Source: a virus
DNA: 64,000 bases
IMG/VR virus record: IMGVR_UViG_3300011432_000001
Span: 1-64,000 of that record
Direction: 5' to 3' (one strand)
This document shows, piece after piece, positions 1-64,000 of the stretch. A program made the translations under genes and the position numbers. Under the pieces are notes generated by a model. That model ran no database searches. It was not told where the DNA came from and saw only the letters and a program-made list of their open reading frames with translations. Each line of letters begins with the position of its first letter. Positions within the stretch are counted from its first letter, which is position 1.

Positions 1-2
1 GA

Positions 3-303
3 AATGAAGAGTGGAAGTCCAAGATCGATCTCAATGATCTTGATCTCAAAGACACTGAATATTGCGTTCTCGGTCAGGTTTTTGGTAATTTCTACGATGG
101 ACTTAATGCCATTCAAAACAACAGTTTCTGGTACACTGATAGGTATTCGCACGGGTTCGCTGTAACGTTGGACTATGGCGATATGAGCAACTGGAAAAGG
201 GAAAATAAGAAGTGGAATAATCTAACTGAGGAGTGGCGTAAGCAACTGAGTCCACAAAAAGATCCTTGGTATAGGCGACTGATCAAGATGCTGACGCGCG
301 GTT
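3..303 (+). CDS. hypothetical protein, C-terminal fragment (start lies upstream of window)
   Basis: Open frame 3 from window edge to TAA at 301-303 (..NEEWKSKIDLNDL..WYRRLIKMLTRG*); not in ORF track because no start inside window. Confidence 0.4.
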
Positions 304-320
304 AATAGTTCACATTGTTT

Positions 321-336
321 ACAGTAGGAATACTGT
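321..336. promoter_or_regulatory. perfect inverted repeat ACAGTA-GGAA-TACTGT, candidate operator overlapping a -35-like TTTACA (318-323) and a -10-like TGTAAT (343-348)
   Basis: Palindrome read directly; sits 40-55 nt upstream of the ORF at 376, which has a good RBS. Confidence 0.3.
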
Positions 337-375
337 AGATAGTGTAATCTATTAATCAAATAGAGGAGATTAGAA

Positions 376-771
376 ATGACAGAATCAATTATCACCTGGC
401 AGATTCCTGCAATCGGCAGGGAGACTGCTCAAATGGTGCTCGACCAGATCACCAGTAAGCCTCAAAGCCACAATCAAGGTTTTTGGGAGGAAGGCGAAGG
501 TTGCGGTACCAATCGCTGCGTTGGCGGTTGGGCGCAATTTTTCCACGAGGGCAAGGTTGATTTTTCGGAAGGACAAAACCACGTCGATTTTAAGGCAAGG
601 GAATATCTGGCCATTAACGAGTCAGATTCGTTACAGCTTTTCTGGAATACCAACAATGAACAAGCGGTAGCGGCGCTTGAGTATCTGGCGCGCGGTGAGC
701 AAATCGACTGGGCCGAGGTTTTTGGTAATGATGATGATGATGATGACTATGAGCCGGAAGGTATTGGCTGA
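376..771 (+). CDS. hypothetical protein with poly-Asp C-terminus
   Basis: ORF with strong RBS (agaggagattagaaATG); Cys cluster CGTNRC; DDDDDDYEPEG tail. Confidence 0.6.
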   Translation: MTESIITWQIPAIGRETAQMVLDQITSKPQSHNQGFWEEGEGCGTNRCVGGWAQFFHEGKVDFSEGQNHVDFKAREYLAINESDSLQLFWNTNNEQAVAALEYLARGEQIDWAEVFGNDDDDDDYEPEGIG

Positions 772-834
772 GTAAAGGCTTCATCATGGGTATACGCAAG
801 TGTATCCATGCTAAAACCTTTATAGGGAGATAAA

Positions 835-1185
835 ATGGCATTAGGACTAAATACACTGCGCGCGATACAAAACGGAGTAGACGCGCAAGTACCATTCAAA
901 AATAGTACAAAAAGCATAATCGGGATAAAGTATGATAGCAAGTTTCCGCCCGATATGGGAAGGCTTCCCATGATATACAGAGATATTCTCACTGAGCAAT
1001 GCAAGCGAGGATATGTCCGTTACATCATTTTCTCATACAATACTCCGATTGCTTGGGCTTTGTTCGGTGGCAAGTGGGAGATTCCTGATGTACGCTACAG
1101 TAAGAGCACCACGCATCATCAGAACTCGGTCGGTACAGCGACTCAGAATTTCGATTTCTACAACAAGCTAGGAAATATGCAATAA
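835..1185 (+). CDS. hypothetical protein
   Basis: ORF with RBS agggagataaaATG. Confidence 0.55.
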   Translation: MALGLNTLRAIQNGVDAQVPFKNSTKSIIGIKYDSKFPPDMGRLPMIYRDILTEQCKRGYVRYIIFSYNTPIAWALFGGKWEIPDVRYSKSTTHHQNSVGTATQNFDFYNKLGNMQ

Positions 1186-1310
1186 TCAATCGTGCCGATT
1201 AACATTGATCGGCTGACGTCTTGCTGGCATGCGTACGGCATGAGTCGCAGCTTTACTTAGCGCGGCTGTAGTCGGGGGTCGGTCCGAATCCGATTTAGGA
1301 CGCAATCCTG

Positions 1311-1787
1311 TTGAGCCTCAAGCATTCGGGGCTGAGCATGGAGAATAACGGATCTAAATACATTGATGTTCAAGGAAATGAGAAATCAATGATAATCGAT
1401 AAAAGAATGAAAATGTTCCATGACACAGAGGATCAAAAGTTTACCGGATTGTGGACTTATGACACTGAGCACCCATTGGTGTACAAACTGTCATTGCCAA
1501 AGATTTTAAAGGAATCCCGTGAACTGACTGTGTTTTGGGGCATCGGCCGAAGTTTGGTGAGATCGGCTTTGGATGATCACAAGCTAGGCGGGGTAAATGA
1601 TATCCTGATCATGCCTAGCTTGGGTGGAGTAACGCTGATTTACCTCAGTAACGGGGTCGATGCGGCTATTATAGGAATGGAAACGAGCGAGCTAGCGGAA
1701 TTTCACCGCAGGGCACACAAGCTCATATCTGAGGATGAAGAAATGAATCTCACTATGGATAAACTGATGAGTGAGGTACAGAAATGA
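1311..1787 (+). CDS. hypothetical protein (track start is TTG; ATG at 1338 with upstream GGGG is the likelier start)
   Basis: 158-aa ORF; the next gene overlaps by ATGA. Confidence 0.5.
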   Translation: MSLKHSGLSMENNGSKYIDVQGNEKSMIIDKRMKMFHDTEDQKFTGLWTYDTEHPLVYKLSLPKILKESRELTVFWGIGRSLVRSALDDHKLGGVNDILIMPSLGGVTLIYLSNGVDAAIIGMETSELAEFHRRAHKLISEDEEMNLTMDKLMSEVQK

Positions 1788-2098
1788 ATGAATTCAAAAT
1801 TCCTATGGAATTCAACTTCTACGATATCATGATGCTTTCGCAAATGATTGCTCATGCACGTAGATACGGTGACAATCAGGTTTCTGATTGGGCAGGCGAA
1901 TTTCGTGACAGAATGAACGAAGCGGCCAACCCTGACAAGGGATCGGCAAAACGGACGCTCTTGGAATTGCAGCCGACCATTGAAGGCGAGGCTAAAGAGG
2001 TTCTCAAGGCGGTTGGGGAGCAAACGGCAGTGATGCCAGAGGTCAGGCCAGAAACACCAAAGCCGTCGGTGATTGGCAAGAAGCCTGCGGCTAAGTAA
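1784..2098 (+). CDS. hypothetical protein
   Basis: Start overlaps the upstream stop (ATGAATG coupling). Confidence 0.5.
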   Translation: MNEFKIPMEFNFYDIMMLSQMIAHARRYGDNQVSDWAGEFRDRMNEAANPDKGSAKRTLLELQPTIEGEAKEVLKAVGEQTAVMPEVRPETPKPSVIGKKPAAK

Positions 2099-2354
2099 TG
2101 GGTGGCATTAATGGATTCCGGTTGGCTATGATAGTGGGAATCGTCATGTCATTCGGTTTGGGTATCCCATTCTTGGTGCCCGCGTGGATCTATGGCGAGA
2201 TAGTCTATGCCAAGATAGAAAGCAAGAAGTGACGTAGAGCATATATGGTACATAAGTTCGGAAAGATCTTGAATTTATGTGCCGTATAAGTTTGGCGTTT
2301 AGCCGAACCCATGTTAGAGTAAACGGACAAGGTACAACTACAAAGGAGTGAGAA

Positions 2355-2990
2355 ATGGCAAACGGACTGCTCGATGACCTTATTGACGCTTCCAACACGG
2401 ACGAGAGTCCGGTCGAGGAGTCGACCGAGGTTAGCGACAATGGTGCCGAAGCAACCGTAGAAGAGACTCGCGAAACTGTGCAAGTTTCTTCGCTTGACGA
2501 ACTTCCCGATGGTTACGTCGATGTTCGTACGTTCGCGTATGAACTGTCTAAGGCCAACATTGCGAAGGCTGCGGCGGAAGGCCGAGACTTCGGAGTTGAC
2601 GACATGGTCGATACCCAGGCTGTTTATGCAGCTACCCGCAACAAGCGTTGGTCTTTGCCTTCGCTTGACGCTGTGGATTCCGAGGGCACAAAGCTCGGAG
2701 TGGTAATCCCACTGGCCGAGGGTTTGGCCGCTTGGGAGAACCGGCCGGAGCGCGGGACGGGTACCGGCGGAAGTGCGATGACTCCGGAGCGACGGGCGAC
2801 CCGTATCCTTCGTGCTGGCAAGGCCCTGGATCGTCAGGCCTACTGGGACGCGCGGGTCAAGCGCTACGGTGAGCTCTTGGAAGCTGTTGGGGCTACCTGG
2901 GATGACGCCAAGGCCGCATTCGAGGCGTGGGCGGAGTCAGAAGAGGGTAAAAGAGCAATCAAGGATGACAAAGACTCGGATGGCGAGTAA
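2355..2990 (+). CDS. hypothetical acidic protein in a GC-rich island
   Basis: Strong RBS aaaggagtgagaaATG; noticeably GC-richer codon usage than its neighbours; followed by a terminator. Confidence 0.6.
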   Translation: MANGLLDDLIDASNTDESPVEESTEVSDNGAEATVEETRETVQVSSLDELPDGYVDVRTFAYELSKANIAKAAAEGRDFGVDDMVDTQAVYAATRNKRWSLPSLDAVDSEGTKLGVVIPLAEGLAAWENRPERGTGTGGSAMTPERRATRILRAGKALDRQAYWDARVKRYGELLEAVGATWDDAKAAFEAWAESEEGKRAIKDDKDSDGE

Positions 2991-3005
2991 GTCATAGATT
3001 GGCAA

Positions 3006-3031
3006 GGGGCTTCGGCCCCTTACCTTTCTAG
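3006..3031 (+). terminator. Rho-independent terminator (AAGGGGC-TTCG-GCCCCTT then CTTTCT)
   Basis: 7-bp GC stem with a TTCG tetraloop immediately after the stop at 2990. Confidence 0.5.
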
Positions 3032-3366
3032 GATTTATTGGTTAGATCGCAATAACTCCAAAAGCTCAGCAACCCCTATAATATCGACTAAGTTACGGAG
3101 TCATGACCGTGGCCGAATGCGATAGGGAATTCATGACTCCTTATATTCCACATGTGGTATTTGCCTAATGGGAATGAAGGGGGTTGCTGCTTAATGGTTG
3201 ATTCTAGATAAACTGGTGTGGGACTGCACCTTGATTCCGGGCTAGCCACGGATAAAGGACCTAACACCAAATGATGCTGGCCGACGAGCTAGAGCTGTTG
3301 GGGGATTGGGGAATATTCTAGACCCTATAAGAACCGCGACGCATTTGAAGAGAAAAGGACGGGATT

Positions 3367-3396
3367 AGCTTCCTAGGAAGCTTTTCTCGTTTTCTG
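3367..3396 (+). terminator. 16-bp perfect palindrome AGCTTCCTAGGAAGCT followed by TTTCTCGTTTTCT
   Basis: Hairpin plus T-rich tail inside a 560-nt ORF-free spacer. Confidence 0.45.
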
Positions 3397-3567
3397 TGGG
3401 GATAAAATAGAGATCGCGAATCTTACAAAATCCCACAAGGGTAGTCAGGCTCAGTTTGTGTGCGAATAGACCTGACACCCGGGGATGACGGCACACCGTT
3501 CATTCCCACCAATGTCAGAATCCTGCCCAACTTTCAGAAACGTATCTAGATATAGTTAGGTATAGAG

Positions 3568-3771
3568 ATGTTCAAAGTAAGTGAAGAAGTGTACGGTATT
3601 AAGTTCATGTATTCAAGCAACGATAACAAAACTCATCTAATGGTTCTTCGAACCAAGAATATAGGTTATGAGTCCTATTGTCGTGCCGTCTCCATTCCGA
3701 AATGGACGCTTACAGGTAGCACAGAAGTTACCTGTCCCAAATGCAAAAAGGCGATGGTTGAAAGTGAATAA
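3568..3771 (+). CDS. small Cys-containing (CPKCKK) protein
   Basis: ORF; RBS-like taggtatagagATG. Confidence 0.45.
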   Translation: MFKVSEEVYGIKFMYSSNDNKTHLMVLRTKNIGYESYCRAVSIPKWTLTGSTEVTCPKCKKAMVESE

Positions 3772-3922
3772 AATTTTTGAACTCAGGTTGCGCGGTAGCA
3801 TGTACAAGGAAATAAGTGATGAACTTGGAATAGACATAGAAACAGTACGTGAAGTTATTGAGGTGGAAATTCAAAGATTGGAAAGAGAAAATGTATCTAG
3901 TGACAGTGAAACTGCCGAGTGA
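3668..3922 (+). CDS. small HTH DNA-binding protein (sigma-70 region-4/LuxR-like helix-turn-helix); real start probably a GTG near 3764
   Basis: Motif LRLRGSMYKEISDELGIDIETVREVIE is a typical region-4 HTH; the 5' part overlaps the previous ORF in another frame. Confidence 0.45.
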   Translation: MSPIVVPSPFRNGRLQVAQKLPVPNAKRRWLKVNKIFELRLRGSMYKEISDELGIDIETVREVIEVEIQRLERENVSSDSETAE

Positions 3923-4097
3923 TCTTAATCATGACCCACACAATAAAGTAACAGGTAAGTGTCCAGTACCGTTTAATTTCGAGTGTACTGATGTGACTGG
4001 TCAGCATCACACTTTTCTTTCCACAGTGAATTCTAAGCAAGATGTTATAGACAATTGGGGTAATGAATTCCACATCACTAGGATAGAGGAAGTATGA
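3849..4097 (+). CDS. hypothetical protein (likely start ATG at about 3891, after aaagagaaa)
   Basis: ORF. Confidence 0.4.
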   Translation: MKLLRWKFKDWKEKMYLVTVKLPSDLNHDPHNKVTGKCPVPFNFECTDVTGQHHTFLSTVNSKQDVIDNWGNEFHITRIEEV

Positions 4098-4291
4098 TGG
4101 TTAAACACATAGATGGCGTTATCTATGGTGACGTTGTTTATGACGAAAGAGGAGATAGATATTATTTCCTGTGTGAGTGGTGCGAAACTGGTATTCACGG
4201 AGGACCCAATAGTGAGAGCTTTGTTATCATCAAAGCAGACCAGCACGAACAAGAATGCACGGCCAAACCAAATAATAAAACGGACACGTAG
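4094..4291 (+). CDS. hypothetical small Cys/His protein
   Basis: RBS ggatagaggaagtATGATG; CEWCE..H motif. Confidence 0.5.
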   Translation: MMVKHIDGVIYGDVVYDERGDRYYFLCEWCETGIHGGPNSESFVIIKADQHEQECTAKPNNKTDT

Positions 4292-4345
4292 ATGTGACGG
4301 GCGAGGTCAAAAATACGCTGATAATAGGGCACAGCCTGATGGCTA

Positions 4346-4621
4346 GTGCCCTTTAGTCATGGAGATACAATGCCAACACTAAATAAGGGTAGTAGGACAG
4401 AATTTCCCAAGGGTGGACTGTACGCTGAGGGTAGGATGAAAGCTGGCCTCACTATTAGTAATGGTGGGGTAGCCGATGCCACTTTGGGAGTAGCATTTGA
4501 GAGGGCTGGCCATGAATTCCGTAGAGAATTCGGCCGCTGGCCGGACTGGGAAAAGATCTTATTTCGCGGATCTTTCGTTACGGGTGGCGCAGTGGTTGAA
4601 ATCTGTGAGCCACAGGATTAG
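4346..4621 (+). CDS. hypothetical protein
   Basis: ORF. Confidence 0.5.
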   Translation: MPFSHGDTMPTLNKGSRTEFPKGGLYAEGRMKAGLTISNGGVADATLGVAFERAGHEFRREFGRWPDWEKILFRGSFVTGGAVVEICEPQD

Positions 4622-4667
4622 ATCGCGAAAATCGAGGAATTCCCTAGGTGATACATAAACATCATTC

Positions 4668-4964
4668 ATGAATAAATTCATGGGTGGTGTTGGTCTATTA
4701 ATAGGGGAGTATAAAATGAAACTAGTCAGTGAACGTAAGCTAGCCGTACTGTGTGATGGTAATATCGATGACCACTCCACACTCAATGCCTGGTCAGAGC
4801 TTATGTCATCATTTGTTTCGCATTACTATAGACATGATGGTAAAACAGAAACCAAGGTCGAGATGATCATTGATGGAAACTCTCTTAACCCGGTATTACG
4901 TACCTATTCCAATCTGCTATCAACTCTACAGAAAGAGGAAGTCGATGGATCGGTTCAACCCTGA
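4668..4964 (+). CDS. hypothetical protein
   Basis: ORF; the 3' end overlaps the next ORF. Confidence 0.4.
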   Translation: MNKFMGGVGLLIGEYKMKLVSERKLAVLCDGNIDDHSTLNAWSELMSSFVSHYYRHDGKTETKVEMIIDGNSLNPVLRTYSNLLSTLQKEEVDGSVQP

Positions 4965-5331
4965 GGATAACGGTACTGATTTCAGAACTCATTACTATGG
5001 GGATTCCTGTCCAGGCGGACACGGACAATTTGTGGTCAATAATGATCCTGATTTTGAAGGGTTAATCTACCAGGATGATGGAGCTAACAGACTGATCGCA
5101 GAAGTTAATGCGGCCCGACGAGACATGATGGATTTCTACCTGGTACAGGATGACAACCAGAGTGGACTATTCATTTCTGCAATCATATTCGAGGAGTCAG
5201 CAGAAGACGCAATTTTCTTTGTATTGAAAGAATACAGAGAGATTCTTGGTCCCAGGCCTAGAATGTTTGCACAGAGGCTGCATCTCACTCGCCAATTAGG
5301 TAGCCATTATCTAGTGAAGAAGAAAGGATAA
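4870..5331 (+). CDS. hypothetical protein (probable true start ATG at about 4945 after agaaagaggaag)
   Basis: Strong internal RBS; the track start would overlap the upstream gene by 95 nt. Confidence 0.5.
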   Translation: MMETLLTRYYVPIPICYQLYRKRKSMDRFNPEDNGTDFRTHYYGDSCPGGHGQFVVNNDPDFEGLIYQDDGANRLIAEVNAARRDMMDFYLVQDDNQSGLFISAIIFEESAEDAIFFVLKEYREILGPRPRMFAQRLHLTRQLGSHYLVKKKG

Positions 5332-5613
5332 TTGATGAACATATTCAGTAAAATACTTAATAGCTTCTTCGGTAAAGTACCAGAAGAGACAAGGCCAAGA
5401 TATGGCAGAGTAATTAGGTATGATGGCTCTTATGAACCAGTCGTTTTCCACCCCACAGTGGAAGACCCAAAAATTTTCAGGGCTAAGCTGGTTGGAACAA
5501 ATGAGGATTTAAAAGCCGCATCTGGAGACATGGTGAAGATTGACGTTCTAGGTCCTGGGCAGGCGGTAACCTGGATAATGCGTGGAGATAGTCCAAGTGA
5601 TTATGATGGATGA
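5332..5613 (+). CDS. hypothetical protein
   Basis: RBS gaagaaaggataattgATG. Confidence 0.5.
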   Translation: MMNIFSKILNSFFGKVPEETRPRYGRVIRYDGSYEPVVFHPTVEDPKIFRAKLVGTNEDLKAASGDMVKIDVLGPGQAVTWIMRGDSPSDYDG

Positions 5614-5815
5614 CGGATCCGAGATTTACAGATGCGGACGCTGCAATAAGGCATCAGGTGTGCAAGGTCATTGGACATCCATTTGTAGTGTTCTGTTAAG
5701 ACAAAGAGGTAGTGACCCTTTCAAGGCAAAGACTGATTTTCATTTCTGTTGTCCTCAAGACTGTGCATTGTATCCAGAAGGTGTAATTACTATGGTCGGT
5801 GGTGATTATGTGTAG
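5582..5815 (+). CDS. hypothetical Cys-rich small protein (CGRC..C..CC..C)
   Basis: ORF. Confidence 0.4.
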   Translation: MEIVQVIMMDDGSEIYRCGRCNKASGVQGHWTSICSVLLRQRGSDPFKAKTDFHFCCPQDCALYPEGVITMVGGDYV

Positions 5816-5990
5816 TGTATGTGCACGAGGTTACGTGCAAGGGCCTGATGATGTTCACAATCTTCTTTATTGTATGATAATGGAGGGCAGGATCGGAGTT
5901 TATCAAGGCAAGTACACACTGATCGGAGAACAGTATGATTCGGACGGGCAACCGCAAGAACGCAGGGTCAAGACGAAACAAGAGGCTTAA
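5799..5990 (+). CDS. hypothetical small protein
   Basis: ORF. Confidence 0.35.
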   Translation: MVIMCSVCARGYVQGPDDVHNLLYCMIMEGRIGVYQGKYTLIGEQYDSDGQPQERRVKTKQEA

Positions 5991-6234
5991 GCTTCATAAA
6001 ACTACGAACAAAGAACTATGTGGCAGAGCCACATCTTATCAAAGCCATCAATGGCTTGCCGATATGGTGACAAATCACGAAGCACGATTCGTAGATATCT
6101 CTACCTTGTTTCCTACTGGACCACGTAATCTAAGGAAATGGCAAGGCGACGAAGCTGCACGGCGCGCGGCTGGTGTGAATATTCAGACTGTAGGGCAACC
6201 TTATTGGCCAAAAGACGAGAATATCATCTTGTGA
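5935..6234 (+). CDS. hypothetical basic protein
   Basis: ORF; Lys/Arg-rich N-terminus. Confidence 0.4.
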   Translation: MIRTGNRKNAGSRRNKRLKLHKTTNKELCGRATSYQSHQWLADMVTNHEARFVDISTLFPTGPRNLRKWQGDEAARRAAGVNIQTVGQPYWPKDENIIL

Positions 6235-6247
6235 GGTAGAAACAATA

Positions 6248-6436
6248 ATGGGTGTACAGAAGAATGTAAGCCACGATGAATTTCCAGAACAAGGTATGAA
6301 TTTTGGTAAACGATGTGAAGTTGTATTCAACTATGATCTTCGCAACATTTTGATGGGTACTATTGTCGGAGATGATAGAGAAGATCCGTACATCACAATA
6401 ATTCGTCTGAACGACGGACGGTACGTAATGGCATAA
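6248..6436 (+). CDS. hypothetical protein
   Basis: RBS gaggtagaaacaataATG. Confidence 0.45.
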   Translation: MGVQKNVSHDEFPEQGMNFGKRCEVVFNYDLRNILMGTIVGDDREDPYITIIRLNDGRYVMA

Positions 6437-6438
6437 GA

Positions 6439-7464
6439 ATGCCAATATTCTCCGGAGTCATAAATGTACGAAAATCCAAAGTTATAAGGATTGAAAGTTG
6501 TGAGCGGAGTTTCTGTATGGGAACTCCAATCGGAGCGTTCAATTCGGAACGTCCATATAGAATAGAGAAAATAGTGCTTTGGCTGATCTTTTTGATCGTC
6601 CTTTCGATAGTGGTCATCATTCTAGGATTCGCTGTCGCGCAAAGGAATGAGAATGAGACATATCCAGTCCAAGGATTGGTGACGGTTCTCATTCTCATGC
6701 CTGTTTTGTGGTTGGCATTCTCGTTTACTGCGGTAGACGCCAACTCTCAGGAAGTAAGAACTTCATTCGGAAAACCGACTGGAGTCATTGGCAACGGTCC
6801 ACATCTTGTTGCTCCATGGAGCACAGGAACGCCATTCTCCAGCGCAAGACAGTTCATCGTGTTTAAGGACAAACCAGGTGAGAATGAGCAACCACGAATT
6901 GCCTCCCGTCTTGCTGGCCAGGCTACTGCTGATGTCGAAGGTGTTGTTAGCTATACTCAGCCTTCATCTAAGGTGATCGAGCTGTTCAGAAGCTGGAAGA
7001 CTGAGGATCGCATTCGCAATCTTTTAGTTTTCCAAGAAGCTAAAGGTGCTTTGCAAGAAGCACTAGGTACGTTCGACCCTCTGGCCGAAGATAAGCAGAA
7101 GGAAGATGTTTACTCTTTCTACGGCGCAGAGGCAACCAATAAATTGAACGCAAGACTTGGTGGTCTGCTCGAAGGAGTTAAGATCACCATTGGCTTCATC
7201 GATTACGATACTGGTACCGATTCCAAGTTGGCAGAGCTTCAGGCTGCCCGCGCGGAAACTAAGGTTGCCACGCAGAAACTTCTGACTGCGGAGCAACTTG
7301 CATTGGCGAACGAGCGTATCTCCAGGTCGCTTTCTAGTGATCCTGTTGTGGCGTTCTATCAGTGTACAGCGATGTGGACTGAGGTTGTTGCCAAGATGAA
7401 TCCTGTACCTGCCAACTTCAGTATCTCTGGTATCTGTGCTAATACCATCGGCGCAGTGAGGTAA
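6439..7464 (+). CDS. membrane-anchored SPFH/band-7 (prohibitin/HflK-like) domain protein
   Basis: N-terminal TM helix LWLIFLIVLSIVVIILGFAVA followed by an SPFH-like domain with an Ala/Gln/Glu-rich coiled-coil tail (AELQAARAETKVATQKLLTAEQLALANERI). Confidence 0.5.
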   Translation: MPIFSGVINVRKSKVIRIESCERSFCMGTPIGAFNSERPYRIEKIVLWLIFLIVLSIVVIILGFAVAQRNENETYPVQGLVTVLILMPVLWLAFSFTAVDANSQEVRTSFGKPTGVIGNGPHLVAPWSTGTPFSSARQFIVFKDKPGENEQPRIASRLAGQATADVEGVVSYTQPSSKVIELFRSWKTEDRIRNLLVFQEAKGALQEALGTFDPLAEDKQKEDVYSFYGAEATNKLNARLGGLLEGVKITIGFIDYDTGTDSKLAELQAARAETKVATQKLLTAEQLALANERISRSLSSDPVVAFYQCTAMWTEVVAKMNPVPANFSISGICANTIGAVR

Positions 7465-7472
7465 CTGAGTAG

Positions 7473-7931
7473 TTGGAATCATACACAGTTCACACTGTGT
7501 ATGGTTCGATCTACTTAGGAGGAATGATGTATCCAGAACTGGAAAAGATGGCTAGTGCCAAACAAGCTTCACATATCATCGGTGAATTTATGGAGTGGAT
7601 TGGTGAGCAAGGATATGTGATTGCTCAGCTAGATGAACCATCCGTATTAGATCCTAATCCACAACAGCTAATACCAGTTTGCAAGTCAATCAACGACTTG
7701 CTTGCGCAGTACTTCGATATCGATCTGAACAAGGTCCAGCAGGAGAAGCGTCAGATTCTTGACGATATCCGCAACGAAAGAATAGAAAATACTTTCGTAA
7801 GACATCAAATGCTTAAGGAAGCCCAAGCTTCTGTAAGTATGGATCGTGAAGGCGATGGACAGACCAACGCGCTCGGTCCAGTCACAGTAGGAGAGAAAAT
7901 TGAGACTGATAAACAAGATCCGATCCAGTAG
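7473..7931 (+). CDS. hypothetical protein (likely start at 7527, cttaggaggaATGATG)
   Basis: Very strong internal SD. Confidence 0.5.
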   Translation: MESYTVHTVYGSIYLGGMMYPELEKMASAKQASHIIGEFMEWIGEQGYVIAQLDEPSVLDPNPQQLIPVCKSINDLLAQYFDIDLNKVQQEKRQILDDIRNERIENTFVRHQMLKEAQASVSMDREGDGQTNALGPVTVGEKIETDKQDPIQ

Positions 7932-8133
7932 GAACCTATACAACATTGGCTACTGGAGCATTATAGTAATAGCTGGTGTAGTATCCTTCCTCTTGGGACT
8001 CAACAGCGTCGTCGGATATGTAGTGTTGATAGTCAGTGTGATTGTAAGCTTGATTGGTTACATTTACATTTTCTTTCGTCCGATGTCATGGCCAGAAGAA
8101 GACAAAAGGAAAGAAGGACTAAATGACCTATAG
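7900..8133 (+). CDS. small two-TM membrane protein
   Basis: Two hydrophobic helices. Confidence 0.45.
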   Translation: MRLINKIRSSRNLYNIGYWSIIVIAGVVSFLLGLNSVVGYVVLIVSVIVSLIGYIYIFFRPMSWPEEDKRKEGLNDL

Positions 8134-8425
8134 TAGCGTGCTACCACAGGTGTTTTCCTACGTTGCTTTTGTTACACAAGAGCAAGCCATAGAGGCAACG
8201 TTGGCGCTGATGAACAAGGATCGTACAGACGTACCTGACGGTTCGAGCTTTGCCTTGACCGTTGATGGATACGGCGACGGTGTGAACCACTATTGGAAGC
8301 TTTGGCTTTCAGAAGCTAGCCACTGGTTCATCAATGACTGTGTCAAGGAAGGTATGTGGAAGCACACGTACACTCAGGGCATGGTGCAGAAAGTTCGTGA
8401 GACTCCTATCAAATGGCAAACATGA
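8123..8425 (+). CDS. hypothetical protein
   Basis: RBS aggaaagaaggactaaATG. Confidence 0.5.
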   Translation: MTYSSVLPQVFSYVAFVTQEQAIEATLALMNKDRTDVPDGSSFALTVDGYGDGVNHYWKLWLSEASHWFINDCVKEGMWKHTYTQGMVQKVRETPIKWQT

Positions 8426-8669
8426 CATGGACGTTTTCGCAATTACATGTCAGAAGCACATCTGCTATGTGGAGTCAAGTGGCGATGGCTATCCAATGTG
8501 TCCTAAGGGACATGCTAGACCCATTGCCGAGAAGTGTTCACGCACTGATTGGCATATCTTCCAGTCAGATAATCACATGGTTGAATTGACTGAGAGCGTG
8601 CGTAATGCCGTTCATGATCTTAACGGCATAGTGAACAGGTTGAACAACCGAATAAGGCCAACTGTTTAG
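8334..8669 (+). CDS. hypothetical Cys/His-rich protein (probable start at about 8422)
   Basis: C..C...CPKGH..C pattern. Confidence 0.4.
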   Translation: MTVSRKVCGSTRTLRAWCRKFVRLLSNGKHDMDVFAITCQKHICYVESSGDGYPMCPKGHARPIAEKCSRTDWHIFQSDNHMVELTESVRNAVHDLNGIVNRLNNRIRPTV

Positions 8670-8729
8670 GCTTCATCAGACGCATATCCAACGGGGGTAT
8701 GCGTCTGCTAAAGTTTAAAAGGAGGAAAT

Positions 8730-9023
8730 ATGACGTACAAGGTGGATAGATCCTTGGGAGGAATTTATTCTAGTCAACTATCTACACAAGATGTAAAGTC
8801 GTCACCTATGTTAAGAGGAAGAGCCAAGGGTGGCCCAAAAGATAACATTATCCTTGAAGCATCATATTCTTGGGATGGTATTGTCAATCACTATATAGAA
8901 TCCAGAAGGACTAAAATTTATGGTCCTTATCCTGGTAGATATACTTGGAATGGTAAGACATGGGTATGGAGAGAGGATGAGGATGGCAATAAACTCAATA
9001 AAGAAGCCCAAGATCAGAGTTAA
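8730..9023 (+). CDS. hypothetical protein
   Basis: RBS aaaggaggaaatATG. Confidence 0.5.
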   Translation: MTYKVDRSLGGIYSSQLSTQDVKSSPMLRGRAKGGPKDNIILEASYSWDGIVNHYIESRRTKIYGPYPGRYTWNGKTWVWREDEDGNKLNKEAQDQS

Positions 9024-9082
9024 AACAACTCTTGAGTGGATTCACAATGAGATAGTACTTATCGCTCAAGACATGGCCAAGC

Positions 9083-9784
9083 TTGCAGAATTCATTGCTC
9101 AGAAAAAGAGTAAGAATGGCTGATTGGCGAAATAAAATAGAAGGATTATTTGCCAAATCCATGGCTAAGGGCACCACACCTGAAGAACGTGATGCCCTAC
9201 AAGATAAAGCCATATACCTTATGACCAAATACGGCGTAGAAGAAGCTACCTTGAGGAAGAAAGACGGTAGCATTGAGAAGCCTATCATTGTCAAGATGTC
9301 TATTGGCAATCCGTACGCAATGAGGAAAGCACAACTTCTTGGCTCAATTGCGCACTTTCTTGGTGGCAAGGCTGTAGGTAGTGGTTATGCAGGCTCAGTT
9401 GTAATCAATTTGTTAGGGTTCTCAGAAGACATAGAGAGAATCAAGATTCTATATTCAAGCTTGACCGCCCAGCTACACATGGACTTGTACTCCTTAAAGA
9501 TTCCACAATCTGAGAATGCAAAAGCATATAGGAACGCTTTCATGGTCGGCTTTGGTGTCACGGTTACAAATCGTTTGGAAAAAATATACAATTCGGTAAG
9601 CGCAATCCCTGGCACAGATATTGTCCTCAGGGATAGGAAAGACGTCATTGAAGATCTGTCCAAGGAAGCTTTTCCAAATTTGAAAAAAGCAAACGCCATC
9701 CAGCTCAGCTCACAACAGGGCTGGGATGCGGGCGTGACCAGCGGAAACAAGGCTGATCTTGGCCAGGATAGACTTGACAGCTAA
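9083..9784 (+). CDS. hypothetical protein (probable start at 9116, aaaagagtaagaATG)
   Basis: 233-aa ORF. Confidence 0.55.
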   Translation: MQNSLLRKRVRMADWRNKIEGLFAKSMAKGTTPEERDALQDKAIYLMTKYGVEEATLRKKDGSIEKPIIVKMSIGNPYAMRKAQLLGSIAHFLGGKAVGSGYAGSVVINLLGFSEDIERIKILYSSLTAQLHMDLYSLKIPQSENAKAYRNAFMVGFGVTVTNRLEKIYNSVSAIPGTDIVLRDRKDVIEDLSKEAFPNLKKANAIQLSSQQGWDAGVTSGNKADLGQDRLDS

Positions 9785-9875
9785 TCACTTGACACTGCTG
9801 TCATCGGGTGTGTAGGGTTGGCTTCGCACCCAGGTACCGGCCACGGGCTGGACTCCAGAAGGTGAGAAACGGACA

Positions 9876-10247
9876 ATGAACGATAGAGATAAAGTCGTTG
9901 ACGTAAGTGAGGAATTCCAAAGGCTACATAATGCTTGGATGATTCACATATACGAACATGAGAATGGCGCAAACGTGCATCTTCACGCGCCACCAGCGGT
10001 AGTGTTGGCAGCCTCTAAAATTTTCGAATCTTCGATGGTCGATGATGATGAGTCATTCGATGTTTCTGACTGGGACACACCGTGCATGACAACGCCAAGA
10101 GATATAATCGAGTACGGAACCAAGCTGTTCGAGTTTGGACAACGCACTGCAATGGCTGGGATTTTTGCAGCTAACATGACACCGTGCAGATGCACAGAAA
10201 TAACGGACGAAGACATAGCCAAACTGATGGGTGACAAACATGATTGA
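9876..10247 (+). CDS. hypothetical protein
   Basis: RBS aaggtgagaaacggacaATG. Confidence 0.5.
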   Translation: MNDRDKVVDVSEEFQRLHNAWMIHIYEHENGANVHLHAPPAVVLAASKIFESSMVDDDESFDVSDWDTPCMTTPRDIIEYGTKLFEFGQRTAMAGIFAANMTPCRCTEITDEDIAKLMGDKHD

Positions 10248-10413
10248 GGATGGCTGGGAGCAAGTTGGACCCATCGAGGTTCACACTACGGATGGAATCG
10301 TTAGCGTTCGTGCAGCAAGCGATAAACTTGGTGACGAACTCGTTCTAGATCGATCCGAATGGACAGAGCTAGTTCGTCTGGCCAAAGAGGGAAGCCTAGA
10401 TCATATCTAATAG
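10240..10413 (+). CDS. small ORF (57 aa, MIEDGWEQVGPIEVHTTDG..), translationally coupled (ATGA overlap)
   Basis: Read from sequence; below the ORF-track size cutoff. Confidence 0.3.
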
Positions 10414-10600
10414 GTAGGAATCCTGCTAGTGCTAATGCCTCCATCCCCCCGGATCCTAAGCACAAGTGGTCACCACAGGGCAGGTATGTCTGTAGGGGTT
10501 AGGCAGACAATAAATGTCGTCCCATGCTAGTCTTGGGAGTAGCATGGTACGATGGGATAACCAGTACGGTATCGATGTAGAGGTATTGGTTATCCACAAC

Positions 10601-10671
10601 GCGGGGTAGCTTAACAGCAGAGCACTAGGCTCATAACCTGGAAGATGTGGGTGCAAATCCCATTCCCGCCA
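10601..10671 (+). tRNA. tRNA-Met (CAT) or tRNA-Ile (lysidine)
   Basis: Good D-arm (GCTT/AACAGCA/GAGC), perfect anticodon arm CTAGG-CTCATAA-CCTGG, T-arm GTGGG-TGCAAAT-CCCAT; the acceptor stem has one register irregularity. Confidence 0.5.
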
Positions 10672-10699
10672 CGAAAGAAATGCCGTGTCACTGCGGACT

Positions 10700-12150
10700 G
10701 GTCAACGTTCTAGACTGAATAAGAATCGGTTATCTTATTGGAAGAGAACTTTTCCGATTCTAAATCACACGTTTGGAACCCAAAACGTGATGGCGTATGG
10801 TATCTAGGGAGATCCTAGAACGAAACTCGCGTAAGAGGGTGCATGAAACAAAGCCATCACATCTAAAGCTTGCTGCTGAGCCCGCCGCGAGAAAAGTGTT
10901 AAACTGAATGAGTTCGTTTATCTTGATGGTTCAACTCCACCTATCTCCTTGGGAGATATCGCCTAATTGGTTAGGGCGTAGACGAACACAACAAACATGT
11001 TTGACACTCACAGGAGGTGAAGAAATGGGCGAGGGCTGGATTGTTGTCTGGTAAATAGACGTAGTACTGGACTGATAGTAATTGGTTATCTGGAACAAAG
11101 GGTCGCAGGTTCGAGTCCTGCTCAGCTGAATTCCGGCTGGTAGCTTAGTTGGCAGAGCATTTGTATGCCGAAAGGCTCTCCGATTACATCCCATGTTCGG
11201 TACTTTAATTTGGGTGAGACGGTCTCTTTCAAGTGTGACTATATGGTTTCGAATAGCTCCGTGGTGCGTGCCAACTATCCGAAATGAGTGAGTAGAAACT
11301 GATGTCATACTTGCCGTCTCACCCATGCTAAGCAAGATTGTGGACTGAATAGTATTGGTTATCGGCATTGTATATTCCAATACTGACTCACATGTTCGCA
11401 AGCAAAAGCCTGTCGGGGGTCGATAGGGAAAGTGAAAAAGTATCAGACTGAATGTTGATTGGTTATCAACTGCAAATTGAAAGCCGAGGTAAGTCGGCTA
11501 AGTTCCGATCGACTATCACATGTTTGATACCAAGTGGCTATGGTGCAATGGCAGCACAACAGACTTCCACTCTGTTAATCTGGGTTCGAGTCCCAGTGGC
11601 CGCTCTTTGGGTGGTTGTCTCAATAAGTCCCGGCGTCTAGTAGTGTGGTTTAGCTGGGTTGCGAGACAATCAATTCAGGCTAGCGAAAGCTACCGTACTA
11701 CACTACAACGGAAAGCGGCTGGACCTGTAAGGTGAGTGGAATACTAGTTAGAAACTCACCTCCCATTAAATTTAATATTGTGGACTGATGTGAATTGGTG
11801 ATCGACCGTCAACGTCATATTGTCTAGAGGTAAGTGCCTTATTCCTACTAGCAGATCCGATTTACACTCACATGTTCGCAATAACAAAGTGTCGGGCGAG
11901 GAACGGTCAGGTAACCGTCACCTGACTCGCCTGGCTCCAACTTAACAATTGTAGACTGAATTGAAATCGGTTATCTTGCCAGAAAGCTGCGGAACTAAGA
12001 GCCCGCAACCATTCCCTATAAAGGAGTGTCCCGATTTCTTCAACATGTTTGCAATCTAAAATATCACCCTTTTGGGATGGGTTGTTGGACTGATATTCAT
12101 TGGTTATCATTCCCTCTTGACGAATAAAATATCCGATGAAGTTTCCATGT
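10700..12150 (+). repeat. array of 8 dispersed copies of a conserved structured element: RGACTGAW-N8-YGGTTATC (A), then a covarying 8-9 bp hairpin, then CACATGTTYGMAA (B)
   Basis: A-boxes at 10711, 10901, 11069, 11341, 11444, 11781, 11952 and 12085. The 3' stem arms covary: AGAATCGG/CCGATTCT, AGTATTGG/CCAATACT, GAAATCGG/CCGATTTC, GTGAATTGG/CCGATTTAC, GTTGATTGG/CCGATCGAC, TTCATTGG/CCGATGAA. There are no credible ORFs across the island. Confidence 0.6.
11534..11604 (+). tRNA. tRNA-Gly (TCC)
   Basis: Full cloverleaf: acceptor GTGGCTA/TGGCCGC (2 GU pairs), D GTGC-AATGGCA-GCAC, anticodon arm ACAGA-CTTCCAC-TCTGT, T arm CTGGG-TTCGAGT-CCCAG. Confidence 0.7.
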
Positions 12151-12171
12151 TCGACACACTAAAAGGGGTCA

Positions 12172-12375
12172 ATGATGCAAGAAGTAACAATTCTTTACGG
12201 CGTTGACGGTGTTGTGAAGAAGAAAAAGATTAAAGCTACAAAGATTACTGCTCAAATGGACGTTGACGGCACAAATGTGAACGCATCCGCAGATGGAACA
12301 GATGAAGATGGACCAATAATCTGGGTCCTCTTCAAAGATGCATATATTCTAGAACTACGTCCTGTAAAGGATTAA
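12172..12375 (+). CDS. hypothetical protein (Lys-rich)
   Basis: RBS aaaaggggtcaatgATG immediately downstream of repeat unit 8. Confidence 0.5.
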   Translation: MMQEVTILYGVDGVVKKKKIKATKITAQMDVDGTNVNASADGTDEDGPIIWVLFKDAYILELRPVKD

Positions 12376-12609
12376 GCTCCAGCCTGCGTAACCTCACAAA
12401 TTGTAAGGTGACTCTTCGACAGTCTAACTTGCATACGTGATTGGTGGCTACAGCCCGTGAGGTAGTTACGGCAATATCGGGTGCTCAACTCCAAGGGTGC
12501 GACAGCCTAAGGATATGGTGGAAGTTGTGGAGGATTCCTCTGTCGCGCTAAATACGGTACAATAAAAGCTTACGGCAGCAGAGTTTGATCGCCATTAGAG
12601 AGGCATATC

Positions 12610-13740
12610 ATGAGACTCGACCGTAGGCATTGGACAGCCCTCGTAGCAGGATTGGCCACAATCGTAATTGGCTTTTCAACAAGTACAACGTCGGTAGGTA
12701 ATTCTGTCGAGACGATAGACGACCAAGCCGTGATGTATAGGGCTTGCACTAGTCGTCTCGGCGAAACACAAAAGCCAATGACCCCAGAGGTTTTGGCATT
12801 TTTGCGTAATTGTGAAGAGGCTTTTGCGCCAAGTTCACCACCAAGTGAAAGTCCATCTGCATCTCCCACAAGTAGTCCTCCCACAAGTAGTCCTTCTGCA
12901 AGCCCTTCTGTAAGTCCTTCTGTAAGTCCTAGTGTGTCACCAACACCAAGCCCAACCCTGCCAACAGCGGAGTGCCCTCCGCTACCAGCATTTCCTGATG
13001 AGAATTGTACAGGTTACAGGCATACTGGCGTAACATTGACATCGTGTCCAAGGCAATTGAATGTTGCAAACGCTACATATGACTCCTGTCGTTTCGATGG
13101 TAGTATTACCATTGCTGCGGATAACATCAAAATCACACGTTCGCTAGTGAACGGCGGAGTTGTCAACAGCGTAAACGGAAACAACCAAATGCGTGGATTG
13201 CAGTTGACTGATGTGGAAATTCTCGGCGCAACAGGGACAGATCAGCTAGCTGCGATTGGAACTGAAAATTATACTTGTATTAGGTGTCACATTCACAAAA
13301 CGTATAGAGGTTTTGCACTCGGGAATAACGTTAGGATAATAGATTCATATTCACATGATTTCAGACGTCAACCCGAAGCACACCAGACAGCAGCTAGTAC
13401 TCACGGTGGATCCAATGTTTTCATTGATCACTCAAGACTACGTTGTGAGAGTGACAAATACGCCTGTTCAAACGGCATATCTTTCTACGCAGCAAACTCT
13501 AATATCAACAATGTGACAATTCAGAACAGTCACATTTCGACCGACGCCGGATATGGAATCGGATTCTTTTATCTGAACCCTGGTAATGGAAAACCTTACA
13601 ACGTATTCAACACTAAGATTCTGAACAACGTGTTCGGCTCTTGGGAATATGGTATGCGCGCCAATTGGATGGGTACTCGGGACGGTAACGTTTGGTCTGG
13701 TAATACACAAGAACCATTCGATCCTGTTTGTAGATGTTAA
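12610..13740 (+). CDS. secreted protein with a Ser/Pro/Thr-rich linker and a C-terminal right-handed beta-helix-like (pectate-lyase-like) domain
   Basis: Signal peptide MRLDRRHWTALVAGLATIVIG; linker SPSASPTSSPPTSSPSASPSVSPSVSPSVSPTPSPT; repeated NVxIxNSHI / NVRIIDSYSHDF beta-helix-like turns. Confidence 0.55.
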   Translation: MRLDRRHWTALVAGLATIVIGFSTSTTSVGNSVETIDDQAVMYRACTSRLGETQKPMTPEVLAFLRNCEEAFAPSSPPSESPSASPTSSPPTSSPSASPSVSPSVSPSVSPTPSPTLPTAECPPLPAFPDENCTGYRHTGVTLTSCPRQLNVANATYDSCRFDGSITIAADNIKITRSLVNGGVVNSVNGNNQMRGLQLTDVEILGATGTDQLAAIGTENYTCIRCHIHKTYRGFALGNNVRIIDSYSHDFRRQPEAHQTAASTHGGSNVFIDHSRLRCESDKYACSNGISFYAANSNINNVTIQNSHISTDAGYGIGFFYLNPGNGKPYNVFNTKILNNVFGSWEYGMRANWMGTRDGNVWSGNTQEPFDPVCRC

Positions 13741-13809
13741 TTTCCCCTCTCATCATATGAGTAGCCTGGGGATTGTAAGGCTGACAGGAACGCCTATTCC
13801 TGTCAGCAT

Positions 13810-13884
13810 CTAGGTATAGCTCAGCTTGGTTAGAGCACTGCGTTTGGGACGCAGAAGCCGCAAGTTCGAATCTTGCTACCTAGA
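13810..13884 (+). tRNA. tRNA-Pro (TGG)
   Basis: Perfect cloverleaf: acceptor CTAGGTA/TACCTAG (C1-G72 as in bacterial tRNA-Pro), D GCTC-AGCTTGGTTA-GAGC, anticodon arm CTGCG-TTTGGGA-CGCAG, T arm GCAAG-TTCGAAT-CTTGC. Confidence 0.8.
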
Positions 13885-13988
13885 CGATACACAAAGACTC
13901 CCCTTTGAGCGGGCGGAGAATGGGGCAACACTTGACGCCAATTGAGTGTTGTCCCAACCATGTTTCCTACGGAGACTAAAGGAGCAAA

Positions 13989-15623
13989 ATGTCAGACTAT
14001 CTTACTCGTCATGTAACTCGTGACATTCCTCAGACTGAGAAGGAAAACCCGTTGCAGATAGCAAACTCTGCTGGTGGTTTCTCTTTCGAAGTTGATAAGT
14101 GGAAGCGACTTGAGCGATTCCTTATTCTTGGTTCCGAAGGTGGTACTTACTACATCGGTGAAAAGGACCTGACTAAGGAAAATCTCGACAACCTACGCAA
14201 CCTTACGCAGGAAGATGGCAAAGAGGTTGTAGCCCTGGCTGCGAACGTCTCAACTTTCGGTCGTTCTTACAAGAACAATGCTGCTATCTTCGTTTTGGCT
14301 TTTGTCATGACACATGGTAGCGATGAAGTTAAGTCGTTTGCTCGTGGCATGGTGGATCAGATTGTGCGTACTTCTACACATCTGTTCACGTTCGAGAAGT
14401 TCTTGAAGGCACTAGCTCCTGGTACGGGTTTGGGAACCTCCCGAAACCGCGCCATCGCTGCGTGGTATGAGGGGAAGACGACTGAGCAGCTTGCTTACCA
14501 GGCTGTGAAATACCGGCAGCGCGAGGGATGGACGCATCGCGATTCAATGCGTCAGTCGCGTCCAAAGGGTATTGACCCTGCCCTAGGTAATTGGATTCTA
14601 GGTAAAAACGATGGGCAGGCTTTTGATGTTCCACAGATCGTTCAAGCATTCGAGATCGCTCAAAAGGTAGGTAACGTCAAGGAACTTTTGAACACACTTG
14701 AGGTTTACACAAACCTTCCTTGGGAAGCCCTTCCAACTCAATTTCTCAAGAACGCCGAGGTATGGAAGAAGCTTTTCTACAATGGGCAGCTCAATGGTCA
14801 GGCGTTGGTGCGAAACATCACTCGCTTGGCTCGGCTTGGAGCGTTCGAAGATCTTGTGTTCGCACACGACTACGCTGCCAAGCTCACCGACACTGAGATG
14901 ATCCTCAAAACCAAGCTGCATCCTATCAACTACTTGAATGCTGTTACGGTTCACGTAGAAGGACAGGTTCAACGGCGTGGTGACGGTGGAGGGTATGGTT
15001 ATTATGGTCACGGTGGACGCAATAGGGATTGGACTACTTCTTCAATCATCGTTGATGCATTGAATGCTGGATTCCATTTGGCTTTTGTCAACGCTGTGCC
15101 ATCCAACAAGCGCACCTTGCTAGCCTTGGACGTCAGTGGTTCAATGAGTTCGGCAATGGCACTTGGTCTGGACCTAACGGCTGCTCAAGTAACAGGCGCG
15201 ATGGCCACTACCATTGCCAAGGTCGAGCCGTACCATCGGATTATGGGATTCGCAAGCGAGTTTCGTGATTTGGGTATTTCAGCGAACATGTCCTTGTCAG
15301 AGGTAACCAAGCGAGTTCAAGATATGAACTTTGGAACTACGGATTGTGCTTTGCCAATGACTTGGGCAATGCAAAACAAGTACGAGTACGACACGTTCAT
15401 TGTCATGACTGACAATGAAACTTATCGAGGTTCTGTGCACCCGCACATGGCTTTGCAGAAGTACCGTCAAGCAACGGGGATCAATGCGAAGTTGATTGTC
15501 GTTGGCGTAGCAGCTAACGATTTCACTATTGCAGATCCCAATGACGTTGGCATGTTGGATGTGGTCGGTGCGGACAGTAACTTGCCAAAGCTGATAACGG
15601 AATTCAGTAAGGGAAATCTTTAA
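13989..15623 (+). CDS. rsr: Ro60 orthologue (Rsr): TROVE domain plus C-terminal von Willebrand A domain
   Basis: 544 aa; N-terminal TROVE-like region; C-terminal vWA with MIDAS LALDVSGSMSS; RBS aaaggagcaaaATG. Confidence 0.75.
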   Translation: MSDYLTRHVTRDIPQTEKENPLQIANSAGGFSFEVDKWKRLERFLILGSEGGTYYIGEKDLTKENLDNLRNLTQEDGKEVVALAANVSTFGRSYKNNAAIFVLAFVMTHGSDEVKSFARGMVDQIVRTSTHLFTFEKFLKALAPGTGLGTSRNRAIAAWYEGKTTEQLAYQAVKYRQREGWTHRDSMRQSRPKGIDPALGNWILGKNDGQAFDVPQIVQAFEIAQKVGNVKELLNTLEVYTNLPWEALPTQFLKNAEVWKKLFYNGQLNGQALVRNITRLARLGAFEDLVFAHDYAAKLTDTEMILKTKLHPINYLNAVTVHVEGQVQRRGDGGGYGYYGHGGRNRDWTTSSIIVDALNAGFHLAFVNAVPSNKRTLLALDVSGSMSSAMALGLDLTAAQVTGAMATTIAKVEPYHRIMGFASEFRDLGISANMSLSEVTKRVQDMNFGTTDCALPMTWAMQNKYEYDTFIVMTDNETYRGSVHPHMALQKYRQATGINAKLIVVGVAANDFTIADPNDVGMLDVVGADSNLPKLITEFSKGNL

Positions 15624-15629
15624 TATGTC

Positions 15630-15902
15630 GTGAGCCTCGCTCCTAACGAGGTCCAGTTCATCGTTTGGCAGTTGTCGATGACGACAAAACAACTGCCACT
15701 TAAGGTGGTGAAAATGGACAGGTTGGCAATGATTATAGGATTTCTAATTGGCGATGTAATAGTTCAGCTATTAGGTATTGTCTTACTACTACGTGGTGCC
15801 ACTGCCGATGAGCGTGCAGATATATTGGATGCCATTGACGGATTGCCGTTCATTTCCTGGCCTTGGACTGTAAAACTCGTAAGACATTGGAATGAAGAAT
15901 AG
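15630..15902 (+). CDS. small membrane protein (likely start at 15715, aaggtggtgaaaATG)
   Basis: TM segment MIIGFLIGDVIVQLLGIVLLL; hairpins CCTCG/CGAGG and GGCAGTTGT/ACAACTGCC lie between the rsr stop and this start. Confidence 0.4.
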   Translation: MSLAPNEVQFIVWQLSMTTKQLPLKVVKMDRLAMIIGFLIGDVIVQLLGIVLLLRGATADERADILDAIDGLPFISWPWTVKLVRHWNEE

Positions 15903-16367
15903 ACTTGGGGAATGTCAGTAGAGTGTTGCTTCGGCCTACACTTCGGCTGCCACAAGGCTCAAGACCTTGGTTCCCACTAGTCGCGTTTTGTTGAAGTCTT
16001 ATCGCGACGAACGAAATGAAGAATAGAGACGTAAGAGAATTACGGACGGCATGGAGTCGTCAGGGATGGCATGTCAGGAACTTGATTTCCTTGAACACTT
16101 CATTTCTAAATAGCTCCTGGCATCTTGAGAAGGGTCGCCTGGGAAGTGGGAGTTCTGGTTTACTTTGGTCAGCTAGCCGAAACTCCCACACTTGCGCATG
16201 TTGGTTCGTAGGTGAAATTCCTACCACTGTCACTAGTGTCATAGGCTGCCAGCAAACTTGCTAGATCTTCGACGTCGAAGCATAGAATCTGGCTAAGCTA
16301 GCAGACAGAGATGGGTTCGATTCCCGTCTTGCGCACGTATGGATTGATAATAAAATAAGAGGGAATT

Positions 16368-16751
16368 ATGACTAAAGCAATAGCAACGTTATCTGTGTTT
16401 GCTGCCTTCTTTGTGTTGGTGGCGTGTGGTACTAAAACTAATTCTGATGCACAACCTACGCAATCTGATTTTCCTATAGTAATTGCTGTTCAACCAACAC
16501 ACGATCCAAAGCGTCTTAGCGATGGTGTATGGAAAGTTGGCTTGGAGATTGAACCTGGAACATATACGACAATTGTTCCTAATAACACTCCTGGTTGCTA
16601 TTGGGGAAGACTAAAGAATTTTCTGAATGAAAAGAGTAGCGTCATTGCTCAAGGATTGCTCATTCAAGGTGCCAGGGGTAGAGTCACCATAAAGGCATCA
16701 GATGTAGGAGTAGAATTCACCGGCGAATGCGTATGGGAGAAAGAAAGTTAG
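16368..16751 (+). CDS. lipoprotein (signal peptide with lipobox LVAC)
   Basis: MTKAIATLSVFAAFFVLVAC-GTK; RBS aagagggaattATG. Confidence 0.55.
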   Translation: MTKAIATLSVFAAFFVLVACGTKTNSDAQPTQSDFPIVIAVQPTHDPKRLSDGVWKVGLEIEPGTYTTIVPNNTPGCYWGRLKNFLNEKSSVIAQGLLIQGARGRVTIKASDVGVEFTGECVWEKES

Positions 16752-16796
16752 TCTTCGAACGGTGAGTGCCGTTCGAGTAATAAGAAGGAGTACACA

Positions 16797-16910
16797 ATGC
16801 AGGACAATTCTCCAGTTGAGAACGAGGAAGTTCCAACTGAGACTGTGGTTCCGAGCGAAATGCCGGAGTCTCAGGTTGTGGACGACGATACGGCTCCAAC
16901 CGAGGAGTAA
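16797..16910 (+). CDS. small highly acidic ORF (37 aa)
   Basis: Very strong RBS aagaaggagtacacaATG; below the track cutoff. Confidence 0.35.
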   Translation: MQDNSPVENEEVPTETVVPSEMPESQVVDDDTAPTEE

Positions 16911-16939
16911 TTAGCTTCGGTCATATAGTGGACCGATAA

Positions 16940-17204
16940 GTGAAACAGAGAGTAGAATGCAGAGAGCAGAGAGATTCTGCAACGTGGACTGGGTGCATGA
17001 GCGGCCACTGATCACTCTGTTTCACGAAAATAACCACGGGATCATCGGGTCTGTGAATGATAGATAAGTGCGAAGTACAAGCAGGATAATCTAAGCGGTT
17101 CCCGACCGGTATGCGCGAGGTTCGAATCCTCAGGTCCCGACGAATAGGCAACGAGTTTCCAGTCTGCATGCTGTACTCGTGGGGCTGCCTATTTTAGGAA
17201 GGCA
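16940..17204 (+). ncRNA. candidate small structured RNA (tRNA-like T-arm module, possibly Y-RNA/YrlA-like) ending in a terminator
   Basis: 11-bp stem GTGAAACAGAGAG / CTCTGTTTCAC (16940-17024); canonical T-arm GAGG-TTCGAAT-CCTC plus AGGTCCC (17125-17147); hairpin AATAGGCAACGAG..CTCGTGGGGCTGCCTATTTT (17150-17204); no ORF. Confidence 0.3.
17150..17204 (+). terminator. Rho-independent terminator
   Basis: 13-bp interrupted stem followed by TATTTT. Confidence 0.5.
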
Positions 17205-17273
17205 TGGCAAGGAAGCCATATCCGGCTCGCATACGCCCGAGTCATGCCTTCCTCAAACTAAGGAGAAAAACGG

Positions 17274-17510
17274 ATGCCAAAGTTCAAAGTACCAATGGTA
17301 AAGACTATTACTGCTTATGTGAACGTCGAAGCAGACAATGAAGACCAAGCGTATGAAAAGGCACTTGATAATGCACCCGAGATTTGTGCCATTTGTACTG
17401 GATGGGGAAGTGACTCCTGGTCTGTTGATGCTGATGCCGACTGGGAGGAATCTGATGGCGAAGGCATTGAGGAGATTGGTGCAGACGAAGAAGTAGTGAA
17501 CGAAAATTAA
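17274..17510 (+). CDS. hypothetical acidic protein with a CxxC motif
   Basis: RBS aaggagaaaaacggATG. Confidence 0.5.
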   Translation: MPKFKVPMVKTITAYVNVEADNEDQAYEKALDNAPEICAICTGWGSDSWSVDADADWEESDGEGIEEIGADEEVVNEN

Positions 17511-17524
17511 TTTAAGGATATGCT

Positions 17525-17770
17525 ATGGTCGCAGTAGAGCAGAATAACAATGCCGCTGCCACAGCTGTAGTTGTCATATCCACATTGATCACCTGCGGAC
17601 TGATGATTCCAGTGTGGCTATTTGTGGGCTTAATTATTATAATAGTAAAAATATTTAGTCCAGAACCTAAGAAACCAAAACCAGTATACATTCCTCCAAG
17701 TAACGACTTCGCCTCCGATTGGGAATACGAAATAATAGAATGGAATGAAGATGGGACACGCATCTGTTAG
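17525..17770 (+). CDS. small membrane protein
   Basis: Long hydrophobic stretch. Confidence 0.4.
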   Translation: MVAVEQNNNAAATAVVVISTLITCGLMIPVWLFVGLIIIIVKIFSPEPKKPKPVYIPPSNDFASDWEYEIIEWNEDGTRIC

Positions 17771-18101
17771 GCCAAGGATTAGAGAATTCTTCGAACGCAA
17801 TCCTGGTGTGACTCTATGGAGAAAGGACTTCATGGAGTACATTGAACGTGACTTGGGAAGAGCATGTACAGTGAGCGGCCTTCTCAATGCCATCAGTGAA
17901 CTTATCAAAACTGGATATCCTATCGAAGTTGAGGAACGTGGACATTCGTGGCGTTACGTTCCTAACAAGAAACAAGAAATCGTGGCACTTCCCAGAACCA
18001 ACAGGAAAATGTTTGAGTTATTGGCAAATACCAAAAGTGGTGCGATGATTCTCGAGGACACCGAAGGTGAAGTCGTGATCGTCAAGGTTGTAGATCTGTG
18101 A
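17745..18101 (+). CDS. hypothetical protein
   Basis: ORF. Confidence 0.5.
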   Translation: MKMGHASVRPRIREFFERNPGVTLWRKDFMEYIERDLGRACTVSGLLNAISELIKTGYPIEVEERGHSWRYVPNKKQEIVALPRTNRKMFELLANTKSGAMILEDTEGEVVIVKVVDL

Positions 18102-18175
18102 TCAAGCGACCGTTGACACGTCTGTCAGGGGCGAGGTATTGTTGGGTGCAGCGGCCGGACAGGTTGCTGCACCTT

Positions 18176-18230
18176 CCTTATATCACTGGTGTGAAGCTCA
18201 ATGACTTCGGTTCGATTCCGAATATAAGGA
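18176..18230 (+). other. tRNA 3'-half-like element (7-bp acceptor CCTTATA/TATAAGG plus T-arm TTCGG-TTCGATT-CCGAA); candidate attP core or tRNA-like module
   Basis: Only 55 nt, too short for a tRNA; canonical T-loop; lies 160 nt upstream of an excisionase-family gene. Confidence 0.3.
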
Positions 18231-18390
18231 CGAGTTGATGGTGGGAACAATTGTACTCCTAATACAATGCAGGAATGTTCCGGTGAGCTTTTCTGTTCTT
18301 CGGCTCGCTTGTAAGGTTTAGTCCGTTTACCTGTAGGCTTGAGACGCGAATAACCATCATCACTCTCATTCAAGTGAGAAAGGAAAAGTA

Positions 18391-18690
18391 ATGGGTCAAA
18401 TAGATACAGATGATCTTTTTCCTGCTGATCTACAACCTGAAGAGGTAGCACTAAGGAAAGAGATTTTACTACCAACAAGACCCAGTCTTAAGGATGAATA
18501 CAATCCAGAGGACTGGATGACCACCAGGGAAGTTTCTGAATTCTTCCGCGTCGATCCAAAGACCGTGAAGCGTTGGCAGACAGAGGGTAAGTTGGATGAG
18601 GTGAAAACTTTCGTGACTCCAGGGGGTCACCACCGATTCTCTCGCCCTGACATTAAGAAGATAGTGGAATCACATGAAAACGGTCGCTGA
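18391..18690 (+). CDS. excisionase-family / MerR-like HTH DNA-binding protein
   Basis: TTREVSEFFRVDPKTVKRWQTEGKL..PGGHHRF matches the Xis-type winged HTH; RBS gagaaaggaaaagtaATG. Confidence 0.5.
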   Translation: MGQIDTDDLFPADLQPEEVALRKEILLPTRPSLKDEYNPEDWMTTREVSEFFRVDPKTVKRWQTEGKLDEVKTFVTPGGHHRFSRPDIKKIVESHENGR

Positions 18691-18946
18691 CGATGAGCTT
18701 TTCACGGACATCGATGAGAATGACCAACGCCTAAAGACGACCATTGAGACTTGGGTCGAAGGTAAGAAAAAACTGAAAGAAGGACATCGCGAAGAATTAG
18801 ATGAGTATGAAGGAAGAATGTTCGCTTTTCTTTGGAGATGCCGACCCATATTGTCAACAGCTACACTGTCTAGACTGGTAGGTATGTCTAGACAAACTCT
18901 CTATGAGAAGTGGCAGAAGCATGGTTTTGACGTTAATGAAATCTGA
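18674..18946 (+). CDS. HTH-containing small regulator
   Basis: LSRLVGMSRQTLYEKWQKHG helix-turn-helix. Confidence 0.4.
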   Translation: MKTVADDELFTDIDENDQRLKTTIETWVEGKKKLKEGHREELDEYEGRMFAFLWRCRPILSTATLSRLVGMSRQTLYEKWQKHGFDVNEI

Positions 18947-19136
18947 GGAAGATAGACAGGAGTTAAAAAGTAACTTCTGTCATTGGGTGTGGATAGATGA
19001 TCCTGATGAATCCTTATGTGGAAAGGATATGTCCAACCATAACTGGGTGAGCGACGAAGTAGCTGTTGACTGTCCAGAATGTTTGTGGACAGAAGAATTC
19101 CTAGAACAAATTGAAAATAACCTTGGTGGAGAATAA
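18903..19136 (+). CDS. Zn-ribbon small protein
   Basis: C..C ... CPEC motif. Confidence 0.4.
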   Translation: MRSGRSMVLTLMKSEEDRQELKSNFCHWVWIDDPDESLCGKDMSNHNWVSDEVAVDCPECLWTEEFLEQIENNLGGE

Positions 19137-19452
19137 GATGTCCGACTCTACTTTAGAAGAAGCAAGAAGGTGCCCTGCTTGTAACGAACCTGGATTGGCC
19201 AATGGAACTAGACCAGCCCCAGAACGTTGGCAGGGCACCTTACATCTTTTCAAATGCGTAAATCAACGTTGCCTAAAGGTTGATCGTACTTGGATTGTAC
19301 AGATCAGACCTGATGGAACTATTCCAGAAGCGACATTGAATAGAGAAAAGAACTACCCAATGGTAGAAGGAATGCCCACGCGAGAACGAATCAACAGAGC
19401 TAGAGCATCAGTTGATGATAACGTTCGACAGCAACGAGCGAAAAATGCATAG
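19111..19452 (+). CDS. Zn-ribbon protein (probable start at 19138)
   Basis: CPACN ... CVNQRC. Confidence 0.45.
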   Translation: MKITLVENKMSDSTLEEARRCPACNEPGLANGTRPAPERWQGTLHLFKCVNQRCLKVDRTWIVQIRPDGTIPEATLNREKNYPMVEGMPTRERINRARASVDDNVRQQRAKNA

Positions 19453-19645
19453 AGCCAATCCTCCCATGGGAGAAGTAAGACGGCCGTGCGTATTCTGTAA
19501 TGATACAGTATTACAGGTACATGGAAAACTTGCCACTAACAGGGTGACTCGTAAGACTGGAATGGCATGTCAGCATTGTTGGGAGCAGGATCAAATTGAA
19601 CGGGCCAACAATACCACATCTGTACATGCCTCAGCGCGCGATTGA
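19412..19645 (+). CDS. Zn-finger small protein
   Basis: CVFC ... CQHC. Confidence 0.35.
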   Translation: MMITFDSNERKMHRANPPMGEVRRPCVFCNDTVLQVHGKLATNRVTRKTGMACQHCWEQDQIERANNTTSVHASARD

Positions 19646-19829
19646 AAAAATAGCAGCAGAATATAACATGTCGATAGACGATGTAAAACAAATATGTATG
19701 GTGCGCTCCTACGAAACATCTGATGAACGTAATAAAAGAATTCAGATAGAAGAAATAACGAACAGAATCAACAGACGCCTCCGTGGTGAGTATGTTTCGC
19801 CAGCGTGGATTGCGAGCTTTAGGAGGTGA
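19596..19829 (+). CDS. hypothetical protein
   Basis: ORF. Confidence 0.4.
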   Translation: MNGPTIPHLYMPQRAIEKIAAEYNMSIDDVKQICMVRSYETSDERNKRIQIEEITNRINRRLRGEYVSPAWIASFRR

Positions 19830-19832
19830 CAC

Positions 19833-21311
19833 ATGGAACTATTTGCATTTCAAAGAGAAACGGTAGAGAAACTAAAAGAACAACGCGGCGTACTTATTGC
19901 ACACGACATGGGCTTAGGAAAAACGGTCACAGCTATAGCTCTAGACGGTGTCAGGCGATCTCGATTTGATAAACCTGCCAAGACTTTAATTATTTGTCCT
20001 CTAGGCGCTATTGATGTTTGGGTCAAGCACTATGCTGCTTGGGCACCACGCCTTAGAGTGGTAGCGATTGACAATAAGAACCGCAAGCCATTTATGGAAG
20101 TCATGGAGCGCTCCTTTAAGGATCCTCTTGGACTTGGTTATGACGTGTTCATCATGCACTACCCTGCGATCAGGCTTGAGAAGGATGTCGCTCGCTTCCC
20201 TTGGTTTCACGTCGTATGCGACGAAGTGCATGCATTGCAGGATCGTAAATCTGCACAGAGTAAGGCAGTCAAGCTGATTCCAGCGTTCTATAAGACTGGT
20301 CTGTCCGGCACTCCGGTATTCAACAAGCCTGATGACCTATGGTCTATCCTCAATTGGCTGTACCCAAAATACTGGAAAAGCTATTGGAGCTATTTCAAGA
20401 GGTATATCAAATGGGTTGAGTATGATGGCTATAGGACCGTCATTGGAGTTAACAATGAAGAAGAGTTACAAGCTCAGATCGCTGGGTTCTATAGTAGAAT
20501 AATGAAAAGGGCAGTCCTTAAGGATCTACCCGACAAATACTTTAGCGTTCACCAAGCTAAGATGCATCCATTGCAGACTAAAGCATACAAACAAATGAAG
20601 AAAGAAATGCTTGCATGGGTTGGAGAGCACGAAGATCAACCAATTAATGCATCCGTGGTGCTGGCGCAACTTACCAGGTTGCAACAGTTCGCCTCTGCCT
20701 ACGCAGAGATTGAACATTTCGAGGTAAAAGTTAAGGTGTACGTCAAGGAACGTGATAGGCCAGAGCTTAGAGAACAAGGTATTGAGGTTTTCCAAGCAGA
20801 CGATGACAGTTGGTACTACTATACAATGGAACCACGTACCAGGGTCCGTCTTTCTGAGCCTAGCAACAAGCTCGATGATGTGATGGAAATTATCAACTCC
20901 ACGGATGAGCAGATAATAGTATTCTCACAGTTCTCACAGATGATGCAACTATTAGCAAAGAGACTAGAAAAGGCTGGCATACCACACGGTCTTTACATAG
21001 GTGCTACCTCTAAGGCCGACCGTGATAAGATTGTAGAAGAATTTCAAGCTGGTAAGCTTAAGGTGTTCTGTGGAAGTATCAAGGCCGGAGGCATGAGTAT
21101 CACGCTAACAGCGTCATCAACAGTTGTCATCACTAATCGTGAATGGGCACAGTCTCTAAATGATCAGGCGATTGACCGTGCAGATAGACTTGGACAGAAG
21201 AATGCGGTACACGTAATTGATGTAATATCTGAGAGTACCATAGATACAGAGCGAAATCTAGGAATTGAAATGAACTGGAACGTAATTAAACGGATGTTAG
21301 GAGAATTGTAA
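19833..21311 (+). CDS. SNF2-family DNA helicase/translocase
   Basis: RBS aggaggtgacacATG; motif II VVCDEVHALQD; LSGTPVFNKPDDLWSILNWL; C-terminal helicase motifs FSQFSQMM..QAIDRADRLGQKNAVHV. Confidence 0.8.
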   Translation: MELFAFQRETVEKLKEQRGVLIAHDMGLGKTVTAIALDGVRRSRFDKPAKTLIICPLGAIDVWVKHYAAWAPRLRVVAIDNKNRKPFMEVMERSFKDPLGLGYDVFIMHYPAIRLEKDVARFPWFHVVCDEVHALQDRKSAQSKAVKLIPAFYKTGLSGTPVFNKPDDLWSILNWLYPKYWKSYWSYFKRYIKWVEYDGYRTVIGVNNEEELQAQIAGFYSRIMKRAVLKDLPDKYFSVHQAKMHPLQTKAYKQMKKEMLAWVGEHEDQPINASVVLAQLTRLQQFASAYAEIEHFEVKVKVYVKERDRPELREQGIEVFQADDDSWYYYTMEPRTRVRLSEPSNKLDDVMEIINSTDEQIIVFSQFSQMMQLLAKRLEKAGIPHGLYIGATSKADRDKIVEEFQAGKLKVFCGSIKAGGMSITLTASSTVVITNREWAQSLNDQAIDRADRLGQKNAVHVIDVISESTIDTERNLGIEMNWNVIKRMLGEL

Positions 21312-21631
21312 TGGACTGTATTTGTATACGTTGCCCAACGCATGGATCAGGCTCGCCATCTCGCGAACTTAGTGCAGAAACAATGGGATCGCCAGAGTTT
21401 GACCAATACGTGCAACTTCATGTTATGGCAGCCCTCTCTACGTTCGTGAAGGACGCAATTCCAGGTGCAAGGGAAATATTCCTTGAGCAAGGCATTGATA
21501 AGGGAATCGTCGAGCTATACACCAGATCCGTATCAACTCTAGCTCCGGAAGCAATGGCAGTTATTATCACAGCATTCCTAGTAATTATGGGCAACTCTGA
21601 TTTTGATGTGGAGACACTACGTGTTGAATGA
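21311..21631 (+). CDS. hypothetical protein
   Basis: ORF. Confidence 0.45.
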   Translation: MDCICIRCPTHGSGSPSRELSAETMGSPEFDQYVQLHVMAALSTFVKDAIPGAREIFLEQGIDKGIVELYTRSVSTLAPEAMAVIITAFLVIMGNSDFDVETLRVE

Positions 21632-21962
21632 ACTAGCACAGGAAATTCACCAAAATAGTGTAGATAAGGGCTTCTACGAAAAGGATCGTAATCCTTATGA
21701 AATATGGATGCTAATTAATACTGAAATTGTAGAGGCGGTGGAAGCATACCGTGACGGCTTTGGACTCAACGAGTTCGCATACGATCGCCGAGCCGAAGGA
21801 GCCTTCGAAGACAAGCCTGTAGGAATACCATCAGAAATGGCAGACATATTCATCAGAGGTCTAGACGCCTGCGCTTACTGGGGAATTGATATTGAGAAAG
21901 CCATCAAAGAAAAGATGGCCTACAATGCCAAAAGAGCGTACAAGCACGGAAGACAACACTAA
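21603..21962 (+). CDS. MazG-like nucleoside triphosphate pyrophosphohydrolase
   Basis: ExxE (EIVEAVEA) and ExxD (EMADIFIRGLD) metal-binding motifs in an all-alpha 119-aa protein. Confidence 0.5.
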   Translation: MMWRHYVLNELAQEIHQNSVDKGFYEKDRNPYEIWMLINTEIVEAVEAYRDGFGLNEFAYDRRAEGAFEDKPVGIPSEMADIFIRGLDACAYWGIDIEKAIKEKMAYNAKRAYKHGRQH

Positions 21963-22204
21963 TGCCTGCCGGACTTGAAAGGAATTCTGGTGCTGTAGCA
22001 CCTGAAGGTAATAAGCTACCAAAGACAGAGCCCAAAAGAGTAGCTCAACTTACTAAGTTACGACGTGACCTAGCTGCTGTATTAAATGCTAATGGCATCG
22101 ACTCCCTACTTGGAGTAAAAGACAAAGTACTCGCAGAATATCTACTCAGAGTACTAATGGGACTATCAAAAATGGTAGATAATATCCACGAATTGGAGAA
22201 ATAA
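21962..22204 (+). CDS. hypothetical protein
   Basis: ORF. Confidence 0.45.
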   Translation: MPAGLERNSGAVAPEGNKLPKTEPKRVAQLTKLRRDLAAVLNANGIDSLLGVKDKVLAEYLLRVLMGLSKMVDNIHELEK

Positions 22205-22207
22205 AAC

Positions 22208-22663
22208 ATGTTCGATTCAGATATCAGCAACGAACTTCGTGATGAACTCGTTGCAAGTCTCAAAAAGGTGTATGACAATGAGATGGACAACCTCTATTCA
22301 ATACTGGACGAAGTCATAGGCTATGTAAAGGTCTACACTAACATAGGAAGGCCCGATTCTAAGGCAGTGCTTATGCTTTACAACAGCTTTGTTAAGAAGG
22401 ATATAGAGAATCTTGCATTGTTGATGGCGGCACTCATTCTTCGGGAAGCGAAGAGTCAATTGGAGCAGGAGAAAGCCCAAAAAGAAAGCCCTGCCCCATC
22501 TGCGACGGACTCTACGGAATCGTCTGTGAAGGATGACACTGTCCAAGGGTCTACTGAAGGGCCAACTCTTGAGTCAATTAAAAAGGGCGCAACTGTCCAT
22601 ACTGATGTATACCTTCCACACATTGCTGTCGACGGTAACCCAACTGTAAACGAATGGAAATGA
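22208..22663 (+). CDS. hypothetical protein
   Basis: ORF. Confidence 0.5.
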   Translation: MFDSDISNELRDELVASLKKVYDNEMDNLYSILDEVIGYVKVYTNIGRPDSKAVLMLYNSFVKKDIENLALLMAALILREAKSQLEQEKAQKESPAPSATDSTESSVKDDTVQGSTEGPTLESIKKGATVHTDVYLPHIAVDGNPTVNEWK

Positions 22664-22887
22664 GAATAGTTAAGGAAGTAAAGATGACGATTGCTAGGCT
22701 CAGCGGTGCTGAGCTTGACAAAATCGAAGAGGCAATGATTGCTCTTGGAGTGGAGCTAGGCAGAGATAAACCAACAAAAAACGGCGCTGACATTGCTCTA
22801 GTGACAACAGCACTCCAAAAGCTGAACACAATCCGGCAGTGCTCCAGGGATGATGCAATAGAAATCAGCCCATCACACGGAGGATAG
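22654..22887 (+). CDS. hypothetical protein (probable start at 22684)
   Basis: RBS ttaaggaagtaaagATG. Confidence 0.45.
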   Translation: MEMRIVKEVKMTIARLSGAELDKIEEAMIALGVELGRDKPTKNGADIALVTTALQKLNTIRQCSRDDAIEISPSHGG

Positions 22888-22888
22888 A

Positions 22889-23125
22889 ATGAAGATCCGA
22901 GTAGTAGAAACGAACGTTTACGAATATAAACCTGACTTCGAGGCGGATAGTTTCTACGACGATAATGGTGTTAAGACGATAGAAGAAGCAATCGTCTTTG
23001 ACAAGAAATGGATCGAAGATCAAAAGGGTACCATTAGAGAAGATCTTGTTCAAGATGATGAACCAACAACGACAAGAGTGTGGCAGTTAATTGGAGATGA
23101 CGACAGCGTCGTTGCCACCTTTTGA
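22889..23125 (+). CDS. hypothetical protein
   Basis: RBS cacggaggatagaATG. Confidence 0.5.
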   Translation: MKIRVVETNVYEYKPDFEADSFYDDNGVKTIEEAIVFDKKWIEDQKGTIREDLVQDDEPTTTRVWQLIGDDDSVVATF

Positions 23126-23353
23126 GTCACCATGCAATAAATGTCAGTCTATGATTCGTACCACAATTTTGTTTGATCTGATGATGCAGAGTTTCGGTCG
23201 CGGTCCCGCCGCGATCGTCACTCTGTACCATCGAAATGGACACAAACTGGTGGCCTGACAGCTAGGTAAGAATAGGGGTTAGTGCATTGGCTGGCTGGAT
23301 GCATTGTAATGAGCTGATCCCTGTCTCCATCACTAATATAGAAATGGACATCG

Positions 23354-24046
23354 ATGAACTTTGCAGTGCTAACGCCGTCTCGTGGAAGACCTGAACGGTT
23401 TTCCGAAATGGCACTTTCTGCGTTAAATATATCTGAAGGATCAGTGGAAGTAATATTAGGCTTAGACGACGACGATCCCAAAAAGCACGACTATATACAA
23501 AAAGCTACATGGGATGAATATCATACAGGTCTAAGGGTAAGTCTTTCTGAGTGGACAAATAAACTTGCTGGACTCGTATTGCAAAAAGAATTCCCTCCTG
23601 AATATCTGATTTCTATGGGCGATGACCATGTAGTGCAGACCTATGATTGGCATAAAAAGTTAAGAGACTCAATAAAGAAAATGGACGGTCCTGGCTTCGC
23701 ATACGGCGATGATCTAATGAATGGCTCAGGACTGTGTACTTCCTGGATGGTATCCTCAGAAATCGTTAAGGCATTGGGTTGGATGATGCTACCCAAATGT
23801 CAACACATGTACGTAGACACCGCCATCATGGAATTGGGAGAGGCAACCGGTAGAATTGCCCATGTTCCTGAAGTAATCATTGAGCATCGTCACCCAAACA
23901 TTGACAAGGCTGAGATCGATCAGACTTACAAAGACAATAACAATGCTGAACAGTACGAACGGGATCTCATAGGATTTAGACAATGGCGGTATGGCCCAGC
24001 ATTCCGACGTGATACAAACAAAATACTGGAGCTGAAATATGTATAA
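23354..24046 (+). CDS. putative GT-A-fold glycosyltransferase (DxD-type)
   Basis: N-terminal VLTPSRGRPERF nucleotide-binding-like region and ILGLDDDDP acidic motif; a 230-nt promoter-like spacer lies upstream. Confidence 0.35.
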   Translation: MNFAVLTPSRGRPERFSEMALSALNISEGSVEVILGLDDDDPKKHDYIQKATWDEYHTGLRVSLSEWTNKLAGLVLQKEFPPEYLISMGDDHVVQTYDWHKKLRDSIKKMDGPGFAYGDDLMNGSGLCTSWMVSSEIVKALGWMMLPKCQHMYVDTAIMELGEATGRIAHVPEVIIEHRHPNIDKAEIDQTYKDNNNAEQYERDLIGFRQWRYGPAFRRDTNKILELKYV

Positions 24047-24239
24047 ATTAATATACAAAATTTTGGGACTGTTTACAACAAGGATAAGGATGATGGATGG
24101 GTATTCACAAAAGGAATACGCAGATCTCCACGGAGTAGAATGGGAAATGATAATAAGACTAGAATCAGGAATACTTTACAACAATAAGATTCACTCACTA
24201 GTAGTTAATGGTATGAACGTAGAATTGAGGTTCCGCTGA
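24039..24239 (+). CDS. hypothetical protein
   Basis: ORF. Confidence 0.4.
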   Translation: MYKLIYKILGLFTTRIRMMDGYSQKEYADLHGVEWEMIIRLESGILYNNKIHSLVVNGMNVELRFR

Positions 24240-24469
24240 TGGGATGGAATTCAGGCAACGAGATCTTCGATCCTGTATGCGAAGAAGTCATCAGGCAAGT
24301 GGAAAAAACTGATGGCATGTATCCAGCAGATGCTATTGCACTACTAACGATACTAATTTATGAAATGCAGCAGGGAGATTGGGATACAGAAGATGAGTCT
24401 CTTGATAAGTTTCAAGATTACGAATACGTGGTAATGGCATTCGCAGCCAATGGTATTACTGCGGACTAG
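24239..24469 (+). CDS. hypothetical acidic protein
   Basis: ORF. Confidence 0.45.
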   Translation: MGWNSGNEIFDPVCEEVIRQVEKTDGMYPADAIALLTILIYEMQQGDWDTEDESLDKFQDYEYVVMAFAANGITAD

Positions 24470-24507
24470 GTATTATTGGGTGGAGCAGTCGGACAGGAGA
24501 ATAGTTA

Positions 24508-24801
24508 ATGACTTACGAGAAGCCGATGGTGCCAACGCTAGGACGCATTGTCCACTATCGTGGAAAGCTTGGACTTAAAGCTACGCGCATGGCATTGGTT
24601 GCATGTACACAAAAAGAACTCATAGCGGCAAGTGTGGAGAGTGGAGAAGCACAACCGCTTACTTCACCTATGCACGTCCATCTGCAAGTTGTTACCATTG
24701 GTACGCAGATGATGTTCCCAGAAAACAATGTTCCTTACGCTGAGCCAGATGCTAATGGAGAAATTCCTGGCGGATGCTGGACTTGGCCACCTAGGGTTTA
24801 A
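24508..24801 (+). CDS. hypothetical protein
   Basis: ORF. Confidence 0.45.
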   Translation: MTYEKPMVPTLGRIVHYRGKLGLKATRMALVACTQKELIAASVESGEAQPLTSPMHVHLQVVTIGTQMMFPENNVPYAEPDANGEIPGGCWTWPPRV

Positions 24802-24803
24802 AG

Positions 24804-24980
24804 ATGAGCATTTACGCGAGATATTCGATTAGGTGTGATACTTGCACAAGATCACTAAAAAACTTCGGTGTGGATAGCTTCCACGATACTAAAGCGGCTG
24901 AGAATAGCGCTACTGAACGTGGGTGGATAAAAATAGGACGCAATCATAAGTGCAAGGACTGCATTTACAAAGGTAAATAA
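24804..24980 (+). CDS. small Zn-ribbon protein (58 aa; CDTC ... CKDC)
   Basis: Read from sequence (MSIYARYSIRCDTCTRSLKNFG..HKCKDCIYKGK); coupled to the upstream stop. Confidence 0.4.
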   Translation: MSIYARYSIRCDTCTRSLKNFGVDSFHDTKAAENSATERGWIKIGRNHKCKDCIYKGK

Positions 24981-24986
24981 TAAGCC

Positions 24987-25240
24987 GACAGGGACTCTGG
25001 TATTTGTGGATTCACCATCCGAGGCATAGAGCCTAGATGCGAAGTATCGAACCGAGGTAACAGTCTTCGCTCCAAATACCCGACTAGGCTCAAGGAGTCC
25101 CTGTCTTTATCAGGGGAGGCTCTGTCAGTTGTGGGATTAGTTACCCCAAAGCTGTGATGGCTGAGATGCCGATGGGTTTTGGGGCCGTTGTTCTCCTGTC
25201 CGCGTCCGACTGACCGACTAGGCTCACGGGGCCTTCCCAC
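24987..25240 (+). ncRNA. candidate structured RNA (GC-rich island with nested helices)
   Basis: Nested inverted repeats: GACAGGGACTC(24987)/GAGTCCCTGTC(25095); GGTATTTG(24999)/CAAATACC(25073); GCGAAG(25039)/CTTCGC(25065); CCCCAAA/TTTTGGGG; direct repeat CCGACTAGGCTCA(A/C)GG; no ORF. Confidence 0.3.
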
Positions 25241-25440
25241 TAACTAAGGAAAATTATGGAATGGCGATACTTACAAATGAAGAAGCCCACAGTCAAGCAT
25301 GCGCTTGAAAGATCTCATGACGCACACTCAGTATGCGGATTGTGATCTAACTTTTGGCTTGGGACTGGTAAACAAGAAGAGTACGAAATCAATGAGGCTC
25401 TGCCGAAGTGTCACAACTGTATGAGAATCATAGGTGAAAA

Positions 25441-25659
25441 ATGGGAGCCAGATTTGCGATCCATCCAGGAACGGTGACATCAAAAAACGATGGGGATCGA
25501 CATTACGTCACTGCTCATAGACTAGCCAGCCTTTATCAATTGAAAACTGGCGAGTGGATAGTCTGGCACGAGAAGGTTTCGGAGAAATTCTACAACTGGA
25601 ATGATTATATCCACCTTTATCCAAGCTACGAGGGAAACTATGGAAGGCCTGACGAATGA
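25441..25659 (+). CDS. hypothetical protein
   Basis: ORF. Confidence 0.45.
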   Translation: MGARFAIHPGTVTSKNDGDRHYVTAHRLASLYQLKTGEWIVWHEKVSEKFYNWNDYIHLYPSYEGNYGRPDE

Positions 25660-25961
25660 GAATAGTAAAGCCAACCAAACCTGAATCGATGGCAGTGTTA
25701 GTCGACACCATCTTCTGGGGTGAAAAATTAGTTACTGTAGCACCTTCTGAAGTAGCTGCCGACAGAATAGATATTGTTGTTGCACGTGTCGAAGGTGGAA
25801 ATGTTAGACTTGGAACTATTACTGGTCCACCAGTGAATACTGATGATTCTGCCTGGCTGTGGCCAGATCCAACATTACCGGAAGGAGCTAAAGCTTTAGC
25901 TGAAATTAGAGTTCACAGATGCCAAACAGCAATTTATGACAGCAATATTGTGGAGATATAA
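25656..25961 (+). CDS. hypothetical protein
   Basis: ORF. Confidence 0.45.
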   Translation: MRIVKPTKPESMAVLVDTIFWGEKLVTVAPSEVAADRIDIVVARVEGGNVRLGTITGPPVNTDDSAWLWPDPTLPEGAKALAEIRVHRCQTAIYDSNIVEI

Positions 25962-26176
25962 TGATTGAATTAGGACCAACGAATGAAAAAACTGGCAAAC
26001 CAGCCGAAATAGTGTATGACATTTTGGCAGATACACGTCCAGGCTGGAAAATTCGCATTTACGATATTGGAAATGGTTACGATGTCTATCGTGTACACGA
26101 AATGTATGGACGGGTGTTTGTGGGACATCGATGGTTCAGGTTTTTTGCCCAGCGTCTAGCTAACAGGTGGGTTTGA
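25961..26176 (+). CDS. hypothetical protein
   Basis: ORF. Confidence 0.45.
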   Translation: MIELGPTNEKTGKPAEIVYDILADTRPGWKIRIYDIGNGYDVYRVHEMYGRVFVGHRWFRFFAQRLANRWV

Positions 26177-27384
26177 TGGAAGTACAAGAACTTATCAAAG
26201 CTGGATTGTTCCATTCCGTGCATACGTCTGAACGCAAGGCGTTTCGTGGTTGTCGCTGGCGCTGGGACAAAACCTATCGCCAGCACTACCAACCGTTGGT
26301 AACGCCTAAGCCTTTGGAATTCGGTATCGCCTGGCATATTGCCATGGAGACTTGGTATGATCCGGACATGTGGAGTAAAGATCGACACGAACAATACTTG
26401 GTTACTGTTGAAGTTTTCATCAAGACTGTGGCTGATCAACTGGACAGATACGAAAGACTCAACGGCACACCAGATGACGAGACTTTGCTAGACTATGTAG
26501 AACGTCGAAATCTTGGCGTTAAGATGTTGGAATACTATTGCTTGCGTGTGAGTCCCGAACTGGATAAGGGTTTGACCCCGCTCGCAGTAGAGATCCCATT
26601 CGAAGTTTATATGGGGTTCGAGTGCAGGTGTGATGCATGTTGGAAGCTTTGGAGACAATCTGAGATCGGCATCAAAACTAGGGACGGCTGGCAGGACGGT
26701 CTTAGTGTGATGGATCGTGAGATATCTCTTAATGATACATATTACAAAGCTAGTATTTGGAAAGGTTTGCCAGTTACTTTCGGTGGCCGCATCGACGCCA
26801 TTTTCAAAGATGAAGAAGATCGTATTTTGGTTTTTGACTGGAAGACTACGATCCGCATTTTGGATGGCGAAGATGAAGCTGCATTTTTGCAATTGGATGA
26901 CCAGGTGGGTGGATATCCAGTTGCTCTTTACAAGCTTGGCAGGCAGGTAGACGGCTTTATCTATCACGAGCAGCGTAAGGCTGTCCCAGAGCCACCAGAG
27001 AGGCTTAAGAGGCCCTATAAGGGGTGCAACTTCAGCACCAACAAGGTCGCTCCTGTGGAATACACTACTTACTTGAACACAGTAATGAATGAGGACTTGT
27101 ATGCTTACAACAATGGGCTTTACGACAAATATCTTGAACATCTCTCAGGGCCGATGGCACCGAAGTTTTACCAACGGCATACTATTTTCAAGACCGATAC
27201 ACAAATGGACAATTTCTGGGAAGATCTCATTAAAGAGGCGCACGACATGCTAGACAATCCCAGTGTGTATGCTCAACCCTCTCGGTTTAGCTGCAACTCA
27301 TGTCTGTTCAGGCAACCGTGCGAGGGAAGGTTGAGGGGAGAAGATTACCAAGTTCTATTAGATACTATGTATATTAAGGGCTGA
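26167..27384 (+). CDS. PD-(D/E)xK nuclease of the Cas4/RecB family with a C-terminal Cys cluster
   Basis: GRIDAIF..VFDWKTT core (D, E/D-x-K); three-Cys cluster SCNSCLFRQPC plus an N-terminal Cys, typical of a Cas4-like Fe-S site. Confidence 0.55.
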   Translation: MGLMEVQELIKAGLFHSVHTSERKAFRGCRWRWDKTYRQHYQPLVTPKPLEFGIAWHIAMETWYDPDMWSKDRHEQYLVTVEVFIKTVADQLDRYERLNGTPDDETLLDYVERRNLGVKMLEYYCLRVSPELDKGLTPLAVEIPFEVYMGFECRCDACWKLWRQSEIGIKTRDGWQDGLSVMDREISLNDTYYKASIWKGLPVTFGGRIDAIFKDEEDRILVFDWKTTIRILDGEDEAAFLQLDDQVGGYPVALYKLGRQVDGFIYHEQRKAVPEPPERLKRPYKGCNFSTNKVAPVEYTTYLNTVMNEDLYAYNNGLYDKYLEHLSGPMAPKFYQRHTIFKTDTQMDNFWEDLIKEAHDMLDNPSVYAQPSRFSCNSCLFRQPCEGRLRGEDYQVLLDTMYIKG

Positions 27385-27386
27385 TT

Positions 27387-27743
27387 ATGACTAAAACAAA
27401 TAAGCAAATTATCGATTCGCTATATGAAGATCTAATGAGTTCAAACAGGAGAGCTGAAGAGGCATCCTATAAATACAGAAGTCTATCAGCAGATATAGAA
27501 AGAACCGAAACAATAAATGCTGTTGATCTTAAACTAACCCGTAGCGATATAGCTGAGCGCATTAGGGCACGCAAGGAGAAAGATAACGAACTGATAGGAT
27601 ATTTTAGTTCCTATTCGTTCTACAGAGGCGAGGTCGAGCGCATCAATGCAGTTCTACAGGGCCTATTGGCTTTCAAACAACTGCGCAACTATTCTGCGCT
27701 TGCCCAAGGTCCATCTATTCCCATCAATATCTCTGGCCAGTAG
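27387..27743 (+). CDS. hypothetical protein
   Basis: ORF. Confidence 0.5.
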   Translation: MTKTNKQIIDSLYEDLMSSNRRAEEASYKYRSLSADIERTETINAVDLKLTRSDIAERIRARKEKDNELIGYFSSYSFYRGEVERINAVLQGLLAFKQLRNYSALAQGPSIPINISGQ

Positions 27744-27811
27744 ACATCGGTCGGGCGTGGTGTTATAGTCGTATACACTGCTGTTAACCTAGGACAAAGG
27801 GTATACAAGCT

Positions 27812-28636
27812 GTGGCGATAACTTCAATTGGCGCGCTACCGGTCAGAAAAGTATCTGAATCCACACTAAAATTCAACTTCCTAGTTTATGGACTCTCAGG
27901 TGTAGGCAAAACTCGACTAGCAGGAACTGCGTTTGACGTACCAGAGCTTTGTCCAATTCTACTTTTGAATATTGAAGGCGGAGATCTCACTCTGAGGTCG
28001 CTTTATCCGGACATTGAAGCGGTACGAATCACATCGTGGGATCAGCTAAAGAAAGTTTACGAGAATCTGAAACAGGGAAAACACGGATACAAAACTGTGA
28101 TACTCGATAGCCTGACAGAGATGCAGAAAATGGGCATGGACCATACTATGCTTCAACGTCACGGTGACGATGACCAGGCAGTGCCAGAAATCAAAGAATG
28201 GAATATCAACGTTGAGCAGGTACGTAAATACGTACGATTGTTCCGTGACTTAGAAGGCGTCAATGTAATACTTACTGCACTAGAACGTGTAGACATTGAC
28301 AAGCGAACGCAACTGTCAAGGAAGAAACCATCTTTGTCCGGTAAAGTTGCTGATGAAGTGTCAGGTTTTCTCGACATTGTAGCCTATCTTTACGTTCAAG
28401 ATATTGAGAAGGTGAACACGAGAATCTTACTGACAGGAAACATACCAGGAACAGTTGCCAAGGACAGATCTGGACAGTTACCACTACAAATTGCCAACCC
28501 AACGATGAAAATAATATTTGATTACATCAACGGTGACGGCAAAGTGGAAGCGAATCTAGAACGTGCAACGACGCCAGCAACGGAAGTTAAAAAGACAGAA
28601 GAGATTAAGCCAAAGGATTGGGAGAAGACAAAGTGA
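27812..28636 (+). CDS. Sak4-like RecA-fold ATPase (AAA_24 family)
   Basis: Walker A GLSGVGKT, Walker B VILDSLTE; adjacent to a DUF669-like gene as in Sak4 modules. Confidence 0.55.
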   Translation: MAITSIGALPVRKVSESTLKFNFLVYGLSGVGKTRLAGTAFDVPELCPILLLNIEGGDLTLRSLYPDIEAVRITSWDQLKKVYENLKQGKHGYKTVILDSLTEMQKMGMDHTMLQRHGDDDQAVPEIKEWNINVEQVRKYVRLFRDLEGVNVILTALERVDIDKRTQLSRKKPSLSGKVADEVSGFLDIVAYLYVQDIEKVNTRILLTGNIPGTVAKDRSGQLPLQIANPTMKIIFDYINGDGKVEANLERATTPATEVKKTEEIKPKDWEKTK

Positions 28637-29124
28637 CATTCAAACTGAACATGTCTGATCAAGAAGCAGACTCCAAGGATTTTGAATATCCTCCAACGGG
28701 AAAATACAACGTTCGTATCACTGACATTACTATTAACGAAGTGACGAAGCAAGGCGACAATTTCGGTAAGCCGTTCTGGAAATTGGCTTTGGTGATCGAA
28801 GACGGACCGCTTGCTGGGCAGACCATTCCAACTACGGTAATGCTTTTTGAAGGCGCGCTTTACTCTCTCAAGCAACTGTGTGAGGCCTTGCACCCAGAGT
28901 TCATTGATGGCAAAGATATAAACATTCCTTCTGTGGAAAATGGTAACCCGGACCCAGATCCTTGGCTTGGACAGGTTGTCAACATTCAGGGCACGAAATT
29001 ACCTGCTGGTTCAAAGCGTAAGAAAACTGGTGAGATTCGTGAATACGATGAATTCCAGATCAAGTACAAGAAGCCTGCTTCTCAGGACACACGCGCGGCC
29101 GTCGCCGGACTTCCTCTCCCATAA
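28618..29124 (+). CDS. DUF669-like putative ssDNA-binding protein
   Basis: Position and size relative to the Sak4-like gene; acidic N-terminus. Confidence 0.4.
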   Translation: MGEDKVTFKLNMSDQEADSKDFEYPPTGKYNVRITDITINEVTKQGDNFGKPFWKLALVIEDGPLAGQTIPTTVMLFEGALYSLKQLCEALHPEFIDGKDINIPSVENGNPDPDPWLGQVVNIQGTKLPAGSKRKKTGEIREYDEFQIKYKKPASQDTRAAVAGLPLP

Positions 29125-29191
29125 CTACATCTAGTAGCTTCTAGCCCGGCAGTTCCTATTTGGGGCTGTCGGGCCTACCTTATGGAAAATC

Positions 29192-30217
29192 ATGAACCCA
29201 TATGGGATATCAGCTATACCATACTTTGATGCTGGATTCTCTCCACTACCCGCACTAGGAAAATTGCTAGTAGTAAAAGGTGCAAGTGGAAGACATCCGA
29301 TGGCATCAAGGCAACAGATTGAAAAATGGAGCAAAACACATGGACCATTCAACGTAGCCCTTAGACTTCCAAAAAATGTACTGGCATTAGACGTAGATAC
29401 TTACAAAGGTGATCTGGACAGACTAGCAAAGTTGGAAGCTGAACTTGGTAAGCTGCCTACAACGTGGAATTCGGACTCACGTGGCGGACAGGGTGGTAAG
29501 CTTCTATATAGGATTCCGGATGAGCTGGCTTCGGAACGCTGGCAAAGTAACATCTCTGGAATTACCATAGTGCAGCACACGCATCGGTATGTGATGGCCT
29601 TACCATCACGGAATAAGGAATCAAACTCCAGATATCAATGGTATATGGGATTAAACGGACCCTTGGTTCCTGATTATCAAATTCCCACTGTGAATGATCT
29701 GACTGATATACCGGAAGAGTGGGCATCCGTACTCAAGAAGACGGTTGATCCAATGTATTATGAAACTTCTGGAATTTCAAATGACGATCTAGATATATTC
29801 AATACTGGAGAACCATGCACATATATGAAAATACTCACAGAGATGTGTGCGAAAAGGCTAGTAGATTGCTACGGTACAGGTTTGCATGATACTGGACTTT
29901 CTATCATAGGATTGCTTGTACTTGCGGCTTGTGATGGACACGCCGGAATCGTCGACGCAATGGAAATAATCTCAGACATCTTTGTCAATGCTCCACGGAG
30001 TAGGGACTTAGGTAATGAGTGGAATAACTTGTTAGCGTTTGTACTTGCCAATGTAGATGTAGACACGATTAGCGAAGTTGATAGCTGTGACTTAAAAATT
30101 AATATGACATCTACTTCGAAAAACGAAATAGAATACGAAATAGCCTTATATTTGTCGGTGGGGATGACTCCTAGCCAAGCGTTCCGTAGGAAGTATCCCC
30201 CTAAAAGAAAAGGTTAG
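29192..30217 (+). CDS. bifunctional primase-polymerase (PrimPol, AEP family) N-terminal domain protein
   Basis: Motif NVLALDVDTYKGD (DxD) and IVQHTHRYVMALPS. Confidence 0.65.
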   Translation: MNPYGISAIPYFDAGFSPLPALGKLLVVKGASGRHPMASRQQIEKWSKTHGPFNVALRLPKNVLALDVDTYKGDLDRLAKLEAELGKLPTTWNSDSRGGQGGKLLYRIPDELASERWQSNISGITIVQHTHRYVMALPSRNKESNSRYQWYMGLNGPLVPDYQIPTVNDLTDIPEEWASVLKKTVDPMYYETSGISNDDLDIFNTGEPCTYMKILTEMCAKRLVDCYGTGLHDTGLSIIGLLVLAACDGHAGIVDAMEIISDIFVNAPRSRDLGNEWNNLLAFVLANVDVDTISEVDSCDLKINMTSTSKNEIEYEIALYLSVGMTPSQAFRRKYPPKRKG

Positions 30218-30224
30218 GTGCTGT

Positions 30225-31481
30225 GTGTACCCTACACAAGACCAAGAGAAGGCACTACAAAGGGTCCAAGATTGGTTCCGATCACCAAATTCTCAAAGAG
30301 TTTTCAAGCTGGGTGGACTGGCTGGTACTGGTAAAAGTTCACTTATTCCATGGATTCATGAGCGTCTCGAACTTGACGTCAACTACGTTCAGTATGTTGC
30401 TCCAACGAATAAAGCGGCTTTGGTAGTTCAGAGACGACTAAATACTGCGGGCATGATTGCCAACGCACGGACGGTACATAAAGTATACTATCACAAACAA
30501 GAACGACACTGCGACGAGTGTCCACTGACCGAAACTACAAAGAATATTTGTCATGGAGTATCTGGATATAATCAGTGTGGTTGTACTTTGGACTTCAATG
30601 CCAAGATGGAAAGTGATGCTAGAATCAAGCTAGTCGTTTGTGACGAAAGCTCGATGATTGGGCGTGAGGTATATGACGATCTGCTCGTTGCGTGTAGTCC
30701 ACAGGTGAAGTTTCTATTCATTGGAGATCATGGGCAACTGGAAGCGATCGAAGAAAATATCAATCTGGAAAAAGCTTTCGGCAAGTTCAATCTGATGGGC
30801 CGACCAGATTTCATTCTTGAGGAAATTCAGAGACAAGCGGCAGATTCACCAATCCTCAAGCTGGCTTATCAGGCACGTAAAGGATTCCCAATTGAGTTCG
30901 GTGACTTTGGCAATGGAGTAAGAAAGCTGAGGCTGGCCGATGAACTTGACTTTGATTTTTCCAATAGGGAACTTATCGGCATCACATACTTTGCCCACGT
31001 GGATAAGTCCAACCCACACCACAAGGGCCGCATGGGAGTTAACGAACTTAACCGTATATGGCGGGGCAACCTTGGCATTAAGTCAGTCGTCCCAATCGTT
31101 GGAGAACGGATTGTTGCAAGAGAGTTTATAAGGAGATCTGGAATATCTAAGGGAACTCTTGGTACAATCCTAGAAATAGATCAGAAAGATCACGAATCCT
31201 ACATGGTTACCGCATTGCTGGATGATGACAGGACCTATGAAGGGATCGTATCCTCTAAACAATTTTATAACAACAAACCGATCTGGGGCATCCATCACTT
31301 AGATAAATGGGATTACGGATACGCATTGACTTGTCATACTGCGCAAGGGTCTGAGTTTGAATCCGTAGTGGTCTTCGAACCGTCAAAAGGATTCATCAAA
31401 TGGCTAGGTGCAGTTTCATACAGTAGGTGGCTTTACACGGCCATAACCAGAGCAAAGCAAAATCTACTGCTCGTTGGTTAG
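30225..31481 (+). CDS. RecD/Dda-like SF1B DNA helicase
   Basis: Walker A GLAGTGKSS, Walker B VVCDESSM, and ALTCHTAQGSEFESVVV (the RecD/PIF1 QGSEF motif); GTG start. Confidence 0.75.
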   Translation: MYPTQDQEKALQRVQDWFRSPNSQRVFKLGGLAGTGKSSLIPWIHERLELDVNYVQYVAPTNKAALVVQRRLNTAGMIANARTVHKVYYHKQERHCDECPLTETTKNICHGVSGYNQCGCTLDFNAKMESDARIKLVVCDESSMIGREVYDDLLVACSPQVKFLFIGDHGQLEAIEENINLEKAFGKFNLMGRPDFILEEIQRQAADSPILKLAYQARKGFPIEFGDFGNGVRKLRLADELDFDFSNRELIGITYFAHVDKSNPHHKGRMGVNELNRIWRGNLGIKSVVPIVGERIVAREFIRRSGISKGTLGTILEIDQKDHESYMVTALLDDDRTYEGIVSSKQFYNNKPIWGIHHLDKWDYGYALTCHTAQGSEFESVVVFEPSKGFIKWLGAVSYSRWLYTAITRAKQNLLLVG

Positions 31482-32194
31482 TCATGCTCAAGAGCAACTG
31501 GCAGCCAGGCCAGATATTACCAATTCAAGAGGAATTGCCAAAACGTCCTTCTCTAAAGGACTTACCTAAAGTAACCAGATCCATCTCTGATGGTCCAAGC
31601 TATGGTTGTCCGAATCTTGTCTATTCTATATGGAAATCCGGACGCCACGCAGCAATGCGTTTAACATGTAAAACCTGGCGCTGTAGCAATTGCTCTCAAT
31701 TTAAGCTAGCTGAAATGTCGCAGACTGTAGCCGACGCCACATACGATGTATCAACCATACACGAATTATTCGTTCCTGATACAAAACGAGATAAAGTAAC
31801 AAAATACATGCGCAACCACAAGATATCGACACTGAATGTAAAGTTGAAACATGGGCTGTGGGTTCTTTGCTCAGATCCGGCAGAGGGAATAGACTGGGGA
31901 TCAAGAGAAATAGCTAGGGCTGAAGCTATAGCAAAGATCCACACCCTAGACACAAGAGATATAAAGCGCAGAGACTTCACGCGCGATTGGAAACCCGAAG
32001 AAGGATACGAACCTAAACGAGATACAGTTATCCTTGCGACGGCCTTCTCCACAATGGATGATTTAAAAGAAGTACTTGACGAATATGGACTGAATATTAA
32101 CAGTGAGTACGTAGAGGGCGATCCTCTGGAAGTAATGGAGAGGTTCAGTAAGCTTCGGATGGATATGAATCTCAACTTTGTTGTGGAAGAGTAG
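31427..32194 (+). CDS. hypothetical protein with a CxxC/CxxC cluster (probable start ATG at 31484)
   Basis: CKTWRCSNCSQ. Confidence 0.5.
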   Translation: MALHGHNQSKAKSTARWLVMLKSNWQPGQILPIQEELPKRPSLKDLPKVTRSISDGPSYGCPNLVYSIWKSGRHAAMRLTCKTWRCSNCSQFKLAEMSQTVADATYDVSTIHELFVPDTKRDKVTKYMRNHKISTLNVKLKHGLWVLCSDPAEGIDWGSREIARAEAIAKIHTLDTRDIKRRDFTRDWKPEEGYEPKRDTVILATAFSTMDDLKEVLDEYGLNINSEYVEGDPLEVMERFSKLRMDMNLNFVVEE

Positions 32195-32675
32195 GACGGC
32201 AATGGCACGTAGCGATCTGGTCAGACTTTCTAGAGATGGTGAGCCTCCAAAGGAAGCGAGCCTTACTCAAAGGAAGAAAGCCGTACTCGCTATGCGCAGA
32301 CGCGGCATTGGGTTTGACCAAATAGCGGACGATCTTGGTTTCGAAGACAGATTCGAAGTCATAGATATGCTCAATGAAGTTTACAAAGATTTAAGACCAA
32401 TCAACGTCGAAGAGATCCGAGACACTGTAGAAACTCAGATTGACGACTTGATTACGGTGTATCAGGAAGCTGCGCATGAGGGTGATCTAAAGACAGCCAA
32501 ATTCGTTCTGGAAGCGTTAAAACTTAAAGCACAACTTCGGGGTGCCATTACTCCTCCGCAGATTAATGTTCAGGTAAATAATCAGAAGCCCTGGGAAAGA
32601 GTATATGGTACTGTGCTTTCTGATCCAAATCAAATGGAAAACATTGTCGAGGGCGAAATATTAGAAGGTGAATAA
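32178..32675 (+). CDS. HTH DNA-binding protein (region-4-like), probable start at 32202
   Basis: KAVLAMRRRGIGFDQIADDLGF; RBS gaagagtaggacggcaATG. Confidence 0.45.
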   Translation: MLWKSRTAMARSDLVRLSRDGEPPKEASLTQRKKAVLAMRRRGIGFDQIADDLGFEDRFEVIDMLNEVYKDLRPINVEEIRDTVETQIDDLITVYQEAAHEGDLKTAKFVLEALKLKAQLRGAITPPQINVQVNNQKPWERVYGTVLSDPNQMENIVEGEILEGE

Positions 32676-32965
32676 TGGTCGAGGACAGTTGGGAACAACG
32701 AATGTCCGATAGAGCCAAGTCGAGGAGACCAATTGTAAAAGAAGACCATTTTGTATCTTGGGAAGTAAGGCACGCACGAGCTTGGAAAACTGTATCACAC
32801 ATGACATTAGGCGAAGCAATGGAGACGATAGCCTTTTATAAAGAAAACGGCCCGATGGCATGCGCTTGTCCAGGGCTTCCGTGTTGCTGGATGTGGCATG
32901 ATCAAGCAAAGGCACTAGTCCGAGCTGCTCACATTATAGTCAAAATGATAAATGAGGTTGAGTGA
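32675..32965 (+). CDS. hypothetical protein
   Basis: ORF. Confidence 0.45.
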   Translation: MVEDSWEQRMSDRAKSRRPIVKEDHFVSWEVRHARAWKTVSHMTLGEAMETIAFYKENGPMACACPGLPCCWMWHDQAKALVRAAHIIVKMINEVE

Positions 32966-33363
32966 TGGCCTTCATAGAGTTAAACATAGCTTATCATCTA
33001 GGCAAAGGCGTAAGCATTAAAGCTTACAAGTGCAATATTAGCAACGATGTGTATGGAAACTTAAAATACACAATAGATAAAAATGTAGTTGTAGAGAAAA
33101 CTGTAATAGACAAATTGGAGTTGACTCAGGATGATCTGCAACAGCTTAAGATTCAACTTGATCCTATCCTATTTGACGAGTTTGGATTCCTTGGTTACGA
33201 TCTCACGTACTACTGTCCTGGATATAAGCTTGGCATTACGAGTCTTAATGGAATTGATGACGTTTATTACGAAAGGCATTACTCGGAACGTCATCAGGCG
33301 TGGTTGGATTGGTATACACCGAATTGGCACAGCTCAGGTAGAAGCCGCTTGGGGCAGGAGTGA
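32962..33363 (+). CDS. hypothetical protein
   Basis: ORF. Confidence 0.45.
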   Translation: MMAFIELNIAYHLGKGVSIKAYKCNISNDVYGNLKYTIDKNVVVEKTVIDKLELTQDDLQQLKIQLDPILFDEFGFLGYDLTYYCPGYKLGITSLNGIDDVYYERHYSERHQAWLDWYTPNWHSSGRSRLGQE

Positions 33364-33408
33364 AACTTTTCGAAAGCGGTATAAGGGACGTCACCAATAT
33401 AGATTTGA

Positions 33409-33660
33409 ATGGAGCGAAGTATGACAGAGCCAAGTGAGCCGCCGGCAATCGTCCAAGCGATCATACAGAACCTATACACACTTAGAGGTGAAAGATTGCA
33501 AGCTCTCAATCAGTTAATCAATCTGGGAGATCCAAATGCTCCTTTAATTATCTTAGCCGATATTATAGGTCTTGCTGAGAATCTATTCATCATGATGAAC
33601 ATGCCACAAGACGGGTTCGTACCCTTCACTCAAAAGGATGAAAAAGGTGGAAGTAGCTAA
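33409..33660 (+). CDS. hypothetical protein
   Basis: RBS aatggagcgaagtATG. Confidence 0.45.
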   Translation: MERSMTEPSEPPAIVQAIIQNLYTLRGERLQALNQLINLGDPNAPLIILADIIGLAENLFIMMNMPQDGFVPFTQKDEKGGSS

Positions 33661-35953
33661 TGGAAGAAAGCACCCACTCGCTAGATGCGAGTCTTGTCCT
33701 TGGAGAGAAGACGGAAAATTTGTACCCGCCCTCGTACCTAAAGAGCATGTACGTGTTGCTGTTGTTGGAGAGGCCCCAGGATCTTACGAAGCAAGAACTG
33801 GTATCCCGTTTACTGGACCCTCAGGTGAGTTGCTAGATCGTGTAATGGAACATCAGGGTTACAAACGTAAGGAATTGGCCCTAATTAACACGGTGAGTTG
33901 CCGTCCCGAGGGACCTACACAAAAACCACCAAAACAGGCCGTAGCGTGCTGTTCAGACCGGCTGGATTACGACCTTAAGCGAGCGAATGCACCCATAATT
34001 CTGGCCGTGGGAGGTACCAGTGCCCAAGCACTCTTGGGAGAATCAAGACCCATATCAAAACTTCGAATCGGACTTCCCAGACCCTCAGCTTATGGTCCGG
34101 TCGTTTCCACATGGCACCCAGCCTACTGTCTTAGAACCCCTGATTCCTTTCCGTCGTTTGTACGAGACACACAGAAGCTCAAAGGTTTATATGTCGAACC
34201 TTGGAAACCTCCACACTACAAGGTATTTGAAAATCCGGATGTGGCGCTGGTTGCTCTGCGTAGACTCTTACGAGTCAAAAGAGTTGTCATTGATATTGAA
34301 GCGGCGTCGGATAAAGATATCGATGACGCACATCCCGAAGATTATGACCTTCTTTGCGTTGGGATTGCGTATGCCAAAGGGCAAGCAGTTGTGTTTGGTC
34401 CTGAAATTTTTCTGGACCAGAGGTGTCTCGATGCTTTTGGACGACTCCTTAGCGAAGTAAAGATTGATGGATGGAATCTAAAATTTGACCTATTAGGTCT
34501 GTCTCCTAAGTTTGGAATCAACAAAGCCAGTCGCGACGGCATGCTCATGTCCTATGTTCTGGATGAGCGACCACGTCAGCACGGCTTGAAACTGCGTGGA
34601 GTCGAAGACCAAAATGCTCCACGCTATGACGAAGAGATTGCACAATACGTCAAAGGTAAAGAGGGAAGTTTCGCTAACATTCCTAAGGAATTACTTTACA
34701 AATACAATGCTTACGATGTCGGATTAACCTGGGATCAGATAGAATACGAATCGTTGTTAATGACACCTAAGCAGCATGAGCTACACGAATTCTTAATCAG
34801 TGCTGTCAATGAACTTATGCATATTGAACTGTCTCCATTGCAGTTCGACGTCGAGTACAACGAGGAACTTGCTTTAAGATACAAAGAGAAGTTGGCAAAT
34901 TCTGAAACCAGGATCGCAGACTTTCTAGGTTACGAACTGAATCCGCGATCGCCAATGCAAATAAAGCAGTGGTTCTTTTTGCAAGGCATGGACATCCCTA
35001 CCACCAACAGAGAGTTTCTAGAAAAGGTGGTGCTGGATTGCGATCCACGAGTTGAGCAATTCATTGATCTGATCCTTGAGAATCGTGGATTGGCCAAGAC
35101 GTTCGGCACGTACATAAAAGGACTTCGTAACAAGGTTAAAGACGGACAGATGTTCACGACGTTCTCTCTGCACAGCACTACAAGCGGCAGGCTTGCCAGT
35201 AAGAAGCCAAACATGCAGAACATCAAGCGCGACAAAGAGATTCGTAACCAGTTCACTGCCGAGTTTGGAAAGGTATTGGTGCAGTGTGACTACTCTCAAG
35301 TTGAGGGACGCACAATCTGTGATCTATCTCGCGATGGATTTCTCCAAGCCTCCTTCTCAGACCCAGATATCGATATTTTCAACAACTTCTGTGATCGAAT
35401 TTGGGGACCAGGATCGTGGGATAAAGAGAATCGTGTATCTATTAAATCCATCTTCTATGGATACTCATACGGACGTAAGGCCAAGTCGATTGCTAGAGAG
35501 CTTAAAAAGCCCGTGGAATACGCTCAAGCTCTTATGGAAGAGTTTAAAGGACTTATTCCAGGCGTGGTCGCATGGCAAGCAGCGATCAGGAAAGCAGTTC
35601 TAGATGGAGAAGATCTCACCACTCCCTTTGGTAGGAAGCGAACTTTTCATCTCATTACCAATGATAACCTCGAAGATGTCATCAATGAAGCACTCAGCTA
35701 CAAACCACAGTCTATTGCATCTGATATCTGCTTACGAGCTGCCGTGCGACTACGACCTTTACTCAAAGCAGAATTCGATGCAGACATCAAGCTGCTCATA
35801 CATGACGCTATCGTTACCGAATGCTTACCAGAAGTCCGTGAAGATGTTACGAGAATGATGAAATTCGAGATGATACGCTCGGCTGAGGAGTATACAGATT
35901 TCGTTCCATTCGCAGTGGATTCCACATACGGGTTCAGACTTGGAGAATTGTGA
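33638..35953 (+). CDS. family-A DNA polymerase with an N-terminal UDG family-4-like domain and a 3'-5' exonuclease
   Basis: UDG4 motifs GEAPGSYE..FTGPSG..WHPAY; Exo I VVIDIEA; Pol A motif A VQCDYSQVEGR, motif B RKAKSI..YGYSYG, motif C LIHDAIVTE. Confidence 0.85.
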   Translation: MKKVEVANGRKHPLARCESCPWREDGKFVPALVPKEHVRVAVVGEAPGSYEARTGIPFTGPSGELLDRVMEHQGYKRKELALINTVSCRPEGPTQKPPKQAVACCSDRLDYDLKRANAPIILAVGGTSAQALLGESRPISKLRIGLPRPSAYGPVVSTWHPAYCLRTPDSFPSFVRDTQKLKGLYVEPWKPPHYKVFENPDVALVALRRLLRVKRVVIDIEAASDKDIDDAHPEDYDLLCVGIAYAKGQAVVFGPEIFLDQRCLDAFGRLLSEVKIDGWNLKFDLLGLSPKFGINKASRDGMLMSYVLDERPRQHGLKLRGVEDQNAPRYDEEIAQYVKGKEGSFANIPKELLYKYNAYDVGLTWDQIEYESLLMTPKQHELHEFLISAVNELMHIELSPLQFDVEYNEELALRYKEKLANSETRIADFLGYELNPRSPMQIKQWFFLQGMDIPTTNREFLEKVVLDCDPRVEQFIDLILENRGLAKTFGTYIKGLRNKVKDGQMFTTFSLHSTTSGRLASKKPNMQNIKRDKEIRNQFTAEFGKVLVQCDYSQVEGRTICDLSRDGFLQASFSDPDIDIFNNFCDRIWGPGSWDKENRVSIKSIFYGYSYGRKAKSIARELKKPVEYAQALMEEFKGLIPGVVAWQAAIRKAVLDGEDLTTPFGRKRTFHLITNDNLEDVINEALSYKPQSIASDICLRAAVRLRPLLKAEFDADIKLLIHDAIVTECLPEVREDVTRMMKFEMIRSAEEYTDFVPFAVDSTYGFRLGEL

Positions 35954-36028
35954 CTCGTGAAGATGTCGTCGAAAAGGTTTTCGTCATGGTCGACGGAAAT
36001 GAGTTCGATATAAAACATATAAAGGAGG

Positions 36029-36382
36029 ATGGAGATTCCATCAGAATCTATCTCGATGAATGAGCCTCCGTACTGTCTCTGTTCCAAGGGTAAGACAGAT
36101 GGGTATAAGAATCTTGGAAATCAGCTTTGGGTTCACGCTGTTTGCCGTAAGCCCTCATATCTGTTTTGGATTAATCAAATGTTGATAAACGAATATTGGA
36201 AAGAACTAGATTTAATCATAGAAAGAATCCTAGAGAAGCGAGAACTAGAAGATGGACTAGACCGTGGCCGAGGTGAAATAGCATGCTTGTTTATTGCCTT
36301 ATTGCTTAGGCCACATAATCCAGATCCCAAATTCGTTCGCGACCAAGCTCTGAGACGATATCGCGAAAGGAATTCAGCATGA
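36029..36382 (+). CDS. hypothetical protein
   Basis: ORF. Confidence 0.45.
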   Translation: MEIPSESISMNEPPYCLCSKGKTDGYKNLGNQLWVHAVCRKPSYLFWINQMLINEYWKELDLIIERILEKRELEDGLDRGRGEIACLFIALLLRPHNPDPKFVRDQALRRYRERNSA

Positions 36383-36795
36383 AGTCCGATGCGGTGCCAT
36401 TCGAGGTAATGACCTTAGTTGATGTAAGTGATTTCTGTAATGATAAAGAACCGTTCTTCATTGCAGAACGTATAATAGACGAACACGTGGAACTTATATG
36501 TTTACTTAACGGCAAATATGGTATAGGCAATACTTCTTTCCGTATAGACTTGAGACTGGCACCATTATCTATGTTGAAAGAAACTCATAGACCAGCGCCA
36601 GAGGCAGTACCAGAATGGAAATTACCCAACGTATACTCACTTTATCATGATCTTAAGATAGGTGCTTTTAGTTATTCAGTGGTTTCCGTTGATATGAAGA
36701 CATCAATGATGTTGGAAGAACATAGCTATATGAATGTTTCACTAGTTAGATTTACTAAGGGTGGAGATTTTAGAAATGGAGGAGCAGCCACGTAG
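36379..36795 (+). CDS. hypothetical protein
   Basis: ORF. Confidence 0.45.
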   Translation: MKSDAVPFEVMTLVDVSDFCNDKEPFFIAERIIDEHVELICLLNGKYGIGNTSFRIDLRLAPLSMLKETHRPAPEAVPEWKLPNVYSLYHDLKIGAFSYSVVSVDMKTSMMLEEHSYMNVSLVRFTKGGDFRNGGAAT

Positions 36796-37004
36796 ACAAG
36801 TAATTCTGCAACGTGTCGTCGAACGTCTGGATGTAAGAATTAACAGATTAGTAGCAGTACGCAATAGAATTCAAGATTTGGCTGAGTCTTACGATCCAAG
36901 ATCATCTAAGACAGACGATCATGAAACGGACCCTACCTGAGCCATCGGCCGGTAGATCAAAAGGCCTCAGTGTTGATACAAAACGATAAGTATAGGACTA
37001 AATT

Positions 37005-37457
37005 ATGAAACTTCATCAAGATCTGCGCTTGATGAGTATTGATCCTGGAGAAAACAGCGGCTTTGCTGCTCATATGGTTGGCGATCCGATCAAAGGCATG
37101 CTGTCATGGCATGGTTTCTATTCGCACGATCAATTTTTTAACCAACTCGCTATGATGAATCCGGATGTCATCATTTGCGAGTCATTCGATCACCGAGCTA
37201 AAGACAATATCAACTATACTCCTATAGAATACATAGGATTGGTAATTCTGTATGTTGAACGTCGGTATGTTGAACGACGTCCAGTAGAATTAGTTTTTCA
37301 GACACCATCTTTTGGTAAATCTTTTGGCATAGATAGACTGAAAAAGTTAGGACTGTACATAGCTGGTGCCGACAACACAGACCAAATGATGGCCTTACGA
37401 CATATGCTTCAATTCTTGATTAGTCAAGAAGCGTTCGATTTTGGACTATTGAAGTGA
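37005..37457 (+). CDS. RuvC-like Holliday junction resolvase
   Basis: LRLMSIDPGENSGFA N-terminal catalytic motif and VIICE. Confidence 0.5.
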   Translation: MKLHQDLRLMSIDPGENSGFAAHMVGDPIKGMLSWHGFYSHDQFFNQLAMMNPDVIICESFDHRAKDNINYTPIEYIGLVILYVERRYVERRPVELVFQTPSFGKSFGIDRLKKLGLYIAGADNTDQMMALRHMLQFLISQEAFDFGLLK

Positions 37458-37547
37458 ATACTGAAGACAAATTACTCCTTGTACTACTCCTAGTAGTGGG
37501 AGCTGTAATTATTTACGGTATCTGGGTGTTTGTTTATTTATTCTAAG

Positions 37548-37576
37548 AAGCCCGGTCATTGACCGGGCTTTTTTAG
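37548..37576. terminator. bidirectional Rho-independent terminator at the convergence of early (+) and late (-) transcription
   Basis: GCCCGGTC-ATT-GACCGGGC followed by TTTTTT on the plus strand, with a T/A-rich tract on the minus side. Confidence 0.7.
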
Positions 37577-37578
37577 AA

Positions 37579-38160
37579 TCATGGCCTTAAGCCAGATTTA
37601 GGTTTTCCGCCTGATGGTGGCGGAGGAAGCGGAGACTCAGATTGTACTGGAGGAACGACCGCTGTACTTGACAATCGCTGACCTACAATCTGTGGCCGGA
37701 CGTCTTCGATGCCTTCGGTAACCTCCGCAGCAACTTGGCCAGTCCTTACTAAGCCTTCTGTAGTCACCTTGTCTCCCATAACACCAGTTTTATCCTCATC
37801 TCCGACTGGAGATACCTGAGACCTGGATACCAAGGCGAATAGTACTAGGACAAAGGATTGTGTCGAGGTGACCATTCCCTGACTAAGATCTAGTCCATAG
37901 GCTCCGAGCAAGCCTGCAACTGCGGAGAGAGCATAAGTGTAGACGTTTGGCGCTATAGGTCTTGTGCTCATAGCTACAAGAATTGCGCCGATAGCATTGA
38001 TAACCGTACAAATCCACGCTGCTTGTACAGACGACAAATAATCTAGGTTGAAGCCTACCAAAAAATTAACAAAGGCAGTTGTTACTGCGATCCATAGGGT
38101 CGGCTCTCGTCCCAGAATTTTACCTTTTCCAAATATTTTTATCATCTTTAATCTCTCCAT
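37579..38160 (-). CDS. holin-like membrane protein (about 4 TM) with a Pro-rich C-terminal tail
   Basis: Four hydrophobic helices; last gene of the late operon, next to the terminator. Confidence 0.45.
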   Translation of the reverse strand: MERLKMIKIFGKGKILGREPTLWIAVTTAFVNFLVGFNLDYLSSVQAAWICTVINAIGAILVAMSTRPIAPNVYTYALSAVAGLLGAYGLDLSQGMVTSTQSFVLVLFALVSRSQVSPVGDEDKTGVMGDKVTTEGLVRTGQVAAEVTEGIEDVRPQIVGQRLSSTAVVPPVQSESPLPPPPSGGKPKSGLRP

Positions 38161-38437
38161 TCTTTTGGATTTTATACAGCAACCATACTAATTTCCAAGC
38201 GCCATAATTAATCAGTAACAGAAAAATATAATTAACTATAATTCTACCATAATAATCGCCAAGAATCGGACCAAGTAATATATAAATAAACAAACCAAAC
38301 ATCGTAACCATGAAATACAAAATGTATTTTCCAACAATGTTAGATTTCCAATTTGATCCGCTTATAAATGTGACAATAAAAGTCAATAGACCAAGGCAGA
38401 ACGTACCCAATAGTACATATTGAACGGCCCTAGTCAT
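38120..38437 (-). CDS. small three-TM membrane protein (holin/antiholin-like)
   Basis: Hydrophobic helices; position in the lysis cassette. Confidence 0.45.
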   Translation of the reverse strand: MTRAVQYVLLGTFCLGLLTFIVTFISGSNWKSNIVGKYILYFMVTMFGLFIYILLGPILGDYYGRIIVNYIFLLLINYGAWKLVWLLYKIQKNGEIKDDKNIWKR

Positions 38438-38651
38438 TGTGTCTCCGCATAGCTCGTAGCAAGGCCTCAGAAAATTGTTCTCCTCTGCTACTCAGCTCCC
38501 TTGATTTTTTAGCAATTTTATCCACATTTAACTGAGCCTTTCTTGCCTCATTTAACTTACGTTCAGACTCTTTTAGAGCATCCAAGGAACGTTCTACACC
38601 ATCCGTCCGCTCTTCAGGAACTTGTACCTTATTACGTCGAAACCAATTCAT
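38430..38651 (-). CDS. small basic coiled-coil protein
   Basis: ORF in the lysis cassette. Confidence 0.4.
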   Translation of the reverse strand: MNWFRRNKVQVPEERTDGVERSLDALKESERKLNEARKAQLNVDKIAKKSRELSSRGEQFSEALLRAMRRHND

Positions 38652-38971
38652 AATATCGTCTCCTTGTGTACTGGAGTACGAGTTGCAACCAGTGTTTGTA
38701 TCAGCGCATTATTCGTTGCCACTGATGTAGCTAGTTGTTCCTGCCCTTTCGCAAGAATGTCCGCCCTAGTGTCCGTGTTTTGATAAGCAGATTGCCATGT
38801 AGCAATTTGCTTATCTTTATCGTCCACTAATCTTTCATAATACTTGATTATTACATCAACTTGATTTGATGGCCACAACCATCCTTTTATCCAACTGATG
38901 ATAATCAAGACAATGATAGCAAGCCAGCCAGCTACATTTACATAAGGACCAATAATTGGGAGCTCGCCCAT
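38648..38971 (-). CDS. N-terminally anchored membrane protein with a coiled-coil ectodomain (holin or spanin-like)
   Basis: TM helix WLAIIVLIIISWIKGWLW. Confidence 0.4.
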   Translation of the reverse strand: MGELPIIGPYVNVAGWLAIIVLIIISWIKGWLWPSNQVDVIIKYYERLVDDKDKQIATWQSAYQNTDTRADILAKGQEQLATSVATNNALIQTLVATRTPVHKETIL

Positions 38972-38982
38972 GATGTTTATCC

Positions 38983-39765
38983 CTAAGCAGTAGGGCCAAT
39001 GTTTAGTACACCACTGGTGACATTCAATACAGATGGAGGGTCCACGGCTGACATATTGTCCAACTTTGAATTAACCTCATCGAGAGAAAGTTTCAAATCT
39101 TCAACCTTATTGATGAGTTCCTTGAAGGCAACAATGAACTGGTTAGGTATCTCCAGTTCGTGATCTACTGTATTGGAAATATGATCGGCTTTATCGGTCA
39201 TCCCAACAATAGACTGAAGATAATGTTCCGAGTTGTTAATCTGTGCTACCTGAAGCGGTTCCACTGTTCCTCCAAAAAATCGTTCGATTAGTGGTGCTAG
39301 GAGTCTGTTTTCTGCATCACGAAATCTACTCAAATGCGAATGCGACAAGTGTGATGAGTCTCCACTCGTACGCTTCTTAAGTCTGTCCCAACGCTTGACG
39401 ACTTTACCATCAGGAGTGTATATGAACGATCGAACATCAAGTGAGTCTGCCGCTCCAGCATTAAGCTCCTTGACCATCCAAAGATTGAAATCAATAAGTG
39501 TGACACGCTTGCCACCAATTACTTTGTCGAACCAACCGAAATCGATGGCGGACGCAGCATCAGTCTTATGACTAAAATCACGAGCTGATTCTTCCCAAGA
39601 GTAATCATCCAACTGTCCGTTGACTATTCGCCTTAGATCCCAACCACAGTGATATCCACCTTTGTGATTCTCGTCACCAACAATGCCAACAGCATTGTTT
39701 GGAAGACTCGTATATTCTTGATACACATGTCGTGTGTCCAAGAGTGTTTGCGGTGCGTAACTCAT
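38983..39765 (-). CDS. putative endolysin, LAS-type Zn metallopeptidase
   Basis: HxxxD (HCGWD) and HxH (SHSH) motifs about 110 aa apart; lies immediately upstream of the holin-like genes. Confidence 0.45.
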   Translation of the reverse strand: MSYAPQTLLDTRHVYQEYTSLPNNAVGIVGDENHKGGYHCGWDLRRIVNGQLDDYSWEESARDFSHKTDAASAIDFGWFDKVIGGKRVTLIDFNLWMVKELNAGAADSLDVRSFIYTPDGKVVKRWDRLKKRTSGDSSHLSHSHLSRFRDAENRLLAPLIERFFGGTVEPLQVAQINNSEHYLQSIVGMTDKADHISNTVDHELEIPNQFIVAFKELINKVEDLKLSLDEVNSKLDNMSAVDPPSVLNVTSGVLNIGPTA

Positions 39766-39766
39766 A

Positions 39767-40408
39767 CTAATTCACCCGCCTTCCTCTAACTAACTCAATT
39801 GTTTTAATACTAACTTTTTGGATTACGGCAGTAGGTTCCGTACGTTGAACACGGCTACTAGATCCTTCTTCTTGTCTCTTCAATTTCAAGATTCTCTCTT
39901 GCGGAGTCAATCGTCTAGGCGACGCAGGTACTTGTCCCATTCTGGAACTTCTTAACTCTCCTACGTGAACCTTTTTCAATGCTACTACTTGATCGTCTAC
40001 TGGACATTCTCTACGAATGACATCCAATGGATCTTCCACCGCAGCATTAGTATATTTGTTATCAACTGGACTTTCCAATAGCAAATCCATAATCTGTTGC
40101 CTTGTGTAAGGGATTGGTCTACTGAAATCCCGTCTAAAATTAAATATCTTAGTCCTGTGTGTTAATCTAGCTACCGATGCCGTCACTTCCATTGGTGATA
40201 TATTTTCTACATACGGTTCGAATAGTATGAAGTCAATTGCCTCATCCGCACTCGTGTCATATACAGCCGCTATCCACTCCACAGTTTCTGGATGAAAGAT
40301 TTGCCCAGCGAACTCCACACTGTCATCATCATTAACAATCTCTTTAGCAACCTCAATGAATCCAGTTTCCTCATTATAAAGCGCAGCCAATACCGTCATG
40401 GATTTCAT
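39767..40408 (-). CDS. hypothetical virion-associated protein
   Basis: ORF coupled to its neighbours. Confidence 0.4.
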   Translation of the reverse strand: MKSMTVLAALYNEETGFIEVAKEIVNDDDSVEFAGQIFHPETVEWIAAVYDTSADEAIDFILFEPYVENISPMEVTASVARLTHRTKIFNFRRDFSRPIPYTRQQIMDLLLESPVDNKYTNAAVEDPLDVIRRECPVDDQVVALKKVHVGELRSSRMGQVPASPRRLTPQERILKLKRQEEGSSSRVQRTEPTAVIQKVSIKTIELVRGRRVN

Positions 40409-41160
40409 ATGTCACACCTAAAGTTCCAGAACGTGACGAATTTATTGTTAGCTGTCACGCCAAACCTGATGACAAAGCTTGATGTAGAGTAACTATCTAT
40501 TCCCCAAGTCAAGGTGCCTCCGTTAACACCAATAGTAAATAGAGGAACCATATTCGTAGCAAAAGGTGTAGAATAAGTGTATGTCCAAGTACTGAAGCCC
40601 GAGGACGCAACAAAGTCTCCCATGTGCAAAGCTGCGTGACTGTCATACTGTAGCTGGTTAGGCCACGCGCCACGGATAGCAATTACTTCCTCGCTAATGC
40701 CCGCTAGCGAGTTCAACCAAATAAACGATTCCTGTCCACCATCAGGCTGATGGCTGAGAATGACACCGTCACGCATCAATAGTAATTTGCCACCATCAAT
40801 CGTGTTATCCAACAATTCAATGTCCAACTGAATGGCCTGATTTGGATTGTTTGCATCGTTGTTGAAGTCCTGACCAAACAGCGTGGCCTTGTGTGTATCA
40901 TTATCACCAAGAGGAAAGAATTGAATCTCAGGAATTGCTCCATGCTTAAGTCGCATAACAATTGTATCATCAGTTTCACTTACGACAATATCACCATTAC
41001 GTACAGTCAGATCACCATCCTCAATAGCTGTGTGTCCAATTTGAAGAGACTTCTCCTTAGTGGTAATCCGCTCGCCCAAATCTAAGACGTGAGTGATGAT
41101 ATCCTTTTGTCCCTGAAGTCTGTTAGGATTAGTGTCATATCTGCTCTGTCCAACACCCAT
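40405..41160 (-). CDS. putative tail fibre / baseplate protein
   Basis: Position distal to the tape measure protein. Confidence 0.4.
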   Translation of the reverse strand: MGVGQSRYDTNPNRLQGQKDIITHVLDLGERITTKEKSLQIGHTAIEDGDLTVRNGDIVVSETDDTIVMRLKHGAIPEIQFFPLGDNDTHKATLFGQDFNNDANNPNQAIQLDIELLDNTIDGGKLLLMRDGVILSHQPDGGQESFIWLNSLAGISEEVIAIRGAWPNQLQYDSHAALHMGDFVASSGFSTWTYTYSTPFATNMVPLFTIGVNGGTLTWGIDSYSTSSFVIRFGVTANNKFVTFWNFRCDI

Positions 41161-42236
41161 TATTGTTCTCCTTCGAAAACAATTCTTGCCATTTCAGTAT
41201 GCGTATCTTGAGGAGGGTAGTATTCCCACCCTAAAATTCTAGTATTAAATATTTGATCTACTGGATCTGGGTGGCGAGGATCGCCAGTAAAGTTGACTCT
41301 TGCAGCATCCCCTAGACCATAGCTACCAAATTGCGGTAACTGGTCAGCTTTCAATTCCACAGTTAAGGTCGGAATGCCTGGTTTCTTGACGATTGCCCTT
41401 TGTGTGGTTAGTCCGGCCAAAATGGTTGGATCTGAAATGGACTTTAAGCTGACGTACTGATCGTAGCGTGGGAAGCCCGAACTTATAAGATCCGAATGGA
41501 TGACTTCTTGGGTAAGCATTGTCGATCCTTCACCAGCACCTACTCCGTAGAAATGCGTACCTCTATCAGCCATCGATCCATTGTGCCAATAGTTGACGAT
41601 CTGTCCAGGATAATCAAAGTCTACAGGGTTGCTTGCGCCTAGCGTTGGATATCCGATTCTTAAGCTTTTGGAATATACATTTTCTACTCTGGCGATATCT
41701 ACTGTCCAGTCAAACCCATCGTCAGCATTTGCTAACTGATCCATCAGCTCACGATAATATACAAACTCGAATCCTTTAGCGGAGAGATTTTTGGTTACTG
41801 TAACTGCTGTAGTAGGCAGTGTAAATTGGATGCTGTTAGGATCATCACTCATCATTATTGACCATAGATCGATGAATATGGTCAATTGTTCCGCATTAAC
41901 ATAATCGATGGCATCTCGCCTCATGAATCTATATTCAGGATAGTGCTCCCAAGCCAACGCGAAAAGCTGATAGCTTTTTGCTTGACCTTGGTAAGTTCTT
42001 GTTTTAACGAAGCCGCCCCATATAGCTTCATTTTCGCGCTCGCAAACTAGGTAGCATCTTCCTTCTTGAGTGGCATTAATTAAATCCCGATTAGACATTC
42101 CTGTTTGGTCTAGCTGGAATGAACCACGAAATTCACCCATACCAAACCCACGTGTCATCGACACACCGTACAAAGGAATTTCAGCAATAACTTGTCCAGT
42201 GAGGACATCGCCAAACACATAGGAAAAGTTACTCAA
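41160..42236 (-). CDS. putative tail-associated protein
   Basis: Position. Confidence 0.45.
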   Translation of the reverse strand: MSNFSYVFGDVLTGQVIAEIPLYGVSMTRGFGMGEFRGSFQLDQTGMSNRDLINATQEGRCYLVCERENEAIWGGFVKTRTYQGQAKSYQLFALAWEHYPEYRFMRRDAIDYVNAEQLTIFIDLWSIMMSDDPNSIQFTLPTTAVTVTKNLSAKGFEFVYYRELMDQLANADDGFDWTVDIARVENVYSKSLRIGYPTLGASNPVDFDYPGQIVNYWHNGSMADRGTHFYGVGAGEGSTMLTQEVIHSDLISSGFPRYDQYVSLKSISDPTILAGLTTQRAIVKKPGIPTLTVELKADQLPQFGSYGLGDAARVNFTGDPRHPDPVDQIFNTRILGWEYYPPQDTHTEMARIVFEGEQ

Positions 42237-42244
42237 TGTAATCC

Positions 42245-43312
42245 TTACGCTAGTTCTATGGTTCCCGACACAGAAAGAGAGTCATTAGTCGTCCAAGTCC
42301 AAGGTGACGATGCAGTGATGGTGGCGTGGGAACCGGAGGAGTTGACGTCGAATATTTCGACGGTCGAACCCGACACGACCATGGCCACGCCTTGCCTGTT
42401 TTGGGTCCCGCTATCTAGAAGTGTGGCCTGGCCTATCACGTCATTAGATGCTGTATATTGCGCATGAGGCGTAAATGGCAAGGTAAAGCGTGGAGCAGTC
42501 CCAACTGCGGATCCGGAACCGTATATGAACCTAAACTTGTAATCCAACGTCTTATGGACTTGACGGAACCGCGCTGTCAATGAGCCAGATCCTAATGTCA
42601 GGTTGGTAAGGGTCGGCACCCAAGTGGTCCAGTTATTTGGCCAAATTTGATTGTATGCAGACCCATTCCAAACGTACAAAATGGCAGTGTCTATTACCCA
42701 CAGCAACTGCCCTACGGAAACTTCCACACCACCAATTGGCGCTGCCGCATCGTTCCGACAACTAATTACGCCACCAGTTGCAGCAAGATAATATCTGGTA
42801 TCTGTAATATTCGCGTTAACGATCGACGAAACAGAAGCACCAACAGCAACTTGTGCAATGGTAATTGAATTTACGGGGGCAGTAGGTGCAACACCTGGGG
42901 ATCCTGGGGTTCCTGTAATTATCTGAAGTTGTGAATCGTTATTGGCACCACTGTATACAGAGTCTCTAACGTTGATGACAACCAGATCAATACGAGTCAA
43001 GGAAGCATGTGCGGCAGCTATAGCAAGGGTGACCTGTGCATCATTGACAACCCAGTAATTAGCTTGAGCGCCACTCTCAGTTCCAGGAATTGAAGCAACT
43101 CCTGATGAAACCAGAACTGTCATGTTTGGCGAACCTGCTTGTTGAACAGTGAATTCCTCACCTCGCGTCGGGTGGACACCCCCACGGGCACGTAGCGATG
43201 ACGCAGAACTGAAGTTACCAGCCTGAAGTCCAGCAAGATACTGACGCATTTGAACAGCTGTATGAGTATCACCAGCATTCTGTAACCAACCAGGCGGATT
43301 TGTTACCGACAT
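42245..43312 (-). CDS. putative tail fibre / receptor-binding protein (Gly/Ser/Thr/Ala-rich beta protein)
   Basis: Composition and position. Confidence 0.45.
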   Translation of the reverse strand: MSVTNPPGWLQNAGDTHTAVQMRQYLAGLQAGNFSSASSLRARGGVHPTRGEEFTVQQAGSPNMTVLVSSGVASIPGTESGAQANYWVVNDAQVTLAIAAAHASLTRIDLVVINVRDSVYSGANNDSQLQIITGTPGSPGVAPTAPVNSITIAQVAVGASVSSIVNANITDTRYYLAATGGVISCRNDAAAPIGGVEVSVGQLLWVIDTAILYVWNGSAYNQIWPNNWTTWVPTLTNLTLGSGSLTARFRQVHKTLDYKFRFIYGSGSAVGTAPRFTLPFTPHAQYTASNDVIGQATLLDSGTQNRQGVAMVVSGSTVEIFDVNSSGSHATITASSPWTWTTNDSLSVSGTIELA

Positions 43313-43324
43313 TTAAATCCCTCC

Positions 43325-44185
43325 TTATCGCCACGCGGACCGAAATTGGACATTCATTACACTATTTGCTCCAGATACTGCATTATACCTAAGAAATGTT
43401 TCACCTTGCTGCAAATAAAACCAGTCTGGAGTTATCAATGAGCTACGACGATTGGTATTACCATTCAGTTTCACTGTCTTGTATTGTGTATCTACAGTCA
43501 AAGTTTCACCGGTACCCAAAACAATCGCAAACGTCAGAGAGTGGCCATAAGTATCGTCTCTGATTGTTGGTGTATCCGATGGTCCAGTGATAGTGAAGAG
43601 TGCCGGGGTCGGACGATTTCCCAAGTTGTTAACGAGAATACCATCGCTGCTCGAAGATGCACCGAAACCAAAATCGAATCCTAAATTAAAACCAAAACCG
43701 GAACTACCACCAGTAGCGAATGGGACATCTGTATTTGTGATTACCGAAGCATAGAGTCTTGGGTCTTCAGCAAACATTTTGAACTGCGCCTTTGCCTGAC
43801 CAGTACGACGGAGCTGCTCCCAATCGTACTTAACACCAAGCGGCTTAACGTATATTACCCGTTCGTCAATGCCAGGTGCTTTGTAGTAAAATGGCACTAG
43901 CGTAGAACTGGGAGCATAATTAGCTTTCAAAGAATCTAGGTAAGTTTCCATAGTATCTGAGTCAGCAATGATGTCGCCGTTTATAAGGATGTCACGTCCA
44001 CGCTCGAACTCTGCATCCATGAATCCGCCATCGGCGTTTTCACGTTCGCGACGTGTTTCCCTATATGGTGTGCTGTCTAGACCCAACACAGATTGGACGT
44101 CAACGAATGGCAATCCTGAAGAATCAGTGTTGAGAATAATTCCTGTATCACCCAACTGAAAAGTTAGGTCTTCAGTAAGAGGCAT
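43325..44185 (-). CDS. putative distal tail protein (Dit-like)
   Basis: First gene after the tape measure protein. Confidence 0.45.
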   Translation of the reverse strand: MPLTEDLTFQLGDTGIILNTDSSGLPFVDVQSVLGLDSTPYRETRRERENADGGFMDAEFERGRDILINGDIIADSDTMETYLDSLKANYAPSSTLVPFYYKAPGIDERVIYVKPLGVKYDWEQLRRTGQAKAQFKMFAEDPRLYASVITNTDVPFATGGSSGFGFNLGFDFGFGASSSSDGILVNNLGNRPTPALFTITGPSDTPTIRDDTYGHSLTFAIVLGTGETLTVDTQYKTVKLNGNTNRRSSLITPDWFYLQQGETFLRYNAVSGANSVMNVQFRSAWR

Positions 44186-44218
44186 TATAACCTCTCATTC
44201 TCAGCAGCTTTATACTCC

Positions 44219-46678
44219 TCATAGTCTTCCGTCCAACTCCCACCCTAACTCCGCCGCATGGATCCTAGGGTCGATTTCTTGAGTATTAACAGTGATATAT
44301 TGGTTGGTAACTCTTTGTTCTGTAACTGGTCGGACGAATCCTTGCGGAACTGCAAGAGCAGGAGCCGGAAGCATCCCCATCTGAGAAGTAATGCCCTGTA
44401 GCTGACTCTTCAACGCTGGGATCTGACTGGAAATACCCTTCATGAATCCCTTCATGATGTTCACACCAGCAGGCAGAAGAAGTCTAAGGTCAACAGACTT
44501 CGGTCCCTTGATGTTTGGGATCATATCGGTAATTTCTTTGAGTCTAGTTTTCAAGTTACTAACCATACTCTTAATGCCGTCCATAAAACCGCTAATAAGA
44601 TTTGATCCGGCATTGAAAAGCCAAGCCTTAGAATCACTAAAAATTGACTTGACATTACTGATAAGGTCGTCCACGAACTTCCTCATTGTGGTACCCATAC
44701 TTGTTGCTTTTCTACCAACTTCTTGGAAAAAATCTCCAATAGCTGATCCCAGAGATTTAATCCAATTCCACAACAGTGCTAGATTAGCAATCAATAGAAC
44801 TACAGCATAGACCACCGTCATAATCATAAGCGCGAAGCCTAAGATTCCAGAAGCTAAAATAAGGGCAGTGATAATTAAAAGCCACTTAGCAACTTGTGCA
44901 AAGACTACCAGGAACGGACGTATTGATTCTTCATTCCTATACCACCAATCACTTAATTTTGCAAGTGCCGGAACTATATTTAGTTCAATAATTTCTCCTA
45001 TTCGACTAAGTGCCCCGTCAACAATATCGAGTATTATTCTTCTTGCTTCCTCCATCTTTGGCATTACTTCCTCAACCCAAATTCGAGCAAATCTTTGGAT
45101 TGCTGGAATAACTCTTGTTTCTATAAAAAGCGTGAGTTTCTCAATGCTGGGTCGCAAATGCTCATTGTACGATGTTGCCACGTCTTTGGCTGTTTGTAAA
45201 ACTTTCTTCCAAGCCACACTTAACGCTTCTCCAAGTTCTTCTACTGCATCTCGGAAAATTTTACTTCGTTGCCACGCTGAATAGAAAGCAGCAGTGAGAC
45301 CTGCTACAGCTACGGTCACAAAGCCGATTGTAGACATAATGATTGCCAACGCGACGCCACCAGCTATAATGCTGGATACAAAGAATGCCATTGTGCCAAC
45401 AAGTATCACCAGGACACCAACAACAATTGCAATTATCGATCCCCATAGAATGAATTGAGCGATAGTTGTCTTTGTGGCTTCTGGCAACTTATCAAACCAA
45501 TCTAGGACCACTCCCACAATTGTAATAAGCTTCAACAACTCTGGGAGCACAGCTCGACCAAGAGCTTCTTTAATAATCATCCATTTGTTAGCTATCAACT
45601 GAGACTTGGCCGCAACGCTTCCGGCCATTGTTTCATACGCGCCTTCGAAGACTCCAGTTGCATTCTGCATGAACCCGACCATTTCTTCAAACTGGCCAAA
45701 GTTTTTAAATGCAACGTCCCAGAAACGTCTAGCTTGAATCGTTCCGCCAGCACCCGTAAACAGTTCCTGTAAGAATTTGGCTCGTTCAGGTGAGGACATA
45801 AGTTTAATTTTGTCGTTCATCTTGTCCATAATTTGAACAAGAGGCAAGAACTCTCCCTTGGCATTACGTATAGCAATGCCCATATCTTCAAGTCTGGCTA
45901 CAGTCTTTGGATGTGATATGGATTCCAAGGCACGAGCGGCAGAAGTGGCCGCCATCGCGGCAGACAGACCATTACGAGTTAGGAAGGCCATCATTGCACC
46001 AACAGTCTCGAACGTCTGTCCGGACCGAGCAGCAGCGGGTAAAGCTCTACCTATAGTGTTAGCTAATTCCTCATAGGTAATAATACCCTTACGAACAATT
46101 TGGAATTGAACATCTTGAATTCTGGTCAAATCCTTAACAGAAAGACCCAAGGCATTGATGATAGAAATCGTAGTTCTAGCAGCAGCCTCAATGGTACTGT
46201 TACCAGCAACAGCCTCCTTGGCAAATCCTCTGAGTAAGGTTTCGGCCTCGGCAACGCTTACATTCATAGACGAGAAGATAAAGAATAAAGTCTCCTGCAT
46301 TTGTTCAAACGGTATTCCCACCTCGCGGGCGACTCTGCGCCCAACTTCTGCAACTTCTCCCAAGCTTGTGGAAATGCCGTCAATCTGAGTCATGGTGCGT
46401 CGGACTTGCTTATCATATTCAGCAGCAACATTGGTTGCTGATTTGATAAACGCAAGTCCAGCAACACCAAAACCAGTCATGACGCTACCAGCGAGCATGG
46501 AGGTCATAGCAAATTGCTGTAGTCTCATTGCAGTTGTTTGCATTGCACGATCGAAAGAGCTAACTCCAGCAGCAGCAGCGGCAGCAGAACCAGCGACGTT
46601 GTGTCCGAAGCTGCGCACGATGCGACTAGCTTCGTCACGTGCACGAATTACAACCCAAAGGTCACGAGTAATGGCCAC
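44219..46678 (-). CDS. tail tape measure protein
   Basis: 819 aa; Ala-rich helical N-terminus; central cluster of TM helices; C-terminal GFMDGIKS-type repeats; GTG start. Confidence 0.85.
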   Translation of the reverse strand: MAITRDLWVVIRARDEASRIVRSFGHNVAGSAAAAAAGVSSFDRAMQTTAMRLQQFAMTSMLAGSVMTGFGVAGLAFIKSATNVAAEYDKQVRRTMTQIDGISTSLGEVAEVGRRVAREVGIPFEQMQETLFFIFSSMNVSVAEAETLLRGFAKEAVAGNSTIEAAARTTISIINALGLSVKDLTRIQDVQFQIVRKGIITYEELANTIGRALPAAARSGQTFETVGAMMAFLTRNGLSAAMAATSAARALESISHPKTVARLEDMGIAIRNAKGEFLPLVQIMDKMNDKIKLMSSPERAKFLQELFTGAGGTIQARRFWDVAFKNFGQFEEMVGFMQNATGVFEGAYETMAGSVAAKSQLIANKWMIIKEALGRAVLPELLKLITIVGVVLDWFDKLPEATKTTIAQFILWGSIIAIVVGVLVILVGTMAFFVSSIIAGGVALAIIMSTIGFVTVAVAGLTAAFYSAWQRSKIFRDAVEELGEALSVAWKKVLQTAKDVATSYNEHLRPSIEKLTLFIETRVIPAIQRFARIWVEEVMPKMEEARRIILDIVDGALSRIGEIIELNIVPALAKLSDWWYRNEESIRPFLVVFAQVAKWLLIITALILASGILGFALMIMTVVYAVVLLIANLALLWNWIKSLGSAIGDFFQEVGRKATSMGTTMRKFVDDLISNVKSIFSDSKAWLFNAGSNLISGFMDGIKSMVSNLKTRLKEITDMIPNIKGPKSVDLRLLLPAGVNIMKGFMKGISSQIPALKSQLQGITSQMGMLPAPALAVPQGFVRPVTEQRVTNQYITVNTQEIDPRIHAAELGWELDGRL

Positions 46679-46679
46679 T

Positions 46680-46842
46680 ATTTGGCTCCAGCCCTTTTGC
46701 TTTCTATTTCTGCCGCTATTTGTCGGGCCTCTCGCACTATACCAAACAAATACATTAAGTACGAATCTTGATCAAAAAGCCCACCGGATAAAGGCAAGCA
46801 ATGCAGCTCTTGACAAGTATTAACAACGTCAAGGACCAGCAT
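46680..46842 (-). CDS. small ORF (55 aa) whose stop overlaps the tape measure start (TAGTG)
   Basis: Read from sequence; occupies the slot of the second tail chaperone. Confidence 0.3.
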
Positions 46843-46898
46843 CACTTCTACATCTACAGTTTTCTTATTACCATAAATTGCGGCTCTTAACCGCTCTA

Positions 46899-47330
46899 CT
46901 AGTTTTTTGTTTCTTCTGACTCCTCAAATGAGTTAAGGCGATCGATGTGCATTTGAATTTCGTCGCCAACTTGACCACTTATCATTTGTATGTCGGATGG
47001 AATTTTGAAGTTGAGCGGCATCTCTCTAGCATCAGGGTCGTCTTTCTTACAAGGTTGACCCTTACTGTTAACCAATTTAGTAAGGTTGTGTTCCAAAATA
47101 AGATTGGAGAATTCCCATAGTGAAGTCTTCTCCTGAAGAAGGTCCATCTGCATCTTGGTTTCTTGTGGTCCTTTTTTGGATGTATCCATACTCATGGCAA
47201 TAGACGCCATCATGTCCTTGCGCTTCAGAGATTCGCCGTAGTTCATCCGTCGGATTACTACAAATCCGTCTGGAGGACAAGATTTAAGTGGGATGTTTTC
47301 GCTTGCTTCCGTCACGGTTGCAATTGGCAT
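46899..47330 (-). CDS. tail assembly chaperone (gpG-like)
   Basis: 143 aa, acidic C-terminus FEESEETKN, directly upstream of the tape measure protein. Confidence 0.5.
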   Translation of the reverse strand: MPIATVTEASENIPLKSCPPDGFVVIRRMNYGESLKRKDMMASIAMSMDTSKKGPQETKMQMDLLQEKTSLWEFSNLILEHNLTKLVNSKGQPCKKDDPDAREMPLNFKIPSDIQMISGQVGDEIQMHIDRLNSFEESEETKN

Positions 47331-47353
47331 TTTCGTGGTCCTTCTAGCTAGAT

Positions 47354-49180
47354 TTAGAATGAAACATAGACACCGAACTCGTTTGCATCTGGATGGGATC
47401 TTGGACGAATTCCCACCGATGCAGTCCCATACGTATTACCAGTTTGCTTGTTCTTAAGTCTTGGATAGCCATCCGAAGCGAAACTAGTAATGATCACTGG
47501 GATTCGCTTGATGTAATTCGGGTTGCCTTCAAAAGTCTTCTGTTGCAGGTAAACGCAGTGTAACCCTACCAGAGGTCGCCAGCCATGGGTATCGGCCGAG
47601 GCAACGCCTCCACTGACCTGTAAGGCTAGATCAGTTTCATTAACCCTATTTATTACTGGCACCGTGAACCCCACAATCACTCGCGCTAGGTCAATTTCAT
47701 TGACCTGTCCTACCAGTTTGGTCTTTATTCGCGCTATTGCATTGGCAGTGTTCGTTTCTACAATTTGAGATACTACCTTGACCTTAACGTGTGATATAGG
47801 TTGTGCAGTATTTGATTCAGTTACCATACTAACTGTGGTTGCTGTGCCAGCTCTGGTGACAGTGTCTGCGGTGTTAATCTCGGATATCAGACCAATTATT
47901 TTGGCCTTTTTGTGTGTCACTGGTTGAGCAGCACTGGTTTCTGATATTTGTGCTACCGTCCTAAGATGTACCCTCTTAACGATTTGTGCTATGTTGGATT
48001 CGGTTACTTGAGTTATTACCTTAATCTTACGATGTGATACTGTCTGTGCAATATTGGTCTCAGTAACTTGGCCTAGCAATTTTCGTTTTAGTTCCACAAG
48101 TGCTTGGGCAGCAGATGTTTCGGTTACTTGGGCAACCGCCCTGGATTTGCGTGGTGTGACAGTATTGGCCGTGCTCGTTTCGCTAACCAAACCAAGAAGT
48201 TTTTGCTTACGTTTAGTAACAGTCTGTGATGTGGAAGTTTCTGTTACTTGTCCAATGACGCCGGTTAGAATATGAACAGGAGTAATTGTCTGTGCTGAAT
48301 CTGATCCAGTCACCTGTCCGATTGCTTTACGTTTTACCTCTTGCACATTCTGTGCCGTGTCGGTACCAGTTATCTGTCCAAGCAACTTTGATTTAAGATG
48401 GGTGATTGCTTGTGCTGCATCAGTCTCTACAGTTTGTCCAACAGTCTGAGTTAGTCCACCCGCCTCTGTGCCGGGTACTCTTGCAATCCAAACACCTGCG
48501 TAACCGTCACCAGAATCGTTTGCTTTGACCAACTCAGTCCAAGTGAGTCCTCCACCGACAACGGTCATATTACATATTCCAACACCACCGTCAGAAGAGA
48601 CAATCGCTACAATTAACGATCCTGCTGGTGGAGTGAATATTGCAGTTGCCACAGTTTGAGCAGCATCAGTGGATACTGCTGTAGGTGCAGAGGCATGTTC
48701 AGCTAACGTACCAGAAGTTAAAATCTCAGCTTGGGAAATACCACCAGCTGTACCACTAGGAGCAGATGCACCAAGGGTTATAGGGCTTGACGCTGTAGTA
48801 GTTGCTGTTGAGCGATAAGTACCATAACAAGAGCCGTTTGTAACGTCAGATATATTCTGAATAAACGTGGTATTTGCTAACGCCGTCCATAAAGTGGTAC
48901 CATTGGCATTGACGATGGATCCATATACAATCGATCCACTGGCGTTCGGCGTTATACCCAACGATGGTGTAGTAATAACATTGGCAAAAGCAACTGCACC
49001 ATTTTGGGTTGCATGCGCACCTGTAAGAACTTTAACGGCAAGTGCCATGCCATTAAAGGTGGATCCACTTTGAGTTGCCCTAACATCCAGTTGTGAAAAA
49101 ACGCTCTGAAGAGCTACCGAAGATCTCCTTCGATACGAATATCTGGGGAGTAGTATCTTTGGACCTCTAAGGGCGCCCAT
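47354..49180 (-). CDS. large structural protein containing about 14 tandem 20-aa repeats (GQVTETxxAQxVxxxKxKLL)
   Basis: 60-nt periodicity visible between about 47590 and 48445. Confidence 0.55.
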   Translation of the reverse strand: MGALRGPKILLPRYSYRRRSSVALQSVFSQLDVRATQSGSTFNGMALAVKVLTGAHATQNGAVAFANVITTPSLGITPNASGSIVYGSIVNANGTTLWTALANTTFIQNISDVTNGSCYGTYRSTATTTASSPITLGASAPSGTAGGISQAEILTSGTLAEHASAPTAVSTDAAQTVATAIFTPPAGSLIVAIVSSDGGVGICNMTVVGGGLTWTELVKANDSGDGYAGVWIARVPGTEAGGLTQTVGQTVETDAAQAITHLKSKLLGQITGTDTAQNVQEVKRKAIGQVTGSDSAQTITPVHILTGVIGQVTETSTSQTVTKRKQKLLGLVSETSTANTVTPRKSRAVAQVTETSAAQALVELKRKLLGQVTETNIAQTVSHRKIKVITQVTESNIAQIVKRVHLRTVAQISETSAAQPVTHKKAKIIGLISEINTADTVTRAGTATTVSMVTESNTAQPISHVKVKVVSQIVETNTANAIARIKTKLVGQVNEIDLARVIVGFTVPVINRVNETDLALQVSGGVASADTHGWRPLVGLHCVYLQQKTFEGNPNYIKRIPVIITSFASDGYPRLKNKQTGNTYGTASVGIRPRSHPDANEFGVYVSF

Positions 49181-49183
49181 GTA

Positions 49184-49660
49184 TTAACCCTGTTCGACTA
49201 CATACAATGTACCTGACATAGTAAGTGAATCAGTAGGCGCAGCCATTAGTCTAACAACAATCAACGTATCTGCCTGGGACGCCTCCCATTCACAACCTTC
49301 TGGCAACCACAACGGCAAACCTGCGGCAATGTGAAAAACATCGGAGTGCAAGTTGATAGCTGTACCTGCCGTAGCCACAGTAGTGTTATTGGTCATGGCC
49401 GTAAAACCAGCCGCAGCACCAGACCTATTGAGCGGTCTCGGCGTTGGAGATGCTCCACCTGATCCCGTTGTCGCATGCCCACGAATCACTCTGTAACGTA
49501 GAATCTCTGATGCGGCATCTCCTAAATCGGACGACTGTCCCAAGAAAACGCCTATTATTTCAATCGGCTTGTCATCTGCGGGAGTAAGCTGAAAGAAATC
49601 GACTGCCGCAGTTACGGCAACACCTTCAAATTCTACCGTATAGACTCTATCTCTTGCCAT
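49184..49660 (-). CDS. hypothetical structural protein
   Basis: ORF. Confidence 0.45.
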   Translation of the reverse strand: MARDRVYTVEFEGVAVTAAVDFFQLTPADDKPIEIIGVFLGQSSDLGDAASEILRYRVIRGHATTGSGGASPTPRPLNRSGAAAGFTAMTNNTTVATAGTAINLHSDVFHIAAGLPLWLPEGCEWEASQADTLIVVRLMAAPTDSLTMSGTLYVVEQG

Positions 49661-49668
49661 ATTCTATC

Positions 49669-50385
49669 CTAACGAAATAGTAATCCAGATGGGCGACGTT
49701 TCCATGCCGGATAATCAGATGGTACAGAAGCGGCACCTTTAATGGCAATCTTAATAAGAGTCTTAAAGTTTGCTGTCAGGCTTAACGTCGCAGTGGTTGC
49801 TCCAGTAGAACCAATGGTTGCCTTGGTCCCGGTTGCCATTGCAAATCCGCCACCTAAGCCAGTAGCTACCCAGTTATCCATTTGCTCAGTCAATGAACCA
49901 AGATTTGCATTCGTCCATCCAGTAGCACCCGCTGTTGATGCAACATCTTGACCAGTGCCAAAAGCATCTAATATCAAACAATCTACAACAGTAGTCGTCA
50001 CAGCCGGAATTGATACTGATGTATCAGCAGTAAGCTCTGTTGTTGCTGAGATCACATCCCATGGGTTACCAGTATTGATAACGCCTCGCAGGATAATCAT
50101 ACGACCGCCCATATGATTACCTGCATCGGCAATTGAAGGTGTTGCTTCACTAGCGGTCAATCTACGCCAAAGTACGGATAGCTTTGTTGTTGTTCCAGAA
50201 GCTACGCTTGCACTTGTTACCAGAGCCCAGTTGGTGGGCGGTGTCACAGTATCTGCTAATTCAGTTTCAATGTATGATAAAGCAATATCATCAAGAACTG
50301 CTGTGTATCCACCTGGGTAGGGAACAATTAATGCTCCGGCGTTGCTCGCACCAGCTCCGACCCCCACAATCGTTGGAATTGCCAT
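49669..50385 (-). CDS. hypothetical structural protein (Thr/Ala/Gly-rich)
   Basis: ORF. Confidence 0.45.
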   Translation of the reverse strand: MAIPTIVGVGAGASNAGALIVPYPGGYTAVLDDIALSYIETELADTVTPPTNWALVTSASVASGTTTKLSVLWRRLTASEATPSIADAGNHMGGRMIILRGVINTGNPWDVISATTELTADTSVSIPAVTTTVVDCLILDAFGTGQDVASTAGATGWTNANLGSLTEQMDNWVATGLGGGFAMATGTKATIGSTGATTATLSLTANFKTLIKIAIKGAASVPSDYPAWKRRPSGLLFR

Positions 50386-50388
50386 ATC

Positions 50389-52494
50389 TTACGTTGCGTC
50401 TGGTTCTAGTCCGACAGAAGTGACCGTTGCAATGTCAACTGCACCAATTACCTGCTCGTATGTCGAATTAGGATCAACATAAACAGAACTTGGCACACCA
50501 CTAATGGTACAAGTGAAAGTAGCACCTCTTGTACCGGGAGGCGTAGTAACAAAATACGAAACTACACTAGCGGAATCTGTATCTTGGAAGACATCAACAG
50601 TGAAGTCAGAGCCTTCAATTTCGATGATCCGGTAGGTAGTCGCGCTAACTAGTGCTACCTCTGCATAGATGGCATGAATACCAATGTCTGGTGTTGCATC
50701 AGAGCTAAAACCGACTCTGAATGCCAAGGCGTCAAGTTTTGCTTGGGTCCAATCCTGCCTAGTGGCACCGCGCACCATGTTACAAACCCATGCAGGAGCT
50801 GTGGTACTTGCATCGAAAGCGTAATCTGCCGCGCCCTTCAATGTCATTTCATTAACACCATCGAAAGCGCGGAACCCAATAGTTGCTGCGGTTGTGGTTG
50901 CCGCCCAACCACATGCGAGCATTCTCACGCCACGGATGGACTTGTTAACGTTAGCAGCACTAATGGTAGTCATTGGAATTTCTACGTAATCAGTACCAGA
51001 AAGGTTGATCTGCGCCAAGCCATTAGCAGATGCGCCAATGACTGGAGGCAATTCTTTGATGGCATCGCGAGCCGTAGTTGCATCCCAAGCAGCCATTGTT
51101 CCATTGAGCGTGAATGTATTCCAGTTAGTCGTCGATCCGTTCACTGTTACTGTTCCAGAGGGATCAACCGTAAGAACCTGAATGCTCATATCACCAAGTG
51201 GGTAGTGACCACCCTGCTTTCCTACAACAACGTCATCATAACGTACAGTTGCAGTGCTGGACGCAGTCCAACCAAGACGAAGACTGAAACCAGTTGTTGC
51301 TACGACGGCACTTGACATTGTTGCTTGTGTTTGGTCAACCGGATCATTACCATCTATGTAAACAACATTCCAATCACAAGTCCAATCAGAAGTGCGCCCG
51401 TCTACTCGAAGATCAATACTAATCCAATTATCCGCAGTGACAACAGCATCGGAAACTATCTCACTACCGGTTCCTACCTTTATACCAATTTTCTGAGAAG
51501 AATTGATGTATCTACAAACAACCGTTTGTGCTGCTGCTGCGCCACCTGGTTCAACAATAAACAATACTACATCTGATGCTGGCAACGAAGTGGGAAAAAT
51601 AATCGACAGTCGCAACGGAATTTGGTTGCTTAGTGCAGACAATGTTCCAGCTTCTGACCAAAAGCAATTCTCTGCAGCAGCAGAAGACGATAGCTCAAGA
51701 CAATAGGTGCCCGTTCGTGGATTGGTGGTAACTATAGCAGGTGATCCGGTTATAGTGTCGAAAATACCTACTCCCAAGCCGGAACTAGTAGCAAGCCCAG
51801 CAATGGTACCAAATTCAAATCCAGTACAGGCCTCAACTTCAGCAGCCCGCTTTGCGTTTACCGCCGTATAGACTATCAACGCGGCAATGCTGTTCTGTCC
51901 TACGGGAGCAGTCTTAGTTGCTGTTGATGACCATAAGTTAGTAGACAAACTGAAAGCAGCCGATACTGATGTACCAATGCTCTTAGTGCCGTCGAAAGCA
52001 CCTTGCTCTGCAATTTCTGCAAGTCCACCAGTGTGGCCACTCCATGTGCCGGGGGTTGGAGATGTGGCATCCAAACAAGAATGGAAAGCTAATATAAGTC
52101 CATCAAAGGTGGAAGATGGGGAAGTAGTCAAAGCAGCTAACGTTGCGCCAGTGCCCTGTTGTACAGTTGGAGATGAGACATCCACTGGATTAAGTAGATC
52201 TAATGAATCTACTTCTATTACAATCCAATTGACTACTGCTGATGCAGAAGGTGCAATAGCCCACGAACTTTCTGCACCGACGTTAGACTTACGATAGAAT
52301 CCTCCTACTGGCGATCCAATCGTAAGAGCACGATCCCTAGTGAATCCTGATGGATCTACTACTGATCCGGATTGGGTTAGTATTAAAAGTACAGTGTTTC
52401 CTGGTGTGGTGGCTACTGGCAACGTCGCGTTGCCTGACGTACCTACGAACATCCCTGAGTTTTGCTGAATAATGTTGTCCACTGATAGTGGCAT
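50389..52494 (-). CDS. large fibre-like structural protein (701 aa, Thr/Ser/Gly/Ala-rich beta protein)
   Basis: Composition; lies within the structural operon. Confidence 0.5.
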   Translation of the reverse strand: MPLSVDNIIQQNSGMFVGTSGNATLPVATTPGNTVLLILTQSGSVVDPSGFTRDRALTIGSPVGGFYRKSNVGAESSWAIAPSASAVVNWIVIEVDSLDLLNPVDVSSPTVQQGTGATLAALTTSPSSTFDGLILAFHSCLDATSPTPGTWSGHTGGLAEIAEQGAFDGTKSIGTSVSAAFSLSTNLWSSTATKTAPVGQNSIAALIVYTAVNAKRAAEVEACTGFEFGTIAGLATSSGLGVGIFDTITGSPAIVTTNPRTGTYCLELSSSAAAENCFWSEAGTLSALSNQIPLRLSIIFPTSLPASDVVLFIVEPGGAAAAQTVVCRYINSSQKIGIKVGTGSEIVSDAVVTADNWISIDLRVDGRTSDWTCDWNVVYIDGNDPVDQTQATMSSAVVATTGFSLRLGWTASSTATVRYDDVVVGKQGGHYPLGDMSIQVLTVDPSGTVTVNGSTTNWNTFTLNGTMAAWDATTARDAIKELPPVIGASANGLAQINLSGTDYVEIPMTTISAANVNKSIRGVRMLACGWAATTTAATIGFRAFDGVNEMTLKGAADYAFDASTTAPAWVCNMVRGATRQDWTQAKLDALAFRVGFSSDATPDIGIHAIYAEVALVSATTYRIIEIEGSDFTVDVFQDTDSASVVSYFVTTPPGTRGATFTCTISGVPSSVYVDPNSTYEQVIGAVDIATVTSVGLEPDAT

Positions 52495-52506
52495 TTTATC
52501 TCCCTA

Positions 52507-53109
52507 TCACGATGCCCTAAAGAATCCTGATGTCGCTATCTGCGCAGTGATATCTGAACCATCGGGAGTTACAGTGAAATCATGGAGCGTCATGGGTACA
52601 ATGGCGGTGTCCGCACCGGCTGTGGAGTCTGAGTCATAGTTAGTAACGAAGTCATTCCAACCATCCCCCGCTACGACTGCTGTCCAAGTCTGATCCGGGA
52701 AGTCCACATCGGTACGATCGTTGGTGTCATCAACAGTGACAACGATTCCACCTGTGGCATTGTCCAAGACCTTACGTGCGTAACCTGAGTTGGTGACTTC
52801 GTTCGTGGTACCAGCTACCACTGCGGCGAGCGTGTCAACGTCAATAAGGGTGGCGTCTGATTCGATGCCAGCCGTGGCAAGGATACAGATCACAAATACT
52901 GCGTTCGCTGGATCGTTGAGATTCACACGATTAGCGAGTTCAACCACACGACCCTTGGCAATGTTAAAAGTGATGTTAGCCACTGACAGCCACCAACTTA
53001 ACTTGGAAGGTCCAATCCACACGCCAACCAGTTTCCTGCGTAGGATCCTCAACTCTATCTGGCTGACGAACGACTTTATAAACAACATTCCTGGATACAA
53101 ACTGTCCAT
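52507..53109 (-). CDS. hypothetical protein (start probably near 52983; the track start overlaps the upstream gene by 134 nt)
   Basis: ORF. Confidence 0.4.
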   Translation of the reverse strand: MDSLYPGMLFIKSFVSQIELRILRRKLVGVWIGPSKLSWWLSVANITFNIAKGRVVELANRVNLNDPANAVFVICILATAGIESDATLIDVDTLAAVVAGTTNEVTNSGYARKVLDNATGGIVVTVDDTNDRTDVDFPDQTWTAVVAGDGWNDFVTNYDSDSTAGADTAIVPMTLHDFTVTPDGSDITAQIATSGFFRAS

Positions 53110-53440
53110 CGTCAGGCAGTAGAAGATGGAGGTGAATTCTGTCGCACTGATGGAATGTATGGGTGGTAGACCATGGGTTGTTCACTGATCCGCCAGGCCT
53201 ATGTACGGTTCTATGATTTTCCCAATCAGCCCAACCGTCGGTTACAGCCTGTGCAACATAGTGCATGCCAATGGTATCCAGAGCAGGTAGATCACCTTGA
53301 TGGGTGACTCCCTTTAGTGGCCAAGCTTTAGGCTCATTCGTTTCCGGGTCCACCAACATTTTTTCTCCAGAGATAGGATCAAATCTCACAACGCGAGTTG
53401 ATCCGTCACTGTAATCCGCTAATTTGCGGAACCTAAACAT
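52976..53440 (-). CDS. hypothetical protein
   Basis: ORF. Confidence 0.45.
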   Translation of the reverse strand: MFRFRKLADYSDGSTRVVRFDPISGEKMLVDPETNEPKAWPLKGVTHQGDLPALDTIGMHYVAQAVTDGWADWENHRTVHRPGGSVNNPWSTTHTFHQCDRIHLHLLLPDDGQFVSRNVVYKVVRQPDRVEDPTQETGWRVDWTFQVKLVAVSG

Positions 53441-53451
53441 ATCTCACCTCA

Positions 53452-54027
53452 CTACCTATTAAAATAGGCACCGGTTTGTTTGGTCGTGGTGGCCCTAGGA
53501 ATTTGGGCTAGAACTGTTTTTGTACCCATGTTCTTGAACCGAGTGGCGTTGGTCGCCGCTGGTAGTGCACCAGCTGGAGTTACCACAGCGCCAGTGTCGA
53601 CGTATGTAGCGGTAGGTGCGGTAATAGTGGCAATAAAAAGTTCAGTTCCACCAGTACGGCCGTAGACTTTCCACGCAGTTGCGCGTGGGTAACTGACAAG
53701 GCCCGTGGTAAAGTTGATAGTCACGGAAGCTGTAGGACCAGTCACAGCAGCAGTCTTTGCCGCAGCTACCGGTGGAGTTTCGACGCCGTCAACAACAGCC
53801 GTAACCTTATAGGAATACGTGGCAGTGGCAAGAGTTCCGCCAGCACCTGAACCGGTGACCGTGAAATCACCCGCAGCAGGGACTGCGCCTTGCACTCCAG
53901 TGACTACTACATCTGTTGTGCCGCCAGCAGCATCTCGGTAAGTGACTACGTCGTTCATTTTTGCTACCCTGTTAACCATTCCAACCTCCTTACACGGAAA
54001 CCTGAGGAATGTTTTCCTGAGTGGCAA
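53452..54027 (-). CDS. FN3/Ig-like domain tail protein; may be a frameshift extension of the upstream gene
   Basis: YSYKVTAVVDGVETPP..ATAWKVYGRTGG; 38-nt out-of-frame overlap with 53990..55261. Confidence 0.4.
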   Translation of the reverse strand: MPLRKTFLRFPCKEVGMVNRVAKMNDVVTYRDAAGGTTDVVVTGVQGAVPAAGDFTVTGSGAGGTLATATYSYKVTAVVDGVETPPVAAAKTAAVTGPTASVTINFTTGLVSYPRATAWKVYGRTGGTELFIATITAPTATYVDTGAVVTPAGALPAATNATRFKNMGTKTVLAQIPRATTTKQTGAYFNR

Positions 54028-55261
54028 TCTCTATAGCATACGAATCGCCGCTAGCATCAATGACGTTCATGTATTCGATGGCGGCACGAACCAAGTCACC
54101 TTGTCCACTCAGACCTACTTCGTAGGTGTTCTTGATGGAGACGGGTGCGGTAACCTTGACTCGGTTATTTGCGGTTTTTTCCGCCTCAATGAAAATGGCC
54201 TGAGCTGTCAACGCTTTGAAGGCGTCGTAGTCATCACGATTGAAGAAGTCACGTTCCATGGTAATCGTAGATTCACGCTCACCAAACTTGACATATTGAG
54301 CACCACGCCCAGTGTTCTTCAAACGGAACTGAGGCTCTGCATTGTCATTGACAGTAAATTCGAAGGAATCCGTATCGAAGACCTGCGTACCTGCAATGTT
54401 TACTTCGTACTGTCCGGCACCGAACGGCTCAGTGGTGGTATAAACCGGAGAAGGCATTGCCTGCTCGATTTCATCACTTCCAATGATACTCATATTGAAC
54501 ATAAGCAGGCCATCAGAAGGAGTGACGGTAAATGAAGATACCACACAGCCAGTGTATCCGAATACTTCATTGTTGCGGACCACAGTCAACGATAGAGATA
54601 GTACTGGAGTGGCGTTTGGTGTTGGAAGGAAGGTATAAGTTATGTTCGGTCCAGCCACAACCTTGGTCGCTGCCACACGCGAAGCCAAAATGAAATAGAC
54701 AATGACATCTTCAAGGGCTTCCATTTCAATGTCGCCGTTGACATGGACGTTTCCATCCACACCACCAAGAACGTCCACGCTCTGGCGGATTGGACGACGC
54801 CACACTGTAGCTTGATCGAATTTCAATGATTCAGTGTTGAATGGAAAGAACTTGGTTGGTACATTATAAACACCGTAAGCGAAAGCTGTGTTGATTGTGG
54901 GGAAAGCACCAGATGGAACACCTACCGCGATATCATCATACAACAAAACAGCACCAACAGTGGCACGCAAAAGTTCAGTGTCTGTGGCTCCACCCGCAGC
55001 AGTACGATAAATCTTGTATCCTGTAGCTCCTGTTACAGCTCCCCAAGTAATATGAGCTGTCAGGTTAGCCGCAGCAGTAGTGACCGTCACCTCGTTACTA
55101 ACTGTTGATTCGCCTAGCGCACTAAGTGCAGTGACGTAGTATTTGTATGCACCAGCAGTAAGGGCACCACCAGATTGTGCGACTCCAGCAATAACAGGCG
55201 GCGTAAGTAACTCAATAGCAAGACCCATTAGGCCGCCGCCGCCAATACCAGGTTGAGTCAT
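53990..55261 (-). CDS. putative major tail protein with an FN3-like domain
   Basis: AYKYYVTALSALGES..GATGYKIYRTAAGG (FN3-like); lies after the head-tail joining genes. Confidence 0.45.
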   Translation of the reverse strand: MTQPGIGGGGLMGLAIELLTPPVIAGVAQSGGALTAGAYKYYVTALSALGESTVSNEVTVTTAAANLTAHITWGAVTGATGYKIYRTAAGGATDTELLRATVGAVLLYDDIAVGVPSGAFPTINTAFAYGVYNVPTKFFPFNTESLKFDQATVWRRPIRQSVDVLGGVDGNVHVNGDIEMEALEDVIVYFILASRVAATKVVAGPNITYTFLPTPNATPVLSLSLTVVRNNEVFGYTGCVVSSFTVTPSDGLLMFNMSIIGSDEIEQAMPSPVYTTTEPFGAGQYEVNIAGTQVFDTDSFEFTVNDNAEPQFRLKNTGRGAQYVKFGERESTITMERDFFNRDDYDAFKALTAQAIFIEAEKTANNRVKVTAPVSIKNTYEVGLSGQGDLVRAAIEYMNVIDASGDSYAIEIATQENIPQVSV

Positions 55262-55263
55262 AA

Positions 55264-55482
55264 TTACTCCAGGTCTAGTTTCTCATCGTCTTCCAGAATA
55301 TGTAGGACTACCTGAACGCCATTGGGCATCTTCACTTCGCCGAACTTGAGTTTTCGCTTGGCCTCAATCTTGACCATTTTAAACTCATCAATAACGTAAG
55401 GACGAAGCCTGGACACCGTTCCGACGTCGGGAATAAATCCTGATATTTCGGAAGTAATGACTGCCATAAGCTTCATAATCAT
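55264..55482 (-). CDS. small hypothetical protein
   Basis: ORF. Confidence 0.4.
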   Translation of the reverse strand: MIMKLMAVITSEISGFIPDVGTVSRLRPYVIDEFKMVKIEAKRKLKFGEVKMPNGVQVVLHILEDDEKLDLE

Positions 55483-55483
55483 C

Positions 55484-55936
55484 CTATGGTGTTAGATTAG
55501 TCTTGGATCGTCCAACGAATGTCATTTGAACCGTCCTGAACATAGAACCAGTTCTATACCTAATTCCAGGTTCCCATGTCGTAACAAAACCGTGAAAGAT
55601 CAACCCGCCCATGGTAGTGTTCTGATGTAGCAAATCTTCTATGGCTTCGGCCAATTGGTCCACTATCAATCTGCCAGCTTCTTCATCTATAACTATGTTC
55701 AAGTACACATTGATGAGGATTGGCATTTCGTTCATGGTTCTTCCACCTGGCTTTGCTACTCCATCAAGAGCCCTAGTTTTAGTGGCAGGCGTTACAGTTA
55801 CGGTTTTACCGCCTGGTATATTTTCATGCAATCCATATAGAACGTTATCAACATCCAACGCGACCTTATTAGTTTCAACAAGGCCCTGTATATATGTTGC
55901 CAATACTGTGCTCTTTTGTGTATGAGGCATAGGCAC
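55484..55936 (-). CDS. putative head-tail joining / tail terminator protein
   Basis: Position. Confidence 0.4.
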   Translation of the reverse strand: MPMPHTQKSTVLATYIQGLVETNKVALDVDNVLYGLHENIPGGKTVTVTPATKTRALDGVAKPGGRTMNEMPILINVYLNIVIDEEAGRLIVDQLAEAIEDLLHQNTTMGGLIFHGFVTTWEPGIRYRTGSMFRTVQMTFVGRSKTNLTP

Positions 55937-56500
55937 CTAAAATCCTTTAAAATCATAGGGCCAAAAATCTTTTTTATTTGTTACTTTACGGATCCACGAA
56001 TCAAAAACTACCGTAATTGCCTCAATGTCTTCTTGCTGCAAGACTGCAAATTGTCTCTGTGGAACGGTTCTAGTGCCAGCCTGATGATACTTAGCGTACG
56101 GGAAATGATTATCCAGGGCTTCCATGTCGGCACTGTAACCAGTAATTCTCCAATATGTACCACGCTTAACGGCCGAAACCAGGTTGCTAGTTCTAAAAAG
56201 TGGCTTCAATGCATACATGCTTGGAAATTGCTCAAATTTAAACGCAATTGTATCGTGTGTTAGTGGTTTCCAGGATGGTCGCCCACTTACTAGGAAGTTT
56301 TTCACCATAGATGGAATGATAACCAAATCAACTGATTGTTCGAGTGGCCATCGCATGTTGCCGAACTGCATAGCCATTCTATAAGTACTTGCTTTAATCA
56401 AATCTGCATTTATTAGGAATCCACGGATATCTATCTGGAATGGAAAATTCGCAATGGTAGATCTGGTAGGACCAAAGAGGTTAGTTCTGTTGGCAGGCAT
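55937..56500 (-). CDS. putative head-tail joining protein
   Basis: Position. Confidence 0.4.
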   Translation of the reverse strand: MPANRTNLFGPTRSTIANFPFQIDIRGFLINADLIKASTYRMAMQFGNMRWPLEQSVDLVIIPSMVKNFLVSGRPSWKPLTHDTIAFKFEQFPSMYALKPLFRTSNLVSAVKRGTYWRITGYSADMEALDNHFPYAKYHQAGTRTVPQRQFAVLQQEDIEAITVVFDSWIRKVTNKKDFWPYDFKGF

Positions 56501-56952
56501 CAGAAACTCTTACTCATACTAAAGTATGGTCCACCATATTCTGGGTTTTCAAATGTTGGCTCTAAATCTGAGCTTGCATTTGTTGGGAAGTAAGATGGGC
56601 CACGTGAAACGTCAGGTACTGGTTCATCTGGTATGACAATCCTACCTTCAATAATACCTGTAATTAGCATTTCAGCATTAGTCAGCAGTCGGGCTGCGTA
56701 ATCATTGCCTTCGTCCTGGTTTTCGCTGTAGAATCTATCGATCAGAATGGATGCATAAGTCTTAGAGATAATGGTTCTAACGAGTTTTGGTGTATTTGAA
56801 TCAGTGGTCCATCCAGAAGTGTCATAAACAACACCAAGTCTGGCCAATATTTCAGTTTCCATGTGTAATATTAGTTCAGTATCAAGGGAAGCTATGGTCA
56901 TTTTTGCAGGATCAAGCAACCCTTGCACTTCAGCTAATGTCACACGTGCCAT
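56500..56952 (-). CDS. putative head-tail connector/adaptor protein
   Basis: Position. Confidence 0.4.
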   Translation of the reverse strand: MARVTLAEVQGLLDPAKMTIASLDTELILHMETEILARLGVVYDTSGWTTDSNTPKLVRTIISKTYASILIDRFYSENQDEGNDYAARLLTNAEMLITGIIEGRIVIPDEPVPDVSRGPSYFPTNASSDLEPTFENPEYGGPYFSMSKSF

Positions 56953-56964
56953 TTAACTTCCTAA

Positions 56965-57333
56965 CTATGGCTTCTTAACTACAGCAGCAGCCTTCGCCGC
57001 AGCAGCAGCTTTTGCATCGTCAAGTGCTTTCTGCTTCGCCTCGGCATCAGATTGAGCCTTAGCCGCAGCCTTAGCAAGTTCAGCATTCTTACGCTCTTCG
57101 GCTTCCGACGCAGCTTCCTCTGGAGTCTTGGTACCAGAAAGAAGGTCCTTGAGAGCTTTACTGGTGTCTTCTTTCTTGGCAAGTTCAGATTCATCCACGA
57201 CTCGAACAGCACCACGCTCATAAAGGCGAAGCAGCTGCTCCTCAGTGAACTTCTTAACATCAATTTTCGTGTTAGTTTCAATACGCTCGCGATCATGCAT
57301 GATGAGCATGTTCGCGACGATAACCTTAGCCAT
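56965..57333 (-). CDS. Ala/Lys/Glu-rich small protein
   Basis: Low-complexity C-terminus AKAAAKAQSDAEAKQKALDDAKAAAAAKAAA. Confidence 0.4.
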   Translation of the reverse strand: MAKVIVANMLIMHDRERIETNTKIDVKKFTEEQLLRLYERGAVRVVDESELAKKEDTSKALKDLLSGTKTPEEAASEAEERKNAELAKAAAKAQSDAEAKQKALDDAKAAAAAKAAAVVKKP

Positions 57334-57344
57334 TAAGATTCTCC

Positions 57345-58307
57345 TTAGACGTTCGCTGCGTCGAGGATAAGGTAACCGGCGATTTGGTCATCGCTGGCAT
57401 CCACGGCAGTCATCTTGTGATCATACGCGCGTGAGCAACGGATGAGATCGGACTTACGTGGGTTTTCCCTCCAACGATCGACAGTCTGACCTTCCCACGT
57501 AAACTCGTATCCATACGCAGGAATCTTCAAACCCGGACGTGTCGGAACATAAGCCATAACCACATCATTGCCCCAAAGGTAGGCCAAAGATTCAGGCTGT
57601 CCAAGTGGAGCGGTGTTGATACCAACACCAGGAACGATAACTTCCTCAAATCCAAGCAGTGAAGCAAGAAGCTCAGGAGAGAAAATTGCGCGCTCAGAAT
57701 ACTTGATGCGCTCCAGGAAGTCTGGGTGATCTTCCATGACTGACATAACCGCGTAAGGAATGACAATCTTGTTCGGCTCACGGAAGATACGTGAGTGGAT
57801 GGCACGCTTGCCGGTACGCATAACTCCAATTGGGTCGGAGTTCGTGTAGTCGTTCCACTGCGACGTACCCGAAAGGGTGACGGTGTTTGTGGAAGCATAG
57901 TTCGCGGCAGTCGTTGCGAGAGTCTGAATGGCGCGCTCTCGGCCAAGCAGAATCTTCGAGGTCACAAGTTCAGTTCCGTCACGATCAGGGTTAAGCGGAG
58001 AATCTGCGTTCTTGCGTTCCTCATCAGTGACAGCAATCTGAAGCGAGTGCTCAATTGCAAAATATGGCTCGGTCGAAACGGCTGCACCAAGGATCTCACG
58101 AGCAACCGCTCCAGGCGCGCGCACGTCATCCTCAGGAAGCCAGTTCTCGCGGCCGAAGACATAGAAAATGTCAGATTGCTTTTTCACTGGGACAGAAGGG
58201 AAGAGCTTCTCCCCCACTAGCCCATTGTTTGGATATCCAACGCTGATCTGAGTAAGTACCTGATCAACATGGACATCCCCAGAGCCACTAGGGCTGTAAA
58301 CCGACAT
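57345..58307 (-). CDS. major capsid protein (lambda gpE-like family)
   Basis: 320 aa; starts MSVYSPSG (lambda E starts MSMY..); follows the decoration-like protein in a lambda-type head order. Confidence 0.65.
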   Translation of the reverse strand: MSVYSPSGSGDVHVDQVLTQISVGYPNNGLVGEKLFPSVPVKKQSDIFYVFGRENWLPEDDVRAPGAVAREILGAAVSTEPYFAIEHSLQIAVTDEERKNADSPLNPDRDGTELVTSKILLGRERAIQTLATTAANYASTNTVTLSGTSQWNDYTNSDPIGVMRTGKRAIHSRIFREPNKIVIPYAVMSVMEDHPDFLERIKYSERAIFSPELLASLLGFEEVIVPGVGINTAPLGQPESLAYLWGNDVVMAYVPTRPGLKIPAYGYEFTWEGQTVDRWRENPRKSDLIRCSRAYDHKMTAVDASDDQIAGYLILDAANV

Positions 58308-58354
58308 CTGGTGATTCCTTTCTTAAATATAAGTAGATGTTGAGCCAGGTAAGA

Positions 58355-58744
58355 CTACGAAACCCACTTGACACCAGGTGTAAGAAGGACATCAACAATC
58401 GCGCCAGCGGTTCCAGTCTGCAAAGCGATACCAGCAACAAAGTTCGCTGCCGTAGTACCCAAAATGGCCTTGCCATCGGGTGCAGTAACAAGACGCCCAC
58501 CAGGACCAGCACCACCAGTACCGAGAGTGACAGCCGCAACGCCCATCATGCGAACACCAACGACGGCACCTTCAACTACCTTTGCCGCAGAAATGCTATC
58601 CATGACCACACCAAGAACCATTACACCATCCGCAGATGGAGTAAGGTCAATGTGGTTCTGAGTGGTTCCTACTGTGCAGAAGCGGTTGGCGATGGTGGCT
58701 GCCGAGCCATCAGGAATCCTAGAAACATCAAGAACAAAGTTCAT
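58355..58744 (-). CDS. putative head decoration-like protein (Gly/Ala/Val-rich beta protein)
   Basis: 129 aa, between the protease/scaffold gene and the capsid gene, as lambda gpD is. Confidence 0.4.
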   Translation of the reverse strand: MNFVLDVSRIPDGSAATIANRFCTVGTTQNHIDLTPSADGVMVLGVVMDSISAAKVVEGAVVGVRMMGVAAVTLGTGGAGPGGRLVTAPDGKAILGTTAANFVAGIALQTGTAGAIVDVLLTPGVKWVS

Positions 58745-58757
58745 TATTCACTACTCC

Positions 58758-60125
58758 CTACTTAGTGGCTTCCGCACCTTCACCGAAACGGTAACGAGTG
58801 TAAAGGTCTGGATCGTCCGATGCTACCTTCTCAATCGCCTCAAGGAAGCTCATCTTCTGTTCAGCCATGAGCTTGTTGGTTCGATCGTTGAAGATCTCCG
58901 TAGCAGTCTTCTCTGACATGTCATAACCTGGCCGTACAGATGCACCAGAACGCTGACCCAATTCCACAAGGAACGTAGAAGAAGTTTTCACAGCATCCAT
59001 GAGAGCCCAGAACTTAGGCTGGTCCGAATCTCCAAGAGCAAGCACAACCTCACGCGCAAGGGACTTAGCTGCAGGCGTAAGAGAAAGCTTGGAATTGTCA
59101 AACTCAGAAAGCTTCGAATCCACCATGGTTTCGCGCATCTTCTTGTTGCCTTCAGTAAGAGCTACAGCCTGCGCCTCGAAGTGAGTAAACAGAGCCTTGA
59201 CGACTGGGTTTTCCTCACTGAGCTTCTTCAGCTCTTCAATTTCTTCCAGCTTGCTGACCAGAGTCGTAGTAGTTTCCGTCTTGGGAGGCTGCGGAGTAAG
59301 CTTCTCAGCGAGGCTCTTCGTCACACCCTCAATGATTTTGTTCATTTCCTCTTCGGTCATGTGGGTTTCCTTACCCTTGAGATCCGTCGACGGCTTGCCA
59401 GTAATTGCCGACACCAAATCGAAGGAGTTGTCAATCACTGACTCTGAAAGGTTGAGTGGAACGAGGTTCTTCATAAATGGCCGGTTGGTGATAGCTCCGC
59501 CCATGACCACGTCCTGGAATTTCTTACCTTGCGTATCGATCCACTCGTCAGCAAATTCGATAGAGAAATACTTAAACTTCTTCTCCCGAATCTTCTGCGC
59601 TGCGTCTTTGACGAATTCAACAAAAAGCCAGAGTCCATTGGACCTGGCTTCCGCGTCCTTCACCCATCCGGTAGCACCTTCTGAGCTGTCATTGTCGTGG
59701 TTATAGTTCAGACTAGGCTCAATACCACGAACCTTGGTCTTCACGTTGTCCGCGAATCGCTTCGCGCGATCTGGATCGACTTTGATCAGTCCATACTTCG
59801 GGTGCTGGTACTCACCTAGTGGCAGTGCATGAACCCACTTGGTATCTTCACTCTCGCTAAGCTGCAAGGTGTCGATGCCAACTAGGAAACTGTAAGTTTC
59901 TCCCATCTTTCCTCCTTCCGATGCATAAAGAGCTGCCAATTGGGATGTGGCACCATCATGCGTGTCGTGACATCCTAAGGAAGAACCGCCACTCTTTTTG
60001 TAGACGCAATGCTTGGTGCCCGACATCCTGATCTCGTATGGCATATTGGGCCATCCAACGCTTACACCAGGAAGAACCTGATCTATATGAACATTTCCAG
60101 AACCACTAGGACTGTACATTGACAT
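58758..60125 (-). CDS. prohead protease (Mu gpI-like) fused to a C-terminal coiled-coil scaffold domain, with an N-terminal capsid-like peptide
   Basis: HALPLGEYQHP..WVKDAEARSNGLWLFVEFV..KFKYFSIEF core; Glu/Lys-rich helical C-terminal half; N-terminal 28 aa are about 70% identical to the capsid protein N-terminus. Confidence 0.5.
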   Translation of the reverse strand: MSMYSPSGSGNVHIDQVLPGVSVGWPNMPYEIRMSGTKHCVYKKSGGSSLGCHDTHDGATSQLAALYASEGGKMGETYSFLVGIDTLQLSESEDTKWVHALPLGEYQHPKYGLIKVDPDRAKRFADNVKTKVRGIEPSLNYNHDNDSSEGATGWVKDAEARSNGLWLFVEFVKDAAQKIREKKFKYFSIEFADEWIDTQGKKFQDVVMGGAITNRPFMKNLVPLNLSESVIDNSFDLVSAITGKPSTDLKGKETHMTEEEMNKIIEGVTKSLAEKLTPQPPKTETTTTLVSKLEEIEELKKLSEENPVVKALFTHFEAQAVALTEGNKKMRETMVDSKLSEFDNSKLSLTPAAKSLAREVVLALGDSDQPKFWALMDAVKTSSTFLVELGQRSGASVRPGYDMSEKTATEIFNDRTNKLMAEQKMSFLEAIEKVASDDPDLYTRYRFGEGAEATK

Positions 60126-60266
60126 TTATGTACATCCTATCCATTAGTCCTTTGAATTTGGTGTTTTTTAACGTTTGGTAGTTATTCCTGTGGCTCACAC
60201 GGTACCACATCTTGTGTCAAGTAGTACAATGCCCAAACGGATGACAAAACTTGGTTTACACAACTG

Positions 60267-61775
60267 TCAATAGCCTCCTCCGGACCTGTCCGCACCAGCC
60301 TGAGGTGCGGGAGTCGAAGTTGGCGGCGTTTTTCCTTGATTTGGAGTTCCAACTTTTGGCGTCCCCACATTAGTACTGGGAGCAGTCAAACCGGCAGCAG
60401 GCGGATCAATATCACGCGCTGTGGATTTGTCCAATGGAGGAATGCTCATCTGCTTACGAATCAAAGCCTCTAGTGGGTCATCAGGAGTCAGTATCTTCGC
60501 ACCAACTAGGTTACGGAGTGCAAATGTCATCGTTCTAGTGTCTTCCCATTCACCCATACGCCTTACACAAAGCTTAGGATAACCACCTTTGCGCACGAAG
60601 TTCATATCCACAAGCTCGCGAATGAGCCATTTGTTGAATGTGGAGGCTACACACTGGGCAATGTAGCGAGTAGATTTGTAGAAGGTATCTAATGATTCCT
60701 TGGATACCTCTTTGCTGCCCATGAACGATGCCAGAATGGATTCATAAATTTTAGCATCGTGATGTTCAACAGACGGTATGGGATCTACCGGCTGTCCTTC
60801 CAGCTTGGCGAAATATATTTCCCAGTTGTTTGGAATCGTGATATACGCACGTTCGTTAGTCCTAAGGTTTCGCCCAAGGTCATTGGCCAGCTGCTTGTCG
60901 GAATCGGTAAACCCCAACGGCATAACGATGACCGGCACACCAATACCATGACGTTCCTTTTGAATCGCGTCAATCTTATACAGAGTATCTTTATAGTACC
61001 AGTGCTTAAACGCCGTACGTAATATGGAGGTACCTCTTAGGTCTCCACCTTCCATTTCGAAGACCATCATCAACAGTTTATTAAACGAAATCTCAACTGG
61101 ATCCTTGGTGAAATCCTGTCCGTTTAATGGTTCCATAACGACGCCAAGCAAATTCCCATAGACATCATAGTTCCAACTCTGTACATCAAGAGGATGTAGC
61201 GGAGCCAGACGCTCAAGCACAATTTTGCTCTGAGTAGTATCCCGTTTGTACACTTTTTCAAACGGAAAGAACCCATAGTCGATACAACGCAAACAATCCT
61301 CTACAACTCGCTCCCAAGTCGTATCTAGGTCCTGAAACAAGTTATTTCCAACAAAATCAGCTATATTTTGGTCTATTGTGGACTTACTTGCAGGCTCTAT
61401 ATACCATTCTGCACCTTGAATTGGTGTCTTGATAATCCGTAATCCTCCACGCACCGCACCATCGCTTCTACTCATATCATAGAAGGTCCTCAGGCCGCGC
61501 CGTTCACGCAACTCTGGAACATGTTCCAGACGAGTCCATGCAGTGAAAGGGCTGGGATCAATAAAGCCCATCTCAGCGAACCCCGTGCCCGAAGATACGA
61601 GATTACCGCGCTCGGCCATCTGAATGTACGAACCATTAACGGGGTCATAAACAGCATCGACGATGTCATATCGCTTGGTGAGTTCTCCAAGCTCGGCGGT
61701 TTTTGTCGCCCAGTGGTGTTCGATGACGGCTACAGCTTGTTCTTGGCTGTCCAACTTTTCATCCATAGTGTCCAC
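60267..61775 (-). CDS. portal protein
   Basis: 502 aa, between the large terminase and the protease. Confidence 0.65.
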   Translation of the reverse strand: MDTMDEKLDSQEQAVAVIEHHWATKTAELGELTKRYDIVDAVYDPVNGSYIQMAERGNLVSSGTGFAEMGFIDPSPFTAWTRLEHVPELRERRGLRTFYDMSRSDGAVRGGLRIIKTPIQGAEWYIEPASKSTIDQNIADFVGNNLFQDLDTTWERVVEDCLRCIDYGFFPFEKVYKRDTTQSKIVLERLAPLHPLDVQSWNYDVYGNLLGVVMEPLNGQDFTKDPVEISFNKLLMMVFEMEGGDLRGTSILRTAFKHWYYKDTLYKIDAIQKERHGIGVPVIVMPLGFTDSDKQLANDLGRNLRTNERAYITIPNNWEIYFAKLEGQPVDPIPSVEHHDAKIYESILASFMGSKEVSKESLDTFYKSTRYIAQCVASTFNKWLIRELVDMNFVRKGGYPKLCVRRMGEWEDTRTMTFALRNLVGAKILTPDDPLEALIRKQMSIPPLDKSTARDIDPPAAGLTAPSTNVGTPKVGTPNQGKTPPTSTPAPQAGADRSGGGY

Positions 61776-61778
61776 TCT

Positions 61779-63218
61779 CTAGAACGTTTGGCCGTCCAAA
61801 CTTACAAAACCACTGCTTGCTAACGTTGGATAGCGCTCAAGGTATTCATTATTCGTGAACAAGCCACTGTCCCCAATACCTTCCTTAAGCTCACCGGGAG
61901 AAATCAAATCAGACAATCTGCTTCGATACCCCAGCTCAAAAATATGCATCAAGCCGTACCTAAGCGCGTCTAGCGCATGATCTTCACTTTTCTTCGCCAT
62001 TTCACGCGGGTCTGAGTCCTTAACACCAGGAACAGCTTTGTAATTATTAAATTCGCGAACCAAATTCCTGCAACTGGGATCAACGTAAAGTCCAGGCTTT
62101 TTGGTTTTTCTGATCTTCAGAAATCTTTTTACTAAGTCAATACCCTGTCGCCAGTTGTCCTTCGACTTTGGATCCCCAACGCATGGACAAAAATATCTAG
62201 TAAGAGTCTCAATGCCTTCAGGATCGGCAGCATCAGCAAATGCCATTTCAATCTTGTAGCCCTTAGGCTGATCCCGATTACGCATGATTTGCATGTGCTC
62301 TTCGAGAGTCAAGCCCTTTTCGTAATGCTCGCGCCAAACATGAATTGTGTCATCTGGAGCCAACTGAAACTCTATCGCAGCGAACGGGTTGACGAACCCA
62401 AAGTCGATGCACATAAAGTTGGGCCACTCAGGATTGTATACATGATTGCTAACATGTATCCGTTCCAGAAACTCTTTATAAATTTTACCTGTAAAGCTTG
62501 TGAAATCTGCGGCAATCTCCTGAAGGAATGCTTCAGTAGACATGTTGCGCCGCATCCGCTGAATCTCAGGATCCTGGAACCCACCAGGAAAGATTACCGT
62601 ATTTTCCCAGGTCGGGTACTGCCAGCTTTGATAGTCCTCCTCGCCGCCGTCCAAACCTAGTTGCCACAGCTCATAAAAGAAGTTCTGGCCTTCCGGAGTA
62701 CTGGTGAAAATAGCGCTCCCGCGCTTATCCGATATGGCAGGCTCAAGCATTCGATCCCAGGTCTCACGCTGGTGTTTCGCCGTTTCACACATCACAATCA
62801 AATCGAGTCCGTCACCCACCAGCGAGTCTTTCCGATCCGCGCTTCTTACCTCAATAGAAGTTCCCCAAGGGAAATTGATAAACATTTCCCCCTGCCTTAG
62901 CGAATAGCTTTTCTTAATCAGCGGGTCTTTACCAAACTCCAGCTTGACAATCATGTCGTTCCAAATGACCCGAAACTCTTTCTCGCCCAAAATATAAGTA
63001 GGCGCAACAAGCCAAATCCTCTTATCGGGCACCATCAACAGCGGCTCGATATCCTTAGCGGTCATATACGTTTTGCCAGCACGTCTGCCGCAGGCTGCAA
63101 CCTTGAACCGCGCCATGCTCTTATGGAATTCCACCTGCCTCGGATGTGGTTTGTATCCGATAAGCCTAAAGAATTTGGCCTTATCCACCACCTTTCCACC
63201 AGGAATCGTTCCAATCAC
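61779..63218 (-). CDS. terminase large subunit
   Basis: Walker A KVAACGRRAGKT; C-terminal nuclease-like domain; 479 aa. Confidence 0.85.
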   Translation of the reverse strand: MIGTIPGGKVVDKAKFFRLIGYKPHPRQVEFHKSMARFKVAACGRRAGKTYMTAKDIEPLLMVPDKRIWLVAPTYILGEKEFRVIWNDMIVKLEFGKDPLIKKSYSLRQGEMFINFPWGTSIEVRSADRKDSLVGDGLDLIVMCETAKHQRETWDRMLEPAISDKRGSAIFTSTPEGQNFFYELWQLGLDGGEEDYQSWQYPTWENTVIFPGGFQDPEIQRMRRNMSTEAFLQEIAADFTSFTGKIYKEFLERIHVSNHVYNPEWPNFMCIDFGFVNPFAAIEFQLAPDDTIHVWREHYEKGLTLEEHMQIMRNRDQPKGYKIEMAFADAADPEGIETLTRYFCPCVGDPKSKDNWRQGIDLVKRFLKIRKTKKPGLYVDPSCRNLVREFNNYKAVPGVKDSDPREMAKKSEDHALDALRYGLMHIFELGYRSRLSDLISPGELKEGIGDSGLFTNNEYLERYPTLASSGFVSLDGQTF

Positions 63219-63403
63219 AAGTAAAACCCCACTCCAGTTTCGTGTCCTATGACAGGCTCAAAATGCGTAACCACAGTTATGGTCTCGGCCACAACATCTC
63301 CGTTGACATCATAACTCCGCACCCGAGTTTCAGTCTTACTCACCTGCACTTTTTCGTGTACCTCTTTTTCATCCATTTTTACTCCATTGATACTTACATC
63401 CAC
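63215..63403 (-). CDS. small hypothetical protein
   Basis: ORF overlapping the large terminase start. Confidence 0.35.
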   Translation of the reverse strand: MDVSINGVKMDEKEVHEKVQVSKTETRVRSYDVNGDVVAETITVVTHFEPVIGHETGVGFYL

Positions 63404-63464
63404 AATTCTCCCAGCTATGCCCCGATGCTTTGTGTAATATCAAGATGTCGTAATGTGTGTATGT

Positions 63465-63794
63465 TCAGGCCAAGGTAATTTGCGTGTGATCGATTCCTAC
63501 GTGTCGTTGAATCATTTTCTGGTATGAGGCGGCTTCAGCCTCCATAAATTCCGCTAATTCAAGCCACCACTCTTCTTCAGTGATGATACCTTTTTTGATT
63601 AGTAAACTAACGAGCGCACTAGTTTGCACCATCGAAGAATTAATGCCGACCCTCAAATGTTTTGGAGTTGTTTCTCCTGTTTCATAATTCATGTTCATGT
63701 TCATGGCAACGCCCCACTGCATCGCATGAGCAGCAGCCAAATACCTTCTCTTGTACTCATTATCGAAATCTTTAACTACATTCATGACAGCCAC
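63465..63794 (-). CDS. hypothetical protein (possible small terminase subunit)
   Basis: Position upstream of the large terminase; GTG start. Confidence 0.3.
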   Translation of the reverse strand: MAVMNVVKDFDNEYKRRYLAAAHAMQWGVAMNMNMNYETGETTPKHLRVGINSSMVQTSALVSLLIKKGIITEEEWWLELAEFMEAEAASYQKMIQRHVGIDHTQITLA

Positions 63795-64000
63795 ACTCGT
63801 TTCATGTGATTAGTCCGCACTCCCGTGTGTATGTAAATAGGCACACTTGCAGTGGTTAGTCGGTAGCAAAAACTCAAATCTTCACTCATAGCCAGTAATT
63901 TAGTATCGTGCTTGTATCGAAGCTGGTTAAACCAACTATCACCGTATTTTTGTAGAACTGCATCAGCCGCCTCGCGGCTTATCAGTAGGCACCCAGTACC

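Follow-up and report, generated by a model that had tools for sequence, protein, structure and literature searches.

A probable array of eight Y-RNA-like genes among the tRNAs upstream of a phage Ro60 gene

What does a long, gene-free, and highly structured stretch of phage DNA encode when two tRNAs are all that is readily recognized in it? The window that we analyzed, 64,000 nucleotides of IMG/VR virus record IMGVR_UViG_3300011432_000001, contains such an island, bounded by the stop codon of ORF 10231-10410 and the ATG at 12172. An initial annotation expected more non-canonical tRNAs or tRNA-like RNAs in it and had recorded neither an eight-repeat organization nor a link to a Ro60 gene. Y RNAs are obligate partners of Ro60 and are hard to find outside animals. 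We are confident that eight Y-RNA-like genes in tandem make up the island, along with two tRNAs and a few other structured RNAs, and that it forms part of a phage Ro60 module. A tRNA-like RNA does exist there, as expected, but the main content is the eight Y-RNA-like units.

The island (10413-12171) contains no credible ORF, as had been claimed. For the minus-strand ORF 10931-11401, already suspected to be spurious, and three other island ORFs, Pfam returned nothing significant (the best E, 0.062, falls far short of the cut-off). ORF 10931-11401 also overlaps three covariation-supported RNA genes on the plus strand, and no ORF is called at the equivalent place in syntenic relatives. Both canonical tRNAs, Met and Gly, were recovered by ARAGORN and Rfam within 1 nt of the positions first given (Table 1). 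The 1:72 pair of tRNA-Met is mismatched, and its T-loop, UGCAAAU, is unusual. A third tRNA, for proline, lies beyond the range first described. According to ARAGORN and the Rfam tRNA model, these three alone have a canonical cloverleaf with an anticodon loop, and none of the units described below does; ARAGORN found no tmRNA or intron-containing tRNA. When the island was compared by blastn with 50,697 phage records, the tRNAs were the sole matches, indicating that there is no close cultured relative. The two ORFs that follow the island, 12172-12375 (67 amino acids) and 12610-13740 (376 amino acids), have no relatives in Pfam, PHROG, NCBIfam, or PDB.

Table 1. Features of the island and of the region up to and including the Ro60 gene
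Feature	Position	Strand	Basis
Conserved structured element 5' of tRNA-Met	10413-10599	+	Four-genome alignment; RNAalifold, 41 pairs, 11 compensatory
tRNA-Met (anticodon CAU)	10600-10672	+	ARAGORN; Rfam tRNA, 54.9 bits; orthologs in relatives L125-L127
U1, Y-RNA-like, 75 nt, short apical loop	10706-10780	+	Motif and pairing; R1, 34.9 bits; z -3.1; orthologs in three relatives
Stem-closed hairpin RNA GUGAUGGC/GCCAUCAC, between U1 and U2	10787-10860	+	z -3.2
U2, Y-RNA-like, 114 nt	10895-11008	+	Motif and pairing; z -3.2
U3, Y-RNA-like, YrlA type, 142 nt	11063-11204	+	Rfam RF02553 match; RNAalifold on four orthologs
Long hairpin RNA, perfect 12-bp stem UGGGUGAGACGG/CCGUCUCACCCA	11211-11325	+	Inverted repeat; z -6.4
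U4, Y-RNA-like, 68 nt, minimal scaffold	11336-11403	+	R1, 46.1 bits, E 2e-10
U5, Y-RNA-like, 93 nt	11439-11531	+	Motif and pairing; z -4.6
tRNA-Gly (anticodon UCC)	11534-11605	+	ARAGORN; Rfam, 62.9 bits
Conserved structured element 3' of tRNA-Gly	11606-11770	+	RNAalifold on four genomes, 30 pairs, 14 compensatory
U6, Y-RNA-like, 108 nt, GGUGAUC variant	11776-11883	+	Motif and pairing; z-score fold
G+C-rich hairpin CGGGCGAG...CUCGCCUG, window-specific insertion between U6 and U7	11891-11935	+	z -2.75
U7, Y-RNA-like, 110 nt	11947-12056	+	Motif and pairing; z -3.8
U8, Y-RNA-like, 78 nt	12081-12158	+	R1, 32.9 bits; motif and pairing; z-score fold
Further non-coding stretch past the island	12376-12609	+	blastn E 5e-28, pairwise alignment with L126
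tRNA-Pro (anticodon UGG), between island and Ro60 gene	13810-13885	+	ARAGORN, Rfam; syntenic in relatives
Conserved Ro60 mRNA leader	13898-13988	+	Alignments, MFE fold, leader survey
Ro60/Rsr ortholog, 544 amino acids, TROVE and Ro60-type vWA domains	13989-15623	+	Pfam, NCBIfam, PDB

Eight paralogous units of 68 to 142 nt (U1 to U8), every one on the plus strand, span positions 10706-12158. Their common scaffold carries the boxes GGACUGA ... GGUUAUC ... CAUGUUYG. Outermost, the 5' and 3' ends pair as a 10-bp stem ending in GAC/GUU; a conserved UGA then lies opposite a 3-nt CAY bulge, followed by a 9-bp upper stem; at the top, an invariant UUAUC leads into an apical domain that is specific to each paralog. 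The RGACUGA form of the 5' motif is nearly invariant across units. The pattern ACTGA-N5-10-YGGTKATC matched seven times against 0.03 expected, always on the plus strand and within the island, and repeat analysis recovered the eighth unit as a degenerate copy. Neither the pattern search nor R1, a covariance model of the trimmed scaffold, found further copies elsewhere in the 64 kb. R1 matches only the short-insert units (U4, U1, U8, and part of U5), and a pairing-based Python scanner took its place for unit detection. Unit starts are irregularly spaced, 103 to 337 nt apart, and the conserved boxes are not palindromic; together with the one-strand, syntenic copies, these features do not fit the regularly spaced identical repeats of a CRISPR array, attC sites (imperfect palindromes with RYYYAAC/GTTRRRY cores plus an integrase), or MITE-type repeats with terminal inverted repeats and dispersed copies.

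Both helices of the scaffold are backed by covariation. The two-helix architecture was obtained independently as the MFE fold of all eight units. Free-gap MAFFT put gaps inside stems, and fixed-length blocks anchored on the conserved motifs were used instead. In the resulting alignment of the eight paralogs, which was built by hand in a way that somewhat favors pairing, 92.8% of cells are paired; shuffles reach 72.5% (0/500), sliding the blocks leaves 29-43%, and double-sided changes occur in 11 of 19 pairs. For 32 units from four genomes, a set that includes orthologous units, which are not independent observations, 87.9% of cells are paired against 71.0% in shuffles (0/500), with double-sided changes in 13 of the 19 pairs (111 cells). 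The slide and shuffle controls argue that hand anchoring is not the cause of this signal. Near-invariant G.U (30/31) and U.G (25/31) pairs indicate that the unit helices form only in the plus-strand transcript. The description of the island as highly structured was likewise borne out by z-scores of -2.3 to -4.6 for the eight units and -6.4 for the hairpin at 11208-11328.

In an Rfam search at E<10, the tRNAs were matched and seven of the eight units had no family match. The exception is U3, which aligns with the YrlA family (RF02553) over 11079-11189 with 42.1 bits (E 2.3e-7), below the gathering score of 69; its orthologs score 36.6-39.2 bits. The initial annotation had noticed a T-arm-like and a D-arm-like segment that did not assemble into standard tRNAs. 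Both belong to U3, the T-arm at 11105-11121 as given and the D-arm at 11143-11158, about 5 nt from its first placement, and they do assemble, in the permuted order of the YrlA architecture: anticodon-like 3' strand, variable region, T-arm, acceptor-like hairpin, D-arm, and anticodon-like 5' strand. From the outside in, U3 has the lower and upper stems, UUAUC, an anticodon-like stem ACAAA/UUUGU, and a T-arm GCAGG-UUCGAGU-CCUGC, followed by a 7-bp acceptor-like hairpin UCAGCUG-aauuc-CGGCUGG, a D-arm GCUU-AGUUGGCA-GAGC, and a GCC-GAAA-GGC hairpin. The T-loop reads UUCGAGU, and the D-loop contains GG. RNAalifold recovered every one of these helices from four orthologs (42 pairs, 10 compensatory); compensatory changes are seen in the anticodon-like stem, the T stem, and the acceptor-like stem. 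The apical domain of U3 is, in short, a tRNA mimic in circular permutation, of the YrlA type.

The apical domain of U2 is probably a second, weaker module of this kind, with a T-arm-like GAUGG UUCAACU CCACC, a variable hairpin UAUCUCC-uug-GGAGAUA, and a D-arm-like CGCC UAAUUGGUUAG GGCG. Its ortholog in L127 has a weak YrlA match (25.9 bits, E 0.19), whereas U2 of the window has none at E<10; in U2, UUUAUC also takes the place of UUAUC. The orthologs of U4 measure 116 nt and carry a T-arm-like apical module, which implies that U4 of the window has lost it. The apical modules of U2, U3, U6, and U7 are 0.60-0.86 identical to their orthologs against 0.48-0.58 to any paralog; for U6, the values are 0.79-0.85 against 0.58 for the best paralog. 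The 2-nt junction between the 3' end of U5 and tRNA-Gly recurs in L125. By eye, the apical hairpin of U5 and U6 have the 9-mer GAGGUAAGU in common, and the module of U7 includes a conserved hairpin, in the window CAUUCCCUAUAAAGGAGUG.

Structure in the island is not confined to the units. The element preceding tRNA-Met consists of a 5' domain, a hairpin CCCAUGC...GCAUGG, and a 13-14 bp hairpin GGAUAACCAGUAC/GUAUUGGUUAUCC that ends 4 nt ahead of the tRNA. In the element following tRNA-Gly, GGG/CCC forms the closing helix; inside it are a stem GGUUGUCUC/GAGACAAUC and, at the end, a hairpin GGUGAGU/ACUCACC whose loop carries the invariant motif AUACUAGUU. Of four helices singled out earlier, CATGCTA/TAGCATG (10524-10547) and GGTGAGT/ACTCACC (11731-11760) are conserved, with compensatory changes in relatives. 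TGTCTG/CAGACA is present at 10487-10509, but RNAalifold did not predict a helix there; in the four-genome alignments, the relatives show, by eye, CTGG/CCAG around an invariant TAGGGGTTAGG. The GNRA-capped CTAGC-GAAA-GCTAC lies at 11680-11693 but pairs over just 4 bp and lacks conservation. The hairpin between U1 and U2 is a window-specific insertion, missing from the relatives in the island alignment. Hairpins similar to the long one after U3, beginning UUGRRUGRRA, occur between units in L125-L127; its loop motif GUGGUGCGUGCCAACUAU is common, by eye, to a hairpin of L125. Past the island, about 100 nt (12445-12546) are 86.5% identical to L126 sequence just after its last Y unit. Rfam at E<10 returned nothing for the two elements, the long hairpin, or this further stretch.

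Conservation of the array was examined in three relatives (L125-L127), whose Ro60 proteins are 74-78% identical to that of the window. They have syntenic arrays of nine, nine, and at least six units, in the same order between a DUF2786 gene and Ro60. The outcome that would have undone the first reading, two tRNAs and no other structure conserved in relatives, did not arise, because the relatives keep the structure. In the window, the Ro60 gene shares the strand of the array and is separated from U8 by 1.8 kb and from U3 by 2.8 kb, with the units 1.8-3.3 kb upstream of its start. Its product matches the Pfam families vWA_Ro60 (5.5e-62) and TROVE (1.5e-30), NCBIfam Rsr (3.3e-120; 402 bits, below the equivalog cut-off of 900), and, over its full length, the PDB entries 2nvo (6.6e-87), 1yvp (3.6e-83), and 9nen (1.6e-80).

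Other Ro60 phages have one to five units each, with variant motifs. Ro60 homologs number more than 7,500. Across 80 IMG/VR Ro60 loci, the window region, and seven additional loci, the pairing-based scanner found 214 units on the Ro60 strand; the other strand gave 35 and shuffles gave 10. A scan of the collection with GACTGA-N6-9-TTGGTTATC was uninformative, giving at least 120 single chance matches. In mycobacteriophage Bxz1, we recognized three units by eye, of the variant form AGGC-CGA...GGUUAYC...CAU-GUCU, in which AGGCCGA equals RGACUGA in length and occupies its position; YrlA RNAs have been reported in the phage group of Bxz1 (PMC4201824). The Sham, Tomas, and Bxz1 records list no such RNAs as features, evidence that RNAs of this kind escape annotation in the records we examined; one "tRNA-Ser" of Sham appears to overlap a unit.

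Could the repeats be explained without Ro60? They might "punctuate" the transcript of a tRNA operon with structured RNA, acting as processing or stability elements for host RNases or as spacer hairpins between tRNAs in a long precursor. The units do interleave with tRNAs, U5 ending 2 nt before tRNA-Gly; a scan of the island's plus strand for sigma-70-type promoters and terminators found none inside it; and stem-closed hairpins without the Y motif also occur there. Yet eight units accompany only two tRNAs, the paralog-specific apical modules are kept between genomes, and U3 is a YrlA-type tRNA mimic. In addition, units of the same design cluster by Ro60, on its strand, in dozens of divergent phages, and the motifs are laid out as in the Ro60 site of Y RNAs already described (PMC4726728, PMC4201824), so that we regard punctuation as improbable. 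The earlier view of the unexplained parts as extra non-canonical or degenerate tRNAs or tRNA pseudogenes has the canonical T-arm and D-arm of U3 in its favor, as well as the T-arm-like modules of U2 and of several units in relatives. The 62-nt tRNA-Ser(cga) in the Sham record (L003, 4141-4202), by eye, overlaps one such unit. However, ARAGORN and the Rfam tRNA model detect canonical tRNAs only; the arm order is permuted, the anticodon loop is absent, and the acceptor-like stem is loop-closed, without a free 3' end. Since six of the eight units lack any tRNA-like part as well, we think this view very unlikely to be correct.

The recurrence of the short boxes GGACTGA, GGTTATC, and CATGTTYG at irregular spacing could also suggest that the repeats work as DNA, namely as miniature mobile elements, recombination sites (integron attC), or phage promoters or operators. 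The conserved G.U pairs, which would become A.C mismatches on the opposite strand, argue against this, as do compensatory changes that maintain pairing over 60-140 nt. The units keep a single-strand orientation and an order that is syntenic between genomes rather than scattered, the 64 kb hold no copies outside the island, and no integrase or transposase context was found among the flanking genes and ten large ORFs scanned. We give a DNA-level role hardly any credence and retain the reading of the island as a Y-RNA-like array.

The repeats, their covarying structure, the synteny, the YrlA-type domain, and the neighboring Ro60 gene can be seen in the sequences themselves; for expression, processing, Ro60 binding, and effector roles of U1-U8, we offer an inferred scheme. 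The island is probably transcribed jointly with its tRNAs as one precursor, which tRNA-processing enzymes would cut; U5 would owe its 3' end to RNase P cleavage at tRNA-Gly. Through its GGACUGA/CAUGUUY helix, each Y RNA would then dock on the outside of the ring formed by the phage Ro60. The different apical modules might tether Ro60 to different partners or substrates, with host PNPase and tRNA-recognizing enzymes as candidates, or gate the Ro60 cavity. More speculatively, a Ro60/Y-RNA module among phage tRNA genes could serve RNA quality control or the hijack of host exoribonucleases in infection. The eight or nine paralogs of some uncultivated phages offer a natural set for matching modules to partners.

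Autogenous translational operators, such as those of ribosomal-protein operons and of phage T4 RegA or gp32, mimic the primary RNA target of the protein. The Ro60 leader contains a hairpin at 13922-13955 with a conserved loop GACGCCAAU and a candidate operator hairpin at 13959-13979, CAU-GUUUCC-uac-GGAGAC-UAA. Like such operators, the latter copies the Ro-site helix of a Y RNA with its flanks, CAU and UGA/UAA, closed by a triloop, and adjoins the Shine-Dalgarno sequence AAGGAG (13979-13984) of the ATG at 13989. This arrangement suggests a putative Ro60 binding site and autoregulation: Ro60 may block its own translation through a circularly permuted Ro-site mimic abutting the Shine-Dalgarno sequence (13959-13984), and the eight Y RNAs, by titrating this repressor, would keep Ro60 synthesis in step with Y-RNA supply. 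In contrast to known operators, the resemblance is statistically modest, and both binding and repression are predictions. In an exact 5-mer test, the leader hairpin matched Y units of its own locus in 9 of 68 cases, no better than the 11% found across loci, although the matching rate is 5.5 times that of random windows; taken by itself, the pattern CAYGTT-N6-16-ACTRA cannot be called rare (3 found against 1.6 expected). In view of the 5-mer test and the pattern frequency, we treat the operator idea as a hypothesis only. By eye, lineage-specific matching between leader hairpin and Y units is convincing in several clades. We found no such operator control of Ro60 in the literature searched; as far as that literature goes, a genuine mimic would provide the first known circuit that regulates Ro60 synthesis.

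How do the units compare with the Y RNAs described so far? At 68-142 nt, they have the general Y RNA form (about 80-130 nt, an end-paired long stem with an internal loop or bulge, and a variable loop). Among bacterial Y RNAs, homology detects only the tRNA-like YrlA, the others having come from immunoprecipitation in three species; their genes adjoin Ro60 on its strand, and at least one per species is tRNA-like (PMC4201824). U1-U8 likewise lie on the Ro60 strand within 4 kb of Ro60/Rsr, and their ends form a long stem as in YrlA (RF02553, PMC4201824). U3 has the permuted tRNA-like domain, with its T-arm, loop-closed 7-bp acceptor-like stem, D-arm with GG, and anticodon-like stem. The interleaving of units with tRNA genes recalls the polycistronic locus of Deinococcus radiodurans, where Yrn2, tRNA-Asp, and Yrn1 are co-transcribed (PMC4201824). 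Unlike YrlA, U3 reaches only 42 of the 69 bits for gathering, the upper stem leads into an invariant UUAUC in place of the AUGCuugg of the Rfam consensus, and one unit of eight, perhaps two, is tRNA-like. The unit 5' motif is GGACUGA rather than GNCGAAN0-1G; because it departs from the published bacterial consensus at two specified positions, Ro60 recognition is assumed by analogy.

A second group for comparison is the Y RNAs without a tRNA-like form: YrlB of Salmonella Typhimurium and Mycobacterium smegmatis, Yrn2 of D. radiodurans, and Yrl1 and Yrl2 of Thermus phage phiLo (PMC4201824, PMC12135203). As in our array, these are extra Y RNAs beside a tRNA-like one, with a stem-bulge-stem form and a small or idiosyncratic loop, and they are thought to allow Ro60 complexes with different partners (PMC4201824, PMC12135203); the Ro60 of phiLo binds host PNPase and two phage Yrl RNAs (PMC12135203). 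Such loci hold about two Y RNAs, against eight here and nine in relatives, with conserved apical modules of their own. Whereas Y RNAs of this non-tRNA-like group "eluded bioinformatic discovery" (PMC4201824), the phage units are recognizable by a common signature of sequence and structure.

Finally, we compared the units with metazoan Y RNAs and nematode stem-bulge RNAs (sbRNAs) (PMC4726728, PMC4450293, PMC5331234). They differ from metazoan Y RNAs in having no oligo-U/La tail, Pol III promoter, or conserved upper-stem sequence (no GUG-CAC); a bulged C is not evident, and in several units the MFE fold has UGA base-paired to a UCA that lies 5' of the CAY bulge. In common with metazoan Y RNAs and sbRNAs, they have the 5'-strand motif layout (GGUC-CGA in vertebrates, GGAC-UGA in the phage units, with five of seven bases in agreement), a 3-nt bulge facing it, an upper stem running straight into UUAUC, and a modular, variable loop. 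The distance from motif to UUAUC is 17-18 nt in the phage units and 18 nt in the hY4-derived fragment GGUCCGAUGGUUAGUGGGUUAUC (PMC5331234). It is possible that the phage units retain the full metazoan signature: GGNCYGA, an opposite 3-nt bulge, an upper stem, and UUAUC at the same spacing. Bacterial Y RNAs have been described as not homologous with the vertebrate clades (PMC4726728). That phage and animal Y RNAs are deeply related through the UUAUC signature and that Ro60 also represses itself through a Ro-site mimic is, taken jointly, a tentative proposal, quite possible though short of probable. If true, metazoan Y RNAs would be homologs of those of bacteria and phages instead of having converged with them on Ro60, and UUAUC would be an ancient feature of Ro60 RNPs in phage and animal Y RNAs rather than a eukaryote-specific DNA replication motif. 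Because UUAUC and its spacing are common to phage Y RNAs, animal Y RNAs, and nematode sbRNAs, the question of homology becomes directly testable; the signature RGNC-YGA ... GGUUAYC ... CAU-GNYY captures both Y RNA classes. Overall, judging by these motifs, U1-U8 look more like animal Y RNAs than like the bacterial ones previously described.

The ORF-free island is, on sequence evidence, a predicted array of Y-RNA genes for the phage Ro60 encoded next to it, with eight Y-RNA-like units (U1 to U8). Reading the sequence, we found boxes that recur in the order GGACTGA ... ATTGGTTATC ... CACATGTTYG. Across the 64 kb, ACTGA-N5-10-YGGTKATC has seven matches, always on the + strand and always within the island, against 0.03 copies expected by chance; repeat analysis added an eighth, degenerate copy with GTTTATC, and CAYGTTYG lies 47 to 121 nt 3' of every A box (the GGACTGA-side motif). 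Folded singly, the eight units share one architecture (z-scores of -2.3 to -4.6), in which the ends pair in a terminal stem of 8 to 10 bp, followed by an asymmetric internal loop, an upper stem of 8 to 9 bp, and a variable apical domain of 11 to 87 nt. Directly 3' of the upper stem, 17 to 18 nt past GGACUGA, UUAUC is invariant in U1 to U8; its family-wide form is UUAYC (U1 to U8, the further Ro60 phage loci L001, L003, and L128, and many IMG/VR loci). No prior report of UUAUC or UUAYC in bacterial or phage Y RNAs was found in the literature searched.

Features of the island and of the region up to Ro60
Feature	Position	Strand	Remark
Island	10413-12171		ORF-free
Conserved upstream element	10413-10599		
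Hairpin 5' of tRNA-Met	10555-10595		GGAUAACCAGUAC/GUAUUGGUUAUCC
tRNA-Met(CAU)	10600-10672		
U1 to U8	10706-12158	+	68-142 nt each
Hairpin insertion	10787-10860		window specific
YrlA match	11079-11189		in U3
Long hairpin	11211-11325		z-score -6.4
tRNA-Gly(UCC)	11534-11605		
Post-tRNA-Gly element	11606-11770		
Hairpin insertion	11891-11935		window specific
67-aa ORF	12172-12375		
Noncoding stretch	12376-12609		
376-aa ORF	12610-13740	+	
tRNA-Pro	13810-13885		third tRNA in window
Ro60 leader	13898-13988		~90 nt before ATG
Upstream leader hairpin	13922-13955		
Leader hairpin	13959-13979		
Shine-Dalgarno AAGGAG	13979-13984		directly after leader hairpin
Ro60/Rsr gene	13989-15623	+	

Covariation was assessed in structural alignments made by hand from blocks of fixed length, with the invariant motifs as anchors. 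Among the eight paralogues (alignment A3), 92.8% of the cells are paired, compared with 72.5% in shuffles (0/500) and 29 to 43% when the partner is slid by 1 to 3 columns, and 11 of the 19 pairs have changed on both sides. For 32 units from four genomes (alignment A4), the corresponding values are 87.9%, 71.0% (0/500), and 27 to 43%, with 13 of the 19 pairs (111 cells) changed on both sides. An explanation of the repeats at the level of DNA is argued against by the pairs themselves: non-Watson-Crick G.U (30/31) and U.G (25/31) pairs are near-invariant, and helices that contain them can therefore form only in the + strand transcript.

The putative partner is a full-length Ro60/Rsr, with matches to vWA_Ro60 (5.5e-62) and TROVE (1.5e-30) in Pfam, to NCBIfam Rsr under its strict equivalog cutoff (3.3e-120), and, in the PDB, to Deinococcus radiodurans Rsr (6.6e-87), Xenopus Ro60 (3.6e-83), and human RO60 (1.6e-80). 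At permissive thresholds, a segment of U3 matches Rfam YrlA ("Y RNA-like") with 42.1 bits (E value of 2.3e-7; gathering score, 69). The tRNA-like domain of U3 comprises, in order, ACAAA (39-43-like), GGGUC, a T-arm (GCAGG-UUCGAGU-CCUGC), and an acceptor-like hairpin (UCAGCUG-aauuc-CGGCUGG), after which come UA, a D-arm (GCUU-AGUUGGCA-GAGC), A, and UUUGU. This is the order of arms in the published YrlA architecture (PMC4201824), and RNAalifold, run unguided on four U3 orthologues, recovered all the tRNA-like helices (42 pairs, 10 of them with compensatory changes). In that study, Y RNAs are encoded no more than 4 kb from Ro60 and on its strand, with at least one tRNA mimic per species, and in D. 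radiodurans Yrn2, tRNA-Asp, and Yrn1 are cotranscribed (PMC4201824). By architecture and precedent, the units would be expressed, processed, and bound by Ro60 and would recruit effectors. No sigma-70-type promoter or intrinsic terminator was found on the + strand within the island, which is consistent with, but does not prove, a processed polycistronic precursor.

These results change the reading of the initial annotation, whose observation of an RNA-rich island stands and whose interpretation, further noncanonical tRNAs, is partly supported, the island being a predicted Y-RNA gene array. The T- and D-arms said not to assemble do so, in permuted order, within U3. ARAGORN and Rfam agree on both tRNAs that had been called. 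The island is indeed free of credible ORFs between the stop codon of ORF 10231-10410 and the ATG at 12172: the minus-strand ORF 10931-11401, already suspected to be spurious, has no significant Pfam match and no ORF called at its place in syntenic relatives, and three further island ORFs likewise have no significant match in Pfam. Most of the listed helices are real, several of them being conserved through compensatory changes; CTAGC-GAAA-GCTAC is not among them, being a 4-bp, unconserved hairpin. The tRNA-Met is initiator-like in its mismatched 1:72 pair, and its T-loop is an atypical UGCAAAU in the window only (UUCGAAU in relatives).

The window is a tailed-phage genome (terminase, Mu-like portal, and tape-measure protein) of ~45% G+C that also encodes PolA with a UDG domain and an SNF2 helicase. 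Its DNA polymerase is <33% identical to that of any cultured phage, and no cultured phage similar to the island at the DNA level was found. Relatives were found via Ro60 homologues and their contigs, and three are syntenic: L125, L126, and L127 (Ro60 identities of 76, 74, and 78%). In each, a DUF2786 gene is followed by two small ORFs, the ORF-free island, tRNA-Pro, and Ro60. The islands align end to end as the upstream element, tRNA-Met, U1 to U5, tRNA-Gly, a conserved ~160-nt element, an extra YrlA-type unit present only in the relatives, and U6 to U8, giving 9, 9, and at least 6 units in the three relatives. Sub-threshold YrlA matches in the relatives fall on U3 orthologues, the extra unit, and one U2 orthologue. 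For U2, U3, U6, and U7, the apical module resembles its orthologues (0.60 to 0.86) more than it does any paralogue (0.48 to 0.58); therefore, the paralogues carry distinct, maintained modules. The U4 module is lost in the window.

Other parts of the island are structured as well. The upstream and post-tRNA-Gly elements have conserved, compensated structures in alignments of only four sequences, among them a nearly identical pair. The hairpin that ends 4 nt 5' of tRNA-Met pairs the GGUUAUC box that Y units leave single stranded, shows compensatory changes, and is kept in 4/4 genomes. By eye, a second, small family of long stem-closed hairpins, starting UUGRRUGRRA, stands between units in the window, in L125 (~4535-4605), and in L126/L127 spacers; the loop motif GUGGUGCGUGCCAACUAU is common to the long hairpin of the window and the L125 copy. 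Beyond U8 and the 67-aa ORF, ~100 nt of the noncoding stretch are 86.5% identical to L126 sequence past the last Y unit (GGCTACAGYCCGTGA...CCAAGGGTGCGACAGCCTAAGGATATGGTGG). Rfam has no match for the two elements, the long hairpin, the window-specific insertions, or this stretch. For the 376-aa ORF, searches of Pfam, PHROG, and the PDB gave no relative, and its NCBIfam match is spurious (low complexity only); it is apparently an insertion specific to the window, since it is missing from the equivalent position in L125 to L127. Elements without a counterpart in the window are a tRNA-like gene with an apparent 5-nt anticodon loop (L127, 3309-3377; Rfam tRNA, 34 bits), a ~110-nt element with a T-arm, ending GGGCACCA (L126, ~3165-3275; L127, ~3822-3930), and, according to ARAGORN, an anticodon-UUA tRNA of the ochre-suppressor type ~300 nt 5' of Ro60 (L126, 5733-5804; L127, 5664-5735).

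Similar units accompany Ro60 in other phages. Stanwilliamsviridae (Streptomyces phages), with a Ro60 ~52% identical, have units upstream of Ro60 in the variant GGGU-CGA ... GGUUAUC ... AU-AUCC, and mycobacteriophage Bxz1 has three (by eye) in the 480-nt gap 5' of its Ro gene (AGGC-CGA ... GGUUAYC ... CAU-GUCU); none of the units in these Streptomyces phages, in Sham or Tomas, or in Bxz1 is annotated. In Sham (ON645339, L003), a unit with a T-arm spans 4133-4270 (GGGTCGG...GGTTATC...ATATCC); the annotated 62-nt "tRNA-Ser(cga)" at 4141-4202 falls within it by eye and looks like a misannotated tRNA-like Y-RNA domain. A pairing-based scanner, run on 80 IMG/VR Ro60 loci and eight others (the window region and seven more), found 214 units on the Ro60 strand, compared with 35 on the other strand and 10 in shuffled sequence. 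Most loci carry 1 to 5 units, with 8 or 9 only in the clade of the window; the scanner undercounts divergent lineages because it requires a GKTKAYC box. YrlA-type units were also sought without this box, through a T-loop-to-D-arm signature. UUAYC lies upstream in 38 of the 72 matches; by eye, matches preceded by a Ro-site motif mostly have it, and most of those without it resemble tandem canonical tRNAs.

The Ro60 leader is highly conserved in the four genomes and holds the hairpin CAU-GUUUCC-uac-GGAGAC-UAA (UGA for UAA in relatives). It has the terminal helix (GAC/GUU) and both conserved flanks (CAU and UGA) of a Y RNA in circular permutation, with a triloop closing the Y-RNA free ends, and the upstream leader hairpin, by stacking on it, could take the position of the upper stem. 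It is kept, with one compensated pair, in eight leaders of seven genomes. Several variants agree between leader and Y units: CUU replaces CAU in both in the L129-L131 clade; GAGC-CGG occurs in both in L141; and for L001, L140, and L142 the leader reads AU-AUCCC...GGGGU-CGA and the Y units AU-AUCC/GGGU-CGR. Among 77 distinct Ro60 leaders, 40 have a hairpin followed by YRR within 60 nt of the start; for random windows the figure is 14%. As a bare sequence, the pattern is not rare, and exact matches between a leader and the units of its own locus (13%) are no better than cross-locus ones (11%). That this hairpin is an autoregulatory operator for Ro60, mimicking the Y-RNA Ro site, is a hypothesis with a little under even odds, and no earlier proposal of it was found in the literature searched. 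Many other phage loci have a similar hairpin, with CGA or CGG after it, in front of Ro60. In L125, the hairpin and Shine-Dalgarno module is duplicated (6308-6380 and 6579-6650), one copy before an inserted 77-aa ORF and one before Ro60.

In vertebrates, the Ro60 site consists of a 7-bp helix that carries a bulged C and, on the other strand, a bulge of 3 nt (PMC4726728), and a conserved UUAUC opens the loop domain on its 5' side in nematode sbRNAs and vertebrate Y RNAs (PMC4450293, PMC4726728), as in the hY4-derived fragment GGCUGGUCCGAUGGUUAGUGGGUUAUC (PMC5331234). The phage units (...GGACUGA-N10-11-UUAUC) have the same layout; their offset is 17 to 18 nt, compared with 18 nt, and their 3' strand carries a 3-nt CAY bulge. 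Bacterial Y RNAs are described as not homologous to vertebrate clades (PMC4726728), and the Rfam YrlA consensus has AUGCuugg in place of UUAUC; the phage units are thus, as far as we are aware, the most metazoan-like prokaryotic Y RNAs, through either homology or convergence on Ro60. Overall, the system is of a known kind, and its new features are a divergent Ro-site motif, the metazoan-like UUAUC signature, 8 or 9 paralogues with distinct conserved modules, and the invisibility of most units to Rfam.

Follow-up and report, generated by a model that had tools for sequence, protein, structure and literature searches.

Of the two halves of the Ro60 RNP, the Y RNA is the less well understood; for their stability, Y RNAs normally depend on Ro60. 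The bacterial Y RNAs that have been studied are a handful, typically two per genome; in Deinococcus, where only Yrn1 and Yrn2 are confirmed as Y RNAs, the RNA tethers Rsr to PNPase. Animal Y RNAs form multigene families; humans have 4 members, and C. elegans has 18 sbRNAs. In vertebrates, the site for Ro60 has been described as a 7-bp helix with one bulged C and a 3-nt bulge opposite, and the loops of vertebrate Y RNAs and of sbRNAs alike carry a conserved UUAUC at their 5' end (PMC4726728, PMC4450293). In Salmonella and M. smegmatis, only the 5' strand of the Ro-binding helix is recognizable, and bacterial Y RNAs have been defined as lying within 4 kb of Ro60 on the same strand (Chen et al. 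2014, PMC4201824). Co-transcription and processing have been reported for YrlA and YrlB of M. smegmatis. For Thermus phage phiLo, experiments showed that Yrl1 and Yrl2 bind the phage Ro60 and assemble with the host PNPase (PMC12135203). A 2015 review called the bacterial Y RNAs "not homologous" with the vertebrate ones.

The window analyzed here, 64,000 nucleotides of a viral record (IMGVR_UViG_3300011432_000001), comes from a tailed phage that also encodes Ro60, and one of its non-coding regions very probably consists of eight paralogous Y RNA-like genes in tandem (Table 1). Judged from sequence and predicted folds, the units are most likely phage members of the known Y RNA-like kind, with the diversified eight-copy array and the metazoan-type UUAUC core as the notable features; the cluster looks unusually large and much like animal Y RNAs.

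Table 1. Y RNA-like units, tRNA genes and the Ro60 gene in the window (CM R1, covariance model R1).
Feature	Position	Strand	Assignment	Evidence
tRNA-Met	10600..10672	+	tRNA	ARAGORN; Rfam tRNA 54.9 bits
Unit 1	10705..10781	+	Y RNA-like	CM R1 47.1 bits, E 1e-10; fold
Unit 2	10894..11009	+	Y RNA-like	CM R1 45.5 bits; fold
Unit 3	11063..11204	+	Y RNA-like, YrlA-type tRNA-like apical module	Rfam YrlA; closing stems folded
Unit 4	11335..11404	+	Minimal Y RNA-like form, 64 nt stem to stem	CM R1 49.1 bits, E 3e-11
Unit 5	11438..11532	+	Y RNA-like	CM R1 45.8 bits; fold
tRNA-Gly	11534..11605	+	tRNA, between units 5 and 6	ARAGORN; Rfam tRNA 62.9 bits
Unit 6	11776..11883	+	Y RNA-like	CM R1 33.5 bits, E 8e-7; fold
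Unit 7	11946..12057	+	Y RNA-like	CM R1 45.2 bits; fold
Unit 8	12080..12158	+	Y RNA-like	CM R1 37.4 bits
tRNA-Pro	13810..13885	+	tRNA, just upstream of Ro60	ARAGORN; Rfam tRNA 68.2 bits
Ro60 (Rsr) gene	13989..15623	+	TROVE and vWA domains; putative protein partner of the eight RNAs	

The eight-copy family described in the initial annotation was recovered as eight units, all on the + strand, between 10705 and 12158. The A-box pattern given there, with an N8 spacer, matches 0 units, as the true spacing is 6 to 7 nt; a relaxed A-box (ACTGAW-N5-10-GKTKATC) gave 8 matches, starting at 10714, 10903, 11071, 11344, 11447, 11784, 11955, and 12089, compared to a shuffle mean of 0.17, and 0 of 100 shuffles reached 8. 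Two units deviate, with AAACTGA...CGTTTATC in unit 2 and GGTGATC in unit 6. The B-box, previously counted about seven times, occurs 8 times, once per unit (CAYGTTYG at 10768, 10996, 11192, 11391, 11519, 11871, 12044, and 12146); the B-box 13-mer by itself is not above chance across the window (11 matches versus 8.1 expected, 6 of them inside the array). Unit lengths (64–142 nt) and spacers are irregular, and the common core is only ∼25 nt. CRISPR array, retron msr-msd and ToxI repeats were rejected because of this irregularity in length and spacing, the short core and the lack of any such Rfam match. What had been taken for a degenerate ninth copy (10556–10593) is a plain 13-bp hairpin that lacks A- and B-boxes and is undetected by the covariance model.

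The lower stem of unit 5, which includes its B-box, stops 3 nt before tRNA-Gly, and unit 8 stops 13 nt short of the ATG of the ORF at 12172. The island had been called ORF-free, which is true only in a loose sense: mechanical ORFs of 30 to 156 aa overlap the region, though none of them has support. tRNA-Met is the upstream neighbor in the same non-coding island and is probably co-transcribed with the units. No sigma-70-type promoters or intrinsic terminators were found on the + strand inside the array, where sigma-70-like counts were not above those of shuffles, and this absence fits co-transcription followed by processing. The ORF at 12610–13740 appears to encode a membrane-anchored protein whose linker is rich in Pro and Ser; it had no match in Pfam, PHROG or PDB and showed weak similarity to an ORF in locus L001. 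It was considered as an RNP partner and set aside, with no link to the RNAs found.

The element had been described as three linear pieces, an A-box, a hairpin and a B-box, but in the minimum free energy (MFE) folds the B-box forms a helix with the 5' portion of the A-box. This pairing was seen in 8/8 unit folds; A-box and B-box are thus the two strands of one basal helix, and each unit folds as a rod. From the base, the rod comprises a lower stem of 8 to 10 bp, a bulged pyrimidine (the U of GGAC-U-GA), a conserved G.U pair, a short 3'-side bulge (…CAC-AU), an 8- to 9-bp upper stem closed by GG/CC, UUAUC, and a variable apical module. The lower helix terminates in GGAC/GUUC and covaries. After the G.U pair the window units have an A.A mismatch, at a place where many relatives have A-U. 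Pairing of the vertebrate type beside the bulge was present in 53/53 units (G.U in 48 and G-C in 5). The UGA/UCA pairing with a 3-nt CAU bulge that appears in the MFE folds holds in the clade of the window and in ∼50% of cells family-wide; given 100% for the G.U-type pairing versus ∼50%, we describe the junction as vertebrate-like, with UGA/UCA as an alternative.

Compensatory covariation, both in the window and across loci, confirmed the proposal that selection acts on a folded RNA. The eight window copies have standard pairs in 145 of 160 cells, with several pair types at six positions. The covariation first noted for the hairpin is real: even with the comparison confined to the window, 3 to 5 standard pair types occur at the bottom three pairs of the upper stem, and pairing is kept in 63 of 64 cells. 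The lower stem covaries too, with 2 to 3 pair types at three pairs, and positions 7–14/58–65 pair in 8/8 copies. For 53 units from 20 loci, 89% of cells were paired, changes on both sides occurred in 17 of 20 pairs, and the covariation score was 0.80 (0.12–0.19 with partners slid), values that are partly circular because the seeds of the alignment (A2) were chosen by required pairing and a GGTTATC anchor. When the Ro-motif regex was used by itself, TTATC accompanied 40 of 253 matches on the Ro60 strand, 39 of them at +17 to +19, compared to 4 of 181 on the opposite strand, where the offsets were scattered; UUAUC at its offset is therefore not an artifact of the anchor. This anchor-free result and those for bacterial loci given below answer the circularity only in part.

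The eight rods carry different apical modules. Unit 1 has a lower stem of GUUCUAGAC/GUUUGGAAC, the U bulge, and an upper stem of AAGAAUCGG/CCGAUUCU(U) followed by UUAUC; its short apical loop contains AUUGGAA, a motif common to the first units of loci L125 and L126. Unit 4 reads GGACUGAAUAGUAUUGGUUAUC, then 13 nt past UUAUC, then CCAAUACU-GACUCAC-AU-GUUCGCAA. The apical module of unit 5 includes the hairpin GCCGAGGUAAGUCGGC, those of units 6 and 7 are each ∼60 nt, and unit 6 has UGAUC in place of UUAUC. Unit 8 has a pyrimidine-rich apical loop (CAUUCCCUCUUG...). Units 1 and 4 to 8 are without a tRNA-like domain. Unit 2, with a degenerate A-box (AAACUGAA) and GUUUAUC, folds with apical hairpins in the order T-arm-like (GGUUCAACUCC), plain, and D-arm-like (loop AAUUGGUUA), which, as judged from folding only, is the order of YrlA; it is 71% identical to positions 278 to 389 of L124. 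Unit 3 (lower stem AGUACUGGAC/GUUCGGUACU) matches Rfam YrlA (RF02553) at 11079–11189 with 42.1 bits and an E value of 5e-7, spanning model positions 1 to 114, and the T-arm-like GCAGG-TTCGAGT-CCTGC noted earlier was verified as part of this match. The covariance model misses unit 3 because of its 110-nt apical insert; with filters off, the units with long inserts score lower and unit 3 is still missed. Orthologues of unit 3 occur in L124, L125, L130, L132, and Streptomyces phage Sham, and those of three units in related phages are 70 to 74% identical.

The Ro60 ORF contains Pfam vWA_Ro60 (5.5e-62) and TROVE (1.5e-30) domains, matches PHROG 850 (RNA-binding protein, 3.8e-79), and shares 51 to 53% identity with a protein named "Ro-like RNA binding protein" in Streptomyces BE-cluster phages. 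These phages are the closest cultured relatives, and the host is probably an actinobacterium. The units lie 1.8 to 3.3 kb upstream of this gene on the same strand, and thus within the limit of 4 kb and same strand used for bacterial Y RNAs (PMC4201824). The association of the module with Ro60 is exclusive. Model R1, run on both strands of the window (128 kb), found only units of the array. In 38 other Ro60 loci it gave 43 matches, every one of them on the strand of Ro60; 41 were no farther than 4.8 kb away, and 13 of the 43 were absent from the seed set. In 40 unrelated viral loci (∼350 kb) with partial motif matches it found none. Among 80 bacterial Ro60 loci, which had contributed nothing to R1, 20 matches in 17 loci were all on the Ro60 strand and adjoined the gene; these were 90% paired, with a covariation score of 0.65 versus ∼0.1 when slid. 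The module therefore occurs in phages and across several bacterial phyla, frequently with a copy or two directly upstream of rsr, and the search for homologous units in related phages that the initial annotation called for did find them beside Ro60 genes. R1 also matches the cultured actinophages Bxz1, BoomerJR, SM23, and Mareelih, beside annotated Ro-like genes. A loose IMG/VR scan (GGACTGAW-N5-9-GGTTATC) yielded >120 isolated matches attributable to chance and not a single array; with CCGAT included, a stricter pattern hit 44 loci, of which L125, L126, and L272 had multiple matches, L272 being the sole new relative. When the region was compared by blastn with 50,697 phage records, the tRNAs alone matched.

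In the six cultured-actinophage records examined the units are unannotated, and at least one of them seems to have been recorded by mistake as a truncated tRNA. HNH endonuclease genes were observed in the equivalent tRNA islands of related phages, including the ORF upstream of the first unit of L123.

The element was first said to match nothing known, yet it has the architecture of a Y RNA, i.e., a Ro-binding bulged helix, an upper stem and UUAUC, with unit 3 being YrlA-like. The ends of each unit form a helix carrying the Ro motif and bulge as GGAC-U-GA(A), which is a variant and not the exact published consensus, and which has the same length and register as the vertebrate GGUC-C-GA. Several results count against the Y RNA reading. 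The YrlA score of unit 3, the best of the array, is below the Rfam gathering score (42.1 versus 69 bits), and the other units were unreported by that model. None of the eight units matched Rfam Y_RNA (RF00019), sbRNA (RF01656) or the Deinococcus Y RNA at E ≤ 10; at the same cutoff tRNA and YrlA alone were matched among Rfam families, which include self-cleaving ribozymes and riboswitches. In a contig of 99% identity, the lower stem of unit 7 has a G-to-A change that is left uncompensated. Leave-out model R2 (alignment A5; 16 register-consistent rows, no sequence from the clade of the window) ranked units 4, 1, and 8 as the top three matches of the whole window, in that order, but recognized them weakly, with a best score of 23.5 bits (E 0.004, unit 4) and five units not significant.

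Like the YrlA and YrlB RNAs of Salmonella, M. smegmatis, and mycobacteriophages (PMC4201824, RF02553), the units lie within 4 kb of Ro60 on the same strand, include one RNA with a tRNA-like module (unit 3, and arguably unit 2) and another with a pyrimidine-rich hairpin loop (unit 8), and carry a 5' Ro motif related to GNCGAA; several YrlA/YrlB-type RNAs come from one precursor per locus, and the window array may resemble them in this as well. In mycobacteriophage Bxz1, the R1 match is upstream of the Ro-like gene. The window differs in having eight copies rather than about two, six of them without a tRNA-like domain, and in keeping both strands of the Ro-binding helix recognizable. Its motif is GGAC-U-GAA, with an A.A mismatch, compared to the published GNCGAA, which also counts against the Y RNA reading. 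UUAUC, conserved in the window, is outside the published YrlA description and the Rfam YrlA consensus; a full-text search for UUAUC with Ro60 returned eukaryotic papers only. The phiLo RNAs are likewise Y RNA-like hairpins upstream of a phage Ro60 gene, in that case just upstream, and their stem-bulge-stem layout with a CGAA-type motif in the bulge resembles the window units by description; they number two rather than eight, and they are not known to carry UUAUC or a tRNA-like module (PMC12135203). With Yrn1 and Yrn2 of Deinococcus radiodurans (RF01053), the units share the retention of both strands of the bulged helix, and the RF01053 consensus (GGgCCgaAG-N7-CGGUUaC) has the same register with a UUAUC-like box. 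The window units do not match RF01053, the apical domains differ, and the Deinococcus host is a bacterium; family members from L137 do align with RF01053, at E values of 0.013 to 0.047 that are below the family cutoff.

The likeness to metazoan Y RNAs and sbRNAs extends over the lower helix with a single bulged pyrimidine and a bulge of ∼3 nt opposite, the G.U pair, the ∼8-bp upper stem, and UUAUC at the 5' edge of the variable loop, where it follows straight after the upper stem in seven of the 8 units. The 5' end of human Y4 (GGUCCGAUGGUAGUGGGUUAUC; PMC5493846) and that of unit 4 have an identical 22-nt register, GGNCYGA…UUAUC. L137 units aligned end to end with the nematode sbRNA model (RF01656) at 30.9 bits and an E value of 1e-4 (gathering score 38). 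In contrast to metazoan Y RNAs, no conserved central UG-CA (GUG/CAC) is visible in the window upper stems, which (e.g., AAGAAUCGG, AGUAUUGG, and UUCAUUGG) have a GG/CC clamp at the top only. The window is also without Pol III signals and a 3' oligo-U/La site, the bulged base is U and not C, the A after the G.U pair faces an A, and the units are below detection by the Rfam models.

Early transcripts of T7 contain conserved bulged RNase III hairpins between cistrons, and the rods could similarly be hairpins at which RNase III or another endonuclease cuts a tRNA/sRNA/mRNA precursor, the units having no function as free RNAs. They are repeated, partly conserved bulged hairpins like the T7 sites, they stand directly before tRNA-Gly, before ORF 12172, and between other structured segments, and their interrupted duplexes of ∼20 bp with internal loops are geometrically compatible with a T7-type RNase III site; moreover, processing must happen somewhere if internal promoters and terminators are lacking. 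We nevertheless consider this unlikely. The module adjoins Ro60 genes, always on their strand and in several phyla, often where there is nothing to separate, and it is absent from the other 60 kb of the phage. Its conserved nucleotides coincide with the Ro60 contacts in Y RNAs (GGUCCGA/GNCGAA), and the conserved apical modules of three units, those of units 2 and 3 being tRNA-like, are more elaborate than a cleavage site requires; the T7 sites have no Ro60 link, UUAUC, GGNCYGA core, or such modules. Because genomes with the module share a Ro60 gene and not a common nuclease, processing signals are not the best reading; of the roles suggested initially, a small-RNA family and sites for the co-encoded Ro60 are supported together.

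The boxes might instead act on DNA. T4-type phages have promoter-stem-loop cassettes, and short conserved boxes recur here before tRNA-Gly, an ORF, and a mini-ORF, with a B-box that is loosely TTGACA-like in some copies; the units would then be phage promoters or regulatory cassettes bound by RNA polymerase or a transcription factor, with the hairpin incidental or a terminator. We regard this as very unlikely. The initial annotation had named A- and B-boxes at −35/−10 spacing as pointing to a promoter family, and the A-to-B distance of 47 to 121 nt cannot be such a geometry. tRNA-Gly begins 3 nt past unit 5, leaving no room for a promoter, no sigma-70-like site lies on the + strand inside the array, and the compensatory changes found in two helices point to an RNA fold, not to duplex DNA sites, as the target of selection. 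In other genomes, the association is with Ro60 and not with gene starts. Less probable again are small mobile or recombination-prone repeats (MITE-like or homing-associated) without an RNA function of their own, a reading that draws on the several copies in one non-coding island and on the HNH endonuclease genes of related phages. The copies are alike in the functional core only and diverge outside it, with compensatory substitutions, and apart from the stem itself they lack both terminal inverted repeats and target duplications; R1 revealed no near-identical copies at unrelated sites in the window. The orthologues of three units at 70 to 74% identity in related phages and the single copies beside rsr in bacterial chromosomes also speak against mobility.

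On the preferred reading of the units as Y RNA-like genes, the island would probably be transcribed as one precursor together with the three tRNAs and then cleaved into individual RNAs. In each of these the two ends, A-box and B-box, pair and would thereby build the Ro60-binding module, and the phage Ro60 would bind the bulged helix of each RNA, binding that may also protect it from exonucleases. The eight apical modules, which are tRNA-like in unit 3 and arguably unit 2, a pyrimidine-rich loop in one unit, and assorted hairpins in the rest, may serve as alternative adaptors, either tethering Ro60 to one partner or another or gating its cavity. The characterized bacterial partner that is tethered to Ro60 in this way is the exoribonuclease PNPase.

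The same register for UUAUC and both strands of the bulged helix is present in phage and bacterial Y RNA-like genes, nematode sbRNAs, and human Y RNAs, and this bears on the common origin of prokaryotic and animal Y RNAs. We tentatively suggest, as a possibility that still falls short of being probable, that the Ro60-proximal core in its fixed 22-nt register (lower helix, bulged pyrimidine, G.U pair, 8-bp upper stem, and UUAUC) is one ancient module of phage, bacterial, nematode, and vertebrate Y RNAs. This proposal contrasts with the "not homologous" of the 2015 review; if true, prokaryotic and animal Y RNAs would be truly homologous or would have been exchanged. UUAUC, which in the literature consulted has a role only as a requirement for the DNA-replication activity of sbRNAs, would then be primarily a determinant of the Ro60 RNP and not replication-specific, and this phage clade would have expanded a gene built on the core into arrays of 5 to 9 adaptors that differ in their apical "address" modules. 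A phage with eight paralogues, combining one putative Ro60-binding core with eight modules, offers a natural library on apical-module function; among the candidate roles, the modules might choose partners (e.g., the PNPase of the host), gate the cavity of Ro60, or mimic tRNA during infection.

The window derives from a tailed phage (terminase, portal, major head protein, tape measure, DNA polymerase, and helicases are encoded), and a relaxed form of the 5' conserved box of the repeated units (A-box; ACTGAW-N5-10-GKTKATC) occurred eight times in its 64 kb, always on the + strand and between 10714 and 12108, compared with 0.17 occurrences expected from dinucleotide-preserving shuffles. The eight-copy family proposed in the initial annotation is thus real; the pattern as written there, with an N8 spacer, matched none of the units because the true spacing is 6-7 nt. 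The 3' box (B-box) was present in all eight units, and its 13-mer taken by itself was no more frequent window-wide than expected by chance. When folded with its flanks, each unit formed a single rod. At the base is a lower stem of 8-10 bp that ends in RGAC/GUUY and whose outer part varies among copies yet stays complementary (e.g., GUUCUAGAC/GUUUGGAAC, AGUACUGGAC/GUUCGGUACU, and GUAUCAGAC/GUUUGAUAC), followed by one unpaired U, a G.U pair, and an A facing an A, with a few unpaired bases (…UCAC) on the 3' strand below the upper stem. The upper stem covaries, is closed by GG/CC in every unit, and leads into UUAUC (UGAUC in unit 6), while the apical module sets the total length of 64-142 nt. The covarying hairpin between the two boxes had been recognized earlier, whereas the pairing of the 5' half of the A-box with the B-box, evident in the folds, had been overlooked. 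Standard pairs occupied 145 of the 160 cells of the pairing scheme across the eight copies, with two to five different pair types at six positions.

Features of the window and of comparison loci
Feature	Locus	Position	Strand	Remarks
B-box CAYGTTYG, units 1-8	window	10768, 10996, 11192, 11391, 11519, 11871, 12044, 12146	+	pattern and folds
tRNA-Met	window	10600		
tRNA-Gly	window	11534		
tRNA-Pro	window	13810		
Ro60 gene	window	13989-15623	+	same strand as units; vWA_Ro60 5.5e-62, TROVE 1.5e-30
Y RNA-like units upstream of Ro-like gene	L162 (Streptomyces phage Sham, ON645339.1)	4061-4158, 4205, 5136-5202		unannotated
Units beside Ro-like gene	L163 (mycobacteriophage Bxz1)	4597-4675, 4872-4947		unannotated
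Units beside Ro-like gene	L165 (BoomerJR)	5415, 5530-5605		unannotated
Units beside Ro-like gene	L166 (cultured actinophage)	4922-4992		unannotated
Units beside Ro-like gene	L167 (cultured actinophage)	7390-7461, 7953-8029		unannotated
T-arm-like element	L123	3170-3220	-	
T-arm-like element	L130	1943		

The Ro60 ORF lies 1.8-3.3 kb downstream of the units. Bacterial Y RNAs are encoded no more than 4 kb from Ro60, on the same strand, and have in common a 5' motif, GNCGAA, that resembles the vertebrate GGUCCGA contacted by Ro60 (Chen et al. 2014, PMC4201824). In vertebrates, the site for Ro60 is a helix of 7 bp that has a single bulged C on one strand and a 3-nt bulge on the other, and UUAUC is conserved at the 5' edge of the loop in vertebrate Y RNAs and in the sbRNAs of nematodes (PMC4726728, PMC4450293). 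Judged by sequence, the window rods have all of these elements, and the 5' strand of unit 4 (GGACUGAAUAGUAUUGGUUAUC) has a 22-nt register identical to that of human Y4 (GGUCCGAUGGUAGUGGGUUAUC; PMC5493846). The units differ from the published description of bacterial Y RNAs in keeping both strands of the Ro helix, in having U as the bulged base in place of C, and in conserving UUAUC; unlike vertebrate Y RNAs and sbRNAs, they lack the UG-CA motif of the upper stem. The sole unit to match YrlA, the bacterial Y RNA-like family of Rfam, was unit 3, and its 42.1 bits (E 5e-7) fell short of the gathering score of 69, so that the units are not YrlA members in the strict sense; the metazoan Y RNA, sbRNA, and Deinococcus models of Rfam detected none of units 1-8. 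The related units of locus L137 scored 30.9 bits (E 1e-4) with the nematode sbRNA model and E 0.013 with that of the Deinococcus Y RNA. Given the downstream Ro60 gene, the Y RNA elements, and the unit 3 match, the units, which the initial annotation could not match to CRISPR, ToxI, retron msr/msd, or T7/N4-type promoters, do resemble a known kind and are most likely Y RNAs by function and context.

A Ro60 protein search of public collections provided 2 viral, 38 metagenomic, and 80 bacterial loci for comparison. GGG(U/C)CGAAG-N7-GGUUAUC occurred in two to seven copies on the Ro60 strand of nearly all metagenomic loci, and the window variant, RGACUGAA, was common to the closest relatives (Ro60 62-99% identical). 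These variants align base for base (GGAC-U-GAA with GGGU-C-GAA), and between them the last lower-stem pair switches from C-G to U-A in step with a B-box change from GUUC to AUCC. In an alignment of 53 units from 20 loci, whose seeds were picked for pairing and the GGTTATC anchor and so were partly selected for the features displayed, 89% of cells were paired, both sides had changed at 17 of 20 pairs, the covariation score was 0.80 (0.12-0.19 with partners slid), and the conserved G.U was GU in 48 units and GC in 5. Compensatory changes in this alignment and among the window copies bear out the proposed covariation of the hairpin. Because of the seed selection, further, less circular tests were run. 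A covariance model of the Ro-binding module (R1; E-values of this and the following purpose-built model are rough) matched only units of this family on both strands of the whole window at E ≤ 10. The 38 other Ro60 loci gave 43 matches, every one of them on the Ro60 strand; 41 were no more than 4.8 kb from the gene, and 13 had not been seeds. Matches also lay beside the annotated Ro-like genes of Bxz1, BoomerJR, SM23, and Mareelih. Among the 80 bacterial Ro60 loci (L168-L247), none of which contributed to the model, 17 yielded 20 matches, all on the Ro60 strand and next to the gene (90% of cells paired; covariation 0.65, about 0.1 when slid); in these 17 loci the module of bulged helix and GGUUAUC directly precedes the chromosomal Ro60 gene, in taxa including Polyangium, Nocardia, Methylobacterium/Methylorubrum, Anaerolineae, Solirubrobacterales, Gaiellaceae, and Propionibacteriaceae. 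No R1 match was found in 40 unrelated viral loci (about 350 kb) that had partial motif matches. A second model (R2), built from GGGYCG-type units of other clades alone, recognized the window variant weakly, with units 4 (E 0.004), 1, and 8 ranking highest in a filter-free window scan. When the Ro motif alone served as anchor, TTATC followed at +17 to +19 in 39 of 253 cases on the Ro60 strand, with one more at +16, versus 4 of 181 at scattered offsets on the opposite strand.

A promoter family is excluded by the variable A-box to B-box spacing (47-121 nt), the tRNA that begins 3 nt after a unit, and the compensatory changes. Since the copies have the core alone in common and orthologues exist in related phages, a mobile repeat is unlikely as well. 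Hairpins of the RNase III processing type would suit the location between cistrons and the interrupted duplex, but they leave unexplained the exclusive Ro60 linkage in unrelated genomes, the coincidence of conserved bases with those contacted by Ro60, and the elaborate apical modules; we consider this reading very improbable. For the units as Y RNAs, we infer Ro60 binding, processing, and partner choice. Neither a sigma-70-type promoter nor an intrinsic terminator was found on the + strand of the island, so a single precursor containing tRNAs and Y RNAs is most likely, which nucleases, those of tRNA processing among them, would then cut; the distance from the end of unit 5 to the RNase P site of tRNA-Gly is 3 nt. 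The phage Ro60 would bind the bulged helix of each RNA, and the apical modules may tether it to other proteins (e.g., host PNPase) or gate its cavity, by analogy with D. radiodurans, Salmonella, and Thermus phage phiLo.

The apical module is tRNA-like in unit 3, contains T-arm-like, hairpin, and D-arm-like elements in YrlA order in unit 2, has a pyrimidine-rich loop in unit 8, carries other hairpins in units 5-7, and is minimal in units 1 and 4. Related phages carry orthologues of units 2 and 3 (70-74% identity), and an AUUGGAA motif in the unit 1 apical loop is common to the first units of loci L125 and L126; the modules thus seem to be conserved and not random. The T-arm-like GAUGGUUCAAYUCCACC opens the apical module both in unit 2 and in the first unit of the L130 array, from phages with Ro60 proteins 54% identical, which suggests that these two are orthologous "second tRNA-like" Y RNAs.

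Several other structures were observed in and near the island. Between units 3 and 4, a near-perfect hairpin of about 120 nt (11207-11334; GGGUGAGACGG...CCGUCUCACCC; MFE -49.6 kcal/mol, z -5.3), has neither an Rfam match nor a homologue in related loci; it may represent a further ncRNA or a site of processing. Just upstream of tRNA-Met, 10460-10599 is strongly structured (three hairpins, z -5.3); its last hairpin, GGGAUAACCAGUAC/GUAUUGGUUAUCC, had been taken for a degenerate ninth copy and contains GGUUAUCC, but it lacks the Ro motif and B-box and gave no covariance model match. A 170-nt multi-hairpin spacer follows tRNA-Gly (11606-11775, z -2.9), and a 62-nt GC-rich hairpin follows unit 6 (11884-11945, z -3.1). 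In L131 (184-304), a contig 99% identical to window 11757-14000, one G-to-A change leaves the lower stem of unit 7 with an A.C mismatch that is not compensated. The mini-ORF MGEGWIVVW (11013-11055) with its AGGAGGTG Shine-Dalgarno is present as originally described; it is not conserved in L124, where about 10 nt separate the counterparts of units 2 and 3. Non-coding segment 12443-12551, upstream of ORF 12610, folds no better than shuffles (z +0.55) and, being 75% identical to L124 1262-1371, is conserved between phages with Ro60 proteins 66% identical. ORF 12610-13740 (376 aa) separates the array from Ro60. Its product combines a hydrophobic helix at the N terminus with a Pro/Ser-rich linker; Pfam, PHROG, and PDB gave no match, and an ORF at the corresponding place in L001 resembles it only weakly (29% over 202 aa, E 0.002).

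This uncultured phage clade typically carries arrays, with at least five units in L124, five in L125, and seven each in L126 and L130. In L272 (IMGVR_UViG_3300050510_000109, minus strand, about 1000-5000), at least five window-type A-boxes, eight B-boxes of the ACUUGUU type, and seven tRNAs are interleaved within about 4 kb. The cultured relatives examined had one or two covariance model matches each, and the GenBank records annotate none of these units; for Sham, motif and blastn matches point to as many as about four. A 62-nt gene annotated there as "tRNA-Ser(cga)" (5141-5202) begins 5 nt downstream of a GGGTCGGATG...GGTTATC unit; rather than a tRNA, it probably represents the tRNA-like part of a Y RNA. 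Phage Y RNA-like RNAs beside Ro60 are known, and by sequence the window units are further, unannotated cases. In the literature open to full-text search, UUAUC was discussed for eukaryotic Y RNAs and sbRNAs alone, and earlier notice of it elsewhere is possible. What stands out is the diversified array of eight copies, together with a metazoan-type core that has UUAUC in the same register and recurs widely next to the Ro60 genes of prokaryotes and phages.

Follow-up and report, generated by a model that had tools for sequence, protein, structure and literature searches.

A phage-encoded Ro60 and its surroundings

The window, i.e. the whole 64-kb stretch of viral DNA that was analysed, contains a phage Ro60 (Rsr) ribonucleoprotein locus, which is located on the + strand, like all the features described below, upstream of replication genes. 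The phage is of the tailed type and its related contigs, designated here by L numbers, are 72-82 kb long.

The central gene, rsr (13989..15623), encodes a 544-aa protein in which Pfam detects a TROVE domain (1.5e-30) and a vWA_Ro60 domain (5.5e-62), and whose translation displays the MIDAS sequence DVSGS. Full-length alignments are obtained with D. radiodurans Rsr (2NVO; 6.6e-87) as well as with the frog and human Ro60 structures (PDB 1YVP, 3.6e-83, and 9NEN, 1.6e-80), residues 12-543 being covered. With an N-terminal TROVE HEAT-repeat ring, a C-terminal vWA domain bearing a MIDAS motif and full-length alignability to solved structures, it is a genuine, full-length Ro60/Rsr encoded by a phage. 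These results bear out a first-pass annotation of this DNA, which had recognised the Ro60/Rsr architecture in the ORF and proposed that it be checked against TROVE and vWA profiles.

The immediate surroundings of the gene are also as described in that annotation. Upstream, tRNA-Pro(UGG) (13810..13885) is found by both ARAGORN and the Rfam tRNA model (68 bits). Right after the rsr stop, two hairpins (15634-15652 and 15665-15699) occupy positions 15634..15699, ahead of a small membrane-protein ORF (ATG at 15714); their fold z is -2.1 and they are not followed by a U tract. Two other tRNA genes are present further upstream, tRNA-Met(CAU) (10600..10672; Rfam tRNA 54.9 bits), which is the first gene of an RNA island, and tRNA-Gly(UCC) (11534..11605; Rfam 62.9 bits), both called by ARAGORN and found at the same place in relatives.

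An array of eight structured units upstream of rsr

An ORF-poor stretch of 1.45 kb (10707-12157), located 1.8-3.3 kb upstream of rsr and interleaved with tRNA-Met and tRNA-Gly, carries eight hairpin-type units, all on the same strand and all endowed with common 5' and 3' motifs. This array is outside the span of the first-pass annotation and was overlooked there. The common plan of the units consists of a 9-bp closing stem, a conserved GAC-UGAAU internal loop, a second stem ending in YGG/CCG, and a conserved UUAUC. The inner end of the closing stem is (G/A/U)GAC paired to GUU(C/U/A), and the adjoining internal loop reads 5' UGAAU / 3' ACAY. The apical module that comes after UUAUC varies from unit to unit.

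The units were scored with R1, a covariance model describing the core that the Y-like units of this locus have in common, and the scores given here are partly obtained by construction because these units were in the training set. Unit 1 (10707..10779; 56.5 bits; fold z = -3.3) is a short form with the 9-bp closing stem GTTCTAGAC/GTTTGGAAC, and unit 4 (11337..11402; 52.4 bits; fold z = -2.7) is a minimal form made of two stems and a small loop. Unit 5 (11440..11530; 52.9 bits) has the stems, and unit 8 (12082..12157; 47.7 bits) closes the array. The apical folds of units 2, 6 and 7 are kept between genomes. That of unit 2 (10896..11007; 44.8 bits), composed of a degenerate T arm, a hairpin and a D-arm-like hairpin, is found in L008, L009, L014 and L015, where its T stem co-varies (GAUGG/CCACC versus AAAAG/CUUUU). 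The apical domain of unit 6 (11777..11882; 47.6 bits) is kept in L007, L008 and L012, and the apical motif AACAUUCCCUnUAAAGGAnUGUC of unit 7 (11948..12055; 55.7 bits) in L011, L012 and L013.

Unit 3 (11064..11203; fold z = -2.6), which was detected both by a T-loop-then-D-arm scan and by the Rfam YrlA model, is a YrlA-like tRNA mimic. Its tRNA-like domain, GCAGG-UUCGAGU-CCUGC followed by a hairpin and UAGCUUAGUUGGCAGAGC (T arm 11105-11121, hairpin to 11139, D arm 11140-11158), is enclosed by stems 1 and 2, and ARAGORN calls no tRNA in this unit. This is the domain order of YrlA, i.e. T arm, acceptor-like hairpin and D arm, enclosed by a stem of the 5' and 3' ends. The match to Rfam YrlA (RF02553) covers the full model (positions 1-114) and is significant (E 1.9e-7), but its 42.1 bits are below the curated gathering score of 69 bits. 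The arrays of L007, L008, L012 and L014 contain at least one YrlA match each (36-39 bits).

Pairing in the common core was assessed by aligning 44 units that belong to 8 genomes. As many as 97% of the cells are paired, a percentage inflated because the 3' ends were initially picked by at least 8/9 complementary positions; shuffling gives 78%, and sliding the partner 22-44%. The ACAYG and CCGA blocks beside the picked 3' ends are outside that selection, yet aligned at a fixed distance. Compensatory changes affect 10 of the 16 pairs, and the covariation score is 0.56 versus 0.19.

The distribution of the units was also followed with R1. Throughout the 64-kb window, R1 matches these units only and, with filters off over 9000-20000, the best match outside the array has an E value of 0.85. 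Searching 11 related loci yields 53 matches, every one of which precedes rsr and has its orientation, including untrained units and one unit in mycobacteriophage Bxz1. Among 80 unrelated viral loci chosen for a loose 5' motif, matches are restricted to two contigs, both with arrays. In the related phage contigs, between six and nine of these units precede the Ro60 gene, and covariation is strong. Three units with the same 5' and 3' motifs and the same module lie immediately upstream of the Ro gene in Bxz1. Units are found upstream of rsr in every fetched locus, all but two of these loci having been fetched for encoding Ro60. Units 1-8 are, like those of relatives, within about 4 kb of rsr and on its strand, as bacterial Y RNAs of the YrlA/YrlB kind are.

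The published motif at the Ro-binding site, GNCGAA(N0-1)G, is literally absent from units 1-8, which read (G/A)GACUGA(A/U). In the distant Ro60 phages L003 and L005, the corresponding sequence is GGGUCG(A/G)A and some units fit the published motif; the 3' partner shifts in step (CAUGUUC versus AUAUCC). We read the GACUGAA site as a positional homologue of the GNCGAA motif with a variant sequence. The inner end of the stem and the UGAAU/ACAY loop would sit where the Ro-binding GNCGAA helix does in YrlA and YrlB, and UUAUC is the apparent equivalent of the YUAY of YrlA.

Alternatively, the units could be repeats of another type: they might, for example, act as terminators or attenuators in the gaps between tRNA genes, be REP-like, or be bound by a protein at the DNA level. 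In favour of this, they are repeated, lie between tRNA genes, lack the literal GNCGAA motif and have a predicted rather than an experimental link to Ro60. We nevertheless consider it very improbable. All the units are on the rsr strand and upstream of rsr in every fetched locus (with the above-mentioned bias of choice), one of them is a YrlA homologue by Rfam, the same module is present in the Y RNAs beside the Ro gene of Bxz1, and the stems have no U tracts after them. Furthermore, the covariation shows selection on RNA pairing rather than on DNA sequence. The eight upstream units are likely to be Y RNAs of Ro60.

Three tRNA-like elements downstream of rsr

Element A (16193..16336) is a 144-nt putative tRNA-derived RNA. 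Besides a 6-bp acceptor-like stem and a GG connector, it has two arms, one of 5 bp and one of roughly 90 nt with three helices, and a T arm (ATGGG-TTCGATT-CCCGT at 16311-16327), which is followed by TGCGCA. The loop of the 5-bp arm is nearly invariant (UGAAAUU/C in 7 of 8 genomes); the 7-nt loop UGAAAUU has a G in place of U33. The three-helix arm contains the invariant GUGUCAUAGGCUG. RNAalifold predicts 40 pairs, with compensatory changes in 21 of them. R2, a model built from element A, finds one copy per genome in 8 genomes (125-173 bits), always directly upstream of the Rv1352-like lipoprotein gene where annotated, and its secondary matches, of low score, are genuine tRNAs.

Element B (17037..17140) is a 104-nt tRNA-like RNA whose acceptor stem has 7 bp (CGGGAUC/GGUCCCG) and whose interior is unlike that of a tRNA. 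Its T arm (CGAGG-TTCGAAT-CCTCA at 17116-17132), which abuts GGTCCCG (17133-17139), is closed by a C-A mismatch. The element is 90% identical to its L008 copy (11459-11563), versus 73% for rsr, and one acceptor pair is changed from A-U to G-C. A long hairpin with a 13-bp base (16940..17025; 16940-16952 paired with 17013-17025) precedes it as a module apart, and in L012 the homologous hairpin precedes a genuine tRNA-Thr. Two conserved hairpins (17143..17253; fold z = -3.7) come next, in the leader of a 78-aa ORF at 17274; they are kept in L007 and L008, and their outer stem co-varies (GGCA/UGCC versus GGUG/CACC). A terminator scan calls neither of them. Hairpin 17143-17193 has just two free U after its stem, too few for an intrinsic terminator, and a U tract is missing after the homologous stems, which are followed by CACCUAUCCAAAAA in L007 and CACCUAUUUAAAGG in L008.

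Element C (18176..18230) is a 55-nt tRNA 'top half' in the leader of an HTH_17 gene, with copies in L007, L008, L012 and L017. Its 7-bp acceptor stem (CCUUAUA/UAUAAGG), in which three pairs are compensated in L012, is accompanied by a connector of 23 nt that contains GG and by a perfect T arm. The element is absent from the homologous leader of L014, L015, L018 and L019, i.e. from half of these leaders, and is therefore dispensable there. It is a third T-arm element, which the first-pass annotation had missed. On the + strand of the window, GTTCGAWTC occurs 5 times for 0.9 expected.

Covariation and conservation of A, B and C are at least equal to those of neighbouring genes and tRNAs. None of the three contains a cloverleaf with D, anticodon and T arms, and neither ARAGORN nor the Rfam tRNA model at E<=10 finds a tRNA in them. 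None has a significant match to a Y-RNA model or contains the stem/loop module of the locus. Their strands are ordered as 5' acceptor strand, insert, T arm and 3' acceptor strand, in contrast to the T arm, hairpin and D arm of YrlA, and the anticodon half is swapped for an element-specific structure. On the basis of these features, A, B and C appear to be a separate conserved class of tRNA-derived RNAs that keep the acceptor stem, the GG connector and the T arm.

It is unlikely that the T-arm segments at 16.3 kb and 17.1 kb are themselves Y RNAs of Ro60, either of the YrlA type or of the Deinococcus Yrn1 type, which is characterised by pairing of its two ends and by a T arm next to the 3' strand. 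This would fit with their location less than 4 kb from rsr on the same strand, their T arms, the stem made by their two ends, their conservation, and the weak partial match of element C to the Rfam Deinococcus Y RNA (18.3 bits, E 2.8). That match is the sole one of its kind in 17300-18500 and is non-significant, and in the search of 13700-17400 at E<=10 neither Rfam YrlA nor Y_RNA matches anywhere, while A and B are not matched by the tRNA model either. Moreover, the segments are devoid of the stem/internal-loop module shared by the eight units and Bxz1, R1 giving zero matches downstream of rsr in the window and in the 11 related loci; their arm order differs from T arm, hairpin and D arm; and a clear YrlA homologue sits elsewhere in the locus.

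The same segments could also be decaying tRNA pseudogenes from a larger tRNA array, as around Ro60 in Streptomyces and Mycobacterium phages. The Ro60 of relatives lies inside a tRNA array, L012 and L014 have genuine tRNAs at comparable positions, R2 picks real tRNAs with a low score, and element C is lacking in some homologous leaders. This explanation is nevertheless distinctly improbable, as neutral decay would not keep features such as the 21 compensated pairs out of 40 and the invariant non-tRNA motifs of element A across 8 genomes, the 90% identity of element B between genomes whose rsr is at 73%, and the three compensated acceptor pairs of element C in L012. The compensatory changes that accompany the conservation of A, B and C speak against their being decayed pseudogenes.

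These results partly revise the first-pass annotation. Its reading of the region as a Y-RNA locus stands as far as Ro60 and the presence of putative Y-type RNAs with tRNA-like modules are concerned, but not for the downstream candidates that it named: the Y RNA and YrlA models of Rfam, which it proposed to run over the downstream stretch, match nothing there at E<=10, and its fallback of decayed tRNA pseudogenes is not supported either. Both T-arm signatures that it described exist, the second one about 8 nt upstream of where it was placed, and so does its long-range stem 16940/17012. The 'strong terminator' at 17150-17204 corresponds to a real and conserved hairpin without the U tract expected of a terminator, and instead of a 'discrete' sRNA of about 260 nt, we favour three modules that can be separated (hairpin, element B, hairpin) and that recombine differently among relatives.

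Predicted roles and comparison with known systems

All our results are best explained if the array units are the partner Y RNAs of Ro60 and A, B and C belong to a different, tRNA-derived class, a reading to which we give a probability of about three in four. Every unit would bind Ro60 via the common stem and loop, and the units would be cut, together with the tRNAs, from one long precursor. Unit 3 bears a T-arm, hairpin and D-arm mimic, unit 2 a degenerate version of it, and the other units have their own apical folds, three or more of them being kept between genomes. These varied apical modules would gate Ro60 or tether it to partners, e.g. host PNPase. Tethering of Ro60 to PNPase by Y RNAs is established in Deinococcus and Salmonella. 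It has likewise been shown for Yrl1 and Yrl2 of Thermus phage phiLo (PMC12135203).

The array resembles the YrlA/YrlB systems in several respects. The distance between YrlA and rsr, which are encoded by the same strand, does not exceed 4 kb. M. smegmatis processes YrlA and YrlB out of a common precursor, encoded upstream of rsr, and the two RNAs bind Rsr (PMC4201824). The units described here are similarly placed, have a terminal stem separated by an internal loop from a second stem that leads to the YUAY-like motif, and include one member with a tRNA-like domain (T arm, hairpin, D arm) next to sister RNAs devoid of the full mimic, which are YrlB-like, some with a T arm. They differ by their number, eight here and six to nine in relatives, by their interleaving with tRNA genes, and by the 5' motif GACUGAA, to which the 3' strand is adapted, instead of GNCGAA(N)G; the Rfam score is also under the gathering threshold. 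Chen et al. (2014) reported two Rsr-bound Y RNAs each for Salmonella and M. smegmatis, and two or more for D. radiodurans, and searched Ro-encoding mycobacteriophages, the group of Bxz1, for YrlA (PMC4201824).

Y RNAs that accompany a phage-encoded Ro60 have been described before. In phiLo, two Y-like RNAs are encoded upstream of the Ro60 gene; the protein binds them and forms a complex with host PNPase (PMC12135203). Both phages share a Ro60, upstream Y-like RNAs with a stem-bulge-stem architecture and the proposed mechanism, a complex of Ro60, Y RNA and host PNPase. The two phiLo RNAs have a CGAA motif, whereas the eight units found here have a variant motif and are predicted to bind Ro60; their apical modules are conserved and differ from each other, and one is a tRNA mimic. 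New details are the large number of units in the array, the variant form of their motif and the existence of three tRNA-like RNAs.

As for A, B and C, they resemble Deinococcus radiodurans Yrn1 (RF01053) by their paired ends, a T arm abutting the 3' strand and partial tRNA features, but have no recognisable Ro-binding motif, and only element C matches the model, at the non-significant level given above. RNase P, RNase Z, the CCA-adding enzyme and TruB all recognise a tRNA by its top half. To judge from their shape, A, B and C would be excised in the manner of tRNAs; the surrounding mRNAs would thereby be cleaved at defined positions, and stable, tRNA-like small RNAs would be set free. Elements cut out as tRNAs include mascRNA from MALAT1, the tRNA-like 3' ends of plant viruses and mitochondrial tRNA punctuation. 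A, B and C similarly keep the acceptor stem and the T arm or elbow, and lie within apparent transcription units directly before coding regions. In contrast to these elements, they are phage-encoded, large element-specific inserts replace the anticodon arm, their processing is a prediction, and the Rfam mascRNA and viral tRNA-like models do not match them.

Finally, two promoter-like sequences accompany these RNAs. Upstream of the tRNA/Y-RNA island, TTGACAC-N3-TGTCA ... TAGGGT (9789..9818) is a low-confidence candidate obtained by pattern matching, the count of such matches not being by itself above chance. It shares an extended TTGACACnnnTGTCA signature with a conserved, sigma-70-like promoter at 18113..18142 (TTGACA, 18 nt, TATTGT; 10 of 12 consensus positions), whose -35 box and TAnnnT -10 box are found at constant spacing in nine relatives.

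The phage Ro60 gene and its surroundings

Ro60 is conserved from bacteria to humans. The 544-aa product of rsr (13989-15623) contains a Pfam TROVE domain (1.5e-30) and a Ro60-specific vWA domain (5.5e-62), and it can be aligned over its full length with D. radiodurans Rsr (2NVO, 6.6e-87) and with frog and human Ro60. These domains and the full-length match to 2NVO bear out the proposal of the first-pass annotation that the phage carries a Ro60/Rsr gene, and the tRNA-Pro(UGG) placed upstream of it (13810-13885) is genuine according to both ARAGORN and Rfam. The phage is a tailed one, with replication genes (SNF2 helicase, Prim-Pol, family A DNA polymerase) on the + strand of the window and portal, terminase, tube and tail genes on the - strand. 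Neither RtcB, nor a kinase, nor a CCA-adding enzyme was found as an RNA-repair partner among 20 of the large ORFs.

A Ro-like protein is present in 357 records of cultured phages, the nearest ('Ro-like RNA binding proteins', about 52% identity) belonging to Streptomyces phages. At the DNA level, INPHARED BLAST in near and distant modes gives no match for the region in cultured phages, and scans of IMG/VR and JGI metagenomes with Ro60 return one 54% relative and near-identical fragments, and nothing else. Ro60 relatives at 60-78% identity were obtained by protein search and, after contig look-up, yielded twelve syntenic loci, standing for ten Ro60 relatives. All loci extending far enough upstream share the gene order DUF2786 gene, tRNA-Met, array, tRNA-Pro and rsr. 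One further contig, L002, is near-identical to the window, and its differences are too few for structure testing.

Two other features lie close to rsr. The 376-aa ORF found between the array and tRNA-Pro (12610-13740) is without Pfam family and encodes an N-terminal hydrophobic segment followed by a long Ser/Pro-rich linker (SPSASPSVSPSVSPS); the resemblance of this linker to those of actinobacterial secreted proteins is a possible hint about the host. In three relatives, a tRNA whose UUA anticodon would read the stop codon UAA is called by ARAGORN between tRNA-Pro and rsr, just upstream of Ro60 (L008, 5733-5804; L009, 5664-5735; L011, 6692-6763), the L008 copy scoring 52.5 bits with the Rfam tRNA model. 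The window is devoid of this tRNA gene and has an 11-bp hairpin in its place (13885-13988).

An array of eight Y-RNA-like units upstream of rsr

YrlA RNAs carry GNCGAA in a terminal stem, followed by a T arm, an acceptor-like hairpin and a D arm, the stem being closed by a 3' strand (Chen et al., PMC4201824). When the window is scanned for a D arm preceded by a T loop, a single site is found, at 11109-11158, and the same arrangement is present upstream of Ro in mycobacteriophage Bxz1, Streptomyces phage Sham and one metagenomic relative. The 1.5 kb around this site (10680-12170) contain no convincing ORF; a 156-aa minus-strand ORF across units 2-4 was rejected as a gene, as it belongs to no Pfam family, is not similar to the minus-strand ORF of the related locus L009 and is without counterpart in the relatives. 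This stretch contains eight units (10707-12157, + strand), whose 5' end reads GACUGA, 5-8 nt, then YGGUUAUC, with CAYGUUY 27-100 nt further on. Each begins with a 9-bp closing stem, the inner four pairs of which are (G/A/U)GAC with GUU(C/U/A). The internal loop next to it reads UGAAU on its 5' side and ..ACAY on its 3' side; beyond it come a second stem ending in YGG/CCG, the motif UUAUC and a variable apical region. Unit 3 (11064-11203) matches the Rfam YrlA model over its full length (11079-11189, 42.1 bits, E 1.9e-7). Because this score is under the curated cut-off of 69, the match is missed by a default Rfam search, which at gathering thresholds reports only the three tRNAs of the window; it was seen only in E-value mode, run on the upstream stretch.

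The common core of the units is supported by covariation. In an alignment of 44 units from 8 genomes, 97% of cells are paired, compared to 78% after shuffling and 22-44% when the partner is slid; the 97% is inflated by the 3' ends having first been picked for at least 8/9 complementary positions. The ACAYG and CCGA blocks, which are outside this selection, still fall at a fixed distance. Compensatory changes affect 10 of the 16 pairs, and the covariation score is 0.56 versus 0.19. A covariance model of the core (R1) recovers seven of the eight units of the window at full score; the score of unit 3 is weak (11 bits) owing to its long insert, and nothing else matches in the 64 kb. In 11 related loci it gives 53 matches, all on the rsr strand and all upstream of rsr, including units left out of training and one Bxz1 unit. 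Relaxed matching of the Y 5' motif had returned 112 stretches, 80 of which were fetched as loci (735 kb of unrelated viral DNA); as only two of these 80 are real by R1, the set was used as a negative control, and the two matched contigs both bear an array. Sub-threshold YrlA matches, at least one each, lie within the arrays of four relatives (L007, L008, L012 and L014). When R1 and YrlA matches are counted together, the related loci reaching far enough upstream contain six to nine units each. The phage is shown to carry eight structured, covarying units sharing a module homologous to that of YrlA/YrlB-type RNAs.

The units are not interchangeable, their apical modules being kept between genomes by type. 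The apex of unit 2 consists of a T arm with a co-varying stem, a hairpin and a D-arm-like hairpin, that of unit 6 has its own conserved fold, and that of unit 7 carries AACAUUCCCUnUAAAGGAnUGUC, a type also conserved between genomes. In two less closely related Ro60 phages, L003 and Sham (L005), the five or six units have a 5' motif GGGUCG(A/G)A and a 3' strand AUAUCC, where the clade of the window has GGACUGA and CAUGUUC. As both strands change together, the motif of the window is a compensated variant of the GNCGAA site and not a literal match to it.

The array also contains other hairpins. The hairpin element at 10787-10860 has a conserved interior (UCUAGGGAGAUCCUAGAA ... CAUGAAACAAAG). L008 has a copy of this element on the downstream side of rsr (11375-11455), flanked by two tRNA-like elements, and it seems to be one more RNA module that is repeated in the island. 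Further long hairpins, without match to the Y-unit model, occupy the inter-unit gaps 11204-11336, 11606-11776 and 11883-11947, as exemplified by GGGTGAGACGG at 11211, which pairs with CCGTCTCACCC at 11313. L007 has merely about 25 nt in place of the first gap.

Three tRNA-derived RNAs downstream of rsr

The first-pass annotation had pointed to two T-arm segments downstream of rsr as Y-RNA candidates. GTTCGAWTC occurs five times on the + strand of the window, for 0.9 expected: once in tRNA-Pro, once at a coding start (22210) and three times in intergenic DNA (16315, 17120 and 18210). The T-arm segments are thus present, with a third one (18210) that had not been listed, but by Rfam they are not Y-RNA-like. 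The check suggested in that annotation, a search with the Rfam Y-RNA and YrlA models, is negative: at E<=10, Rfam returns only tRNA-Pro and noise over 13700-17400; over 17300-18500, its sole match is a partial, non-significant one (18 bits) of element C to the Deinococcus Y RNA. ARAGORN makes no call for any of the three elements. Each intergenic T arm directly precedes a strand whose pairing partner lies 55-144 nt upstream, so that elements A (16193-16336), B (17037-17140) and C (18176-18230) run, as a tRNA does, from a 5' acceptor strand through the interior and the T arm to a 3' acceptor strand.

Element A is present as a single copy in each of 8 genomes (125-173 bits with R2, the covariance model built from it), just upstream of the Rv1352-like lipoprotein gene wherever that gene is annotated. 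RNAalifold predicts 40 pairs, with compensatory changes in 21 of them, and GUGUCAUAGGCUG and CUAAGC, in the non-tRNA parts, are invariant or nearly so. The weaker R2 matches are genuine tRNAs, indicating that element A is derived from a tRNA. Its D arm is shrunk to a GG connector, a G occupies the U33 position of its 7-nt loop, and a three-helix arm of about 90 nt stands where the variable arm would be. A tmRNA was considered and rejected, with neither a G3-U70 pair, nor an ARAGORN call, nor an Rfam tmRNA match. Element B shows 90% identity between the window and L008, as against 73% for rsr, and one of its acceptor pairs changes from A-U to G-C. Element C, only 55 nt long, is reduced to an acceptor stem, a GG connector and a T arm; it is found in five genomes, with three acceptor pairs compensated in L012, directly after a promoter (TTGACA, 18 nt, TAnnnT) conserved across the fetched relatives, and four other relatives have a homologous leader without it. 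Exact-pattern scans of IMG/VR with the conserved cores of A and B return only L002.

From the Rfam, ARAGORN and conservation results, A, B and C are, by these tests, not Y RNAs, nor are they decaying pseudogenes. What holds of the initial proposal is the Ro60 gene, tRNA-Pro and the T-arm segments, and not the specific downstream RNAs as Y RNAs. The Ro60 locus is shown to comprise one YrlA-like tRNA mimic and three conserved tRNA-derived RNAs.

The hairpin at 17143-17193, which had been taken for a strong terminator, is conserved, but only two free U follow its stem, no terminator is called by the scan, and its homologues are without U tract, so that a strong terminator here is unsupported. The long hairpin at 16940-17025 forms a module of its own, which in L012 precedes a real tRNA-Thr. 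At its apex, L002 (99.3% identical) lacks 7 nt (GCAGAGA, 16959-16965), one copy of a short tandem repeat; L002 and the window have no difference in element A and its flanks (15857-16752) and twelve in the last 160 nt of rsr. Additional elements with an acceptor stem and a T arm and without anticodon arm, none of them called by ARAGORN, exist in the relatives (L007, 11813-11889; L008, 11351 region; L009, 12081-12156; L012, 9084-9160; L018, 3098-3278). The type that follows a 416-432-aa gene is absent from the window, as is that gene. Finally, the HTH_17/MerR-like gene (18391-18690) has a long 5' leader (18231-18390), compared here with those of L007, L008, L012, L014, L015, L017, L018 and L019. 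The blocks CUGUUCUUCGGCUCGC, GUCCGUUU and GCGAAUAAC are conserved even in the most distant relatives, and the leader, for which Rfam has no match, may be an unrecognised cis-regulatory RNA.

Possible roles and relation to known Ro60-Y RNA systems

The top half of tRNAs, which A, B and C have retained, is the part recognised by RNase P, RNase Z, the CCA-adding enzyme and TruB. Judging by their shape, the three elements could be excised like tRNAs; such cuts would define the ends of mRNAs and yield stable small RNAs. A Y RNA acts as the tether between Ro60 and PNPase in Deinococcus and Salmonella (PMC4201824), and in phage phiLo Ro60 forms such a complex with Yrl1/2 and host PNPase (PMC12135203). 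By analogy with this literature, the units would bind Ro60 via their common stem and loop, while their apical modules would gate or tether it. One possibility, to which we give a probability of only about 0.15, is that the eight Y RNAs are a modular adaptor set for one Ro60, and that A, B and C are either additional clients of this set or decoys for host enzymes. The identical stem and loop would load Ro60 with eight different, clade-conserved apical modules, each of which could steer Ro60, and by way of Ro60 a host nuclease, e.g., PNPase, towards its own partner or class of RNA. As decoys, A, B and C could bait host enzymes recognising the tRNA elbow, e.g., tRNA-targeting defence nucleases. 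The window has only three tRNA genes, versus eleven Y-like or tRNA-like RNAs.

Phage Ro60 accompanied by YrlA has been known from 22 phages since 2014 (PMC4201824), and the structure of a phage complex of Ro60 with a Y-like RNA followed in 2025 (PMC12135203); the Ro60-Y RNA finding, as first stated, is therefore already known in kind. The array differs from these systems in size, with eight units in the window and between six and nine in its relatives, against two Rsr-bound Y RNAs described for Salmonella and for M. smegmatis and at least two for D. radiodurans. Within a partial check of the literature, this size, the interleaving with tRNA genes, the variant binding motif and the conserved unit types appear to be new, as do the three tRNA top-half RNAs.

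The role of different Y RNAs is an old puzzle, and one Ro60 with six to nine Y RNAs sharing a binding module and differing in their apices offers a compact natural system for the function of the variable part. Rules of sequence and structure are also gained for finding short YrlB-type Y RNAs, which elude bioinformatic discovery according to the authors of the original survey. Such loci escape both the published motif and the Rfam cut-off, and the three conserved families of tRNA-derived RNAs added here are recognised by no current model.

In the record of Streptomyces phage Sham (ON645339.1), a 62-nt annotated 'tRNA-Ser(cga)' (4141-4202) overlaps the 5' half of a Y-like unit (4131-4265), and the five Y-like units and a T-arm/D-arm module (3107-3157) are all without annotation; unannotated Y-RNA arrays are probably present in cultured Ro60 phages.
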